IMG/VR virus record: IMGVR_UViG_3300020477_000021 | Reading direction: 5' to 3' (one strand) | Length of the DNA stretch: 20,000 bases | From: an uncultured virus (IMG/VR IMGVR_UViG_3300020477_000021) | Taxonomy: Duplodnaviria; Heunggongvirae; Uroviricota; Caudoviricetes | In this document: one piece after another, positions 1-20,000 of the stretch | Layout: the number at the start of each line of letters is the position of its first letter | How positions within the stretch are numbered: the stretch's first letter is position 1 | Made by a program: the position numbers and the translations under genes | Notes under the pieces: generated by a model | The model's database searches: none | What the model was told of the DNA's origin: nothing | Seen by the model: only the letters and a program-made list of their open reading frames with translations

Positions 1-1
1 T

Positions 2-343
2 GATGCAAGATTAATTCCAGAAAAATATGGATTTGAAGAATTTAGAATGAAACGATATGATAATAATGGTACAGATGAATTTGGTCCTCATGTTGATGTG
101 ATTGATTATAATTCAGCACGAAGATTTATTGTTTGTTTTTATTATTTGAATGATGTTGAAGAAGGAGGTGAAACTGCGTTTCCACATTTAGATGTTGATT
201 TTAAACCAAAGAAAGGAGCTTGTTTAGTTTTCCCTCCATTGTGGTTATATCTTCACGAAGGAAGGAAACCAATATCCGGTCCGAAGTATATTCTTGGGAC
301 ATATTTACATTATATAACAGCACAAGATTTTAGAAAGGAATAA
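2..343 (+). CDS. 2OG-Fe(II) oxygenase (prolyl-4-hydroxylase-like), 5' partial
   Basis: Frame is open from base 2 (DARLIPEKYGFEEFRMKRY...). Motifs HVD, YLNDVEEGGETAF, FPPLWLYLHEG and KYI are typical of phage 2OG-Fe(II) oxygenases. Confidence 0.9.
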   Translation, partial: DARLIPEKYGFEEFRMKRYDNNGTDEFGPHVDVIDYNSARRFIVCFYYLNDVEEGGETAFPHLDVDFKPKKGACLVFPPLWLYLHEGRKPISGPKYILGTYLHYITAQDFRKE

Positions 344-346
344 ATT

Positions 347-655
347 ATGATACAACATGAAACAACAACTGAAACCGATTTTCGTAATGAATTGATTGAC
401 CAATTACAAAATCATATTTGTGAAGCCATCTTTACGAAGAAAGACGGAACCGAGCGTGTTATGAATTGCACTTTAATGTCCGAGAAATTACCAGAAGCTC
501 AAAAAGAAAATGACGGTAATTCTAAGAAAGAAAATAAAGATATTTTAGTGGTTTGGGACTTGGATAAGAATGCGTGGCGTTCATTTCGTATTGATAGTCT
601 ATTAAAGTTTGCGGTAATGACCAATAGACCCCCTCAGAACGTCCCTATTCTCTGA
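347..655 (+). CDS. WYL_2 (DUF2693)-like Sm/SH3-fold protein
   Basis: FTKKDGTERVMNCTL and VWDLDKNAWRSFRID motifs, characteristic of this T4-like family. Confidence 0.8.
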   Translation: MIQHETTTETDFRNELIDQLQNHICEAIFTKKDGTERVMNCTLMSEKLPEAQKENDGNSKKENKDILVVWDLDKNAWRSFRIDSLLKFAVMTNRPPQNVPIL

Positions 656-693
656 TTTGGGCGTAAGTAATGGTCAAATATCAGTATTTTAAA

Positions 694-727
694 AGACGGT
701 CTCCTGGGTCCTCTCAGGGGGTCGTCT
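694..727 (+). other. 15-bp GC-rich stem-loop (candidate RNA structure)
   Basis: AGACGGTCTCCTGGG-TCCT-CTCAGGGGGTCGTCT: 15 contiguous pairs, four of them G-U. Confidence 0.7.
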
Positions 728-762
728 AAACCCTTATTTTACAAGGGTTTACGCTTTTCTTT
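727..762 (+). terminator. Hairpin/palindrome, possible terminator or operator
   Basis: TAAACCCTT (727-735) pairs with AAGGGTTTA (743-751), followed by CGCTTTTCTTT. Confidence 0.45.
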
Positions 763-804
763 ATAATCCCTTATAAAACAATGACTTAGAGAACCCGATT
801 TATA

Positions 805-834
805 TTGACATTTGAGCGTATTTCATGCTATAAT
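805..834 (+). promoter_or_regulatory. sigma70-type early promoter
   Basis: TTGACA (805-810), 18-nt spacer, TGnTATAAT with TATAAT at 829-834: perfect consensus with extended -10. Confidence 0.9.
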
Positions 835-881
835 AAGGGTATGATAATGAGAAATAACAATTTAAATTATGAGGTTCAAAA

Positions 882-1118
882 ATGAAATTAAAACCACTAA
901 GTCCTCAAGCAACTCAATTAACTTTTAATAATGGTGTCGAAGTTCTTTTTAGTTATGAAACCCCTGTAGTGGTCCGTGACCAACAGGGTAAATTATTTCA
1001 AACGAAAACGAAACATTCTAATACTACTATGAGGCATATTACTAAGTTTAAAAAAGATGAATTTGCGTTTTTGATTGACCAAAAATATATTGATATGTTA
1101 GTTATTGAAACTCAATAA
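882..1118 (+). CDS. Conserved phage early hypothetical protein (FSYETPV family)
   Basis: GAGG RBS; LFSYETPV...SNTTMRHI pattern recalled from aquatic phage early proteins. Confidence 0.7.
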   Translation: MKLKPLSPQATQLTFNNGVEVLFSYETPVVVRDQQGKLFQTKTKHSNTTMRHITKFKKDEFAFLIDQKYIDMLVIETQ

Positions 1119-1149
1119 GAATATAGTAATGAATAAAGGAATTTATATT

Positions 1150-1368
1150 ATGAAAATGAACTTACACGAAAAAAGAAAATGGGTCAAAGCAGACCCAGAT
1201 GAGTATGTCGTAACACCAGATAAAACTTGGTTCTGGCGTCGGTCAAATGTTGTTGTAGTAAAGTGGGCCGAGTGCGTTCACCCCGACCCGTATGAAACTT
1301 GGACTTATCCAAGTTGGAAACAAGCTCAAAAAGGAATGAGCGATTTTCTGGATTTATATAATGAATAA
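1150..1368 (+). CDS. Hypothetical protein, paralog A (HPDPYETW)
   Basis: Start moved to ATG 1150, after AAAGGA. Similar to the next ORF. Confidence 0.7.
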   Translation: MKMNLHEKRKWVKADPDEYVVTPDKTWFWRRSNVVVVKWAECVHPDPYETWTYPSWKQAQKGMSDFLDLYNE

Positions 1369-1384
1369 TAAAGGAGATTATATA

Positions 1385-1660
1385 ATGTTTATGACAAACA
1401 ATACAAAAGCATTAGAGAATGTTAAAGGTAGGATTGAATTAGAGAATGGTTTAACTCCATTGCGACGCAATCATTATTTTGAATTGATGAAAAATTGTGA
1501 GCAATATACTGTAAAGCCTAATGGTGATCAACATTGGTTGTCTGGCAATTGGGTTCTTACTCAATGGAAAAAAGTTGAGCATCCGAATCCTTTTGAAAGT
1601 TGGAATTGTCGTAGTGCAGAAATTGCACGGGAAGTTTTTGAAAATCATATTGATTATTAA
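1385..1660 (+). CDS. Hypothetical protein, paralog B (HPNPFESW)
   Basis: Start moved to ATG 1385, after AAGGAG. Similar to the previous ORF. Confidence 0.7.
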   Translation: MFMTNNTKALENVKGRIELENGLTPLRRNHYFELMKNCEQYTVKPNGDQHWLSGNWVLTQWKKVEHPNPFESWNCRSAEIAREVFENHIDY

Positions 1661-1682
1661 TTATTATTAAGGAGATTATATT

Positions 1683-1868
1683 ATGAATACTTTTGAAGAA
1701 TATTGTGATAATGTTGGTTACATTCAAATTTCAGATGAGCATTATGAAGGTCCAGATAAAAAAATCTATTCCTTCGAGCATGTTGAAAGTGAATGGATTG
1801 AAACCCGAGCAGAGTATAACGATTGGTTATATGAGCAAGCTCGGGAAGATGAATTTTTCGGAGCTTGA
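1683..1868 (+). CDS. Small acidic hypothetical protein
   Basis: TAAGGAG RBS; 61 aa, rich in E, D and Y. Confidence 0.7.
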   Translation: MNTFEEYCDNVGYIQISDEHYEGPDKKIYSFEHVESEWIETRAEYNDWLYEQAREDEFFGA

Positions 1869-1870
1869 AT

Positions 1871-3169
1871 ATGATTTTAAAAATTATTAAAAAATTAAGA
1901 GATGATAATTCCCGTCTCGGGAAGATTGATATTTTAGAAAAAAATATAAATAACAATCTTCTCCGGGACGTTTTTCATTCAACGTATAATCCATATATCC
2001 AATATTATATTAGAAAAATTCCAGAGTATAAAGCTCGGGGTGGTTCTTCTTTGGATATTGCATTAAAAAATCTTAATGTTTTAAGCGAACGCAAAAAAAC
2101 AGGTAACGCTGGTATTGCACATTTAAAATCTATGTTGGAATCATTATCGAAGGGTGATGCTGAAATTTTAGAATGTATTATTCAACGTGATTTGAAATGT
2201 GGTGTTACCACTAAAACTATTAATAAAGTTTGGAATGGCCTGGTTCCCGAATATCCAGTAATGTTATGTGAACCGATGAATGAGAAAAACATCAAGAAAA
2301 TGTCTTGGCCAGCAATCGTGCAAACGAAAATGGATGGGTTACGGGCAAATGTTATTGTTTCTAAATGGAAAAAAACTATTCGAGTCGAAGTACGTTCCCG
2401 AAATGGAAAGTTAATAGATATTGATGATGATTTTAAAAATCAATTTGAAGATTGTGATGAAGGTGTCTATGACGGTGAACTTCTTTGTAAAGATAAATAT
2501 AAGATAATGAGTAGAAAAGTGGGTAATGGAATCATAAACAAGGCAGTCAAGGGAACTATTACCAAAAAAGAATCTAAAATGATTACTATGACTGTTTGGG
2601 ATTATATTCCATTAGATGACTTTTATCGTGGTTATTGTGAGATGCCTTATTCTGAACGGATGAAATATATTGATAATAATTTAAAAGTTGGAAGAGGTTT
2701 GAAAGTAGAGTATAAAATGCGTTGTTATTTTCTTAAAAATCATAAAGTTCAAAATTTGAATTGTGCAAATAAACTTTTTCAAAAAGAATTAGATGCAGGA
2801 AATGAGGGAATTATTCTCAAAGACCCAAATGGTGTTTGGGAAAATAAACGAGCAAAACATCAGTTAAAATTTAAAGCTGAAAATGAAGTGGATTTAAAAA
2901 TTGTAGATACTGTTGAAGGAACTGGTAAGATAACTGATATGCTTGGGGCATTGGTTTGTGAATCTCGCGATGGCAAACTGAAAGTGAATGTAGGTTCTGG
3001 TTTTTCTGAAGACCAGAGGAAGGAGTATTGGAATGAGAATTTAGTGGGAAAGATTGTTTCAGTAAAGTATAACGAAGTAATTAATAAGAAAACAGATTCA
3101 GTAAAGAGTTTATTTTTACCAGTTTTTGTAGAGATTAGAGAAGATAAAACTCTTGCTGACAAAATTTAA
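1871..3169 (+). CDS. gp30: ATP-dependent DNA ligase, T4 gp30-like
   Basis: KMDGLR (motif I), SRNGK, DGEL, EGIILK, LKFK, NVGSGFS and SLFLPVFVEIREDK. Start is ATG 1871 or TTG 1865. Confidence 0.96.
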   Translation: MILKIIKKLRDDNSRLGKIDILEKNINNNLLRDVFHSTYNPYIQYYIRKIPEYKARGGSSLDIALKNLNVLSERKKTGNAGIAHLKSMLESLSKGDAEILECIIQRDLKCGVTTKTINKVWNGLVPEYPVMLCEPMNEKNIKKMSWPAIVQTKMDGLRANVIVSKWKKTIRVEVRSRNGKLIDIDDDFKNQFEDCDEGVYDGELLCKDKYKIMSRKVGNGIINKAVKGTITKKESKMITMTVWDYIPLDDFYRGYCEMPYSERMKYIDNNLKVGRGLKVEYKMRCYFLKNHKVQNLNCANKLFQKELDAGNEGIILKDPNGVWENKRAKHQLKFKAENEVDLKIVDTVEGTGKITDMLGALVCESRDGKLKVNVGSGFSEDQRKEYWNENLVGKIVSVKYNEVINKKTDSVKSLFLPVFVEIREDKTLADKI

Positions 3170-3183
3170 TTGGAGGTAGCAAG

Positions 3184-3390
3184 ATGTATAGTGAAAATTT
3201 ATATTATAAAGCATTGGAGTCTAAGTATCATGCAGAAATCGCAGAGTCAAAGGCTGTCTTAAAAACTTTCTTTGAAAAGGATGTTGGAGTTGCTGACCAT
3301 GCAGAATTTTTAAAAGTGTTTGATGACTATGTTTCTAAGATTGCATCTGCTGAAGAAAATCTTAGAGCTTTGCAAGAACATTTTGGTTGA
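3184..3390 (+). CDS. Conserved T4-like hypothetical protein
   Basis: GGAGG RBS; AL..KY.AEI...VGVADH pattern recalled from T4-like aquatic phages. Confidence 0.7.
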   Translation: MYSENLYYKALESKYHAEIAESKAVLKTFFEKDVGVADHAEFLKVFDDYVSKIASAEENLRALQEHFG

Positions 3391-3392
3391 TA

Positions 3393-3719
3393 ATGAAAGT
3401 AGAAGTTACTACAAGATATAGACCCGGTGTAAAGGATATCCAAGGTATGACTGTTTCTCGCGTATTAAGCGAAGACCTTGGATTTCCTGAAGTCAAAGAT
3501 GTTTGGATTGGTCAACTTTATCATTTGGAATATCCAGACGAAAAAGGTATTGAATATGCCAAAGAGATGTGCGAAAGGCAATTAGTAAATACTGTCTTGT
3601 ATGATTATAAAATAAGAGTAGTAGAGGAGTTTGGTGAAGGAATGGCTTATCGAGCTGAGAGTAATGAGCATAAGTCAATGTATGAAATAAGTGAAGAAAA
3701 ATTAAAAATCTATGAGTAA
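3393..3719 (+). CDS. purS: Phosphoribosylformylglycinamidine synthase subunit PurS, with C-terminal extension
   Basis: GVKDIQG...VKDVWIG...KEMCERQLVNTVLYDY matches PurS (VLDPQG...VRIGK...EMCEKLLANTVIEDY). Confidence 0.85.
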   Translation: MKVEVTTRYRPGVKDIQGMTVSRVLSEDLGFPEVKDVWIGQLYHLEYPDEKGIEYAKEMCERQLVNTVLYDYKIRVVEEFGEGMAYRAESNEHKSMYEISEEKLKIYE

Positions 3720-3720
3720 T

Positions 3721-3796
3721 GCTGGTGTAGCTCAGTTGGTAGAGCAGGACATTTGTAATGTTCAGGTCGCGGGTTCGACCCCTGCCACCAGCTCCA
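3721..3796 (+). tRNA. tRNA-Thr(UGU)
   Basis: 76-nt cloverleaf: acceptor GCTGGTG/CACCAGC, D arm GCTC/GAGC, anticodon loop TTTGTAA, T arm GCGGG-TTCGACC-CCTGC, encoded CCA. Confidence 0.97.
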
Positions 3797-3815
3797 TTTT
3801 GATTGGGAGGTTGTT

Positions 3816-4019
3816 ATGAGTTTAGTATTTGATTTTATGTTTTGGATGTTTAGAATTTTTGTTATTGTTATTTTACTTTGTGGTTCTTATTATTATGGTT
3901 ATGATCGTGCTGAGTCTGGGTATACTATGATTCCTGATGTTAGTGCAATTATTACCAAAGAAGAACTTTATGAAAAATTTGATGTACTACAAAGGAGATT
4001 GTATGAATCACAGCCGTGA
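3816..4019 (+). CDS. Small membrane protein
   Basis: GGGAGG RBS; hydrophobic N-terminal helix. Confidence 0.7.
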   Translation: MSLVFDFMFWMFRIFVIVILLCGSYYYGYDRAESGYTMIPDVSAIITKEELYEKFDVLQRRLYESQP

Positions 4020-4209
4020 TGTAAAAGAGTTTTTGGCAAAGGGAGGCAAGATTAAACGTCTCCCTGATGCCATCACTAGAAGTTATTATGAAAATTTAGA
4101 AATATGTGGTATCTTGGAAAAAGAAAAAAAGAAGCATGGTGTAGAACGTGAACGTGTTTTCTTTGGTGGAAGTTCTATTACTAATGACGAAAGGAGTGAA
4201 AATGAGTAG
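4003..4209 (+). CDS. Hypothetical protein with SutA-like RNAP-binding motif
   Basis: AAGGAG RBS before ATG 4003; VKEFLAKGGKIKRLP motif. Confidence 0.55.
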   Translation: MNHSRDVKEFLAKGGKIKRLPDAITRSYYENLEICGILEKEKKKHGVERERVFFGGSSITNDERSENE

Positions 4210-4603
4210 TAATCATGTTGCTAATTATGGAAAGATTATTAATGAGATTAAAGATTTGCACGATAAGAAGAACGCAGATTATGCAGGTTCTGAAGATTCC
4301 CTTGCAAATTTACGAATGTGTGAAAAGATGGGCTTGTCGTCTTTTATTGGTGTTGTTGTGCGACTTTCTGATAAGTTTTGTCGTCTGATGAGGTTCTGTA
4401 AAACTAAAGAACTTGCCGTCAAAGATGAATCTATCAAAGATACTCTTAAAGATATAGTAAATTATGCAATATTTGCTATTATTTTTCTTGAGGAAGAAGA
4501 ACAAAATCGTAGTTTAACTGGTAAATTAACTCCAGTAACACATGAATTAACGGAAGATGAAATCAATGCGCTCAAAGATAAGCAACTTCAATCGTTAGTT
4601 TAA
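4202..4603 (+). CDS. DUF1599 / nucleotide-modification-associated domain 1 protein
   Basis: KKNADY...RLSDKF.RL...DESIKDTLKDIVNYAI; AAGGAG RBS before ATG 4202. Confidence 0.8.
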   Translation: MSSNHVANYGKIINEIKDLHDKKNADYAGSEDSLANLRMCEKMGLSSFIGVVVRLSDKFCRLMRFCKTKELAVKDESIKDTLKDIVNYAIFAIIFLEEEEQNRSLTGKLTPVTHELTEDEINALKDKQLQSLV

Positions 4604-4614
4604 AGATAAGAAAG

Positions 4615-4622
4615 TATAAATA
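4615..4622 (+). promoter_or_regulatory. T4-type late promoter
   Basis: Exact TATAAATA in the intergenic gap, 4 nt before ATG 4627. Confidence 0.75.
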
Positions 4623-4626
4623 ATAT

Positions 4627-5853
4627 ATGGATAACTTTAAGACTTTTATATCAGAAGCTAAGAATACCCATATGGAACATCTTGAGGATGAAATTCTCAA
4701 TAATGGGGTTACTGGTATAAAGACCATCATACAATTTTTGGTTTCACTTGGAAAATCTCTATCTGGACCTGGAATTTCAACTAAAGAAATGACAGTAAAG
4801 TGGGATGGAAAACCAGCAATTTTTGCAGGGAATGATCCTAAAACTGGAAAGTTTTTTGTTGGGACAAAATCCATTTTCAATAAGAATCCAAAATTGAATT
4901 TTACGAAAACAGATATACAAAATAATCATGGTCATGCGGCAGGACTTGCAGAGAAATTAGAGATTGCATTAACGTATTTATCAAAAGTTGGAATTCCTAA
5001 AGGTGAAGTCTGGCAGGGTGATATTATGTTTAGTAGTTCAGATAAATCTACGGAAAAAATTAATGATAAAACTTTTTTGACATTTCAACCAAACACAATA
5101 AAATATGCAGTTCAGGCTGGTAGTGATTTATATAATAGAATTAATAAAGCGAAGTTTGGAGTTGTTTGGCATACTAAATATACGGGGTCAGATTTAGAAG
5201 ATATGTCAGCTTCATATGGAGTTGATGTTTCTAAATTGAACCGTGTAAGAGATGTATGGTTTGATGATGCGAATTATCGAGATGTTACAGGAATGGCAAC
5301 ATTCTCTAAGACTGAAAGTAAGACATATAATACCATTGTAAAAAATGTTATGTCTCTGCAAAAGAAAGTCGATAAGAGGTTTCTTAGGACCTTACTAAAT
5401 ACCAAAAAGAGCATCGGGGTATTATATAAGTCTTATGTCAACAGTCGAATAAAGAGTGGTCAGGAAGTAGTAGCATCGCCTGTTTCTTATTATGAAGGTT
5501 TTTATTCATATGTCGGTGAATACTGGCAAAAGAAAATTGATGGAGTAAAAACCGATAAAGCTAAGAAACAAAAACGCATCATTAAAGACGAGGCTTTAGA
5601 TTGGATAGAAGGTAGTAAAACCAAAATAAAGAGTCTCGCGAAGTTTTATATTGAAGTAATAAAAGCAAAATTATTATTGCTTAGTGTACTAGACCGTGCA
5701 TCAAATATAAAACATTTCCAGGATATAGGAAATGGATTTGAAATAACAGGGCCTGAGGGATTTGTTGCAATACAAGGTGCTAAAGCAGTCAAGTTAGTTG
5801 ATCGAATGGTATTTAGTAAGGCAAATTTTCTTTTTGGGAAGTCTGCAAAATGA
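4627..5853 (+). CDS. DUF6267-like protein with ligase/covalent nucleotidyltransferase motifs
   Basis: KNTHMEHLED, TVKWDG (KxDG), QGDIMF, EGFVA and KLVDR; N-terminus FKTFISEA. Confidence 0.75.
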   Translation: MDNFKTFISEAKNTHMEHLEDEILNNGVTGIKTIIQFLVSLGKSLSGPGISTKEMTVKWDGKPAIFAGNDPKTGKFFVGTKSIFNKNPKLNFTKTDIQNNHGHAAGLAEKLEIALTYLSKVGIPKGEVWQGDIMFSSSDKSTEKINDKTFLTFQPNTIKYAVQAGSDLYNRINKAKFGVVWHTKYTGSDLEDMSASYGVDVSKLNRVRDVWFDDANYRDVTGMATFSKTESKTYNTIVKNVMSLQKKVDKRFLRTLLNTKKSIGVLYKSYVNSRIKSGQEVVASPVSYYEGFYSYVGEYWQKKIDGVKTDKAKKQKRIIKDEALDWIEGSKTKIKSLAKFYIEVIKAKLLLLSVLDRASNIKHFQDIGNGFEITGPEGFVAIQGAKAVKLVDRMVFSKANFLFGKSAK

Positions 5854-6524
5854 AATTATTAAGTTTCACAGATAAGTTTTACGAGGCAAAAACAAAGACA
5901 ATTACTTTTACTTTTGGTCGGTTTCAACCACCTACAATAGGTCACGAAAAGTTATTTGATAAAGTAAAAAAAGTTGCTGGACGTAATCCATTTCGGATTT
6001 ATTCTTCTCATTCGGAAGATAAGAAAAATCCATTGGATTATAAAACGAAAATACGAATGCTTCGCAAGATGTTTCCGAAATATAAACGAAACATTATGGG
6101 TGGAGCTGCAAGAACAGCATTAGAAGTTGCAAGTAATTTATATGACGAGGGATTTACTCATTTGCAATTTGTTGTAGGTAGTGACCGTGTTGATAATTTT
6201 ACTACATTATTAAATAAATATAATGGAAAGAAAACTACTAGTGGGTATTATAATTTTCAAGATATAAAAGTAGTTAGTGCAGGTGAACGAGACCCAGATG
6301 CCGAGGGAGTATCTGGAATGTCTGCATCCAAAATGAGAGCGGCAGCTAGTGCAGGAGATTTTGAAGCATTCAAGTCAGGACTTCCATCCGGTTTTCGTGA
6401 TGCAAAAAAGTTATATGATATACTAAGAAACAAGATGGGTATTAAAGAAATGCTCTCTTTCAAGGATTGGAGTAACTATGAAAACGATTATCTTAACGAT
6501 TATATTATGTTTATTTACGGTTAA
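5850..6524 (+). CDS. HIGH-family nucleotidyltransferase (phage 'cytidyltransferase')
   Basis: FGRFQPPTIGH, VVGSDR, SAGERDPDAEGVSGMSASKMR; ATGA overlap with the upstream gene. Confidence 0.88.
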   Translation: MKLLSFTDKFYEAKTKTITFTFGRFQPPTIGHEKLFDKVKKVAGRNPFRIYSSHSEDKKNPLDYKTKIRMLRKMFPKYKRNIMGGAARTALEVASNLYDEGFTHLQFVVGSDRVDNFTTLLNKYNGKKTTSGYYNFQDIKVVSAGERDPDAEGVSGMSASKMRAAASAGDFEAFKSGLPSGFRDAKKLYDILRNKMGIKEMLSFKDWSNYENDYLNDYIMFIYG

Positions 6525-6927
6525 CGTAGAAGCTGCACAAAGAGTATTATTGTTTTATAGTTCTCATTGTAAATATTGTCAAAACTGGGATAAAGAAATT
6601 GGTGTAGAAAATTATTCAAAAACAGATATTGGTCAAGCATTGCCTATTCAAATTATTGATGAAAAGGATGGTAGAATTGAGTGGATAGTGGAGGCAATTC
6701 AAAGTGGTAGAATGGATTATATTAGGGGTACCCCTACTTTTGTTGTTTGGGATGATACATTGGAGATGGAATTGACTAGATTAGTTGGTTATCGTTCAAA
6801 AGAAAATTTTTATGAAAATCTAGGACTTATTTTAAAGAATATTATTAATAGTCCTCAACTTCATCAACAACCAGAAAAGGAGTCATCTGTATCCGGTTAC
6901 ATGGAAAAAATGATGGTAGTGGAGTAA
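6478..6927 (+). CDS. Exported thioredoxin-fold protein, SoxS-like
   Basis: Signal peptide ending VEA, CKYC followed by QNWDKEIG, GTPTFVV cis-Pro loop and RLVGY. Confidence 0.75.
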   Translation: MKTIILTIILCLFTVNVEAAQRVLLFYSSHCKYCQNWDKEIGVENYSKTDIGQALPIQIIDEKDGRIEWIVEAIQSGRMDYIRGTPTFVVWDDTLEMELTRLVGYRSKENFYENLGLILKNIINSPQLHQQPEKESSVSGYMEKMMVVE

Positions 6928-6928
6928 T

Positions 6929-7288
6929 ATGGATGCCGGGTTCGATGAATTAATTTTTATGGAAGAAGAATTTTCAGACGAAGAAGAACATCCAGAAGAA
7001 GAAAAACCAGAAGAAACAAATCCAGAGGATCATCAAGCTTTTGAAGAAATTTTTGGTGATGCTGTTGGTGATGAAGTTATTAGTGGCAATGAACCAATTA
7101 ATTGGCGACGTGAATATTGGTATCAACGAAAACGAGCTACTGTGTATCAATGTGCGTATGATGCTTTGTTAAACAGTTTTAGTGTTCAACAAGATATTAT
7201 TAATCAAATGAGAGAAGAAGCTTGGAAAGATAAAGAAAAGATTGCTGGATTTGAACAAGCAAAGGTTACTCAAAATGTTTCAAATTAA
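6929..7288 (+). CDS. Acidic hypothetical protein
   Basis: GGAG RBS; very E/D-rich N-terminal half and helical C-terminal half. Confidence 0.7.
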   Translation: MDAGFDELIFMEEEFSDEEEHPEEEKPEETNPEDHQAFEEIFGDAVGDEVISGNEPINWRREYWYQRKRATVYQCAYDALLNSFSVQQDIINQMREEAWKDKEKIAGFEQAKVTQNVSN

Positions 7289-7292
7289 TTAT

Positions 7293-7300
7293 TATAAATA
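7293..7300 (+). promoter_or_regulatory. T4-type late promoter
   Basis: Exact intergenic TATAAATA followed by a GAGG RBS, upstream of structural-type genes. Confidence 0.8.
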
Positions 7301-7316
7301 ATAGAGAGGAATAATT

Positions 7317-7628
7317 ATGAGTTTAAAATCTGGAGTGATTAGGGGATTTGTAAAACCTAGTGGATATATTTATGCAAGTGATGACCAACATTATTATTTT
7401 AATGTAGACCAAGTAAAGGGAGCTATTGAAAACCATCAAACCGTAAAATTTTCAATAAATAATGAAGGTCATTGCGAAACTGTTTATGGACATGGTGCAG
7501 ATATTCCTAAAGATACAAAACCAAAAAAAGAAGTAAAACATAAAGTTATGCGAGATGGTGTTGTTGAACCAGAGTTTTTAACTGAAGATACACACCAAGA
7601 AGCTGAACAATCGTCTAAGGAGGACTAA
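7317..7628 (+). CDS. Hypothetical protein, possible cold-shock/OB-fold N-domain
   Basis: SGVIRGF..SGYI...QHYYFNVDQV...QTVKFSI loosely follows the CSD pattern. Confidence 0.5.
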   Translation: MSLKSGVIRGFVKPSGYIYASDDQHYYFNVDQVKGAIENHQTVKFSINNEGHCETVYGHGADIPKDTKPKKEVKHKVMRDGVVEPEFLTEDTHQEAEQSSKED

Positions 7629-7631
7629 CAA

Positions 7632-8222
7632 ATGGGTTCATGGGGAACGACACACGATTCAGTAGATAATAAGCCTAAATTTTTAACGGATGACGAAAAA
7701 GTGGATTGTTATGCAGATAATAGTGGTTGGACAGTAGCGGCTGGTGGAACAGATGATGCAAGTGCTGACCGAGAAGTATTGGTCGCTATTCGTGGTCTTG
7801 CTGGTACAAGTGCAACAACTGGTTTGAGAACGGCAACAGTTACAAGTATGAGATTTATTAAAGGAACAACCGCAAATACTGACTTAACTGCTAATGATGC
7901 AAATGCAGAAGTTCAAGTTGAAATTAGTTGGGATGAAGCTGTAACAGTTACGGGTTCACCTCAAGTTGTAATTGCTAATGGTAATCAAAGTGGGGGTGGA
8001 TATGGTAATCTTACTCTAACTTATACTGCAACTGGTTCAACTGCAAATAGCAAACGATTTATTAAAACAAGTGCTGGTATTGGTAATACAGATGTTTTAA
8101 CATTGGGTGGAACAAATATTGCTCTTAATAGTGGAACACTCAAAGATACTGCTTCTGGCACGGTAAATTCATCTGTAGCTTTAAATGGTATTTCGGCGGT
8201 AGTTGTAACAGTAGGAAGTTAA
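7632..8222 (+). CDS. Probable virion structural protein (beta-rich, Ig-like C-terminal part)
   Basis: MGSWG...KPKFL...GW...EVLVAI N-terminus; rich in T, G, A and N; WDEAVTVTGSP. Confidence 0.7.
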   Translation: MGSWGTTHDSVDNKPKFLTDDEKVDCYADNSGWTVAAGGTDDASADREVLVAIRGLAGTSATTGLRTATVTSMRFIKGTTANTDLTANDANAEVQVEISWDEAVTVTGSPQVVIANGNQSGGGYGNLTLTYTATGSTANSKRFIKTSAGIGNTDVLTLGGTNIALNSGTLKDTASGTVNSSVALNGISAVVVTVGS

Positions 8223-8252
8223 GACTAAAAATATTTAACATAGGAGTAATCA

Positions 8253-8690
8253 ATGCAAGAGGAAGCAGATACTCTTGTCTCTATGATTAATTCGTTAGGT
8301 ATTGAAGTTGTTCTGGTTTTACTACTCTTAGTTTCTGGAGGATGGGCCGTTAAGTTTTTACTTGGCAAATCCATTGATCTTGCAAATGGTTTTTTAAAAC
8401 AAATTGAAAAAAATATGGAAGAACTTACCGTTGAGTTGAAAGATGTCGATAAGCGATTGGTTGATGTCATTAATAGACGAAGACACGCTGACAACGAATC
8501 GTGGACAAGAGTAGAAAAGAACGTAGATAAAAAATTAAACGAGCAACAAGCAATTATTATTAAGTTAGTGGATCGAATCCGAATGTTGCAGGAAGATATG
8601 ATAAGGTTCGATACTATGTTCAGAGTTAAAAGTGACTTAGAAATTGACTATGACCGTTTAGGTAAAAGTGATAGGAAAGATAAAAACTGA
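8253..8690 (+). CDS. Membrane-anchored coiled-coil protein (holin-like architecture)
   Basis: AGGAG RBS; single N-terminal TM segment followed by heptad-rich helix. Confidence 0.6.
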   Translation: MQEEADTLVSMINSLGIEVVLVLLLLVSGGWAVKFLLGKSIDLANGFLKQIEKNMEELTVELKDVDKRLVDVINRRRHADNESWTRVEKNVDKKLNEQQAIIIKLVDRIRMLQEDMIRFDTMFRVKSDLEIDYDRLGKSDRKDKN

Positions 8691-8777
8691 GGTAAGCAAA
8701 ACTCCTATCTTGATTCAAGATTCCGAGTCCCGGAGAAGTTTTGTTTATCGTATGGTTGTGGTTGAGTCCCAATCATA
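8691..8777 (+). ncRNA. Candidate cis-regulatory structured RNA with two AGUCC-loop hairpins
   Basis: 13-bp stem 8691-8703/8737-8749 encloses two hairpins; a further hairpin at 8757-8777; the G-AGTCC-C loop occurs twice. Confidence 0.6.
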
Positions 8778-8808
8778 TCCAATAATTTTTAAATAAAGGT
8801 ATAAACTA

Positions 8809-9489
8809 ATGGCTGATAAAAAGATTACCGCATTAACCGCAGCGACATCCGCTGCGTCTGAAGATTTAATTCATGTTATTGATGATCCCTCTGGAAGTCC
8901 TGTCAATAAAAAACTTACTGTAAAGAATTTTGTTGGTGGAATTGCTCATACAACTACGGGTTCTGCAGCTGATACATTGTTGGCAGCAGTTCTTACTTGT
9001 GGTGATGGTCAAACCAATACGAATACTTTGACTGCTGTAAGTGGTCGAGCTGTTGCTAATGATGCAACGTCTGCGACTGCTGTTAAAGATATTTACGGTG
9101 GATATTTTGAAAGTTCACTTCAATCTACGAATAATACTGTAACGGGTAGAAACGCAGCTATTCGTGCTGTATGTGATATTTCTGATGGTGTTGCTACACT
9201 AGGCACAACTAATGTTATGTCTCTTTCTTTCAAAGAAGCTGGAACGGCACGAGGTGCAGCTCCTAATTCTTATATTGAAATTATGGAAGAAGCAACATCT
9301 GGTGCAAATCCAGCAACTTATCTGATGGATATTTTTCCGACAGATGGTAATGGAAATCTTACATTCCAAACCGGTGCTGACCTTGGTTTCTATGATGATG
9401 GTGGAGACAAAGCAACTGCTGGTGCGAAAGATGGTACGTTGAAAATTCGTGTAAACGGAGAAACTAAATATATTCAATTATGGAACTAA
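8809..9489 (+). CDS. Virion fiber-like structural protein
   Basis: MADKKITAL...DLIHVIDDPSGSPVNKK N-terminus and LKIRVNGETKYIQL C-terminus; rich in A, T and G. Confidence 0.7.
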   Translation: MADKKITALTAATSAASEDLIHVIDDPSGSPVNKKLTVKNFVGGIAHTTTGSAADTLLAAVLTCGDGQTNTNTLTAVSGRAVANDATSATAVKDIYGGYFESSLQSTNNTVTGRNAAIRAVCDISDGVATLGTTNVMSLSFKEAGTARGAAPNSYIEIMEEATSGANPATYLMDIFPTDGNGNLTFQTGADLGFYDDGGDKATAGAKDGTLKIRVNGETKYIQLWN

Positions 9490-9506
9490 TTTAAGGAGAC
9501 TTTGTT

Positions 9507-9734
9507 ATGAGCTTTACAGTCGAGGATATTCAAAAACATCAACAAGAATTAGAAACCCATTTGCAAGAATTGGTAGAGACTATGGAAAAGCAAAAAGAAA
9601 AGATTAATGCTCTTCATGGCGCCATAACAACTTGTAAGTATTTTTCTAAATTGGTTGGTTCTGGTGGAGTTCATTCCTCCACCGGAACTAGTCCAGTTTA
9701 TGAAAACCAGAAAGAAATACCTTTTGGTGACTGA
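9507..9734 (+). CDS. Coiled-coil hypothetical protein (possible fiber chaperone)
   Basis: TAAGGAG RBS; heptad pattern; directly follows the fiber-like gene. Confidence 0.6.
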   Translation: MSFTVEDIQKHQQELETHLQELVETMEKQKEKINALHGAITTCKYFSKLVGSGGVHSSTGTSPVYENQKEIPFGD

Positions 9735-9814
9735 GATGATAAGAAAAGTAGAACGGACACATTTTATTGTTAAAGATAGATGGATATTATTAAATAGATT
9801 GCGAAAGAAGATAA

Positions 9815-10072
9815 ATGAGGATAACCGAAAAAAATCAAGAGATGATAAGCAAAGCTTGGGCAGTTATGTCTGGATTTGCGGAGAAGGTCGGTGACGTAGT
9901 AGAAGGAACTGTTATCTCTGTTTCGTCTGAAGAAAAACATAAACGTCTATCAATTTGTCAAGAGTGTGATAGTTTTAAACTAACGACAAAACAATGTAAT
10001 GAATGTGGATGTTTTATGGAAGTTAAAGCATCGCTTAAGGCGATGGTGTGTCCTCTTAAAAAATGGATATAA
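9815..10072 (+). CDS. Cys-rich DUF6171-like protein
   Basis: RLSICQEC...CNECGCFM..K.....CPLKKW. Confidence 0.75.
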   Translation: MRITEKNQEMISKAWAVMSGFAEKVGDVVEGTVISVSSEEKHKRLSICQECDSFKLTTKQCNECGCFMEVKASLKAMVCPLKKWI

Positions 10073-10087
10073 TTTTTAGGAGGAAAT

Positions 10088-10630
10088 ATGAAAAAAATAA
10101 TCCTAGGTATATGGATTACACTAACAGCAATTACAAATTTAGCAGATCCGAGTTATGGATTTGATTCTAAAAAGAAATATTATTTTCATGGAAATGAATT
10201 AGATTTTTCACAGCCACCATGTGAATTTTCTAAAATATTAGAACCAGACCCAAGATACCCAATTAAGATTGTAGCTTGGATTCCAGAAGAGGTTCCACGA
10301 AATATTTCATTTTATGTAGATTTTGATGGTGATAAAAAAGCTGATATTATTTTTGCACTACCATTAATTCAAGTTTTAGATTATCAATTTTGCAATGAGA
10401 TAGAAGTAAAACAAGATTTATTGAAATGTAAAATATTTCAAATTTATCCAGATTTGATTAAAGTGGTAGCATATCCAACTCCAAAAGTTTATGTAATATT
10501 AAAAGAATGGGTATTATATAGATATGTAATAGATGGAAAAGTTGGACCGTGGTTATCTGGATTGAGGTCTACAAATATAAATTGGTTTGAAGAACATCTT
10601 AATAATTTACAGGAGTGGGGTGGCCCATAA
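10088..10630 (+). CDS. Exported hypothetical protein
   Basis: AGGAGG RBS, signal peptide, DFDGDKKAD Ca-loop-like motif. Confidence 0.65.
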   Translation: MKKIILGIWITLTAITNLADPSYGFDSKKKYYFHGNELDFSQPPCEFSKILEPDPRYPIKIVAWIPEEVPRNISFYVDFDGDKKADIIFALPLIQVLDYQFCNEIEVKQDLLKCKIFQIYPDLIKVVAYPTPKVYVILKEWVLYRYVIDGKVGPWLSGLRSTNINWFEEHLNNLQEWGGP

Positions 10631-10633
10631 ATA
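10626..10633 (+). promoter_or_regulatory. Possible late promoter (CATAAATA variant)
   Basis: Lies 4 nt before ATG 10638, the same spacing as the 4615 site. Confidence 0.5.
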
Positions 10634-10637
10634 TTAT

Positions 10638-11054
10638 ATGATGAAGTTTGACCGAATAGATAATAAAAATATTATTTTATATGCACAAACATATTATGAT
10701 AATGAATTTTGTATAGATATTCAAGAGTTTTATAATGATTTAAAAAAGATAAAATATATAAAAAAGTTATTGAAGAAATATGTAGAAAAAGGAAAACTTT
10801 CTGAACGTCTTATTTTAAATCATTTAATTTCATTTTATAATGTATTTGAAACAACCGCAGCTACAAGAATGTTGTTTTATAAAATTGAGCAAGTGTATCA
10901 TCCAGCGTTAAAAACTTTTTTAGTTTTTTTGAATCGTATGCCTGATCGAATTAATGGTCTTGAATGTGAAGATTTAAATACTAATTTAATTCCATTAGAT
11001 CAAGATATTATTGAAGTATTAAGAAAAATTACAAGGAAAAGTGTAGAGGAATAA
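10638..11054 (+). CDS. Conserved T4-like hypothetical protein
   Basis: LYA..YYDN..C....EFYNDLKKIKYIKKLL...ERLILNHLI..YNVF pattern. Confidence 0.8.
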   Translation: MMKFDRIDNKNIILYAQTYYDNEFCIDIQEFYNDLKKIKYIKKLLKKYVEKGKLSERLILNHLISFYNVFETTAATRMLFYKIEQVYHPALKTFLVFLNRMPDRINGLECEDLNTNLIPLDQDIIEVLRKITRKSVEE

Positions 11055-11058
11055 TAAG

Positions 11059-11631
11059 ATGTCATTAGTAAATACGTTTATAGCATATCAGTTTGTTAAA
11101 ATTCTAACGACAAAGTGGGAAGATATGCCTGCTTTTGAGCATGGTATTATTGATGAAAAAGGCAAATTACTGAAAAAATATAATACCCTCAAGACACAAA
11201 AAGAAAAAAATAGCTATACTATTTTCCATAGAGTTATATGGAATTTAAAAAGAATTTTGGAAAAATTACCTTTTGGTAGGACGCGACTGGCATCTTATGC
11301 TGCTGGATTATTCTTAATTAAAGAAAAAGTTCATCCAAATCAAGAACTACAAAATAAATTTGCTAGTTTCTTAGTAGAGGAAGGCCTAGATGATAAATTC
11401 GAGGCCGAACTTGTAAAGAATGAAGTGTCGAACACTCTTGTTAAAAAGGGAGAGTATATACTAAAAGATAATAATTTTTCACAAAAATCAGGAGAGTTGA
11501 TTGTTGTAAAAGAAGATCAATCACCGGAAATGTTTTTACTAGGACTTGATGTTTACCGTGGAATTGTAAAAACAAGTGGAGAAGAAGTTTTATTTACTAA
11601 AGATGACGTTAAACGTCACAAAGGGAGGTAG
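11059..11631 (+). CDS. Conserved T4-like hypothetical protein
   Basis: YQFVKILT...AFEHGIIDEKG...YTIFHR...NLKRIL...ASYAAGLFLIKE pattern. Confidence 0.8.
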   Translation: MSLVNTFIAYQFVKILTTKWEDMPAFEHGIIDEKGKLLKKYNTLKTQKEKNSYTIFHRVIWNLKRILEKLPFGRTRLASYAAGLFLIKEKVHPNQELQNKFASFLVEEGLDDKFEAELVKNEVSNTLVKKGEYILKDNNFSQKSGELIVVKEDQSPEMFLLGLDVYRGIVKTSGEEVLFTKDDVKRHKGR

Positions 11632-11633
11632 CA

Positions 11634-11708
11634 ATGCACTTAAACTGGTTTTGGCTTATGGTTGTTGTAGGCACGTCAGTATCATTCGGCGCTGTTGTGT
11701 GCAATTAA
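11634..11708 (+). CDS. 24-aa hydrophobic small protein (not in the ORF track)
   Basis: GGGAGG RBS 5 nt upstream; MHLNWFWLMVVVGTSVSFGAVVCN* fills the gap between its neighbours. Confidence 0.6.
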   Translation: MHLNWFWLMVVVGTSVSFGAVVCN

Positions 11709-11722
11709 AGGAGTCATAAAAA

Positions 11723-12076
11723 ATGGAAAATTTAGAGAATTTACAAGATAATTTAAGTGAAGATGCCCCGGCAAATAGTACTAGTAAAGTTGCCGGGGCA
11801 GATAGTGGTCCTGCGGGTAAGTTTGCGGGATCACATATTTTTCGTGTAAATCCCATGATATATAATCAATGTTTGAAAGGGAAAAAGAAACACGCCCGTT
11901 GGGAACGATACATTGATATAAATTCAAAAATCGGAAAAGCTATTCGTGATTATGCTTACAAATATCCGAAACGTCCCATTATTATTCAAAATGAAGCAGA
12001 TGATTGTATGGTATATTTGCGTCATAATAGATATGGTGGTGGCGGTGCGAGAAAAACCATAAAGGAGAAAAAATAA
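11723..12076 (+). CDS. Conserved T4-like hypothetical protein (EDAPAN motif)
   Basis: AAGGAG RBS; LSEDAPANS...GKKKHARW...IRDYA...PKRPIIIQ...MVYLR. Confidence 0.75.
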   Translation: MENLENLQDNLSEDAPANSTSKVAGADSGPAGKFAGSHIFRVNPMIYNQCLKGKKKHARWERYIDINSKIGKAIRDYAYKYPKRPIIIQNEADDCMVYLRHNRYGGGGARKTIKEKK

Positions 12077-12288
12077 TGTTAAACCTTATTGGTAACGCCC
12101 TTGGTCTTGGGTTAAAGATAATGGATAAAATGGATAAAAATTCTGATAAACCTAGTTTTGAAGAATTTAAAGAACGTAAAAAGGAAATGGACAAATCATT
12201 AGCAGACGGTGACGTTAATGGAGTTGATTCCATGTTTGAGTATTTGGCAGAACGAGCTCGTGGTGGTAAAACGGGCAGGAAAGGATAA
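12076..12288 (+). CDS. Hypothetical protein (possible i-spanin-like)
   Basis: AAGGAG RBS; amphipathic N-terminus; precedes a lipoprotein. Confidence 0.55.
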   Translation: MLNLIGNALGLGLKIMDKMDKNSDKPSFEEFKERKKEMDKSLADGDVNGVDSMFEYLAERARGGKTGRKG

Positions 12289-12289
12289 T

Positions 12290-12511
12290 ATGAAACATTT
12301 ACTAATTGGAGTTTGTCTAGTATTATTTGTAGGATGTGGTACTAGCAATGCGTATAAAAGACCTGAAGTAAGGATTGTCGGAGAGGCACAAATGAAACAA
12401 TTAGAAAATGGAAATTATGAAGTTACCCCTCGATGGATCAAGGACAGGTTTGATGCAGAAAACTCTATGATAAAACAATTAGAAGATTGTCGAGAGGCAA
12501 CACAAAGGTAG
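12290..12511 (+). CDS. Small lipoprotein (possible o-spanin-like)
   Basis: Start ATG 12290; MKHLLIGVCLVLFVG-C lipobox. Confidence 0.65.
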   Translation: MKHLLIGVCLVLFVGCGTSNAYKRPEVRIVGEAQMKQLENGNYEVTPRWIKDRFDAENSMIKQLEDCREATQR

Positions 12512-12518
12512 AAATTCA

Positions 12519-12857
12519 ATGGCAGAAGCACATTTAGAAGTACAACTCATCAAGAAGGACATAGAAAAAGTGGAATCGAATTTAAATTCCCTCCGTTCAG
12601 ACATAAAGGAAGTTCATTCAAGAGTCACAACGGTAAGTCGAGAGTTGGAAGAAAAAATCCAATCTTTGCATGATGAAGGTATTCATCATATTTCATTATT
12701 GCGAGATGATATAAAGGATGAAAGGAATGTGGTTCATACTAGATTGAGAGCTTTAGAACAATGGAAATATACCGTTGTTGGAGTATCCCTTGCATCGGGA
12801 TTTGTCCTCGCACTTATCCTAGGTAAATCTGATGTTTTAACAGGATTTTTTAAATAA
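12519..12857 (+). CDS. Coiled-coil protein with C-terminal TM helix (XhlA-like architecture)
   Basis: Long heptad helix, then RLRALEQWKY and a hydrophobic tail. Confidence 0.65.
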   Translation: MAEAHLEVQLIKKDIEKVESNLNSLRSDIKEVHSRVTTVSRELEEKIQSLHDEGIHHISLLRDDIKDERNVVHTRLRALEQWKYTVVGVSLASGFVLALILGKSDVLTGFFK

Positions 12858-12859
12858 AT

Positions 12860-12888
12860 TTGACAAACGTAGTTCAGTTTGCTATAAT
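12860..12888 (+). promoter_or_regulatory. sigma70-type early promoter
   Basis: TTGACA (12860-12865), 17-nt spacer, TGnTATAAT with TATAAT at 12883-12888. Confidence 0.9.
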
Positions 12889-12900
12889 GGAGTATATAAT

Positions 12901-13128
12901 ATGAATGATACAGATGTTGAGATGTTTATTGAATTACTCAAAGAAAAAATTAGTAATTTAAGTGATACGCTTATTCAACGTGAAAAATATAATAATGATT
13001 TAAGAGAAGAAAACGTCAGATTAAAAAGAATTGTTAGAGAATTTCAAGGAATAGAAATAAAAAATAAATCAGATGCAGAAATATTTGCATCAGACCCATT
13101 AGACGAGACTAGCACCAATGAAGATTGA
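12901..13128 (+). CDS. Coiled-coil hypothetical protein
   Basis: GGAG RBS; first gene after the promoter. Confidence 0.65.
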   Translation: MNDTDVEMFIELLKEKISNLSDTLIQREKYNNDLREENVRLKRIVREFQGIEIKNKSDAEIFASDPLDETSTNED

Positions 13129-14236
13129 TAGAATCGCAATATTAGGCTATGGTAATATTGGAAAGACTATTCATAATTTACTTGTGAATATGATTTCAAC
13201 CAATGGCGTTACTTATTCTATTTTCGATCAACGTAAAATAGAATTTAACGGTGATGGCTCGCACCATGACATATATTCTTTTAGTTTAGATGTAATTGGC
13301 AATGCAAATAATCTTGATGAAATGGAAAAGATTATTTTAAATAATGACCTAGTGATTAATTGCCTTCCATATATTTTTAATACCGCAATTATTTCTTTAT
13401 GTAGTAAACATAATAAACATTATTTAGGTTTAACTGAAGATTATTTAAGTTTGCCAGTATGGGATTCTGATGCGCTATTTTTGCCTCAATGTGGAATTGC
13501 CCCAGGCATTGTTTCTATTATTGCACAAAATTTAATGGATAGATTTGACTTAGTTAAAAATGTTAAAATGAGAGTCGGAGCTCTACCACGGTTTACAAAT
13601 AGTAAATTAAAATATGCTTGGACTTGGAATACTGATGGCCTGGTCAATGAATATTATAAACCTGCAAAAATTTTGCAACAAGGTAAAGTAAAACAAGTTG
13701 AATCATTAACAGAAATTGAAAATGTTTATATTGATGGGCAAAAATTAGAAGCATTTCATACGTCTGGTGGTATTGGTACGATTGCTGATAGTAACCAAAA
13801 TAATTATTCTGATATGAATATAGATTATAAAACTTTGAGGTATCCAGGACATTATGATTACATTTCATTTATGAAAAATGAATTGAAGATGTCATCGGAA
13901 GAAATGCAAAAACATTTACTAAATATTTTACCAGTTACGGAACAAGATGTTGTTATTTTATATGTATATGTAGATGGATTTCAAAATGATAAATTTACTC
14001 AAGATGTTTATATCAAAAAATTCTATCCAATGTATATTGGTATTGAATTGCATACTGCAATATCATATACAACAGCTTTTGGCCTTGTTGGTATGGTTGA
14101 GTTGATATTAAGTAGCAAATGGGATGATAAGAGTGGTCATATTAAGCAAGAAGAAGTTTCTTTATCAGATTTTCGTTCTACTAAATGTGGTCGCTATTTT
14201 AACATGACTCCCCCTGAGGAGTTTAATAGGTTTTAA
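13118..14236 (+). CDS. Saccharopine dehydrogenase / lysine 6-dehydrogenase family oxidoreductase
   Basis: GYGNIG Rossmann motif, INCLPY, CGIAPG, RVGALP, TWNTDGLVNEY, EAFHTSGG and YKTLRYPGH. Confidence 0.88.
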   Translation: MKIDRIAILGYGNIGKTIHNLLVNMISTNGVTYSIFDQRKIEFNGDGSHHDIYSFSLDVIGNANNLDEMEKIILNNDLVINCLPYIFNTAIISLCSKHNKHYLGLTEDYLSLPVWDSDALFLPQCGIAPGIVSIIAQNLMDRFDLVKNVKMRVGALPRFTNSKLKYAWTWNTDGLVNEYYKPAKILQQGKVKQVESLTEIENVYIDGQKLEAFHTSGGIGTIADSNQNNYSDMNIDYKTLRYPGHYDYISFMKNELKMSSEEMQKHLLNILPVTEQDVVILYVYVDGFQNDKFTQDVYIKKFYPMYIGIELHTAISYTTAFGLVGMVELILSSKWDDKSGHIKQEEVSLSDFRSTKCGRYFNMTPPEEFNRF

Positions 14237-14252
14237 AATTTAGGAGGTTATT

Positions 14253-14924
14253 ATGCGTTACTTTATTATGGGCCTGTGTCTTTTGTTGATGAATGCTTGT
14301 ACTGGTGTGCAAGTACCACAAGCTCCTTTTAAGTATTTTCCATTAAGTCAAGCTTCAACAAAAGTTCCAGATTGGGTAGAACATGGTTCTGGTGCTTATA
14401 AAGATGATGAAGAAGGTCGGGTATTTCATGGAGTTGGTGCTTCAACTGGCATTAAGAATTATTCTTTTATGCGTCAAGTTGCAGATGATCGAGCAAGGGC
14501 AGATTTAGCAAAAGTCTTTAAGTTTTATGTTGCTGGATTGACTAAAGATTATCAATCACATACTACTGCAGGAGATTTTGAATCTAGTCGTGAAGAACAA
14601 AACATTGATGGTGCTATGAAAGTGATTACTTCAGCAACTCTTTCTGGTGTTATGATTGTTGACCATTGGGAATTTCCTGAGCGTGGTGAGTATTATTCTC
14701 TTGCCCGATTGGATTTGAATCGGTTTGCAGAAAATCTTAGTCGTTATAAGGAATTGTCAAAAGAAGTTGTAAACTCTGTTCGTCAACGTGCGAAACGTCT
14801 ACATGAAGAAATGAGCAGAGAAATTGATAAACTTTCAGGAACACAAACTTCAAAACTGGATAATGGATTTGTGATTGAAGAAAATGATATAACTGAAATT
14901 CATCCAGAAGATGAAGTTTATTAA
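14253..14924 (+). CDS. LPP20-family lipoprotein
   Basis: GGAGG RBS, LMNA-C lipobox, PDWV, GVG and ADDRARADLAK. Confidence 0.8.
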   Translation: MRYFIMGLCLLLMNACTGVQVPQAPFKYFPLSQASTKVPDWVEHGSGAYKDDEEGRVFHGVGASTGIKNYSFMRQVADDRARADLAKVFKFYVAGLTKDYQSHTTAGDFESSREEQNIDGAMKVITSATLSGVMIVDHWEFPERGEYYSLARLDLNRFAENLSRYKELSKEVVNSVRQRAKRLHEEMSREIDKLSGTQTSKLDNGFVIEENDITEIHPEDEVY

Positions 14925-14937
14925 TTTATGAAAGGAG

Positions 14938-14959
14938 TTGGGGGTGGCAACACCCCCAA
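14938..14959 (+). promoter_or_regulatory. 9-bp GCAA-tetraloop hairpin (split-RBS element or terminator)
   Basis: TTGGGGGTG-GCAA-CACCCCCAA, with only a weak U-tract after it. Confidence 0.7.
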
Positions 14960-14966
14960 TAATTTA

Positions 14967-15182
14967 ATGGATTTACTTAATTTTTTATTTTTAAATTTCT
15001 ATATTAGAATCCGAGATTTATGTTTTGCTGTTTTGGGTTTTTGTTTCTTTATCATTTTGGGCAGTTTTTTTGGAAGTGTTGCTATTATTAGTGGATTATT
15101 TTATATTTTGTTTGGAGATATAAAATACGATAATAATAAAAATTTATCTTGGAATACTCTCCGTCATGACCATATTTGTTGA
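14967..15182 (+). CDS. Small membrane protein
   Basis: Long hydrophobic segment; start is ATG 14967 or 14928. Confidence 0.5.
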   Translation: MDLLNFLFLNFYIRIRDLCFAVLGFCFFIILGSFFGSVAIISGLFYILFGDIKYDNNKNLSWNTLRHDHIC

Positions 15183-16221
15183 TACTAAATATATTCATCA
15201 AATTTCATTTCGTTTAAGAAATTTTAAACAGAAATCCCAAAAGCTATGGAATTTCTCTTGTCCTATCTGTGGTGATTCACAAAAGAATAAAACCAAAGCA
15301 CGAGGATATATTTATGAAGTAAAAAATCATTTAAATTTTAAATGTCATAATTGTAGTATATCTTCCTCATTTGCAAACTTTTTAAAGAACGTAGATATTT
15401 CATTACATAAAGAATATGTTGCTGAAAAGTTTTTCAATGGTAATGGAAAAACGATAGAAAAACCAAAAGAAGAAATTCCAGTAGGAAAGAAGCCTCCAAG
15501 AAGTATTGCTGGTTTTGGTGGTACTCATATGGAAGTTTTGGAAAGTAAAGTTGATTTACCTTCGATTTTAAAATTACCAGCTAATAATGAATGTAGAAAA
15601 TATGTAGTCGAAAGAAAAATTCCAGTAAAGAAACATAATGATCTGTATTACGCAGAAAACTTTGTTGAATGGACAAAATCTATTATGCCGGGTCTTATTG
15701 ATAATTTACCTGAACATGGTCGATTAGTTATTCCATTTAGAAATAAAGAAGGAAAAATATTTGCATATCAAGGAAGAGCTCTAAATAAAAGAATACAACC
15801 AAAATATTATACAATTAAATTAGATAAAGACCTTCCATTGATGTATGGTTTGAACACTTGTAATTTTAAAGAAGATTATTATGTCGTAGAAGGTCCTATT
15901 GATGCAATGTTTTTGAGTAATGCTGTTGCATTAGGTGGACTAAAACTTCCAGTATTATTAAATGGTTTAGATAAATCAAATGCAATTATTGTTTTTGACA
16001 ATGAACCAAGAAATATACATTTAATTAAGAAAATAGAAAAAGCTATTGATTCACATTTTAAAATTTGTTTGCTTCCAAATACGTTTAAAAAATTAAAAGA
16101 TATAAATGATTATATTAAATCTGGAATGACAGCAGAGGAAATGGAGGAATTTCTTAGTAAGAATGTAACAAGAGATTTGCAAGCAAAATTATTATTATCA
16201 CAATGGAGAAAATATAAGTGA
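15166..16221 (+). CDS. gp61: DNA primase, T4 gp61-like
   Basis: CPICGDS..NKTKARG, CHNC zinc ribbon, RLVIPF, YQGRAL, VEGPIDAMF, FDNEPRN and KDIND. Confidence 0.96.
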   Translation: MTIFVDTKYIHQISFRLRNFKQKSQKLWNFSCPICGDSQKNKTKARGYIYEVKNHLNFKCHNCSISSSFANFLKNVDISLHKEYVAEKFFNGNGKTIEKPKEEIPVGKKPPRSIAGFGGTHMEVLESKVDLPSILKLPANNECRKYVVERKIPVKKHNDLYYAENFVEWTKSIMPGLIDNLPEHGRLVIPFRNKEGKIFAYQGRALNKRIQPKYYTIKLDKDLPLMYGLNTCNFKEDYYVVEGPIDAMFLSNAVALGGLKLPVLLNGLDKSNAIIVFDNEPRNIHLIKKIEKAIDSHFKICLLPNTFKKLKDINDYIKSGMTAEEMEEFLSKNVTRDLQAKLLLSQWRKYK

Positions 16222-16934
16222 AGTTTAATTTTCTTACAAGAAGAAAACTACATGAGGCTTTTCAAGTAAATCCAGAATTAACTATAAGTCAAATTAAAGC
16301 AGGTCCTCTTTATTATTTTATTATTGAAAATTTTTTAGTTGATCCTGAAGGAGCTTTAAATTATTTTATGGAGTTTCCAGCATTGCATCCACCTTTTTAT
16401 GTTACTGGACCTGGTGGAAGGCAAAATATTTCTGTCGTTGAGATGATGCCAATTTTATTGGTTTATAAATCTATTCTTGATAAATTGAAATTTCCTAATA
16501 TTAGTGCAATGAATTTTTTTACGTCATCTAATATTTTGTATAAAGATATGGAAGCGCATAATCAGAATTATAAACCACACCATGATATTAATGATATTGT
16601 TTTTACTTTATGGTTAAGTAAACATGGTGGTGGGACAGCTTTTTATAGTTATGAAGGTGAATGTGATTCACGAAAATTAACATCTGCACAATATACAGAA
16701 GCACATAAACGGGAAGAATGTTTAGAAGAATGGAAGAATTTTGAAGGAGATGATAAATGGAATTTATATCATATAATTCCTGAAAAATTTAATACAGTTA
16801 CTTTATATAATGGATTCTTTTTCCATTCTATGTATCCTAAATGGAAAAATGATGATTATAGATATAATGTTTTATCGTTTTATCATAAAGACGGTATTGG
16901 AAAAACATGGGAGAATTTAAATAGTGAAGTATAA
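16218..16934 (+). CDS. 2OG-Fe(II) oxygenase-like (DUF6445-like) protein
   Basis: IENFLVDP, PHHD (HxD), GGTAFY, FN...Y....FHS and a distal R; GTG start overlaps the primase stop. Confidence 0.75.
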   Translation: MKFNFLTRRKLHEAFQVNPELTISQIKAGPLYYFIIENFLVDPEGALNYFMEFPALHPPFYVTGPGGRQNISVVEMMPILLVYKSILDKLKFPNISAMNFFTSSNILYKDMEAHNQNYKPHHDINDIVFTLWLSKHGGGTAFYSYEGECDSRKLTSAQYTEAHKREECLEEWKNFEGDDKWNLYHIIPEKFNTVTLYNGFFFHSMYPKWKNDDYRYNVLSFYHKDGIGKTWENLNSEV

Positions 16935-17784
16935 TAGTGATTTTGGAACAGAAGATTTCTTTGCAGCTCCTATTAATGATACTATGTTTATGAGTACCGA
17001 TGGGGTGGGTTCTAAGATAGAACTTGAATGCTGGGATACTATTGGTTATGATTGTGTTGCAATGAATGTAAATGATGTTATTTGTGTTGGAGCAAGACCA
17101 ACTGCATTTGTTAATTACATAAAGATGCCACTAGCTATGTATTGCCAATACATTAATGATGATAGAATTAATAAAATTGCAAAGGGATTACTCGCAGCTT
17201 GTAATTTGGCAGATGTTAAACTGATTGGTGGTGAAACTGCAATACATGGAAACGATCCTGATGTTTCTGGAACTGTTGTTGGTGAATTAATTCATCATAA
17301 ACCTATTTACGGGCAAAATATAGGTCCTGGTGATAAAATTATTGGTATTGAATCAGGTGGAATACACTCTAATGGATTTACAGAATTAAGAAAAAATAAA
17401 ATTGCTATTCCGAATTATTTTTCAGAACCAACATATATTTACAGTAAATTAATTGTTCATTTAGTTGAGGAAAATCTAGTAACTGGTTTGGTTAATGTTA
17501 CTGGTGGTGGGATGAATAATATTCATAGATTGAGAACACCATATAAACCAATAATACCATTACCGGGAATGTTGGATAAGAAAAATAAACATATGAATGA
17601 CATTTATAATGCTTTACTTCCAACAATGGAGGGAAAAATTATTCCAACTATTGATTATATGAAAGATCATTTTAATATGGGATGGGGATTTATTGTTGTA
17701 TGTAAAGATGAAGTGGGACATAATGTTTTAGATATAATCGAAATGTTCGGTTATAAGTATAATATATTGGGAGCGTATGAATGA
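16924..17784 (+). CDS. purM: AIR synthetase PurM-like protein, N-terminally shortened
   Basis: STDGVGSK, DCVAMNVND, GGETA, SGGIHSNGF, VTGGG and FNMG. Confidence 0.88.
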   Translation: MKYNSDFGTEDFFAAPINDTMFMSTDGVGSKIELECWDTIGYDCVAMNVNDVICVGARPTAFVNYIKMPLAMYCQYINDDRINKIAKGLLAACNLADVKLIGGETAIHGNDPDVSGTVVGELIHHKPIYGQNIGPGDKIIGIESGGIHSNGFTELRKNKIAIPNYFSEPTYIYSKLIVHLVEENLVTGLVNVTGGGMNNIHRLRTPYKPIIPLPGMLDKKNKHMNDIYNALLPTMEGKIIPTIDYMKDHFNMGWGFIVVCKDEVGHNVLDIIEMFGYKYNILGAYE

Positions 17785-18680
17785 CAAAACAAAGTGAGGT
17801 GAAAGATGACGGAAATTATAAAGTGGTTCATAATGCTGGGTTCGTTGGTCTTGTGGATACTATGGGTTCTGATAGCGATATCACCCAAGCAGCCCGAGTT
17901 TCTTACGGTACCGGAACCAAAAAAGTCTCAGATGATCGTAATTTAATTCGATATTTAATGAGACATAGGCATACTACTCCTTTTGAGATGTGTGAAGTTA
18001 AATTTCATATTAGGCTTCCTATTTTTATAATGCGTCAATGGATAAGACATAGAACAGCTTCTGTTAATGAATATTCTGCACGTTATTCTATAATGGAAGA
18101 TGAGTTTTATATCCCAGAGCATGATTATCTTCAATTTCAATCAAGAGATAATAAACAAGGAAGGTGCAGACCTTGGATGGCAGAGGGAATGGAGGATGGT
18201 TTTGAGTATAGAGAAAAAGAGTTAATTCGTAATGGAATGGATGAGATAAATATTAATTCATACAAAAAGTATGAAAAACTTTTAGACATGAATCTTACCA
18301 GAGAATTATCACGAATTGTTTTACCTGTATCAAATTATACCGAGTTTTATTGGAAAATTAATTTACATAATTTATTTCATTTTTTGCATCTTAGGACTGA
18401 TTCACACGCACAACAAGAAATACAAGATTATGCAAACGCAGTATTAGAATTAGCTAGACCTAAATTTCCAGTTGCATTTGAAGCATGGGAGAATTATGTT
18501 AGAGGTTCTGTTACGTTTAGTCAAACAGAAATGAAAATTTTAAAATCTCATATGGCAACTGGAATATCTGAATATTTAAATTCAAAAAGCGAAGAAGGGA
18601 GAAATCCACTAGAAAACGAATTATCCAACCGAGAATGGAAAGAATTTACGGAGAAATTAAAGAATGAATCTACCAACTGA
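17781..18680 (+). CDS. thyX: Flavin-dependent thymidylate synthase
   Basis: AARVSY, HTTPFE, RHRTASVNEYSARY (RHRx7S signature) and HAQQEI. Confidence 0.97.
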   Translation: MTKQSEVKDDGNYKVVHNAGFVGLVDTMGSDSDITQAARVSYGTGTKKVSDDRNLIRYLMRHRHTTPFEMCEVKFHIRLPIFIMRQWIRHRTASVNEYSARYSIMEDEFYIPEHDYLQFQSRDNKQGRCRPWMAEGMEDGFEYREKELIRNGMDEININSYKKYEKLLDMNLTRELSRIVLPVSNYTEFYWKINLHNLFHFLHLRTDSHAQQEIQDYANAVLELARPKFPVAFEAWENYVRGSVTFSQTEMKILKSHMATGISEYLNSKSEEGRNPLENELSNREWKEFTEKLKNESTN

Positions 18681-20000
18681 ATATCAACAGTATATTCATT
18701 TATCCAGATATGCGAGATGGCTTGAGGATAAAGGAAGAAGGGAAACATGGGGTGAAACTGTTGAACGATTTATGGGTTTTATTACGAAACATCTTGCAGA
18801 AAACTTTGATAGTCCAGTAACACAAAAAGATTTAAAAAGAATACATGAAGCAATTTTAAATTTAGAAGTAATGCCGTCTATGCGAGCATTAATGACAGCT
18901 GGTCAAGCACTAGAAAGAGATCATATTGCTGGTTATAATTGTGCATATATAGAGTGTAACCGTTTACGAGCATTTGATGAAATTCTTTATATTCTTATGT
19001 GTGGTACTGGTGTAGGTTTTTCTGTTGAACGCCAACACGTTCAACGATTGCCTTCAGTTCCAGAAACAATGGAATCGACTGATACTACTATTGTAGTTCA
19101 GGATTCAAAAGTAGGATGGGCAAAAGCATTGAGAGAATTGGTGTCACTTCTCTATGCTGGACAAGTACCAAAATTTGATACAAGTAAGTTAAGACCGGCC
19201 GGGTCAAGATTAAAAACATTTGGTGGACGAGCATCAGGACCTAAACCGTTAGAAGATTTATTTAAGTTTATTATTGATAAATTTATTGATGTTTCAAAAG
19301 CAGGCAGTCGAGCATTAACATCTTTAGAATGCCATGATGTTATTTGTAAGATTGCAGAATCTGTTGTAGTTGGAGGAGTAAGACGGTCAGCTTTAATTTC
19401 CTTGTCTAATCTTTCAGATGATAGAATGAGACATTCTAAAGATGGTCAATGGTGGGAAATGAACTCTCAGAGGTCACTTGCAAATAATTCTGCCGTATAT
19501 ATTGAACGTCCAGAAATGTCAACTTTTATGAAAGAATGGAGAGCTCTTTATGATAGTAAGTCTGGTGAACGTGGAATGTTTAATAGAACAGCAGCAATTA
19601 AACAAGCTGCGAAAACAGAACGTAGAGAAACAGAAGGGCAAAACTTTGGTACGAACCCTTGTTCTGAAATAATTTTACGAGATAGAGAATTTTGCAACCT
19701 GACGGAAATTGTTCTTCGCGAAAAAGATACAAAAGAAACAATTAAAGAAAAAATAGAAATTGCAACTATCTTAGGAACGATTCAAGCAACACTTACAGAT
19801 TTTAAATACATAACTAAAGAATGGCAGAAAAATTGTGAAGAAGAACGATTGTTGGGTGTATCTCTAACTGGAATTATGGATCATAAACATTTTAATGGTT
19901 CTGGAAATAGAAATACACTACAAGCTGATTTAATGGAGTTACGAAATTACTCTATAGAAGTAAATAAAAAACTGGCAAAGAAATTTAATATTAATCAATC
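18664..20000 (+). CDS. nrdJ: Class II adenosylcobalamin-dependent ribonucleotide reductase (monomeric RTPR type), 3' partial
   Basis: Not in the ORF track because it has no stop in the window. MNLPTEYQQYIHLSRYARW...RRETW, MPSMR, YNC, GTGVGFS, LKTFGGRASGP, VVVGGVRRSA, GTNPCSEI, FCNLTE and RLLGVSLTG. Confidence 0.92.
   Translation, partial: MNLPTEYQQYIHLSRYARWLEDKGRRETWGETVERFMGFITKHLAENFDSPVTQKDLKRIHEAILNLEVMPSMRALMTAGQALERDHIAGYNCAYIECNRLRAFDEILYILMCGTGVGFSVERQHVQRLPSVPETMESTDTTIVVQDSKVGWAKALRELVSLLYAGQVPKFDTSKLRPAGSRLKTFGGRASGPKPLEDLFKFIIDKFIDVSKAGSRALTSLECHDVICKIAESVVVGGVRRSALISLSNLSDDRMRHSKDGQWWEMNSQRSLANNSAVYIERPEMSTFMKEWRALYDSKSGERGMFNRTAAIKQAAKTERRETEGQNFGTNPCSEIILRDREFCNLTEIVLREKDTKETIKEKIEIATILGTIQATLTDFKYITKEWQKNCEEERLLGVSLTGIMDHKHFNGSGNRNTLQADLMELRNYSIEVNKKLAKKFNINQ

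Follow-up and report, generated by a model that had tools for sequence, protein, structure and literature searches.

The locus considered here raises the question of whether the 118-nt gap between two open reading frames (ORFs) of an uncultured phage, encoding 145 and 226 amino acids, holds a functional RNA and, if so, what this RNA could do. The gap lies in a window of 20,000 nucleotides (the whole stretch of DNA analysed), whose ORFs are nearly all on the + strand and include genes for DNA ligase, primase, thymidylate synthase, and ribonucleotide reductase. The window's short DNA matches are to Prochlorococcus phage P-SSM7 and OM43 phage Melnitz, of the family Kyanoviridae, and it is a piece of an uncultured marine T4-like myovirus genome. 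An earlier note had proposed a structured RNA in the leader of the downstream gene, whose product starts with MADKKITAL. Fold, covariation, and position agree on a conserved + strand structured RNA in this leader or intercistronic gap, and the element is very probably a real, conserved, cis-acting RNA structure preceding the MADKKITAL-type gene (hereafter, the MADKK gene).

Fold and genomic setting of the element

All four helices drawn in the earlier note (P1 to P4) are recovered as drawn, and a 3-bp outer helix is added around P4 (Table 1). With RNAfold, the + strand of the gap (8691-8808) reaches -31.4 kcal/mol, compared with -18.2 +/- 3.1 kcal/mol for shuffled sequences (z -4.25, 0 of 200 shuffles as good), while its - strand gives a z of -2.10, with 4 of 200 shuffles as good. 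The RNA can be assigned to the + strand because of this poorer folding of the - strand and of the G-U pairs found in P1, in P4, and in the helices of the A-type leaders described below; G-U pairs had already been the argument for a plus-strand RNA. The structure first drawn (-31.0 kcal/mol) lies 0.2 kcal/mol from the MFE (-31.2 kcal/mol) in the window, where the single-sequence MFE has another P1 interior. In L084, a related locus, it has -22.6 kcal/mol versus -30.6 kcal/mol for the MFE, a non-homologous P1 interior being 8 kcal/mol better there.

Table 1. Features of the element and of its flanking genes (positions in the window)
Feature	Position	Strand	Remarks
P1 domain, 13-bp closing helix including 2 G-U	8691-8703 with 8737-8749	+	three-way junction enclosing P2 and P3
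P2 hairpin, ATCTTG-ATT-CAAGAT	8707-8712 with 8716-8721	+	inside P1
P3 hairpin, TCCG-AGTCC-CGGA	8722-8725 with 8731-8734, loop 8726-8730	+	first G-AGUCC-C loop; identical in L084
P4, 8-bp hairpin	8757-8764 with 8770-8777, AGTCC loop 8765-8769	+	second G-AGUCC-C loop
3-bp outer helix around P4, TGG/CCA	8753-8755 with 8779-8781	+	absent from the helices listed earlier
A/U-rich spacer	8782..8808	+	unpaired in the MFE and centroid structures
Upstream ORF, 145 aa, TM segment and coiled coil	8253..8690	+	phrog_18771 match, E 1.3e-7
Downstream gene, 226 aa, MADKKITAL... start	8809..9489	+	~45-aa N-terminal domain widely shared
Small coiled-coil gene, 75 aa	9507..9734	+	resembles, by eye, small genes flanking MADKK genes in relatives

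The TGA stop codon of the upstream ORF (8688-8690) directly adjoins P1, and no relatives of the 145-aa protein were found in IMG/VR. At the other end, a Shine-Dalgarno-like AAAGG (8795-8799) lies 9 nt 5' of the ATG (8809), and the outer helix, which ends at 8781, stops 13 nt 5' of AAAGG and 27 nt 5' of the ATG. Since the hairpins of the window are clear of the ribosome-binding site, simple occlusion of this site is not an obvious mode of action. An RNA-only switch, in which the conserved CCU of the junction would pair with the Shine-Dalgarno region, was considered and rejected, as the duplexes (-2.4 to -6.6 kcal/mol) are matched by 20-40% of shuffled junctions.

The 20-kb window contains two GAGTCCC strings, both within the element, for an expected 0.59. 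As 18 of 200 shuffles contain at least two, this twin occurrence is only mildly unusual, and the case for the element rests on its fold and conservation. A further AGTCC hairpin (9685-9699), within the 75-aa gene, was judged to be due to chance: it is closed by T-A, and in an RNA-library contig from a related strain, its loop and the two bases closing it are changed with no compensation.

Conservation of the element and of its AGUCC hairpins

When the C-terminal 174 aa of the 226-aa protein were used to query metagenomes in one scan, five loci (L082-L086) were obtained. L082 and L083 are near-identical to the window, L084-L086 form a clade at 69-74% protein identity, and the element is kept at the same position in all five. 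From the alignment alone, RNAalifold (window, L083, and L084) independently gives P1, P2, P3, P4, and the outer helix. In this alignment of 34 pairs, 99.0% of the cells are paired; L084 (74% protein identity) keeps 33 of the 34, the broken one being the innermost pair of P2. Five pairs are changed on both sides between the window and L084: two in P1 (C-G to U-A both times) and three in the P4 module (G-C to A-U and U-A to A-U in P4, G-C to A-U in the outer helix). This number of double changes is reached by 3 of 500 shuffles, and registers slid by 1-3 columns give 0-1. Four pairs are changed on one side over the alignment as a whole; taken by domain, P1 combines its compensatory changes with three one-sided ones at 100% of cells paired, and the P4 module combines its own with two. 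Since the gaps between the window and L084 measure 5, 1, and 4 nt, the element region is not coding.

The inner hairpins are less informative in the window's own clade (W clade). P3 is identical in the window and L084, and P2 retains in L084 five of its six stem pairs, with a loop growing from 3 nt to about 10 nt (an expansion of at least 5 nt) and no covariation. As the W-clade comparison comprises only three distinct sequences, P2 and P3 show no covariation of their own. A scan of IMG/VR with two DNA patterns from P3 gave no matches. Stem covariation and loop conservation in homologous loci, on which the earlier proposal depended, are found in the compensatory pairs of L084 and in a G-AGUCC-C sequence kept across clades.

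The constraint on this loop can be followed beyond the W clade. When 15 distinct hairpins, taken from four leader contexts, are compared as 21-mers centred on the loop, G-AGUCC-C is invariant, while each of the three pairs below the closing pair takes 2-4 pair types. In total, 24 cells are changed on both sides, compared with 10.0 +/- 2.2 in shuffles, none of 500 reaching 24. The rows were picked for stems of at least 4 bp, so pairing is partly built into this comparison; covariation and loop invariance are not. The earlier claim of a constrained loop on covarying stems is supported in P1 and P4 against L084, in the 15 hairpins, and in the A-type leaders. The hairpin is also specific in its location. 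In 408,884 nt of loci including the window, read on both strands, there are 44 AGTCC hairpins of at least 4 bp, and all 38 with a G-C closing pair share the strand of the gene and precede a MADKK-type start by no more than ~100 nt; the remaining six, closed by other pairs, are scattered. Together, four large records (177, 167, 105, and 141 kb), other than the window's own genome, contain 13 GAGTCCC sites, of which exactly one per record forms a hairpin, always at the MADKK gene.

An invariant loop could also reflect a signal in DNA, as GAGTC is an instance of GANTC, which is linked to CcrM methylation and nicking enzymes. The element would then be a CcrM-type methylation site or a nicking site on an extruded hairpin, and the loop does always contain GANTC, including in the one variant seen, GAATC (AATCC loop), in L046/L051. 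Nevertheless, the conserved block spans 7 nt (GAGTCCC) rather than 5, and the G-T pairs become A-C mismatches on the other strand, which folds worse. As GANTC can be estimated to be common in AT-rich DNA, two sites are unremarkable, and a DNA-level signal is scarcely credible.

A second, larger group of leaders was reached through the protein. The IMG/VR protein-based scan kept 80 loci of 569 relatives, 25 with a leader designated A-type and 55 without (non-A). The A-type set consists of 226-250-aa orthologues at ~33% identity, some truncated at a contig end or covering the N-terminal part only, on contigs of up to 177 kb, and the AGUCC hairpin lies just 5' of the gene in 25 of these 25 loci. 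Three parts make up the A-type leader: first, TAAAT(A/G) at the stop codon of the preceding gene, with 3-10 nt between this motif and the first P1 pair; second, a 10-bp helix with one bulged U around a small hairpin of variable loop; and third, the module CUGG-UGGUG-AGUCC-CACYG-N6-CCAG, whose outer helix is separated by 2 nt from the AAGGAG that follows. The unpaired stretches of the leader hardly vary, while the neighbouring coding DNA does. Across 15 distinct A-type sequences, 99.1% of cells are paired over 23 pairs, and seven pairs show a two-sided change, a number reached by none of 500 shuffles and compared with 0-1 for slid registers. In the A-type MFE, AGCCA pairs instead with the AUGGCU start; this alternative was dismissed on inspection, being conserved in neither the window nor L084. 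Diverged A-type leaders occur in the L100 clade (retrieved with protein P0011) and in L213. An IMG/VR pattern scan for the A-type module gave 42 loci, consisting of 34 leaders followed by ATGGCNGATAARAAAAT and eight unrelated chance matches; cultured phages gave short matches only, none of them to the A-type leader.

The window and the A-type loci have the same gene order, with an S-layer-like gene, the element, the MADKK gene, a small coiled-coil gene, a phrog_407-like gene, and a phrog_18642-like gene. A covariance model built from the 15 distinct A-type leaders finds no match in the window at E <=10, and L084 only at E 0.38 in a different register. The window element is therefore a type separate from the A-type; to judge from the sequences, the W and A leaders share the AGUCC module, a two-domain layout, and the genomic position, without being alignable as wholes.

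Other members of the gene family have different leaders. In Melnitz and some ten related IMG/VR loci, GUCG-AGUCC-CGAC or GGCG-AGUCC-CGCC is found ~85 nt upstream of the MADKK gene, within the 3' end of a small coiled-coil gene. Among the 55 non-A loci, 50 have a UA(A/G)NAU(U)CC motif, and GAGTCCC is present in 10 and absent from 45. The leader of L222, a 45%-identical orthologue, is of the Melnitz type and consists of a hairpin, AUAGCAUUCCC...GGGUUUAUA, and the Shine-Dalgarno sequence, with no AGUCC. The AGUCC hairpin is, thus, dispensable for the MADKK gene family. Only the window's clade has twin loops, the A-type leader having a single AGUCC hairpin and that of L222 none, so the "two-site" operator of the earlier note does not generalize.

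Transcript context and comparison with known RNA families

In the window, the copy of the T4 late promoter consensus TATAAATA closest upstream of the element is found at 7293, with 24 nt separating it from the gene at 7317. None is found just before the element, which here probably lies between cistrons of a longer late transcript. A 232-nt contig from a metatranscriptome library matches 8656-8884 with a single mismatch and connects the upstream ORF, through the element, to the start of the gene. Such contigs show neither RNA ends nor strand, their depth and uncovered bins are uninformative on expression, and they may stem from DNA carry-over; the contig is, thus, weak evidence of read-through across the element.

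This bears on termination. The earlier account of P3 was right about the hairpin and left out its resemblance to a terminator: with AAGTTTTGTT, P3 (8721-8735) fits a simple terminator consensus, with five pairs, three of them G-C. P3 (TTCCG-AGTCC-CGGAG) and the U-rich 8736-8748 could form an intrinsic terminator of the 145-aa gene, the P1 pairing being incidental and P4 being the 5' hairpin of the next transcript. The site is listed in a consensus scan, which finds three terminator-like sites in 2.7 kb compared with 1.3 +/- 1.0 in shuffles, and L084 retains the U-rich run after P3. Nevertheless, the two C-G to U-A changes make the U-rich arm covary with its partner in P1, the 5' arm, which argues for selection on pairing. 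The stem has only 4-5 bp, P2 lies atypically between the A-tract and P3, no promoter-like site is found between P3 and the gene, and the RNA-library contig reads through, weak as this evidence is. Furthermore, no U-run follows the P1 domain in L204 and L213, two of the three A-type variants, the common variant having TTTT or ATTT. A terminator is, overall, an improbable explanation of the element.

Searches for known families place the element in none of them. Against Rfam 15 at the gathering score, the whole window gives only a tRNA at 3721-3793, which ARAGORN identifies as tRNA-Thr (3721-3796), ~5 kb upstream of the element. At E <=10, the sole match in the region 8600-8900 is to CRISPR-DR8 (E 3.2), which lies on the - strand and does not fall within the element. 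The loci of 20 relatives have no match at the gathering score, and five leader loci searched at E <=5 give only a chance lncRNA match (E 0.75). The suggestion that the RNA belongs to no known family, to be checked against Rfam, therefore stands for the window, for the element (E <=10), and for the 25 loci of relatives.

The presence of a tRNA gene 5 kb away nevertheless calls for one identity to be weighed, that of a free-standing small RNA or decayed tRNA-like gene. GAGUCCC matches the 3' half of many tRNA T-loops and stems, with a small capping loop, and together with ...UCCA it resembles the 3' half of a T-arm and an acceptor end; GGTTGAGTCCCAATC...TCCA is one deletion from a typical T-arm. 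P4 and its outer helix would, moreover, stack as 12 layers, the length of a tRNA minihelix. A tRNA or tmRNA identity was rejected, as ARAGORN reports nothing at the element and RF00005, the Rfam tRNA model, has no match at E <=10 in 8600-8900. The loop has 5 nt instead of 7, and equivalents of the D-arm and anticodon arm are lacking. In addition, L084 has TCA for CCA with the pairing partner co-changed, the geometry of the A-type module is different, and the position is always immediately 5' of one gene. A free small RNA or tRNA relic is, therefore, highly doubtful.

In the literature, no description of an AGUCC phage hairpin was found, and a wider search gave general motif-discovery papers only. 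The closest work is that of Fremin, Bhatt, and Kyrpides (2023; PMC10690425), in which viral structured RNAs were sought in IMG/VR by comparative genomics, giving 10,006 candidates. It, thus, shares collection and approach with the present analysis, and it includes cis-regulatory candidates <=25 nt upstream of phage genes, such as the GP20 and GP32 leaders. Neither the motif strings nor four contig names occur in the supplement tables searched, and the element may be among the 10,006 candidates. The element appears to be a cis-regulatory RNA in a phage leader, carrying a hairpin that resembles a protein handle, and no earlier description of it was found.

Candidate function of the AGUCC hairpins

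The downstream protein offers few functional clues. A total of 1281 database proteins match the 226-aa protein at E <=1e-5, among 8000 scored candidates, and none of the 120 matches listed has a name beyond "hypothetical" or "uncharacterized"; the protein clusters P0002-P0010 among the matches have 84-43% identity. The only Pfam match, LPD14, has 18.9 bits, under the cut-off of 27; PHROG and a PDB profile search give no match, and ESM Atlas returns only unnamed viral clusters. The mean pLDDT of an AlphaFold2 model from 36 sequences is 57.7, which is insufficient for a fold search, and the only structure predicted is a beta-hairpin at the C-terminus. These resources, thus, gave nothing usable toward the "fiber-like" or virion gene of the earlier note. 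The N-terminal ~45 aa are common to hundreds of otherwise different proteins, which would fit a common attachment domain. The product of the 75-aa gene has a motif, ...INALHGAITTC..., which is similar, by eye, to ...GNALSGAIQQCD... in Melnitz gene 24 and to ...LDGAIQVSNHY... in L012. We infer that this coiled-coil protein is a candidate partner or chaperone.

Several features favour a gene-specific operator, namely an invariant loop and closing pair on rewritten stems, the sense strand, 1-2 copies per genome, a single gene, and three leader architectures. A gene-specific cis-acting leader, whose AGUCC hairpins would bind a protein controlling translation or mRNA stability, has, in our view, close to an even chance of being the correct reading; the protein-operator mechanism as such, which is drawn by analogy, is held a little more tentatively. 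In such an operator, 8691-8781 would be the sense-strand leader or intercistronic spacer RNA of the MADKK gene, with two domains, P1 with its three-way junction and a 3' module of P4 and outer helix, followed by the spacer and the ribosome-binding site. P1 would be a self-contained stabilising or insulating fold. The constrained feature is the AGUCC pentaloop closed by G-C, present twice here (P3 and P4), and the hairpins would act as sequence-specific docking sites for a putative protein, whose binding would set the translation and/or stability of one mRNA. The simplest candidate ligand would be a phage protein encoded in this gene block, either the product of the gene itself or the small coiled-coil protein (71-85 aa) encoded next to it.

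Phages offer several precedents for such a handle. In T4, the gene 32 leader, the gene 43 hairpin operator, and the RegA sites allow a phage protein to repress a specific mRNA, often its own. They would be comparable to the present element as leader RNA structures of T4-type phages; nevertheless, they overlap or abut the Shine-Dalgarno sequence or AUG, whereas in the window the element leaves the ribosome-binding site free (in the A-type, the outer helix ends within 2 nt of AAGGAG), and their sequences are unrelated. In the MS2, PP7, and Qbeta coat-protein operators, a hairpin carries the start codon and a structural protein doubles as translational repressor. By analogy, the identity of the element would similarly reside in the loop and closing pair, with stems free to covary. 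These operators belong to ssRNA phages, however, with the start codon inside the hairpin and loop sequences unlike AGUCC.

Another precedent is boxB of the lambdoid nut sites, a short 5-bp stem with a GNRA-like pentaloop (GAAAA/GACAA class), which is bound by the N protein. Like the element, it may be viewed as a sequence-specific pentaloop handle in a phage leader near a promoter, in 1-2 copies per genome and tolerant of stem changes. This analogy raises the possibility of antitermination, with the RNA acting on RNA polymerase as a boxB-like tether for an N-like protein or as a two-domain RNA like HK022 put. The short stem with its conserved pentaloop and low copy number would fit, as would the downstream block, all on one strand, and the A-type copy, right behind its promoter-like motif. 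Yet the loop is AGUCC in 15 of 15 distinct hairpins, unlike the GNRA-like boxB pentaloops, and there is no promoter just upstream in the window. The element also differs from boxB in belonging to a T4-like phage and to one gene rather than early operons, and we know of no antitermination in T4-like late transcription, which counts against this explanation. It is, thus, given a very small chance.

The main rival to an operator is a constitutive mRNA feature with no dedicated regulator, either a 5' or intercistronic stabiliser, an insulator of the start region, or a processing site for a host RNase such as RNase III or RNase E, the loop being held by RNase recognition or tertiary structure. The ompA-type 5' stabilisers and the T7 RNase III intercistronic sites are stable, conserved stem-loops setting mRNA lifetime or processing, and the element would resemble them in lying 5' of or between cistrons. 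In the A-type, TAAAT(A/G), which resembles the T4 late promoter, precedes P1 by 3-10 nt, so that the transcript would begin almost directly with P1. The gene block after TATAAATA at 7293 in the window has a single sizeable gap, which is taken up by the element, and an A/U-rich single strand follows P4. P1 could also stack on P3 to form a long quasi-continuous helix, this coaxial stacking being conjectural. T7-type RNase III sites, which are cleaved in vivo, have about two helix turns with an internal loop, and P1 has 13 bp. Nevertheless, the known stabilisers and RNase III sites need no invariant loop, whereas the AGUCC loop is invariant. A pure stabiliser leaves unexplained both the 7-nt loop and closing pair kept on rewritten stems across clades and the single hairpin per genome at one gene, and is considered unlikely. 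Readings as a terminator, antitermination RNA, free small RNA, or DNA-level signal are less likely than an operator or a stabiliser.

A more far-reaching and rather doubtful version of the operator can also be proposed, in which G-AGUCC-C would be the RNA half of a new phage RNA-protein pair. This half would be portable between at least three unrelated leader architectures, and would couple the synthesis of one conserved, probably virion-associated protein to the state of assembly, either autogenously or via the coiled-coil protein. If true, this would constitute a new operator-repressor system of the MS2/PP7/boxB kind in abundant marine T4-like phages.

T4-like myoviruses of the sea rank with the most abundant viruses, yet to our knowledge almost nothing is known of their post-transcriptional control. 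The element described here is a compact, well-supported RNA tied to one widely conserved gene, and its invariant five-base loop invites a search for a binding partner. If a specific protein binds this loop, it would give insight into how these phages tune a late gene and may provide an orthogonal RNA-tethering tool. Even as a stabiliser or processing site, the element would mark its gene as specially expressed, and the hairpin combined with the MADKKI start offers a handle for recognizing this gene block in metagenomes.

AGUCC hairpins and a second conserved leader

At loci carrying relatives of the window's 226-aa MADKKITAL gene (MADKK-type genes), an AGUCC hairpin can overlap coding sequence, as it does at the phage Melnitz locus (L081:3906-3918, in gene 24) and at three further loci (L044, L048 and L074), where the peptide encoded across it reads ESSPD versus GASPA. 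The stem differs between these sequences (UCG/CGA in one, GCG/CGC in the other) in a way that preserves RNA pairing by compensation yet alters two amino acids, which suggests that an RNA constraint acts inside a gene.

In the A-type leader, which bears one AGUCC hairpin, the outer helix has a 3' arm, AGCCAG, that is able, in the minimum free energy (MFE) structure, to pair instead with the start region AUGGCU (L183:270-300), placing the Shine-Dalgarno (SD) sequence inside the enclosed loop. This predicted alternative could constitute an on/off switch in A-type leaders; its conservation is absent from the leader clade of the window and its close relatives.

MADKK-type genes are also preceded by another conserved leader (L026-L080, L081:3890-4000, and L222:1100-1200, the last a 45%-identical orthologue), whose motif occurs in 50 of the 55 non-A loci. 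A variable hairpin is followed by A-GUA(G/A)NAUUCCC, a stem closed by CCC/GGG (with a GNRA-like loop or a large insert), UUUAUA, and the SD. This leader has no Rfam match at gathering score. At some loci part of it falls within the 3'-terminal coding sequence of a small coiled-coil gene; at others (L049, L078, L169, and L222) it is wholly non-coding.

Late transcription

The window holds two exact copies of TATAAATA, the T4 late-promoter consensus: one at 4615-4622, 12 nt ahead of the ORF beginning at 4627, and one at 7293-7300, 24 nt ahead of the ORF beginning at 7317. These sites indicate, from sequence, T4-type late transcription in the window's phage. A-type phages carry two MADK paralogues in tandem (L012:1561-2403, 280 aa; L012:2501-3220, 239 aa), with a late-promoter-like motif and a structured leader before the second only.

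Neighbouring genes

Coordinates of genes neighbouring MADKK-type genes
Feature	Locus	Position
Coiled-coil gene, 71-85 aa	Window	9507-9734
Coiled-coil gene, 71-85 aa	L012 (A-type)	1318-1560; 3242-3457
Coiled-coil gene, 71-85 aa	L081 (Melnitz)	3715-3972
Coiled-coil gene, 71-85 aa	L222	192-449
phrog_11617 protein, 196 aa	Window	7632-8222

The phrog_11617 protein carries the annotation 'S-layer domain protein' in P-SSM7, and in Melnitz it is labelled 'putative S-layer protein'. Its gene keeps a syntenic position upstream of the MADKK block across all clades examined. The coiled-coil gene always adjoins MADKK-type genes, either upstream or downstream, and has no assignment in PHROG or Pfam. Its products share the motif ...G/NAL.GAI..C(D)..., and could be assembly chaperones or partners of the AGUCC hairpin.
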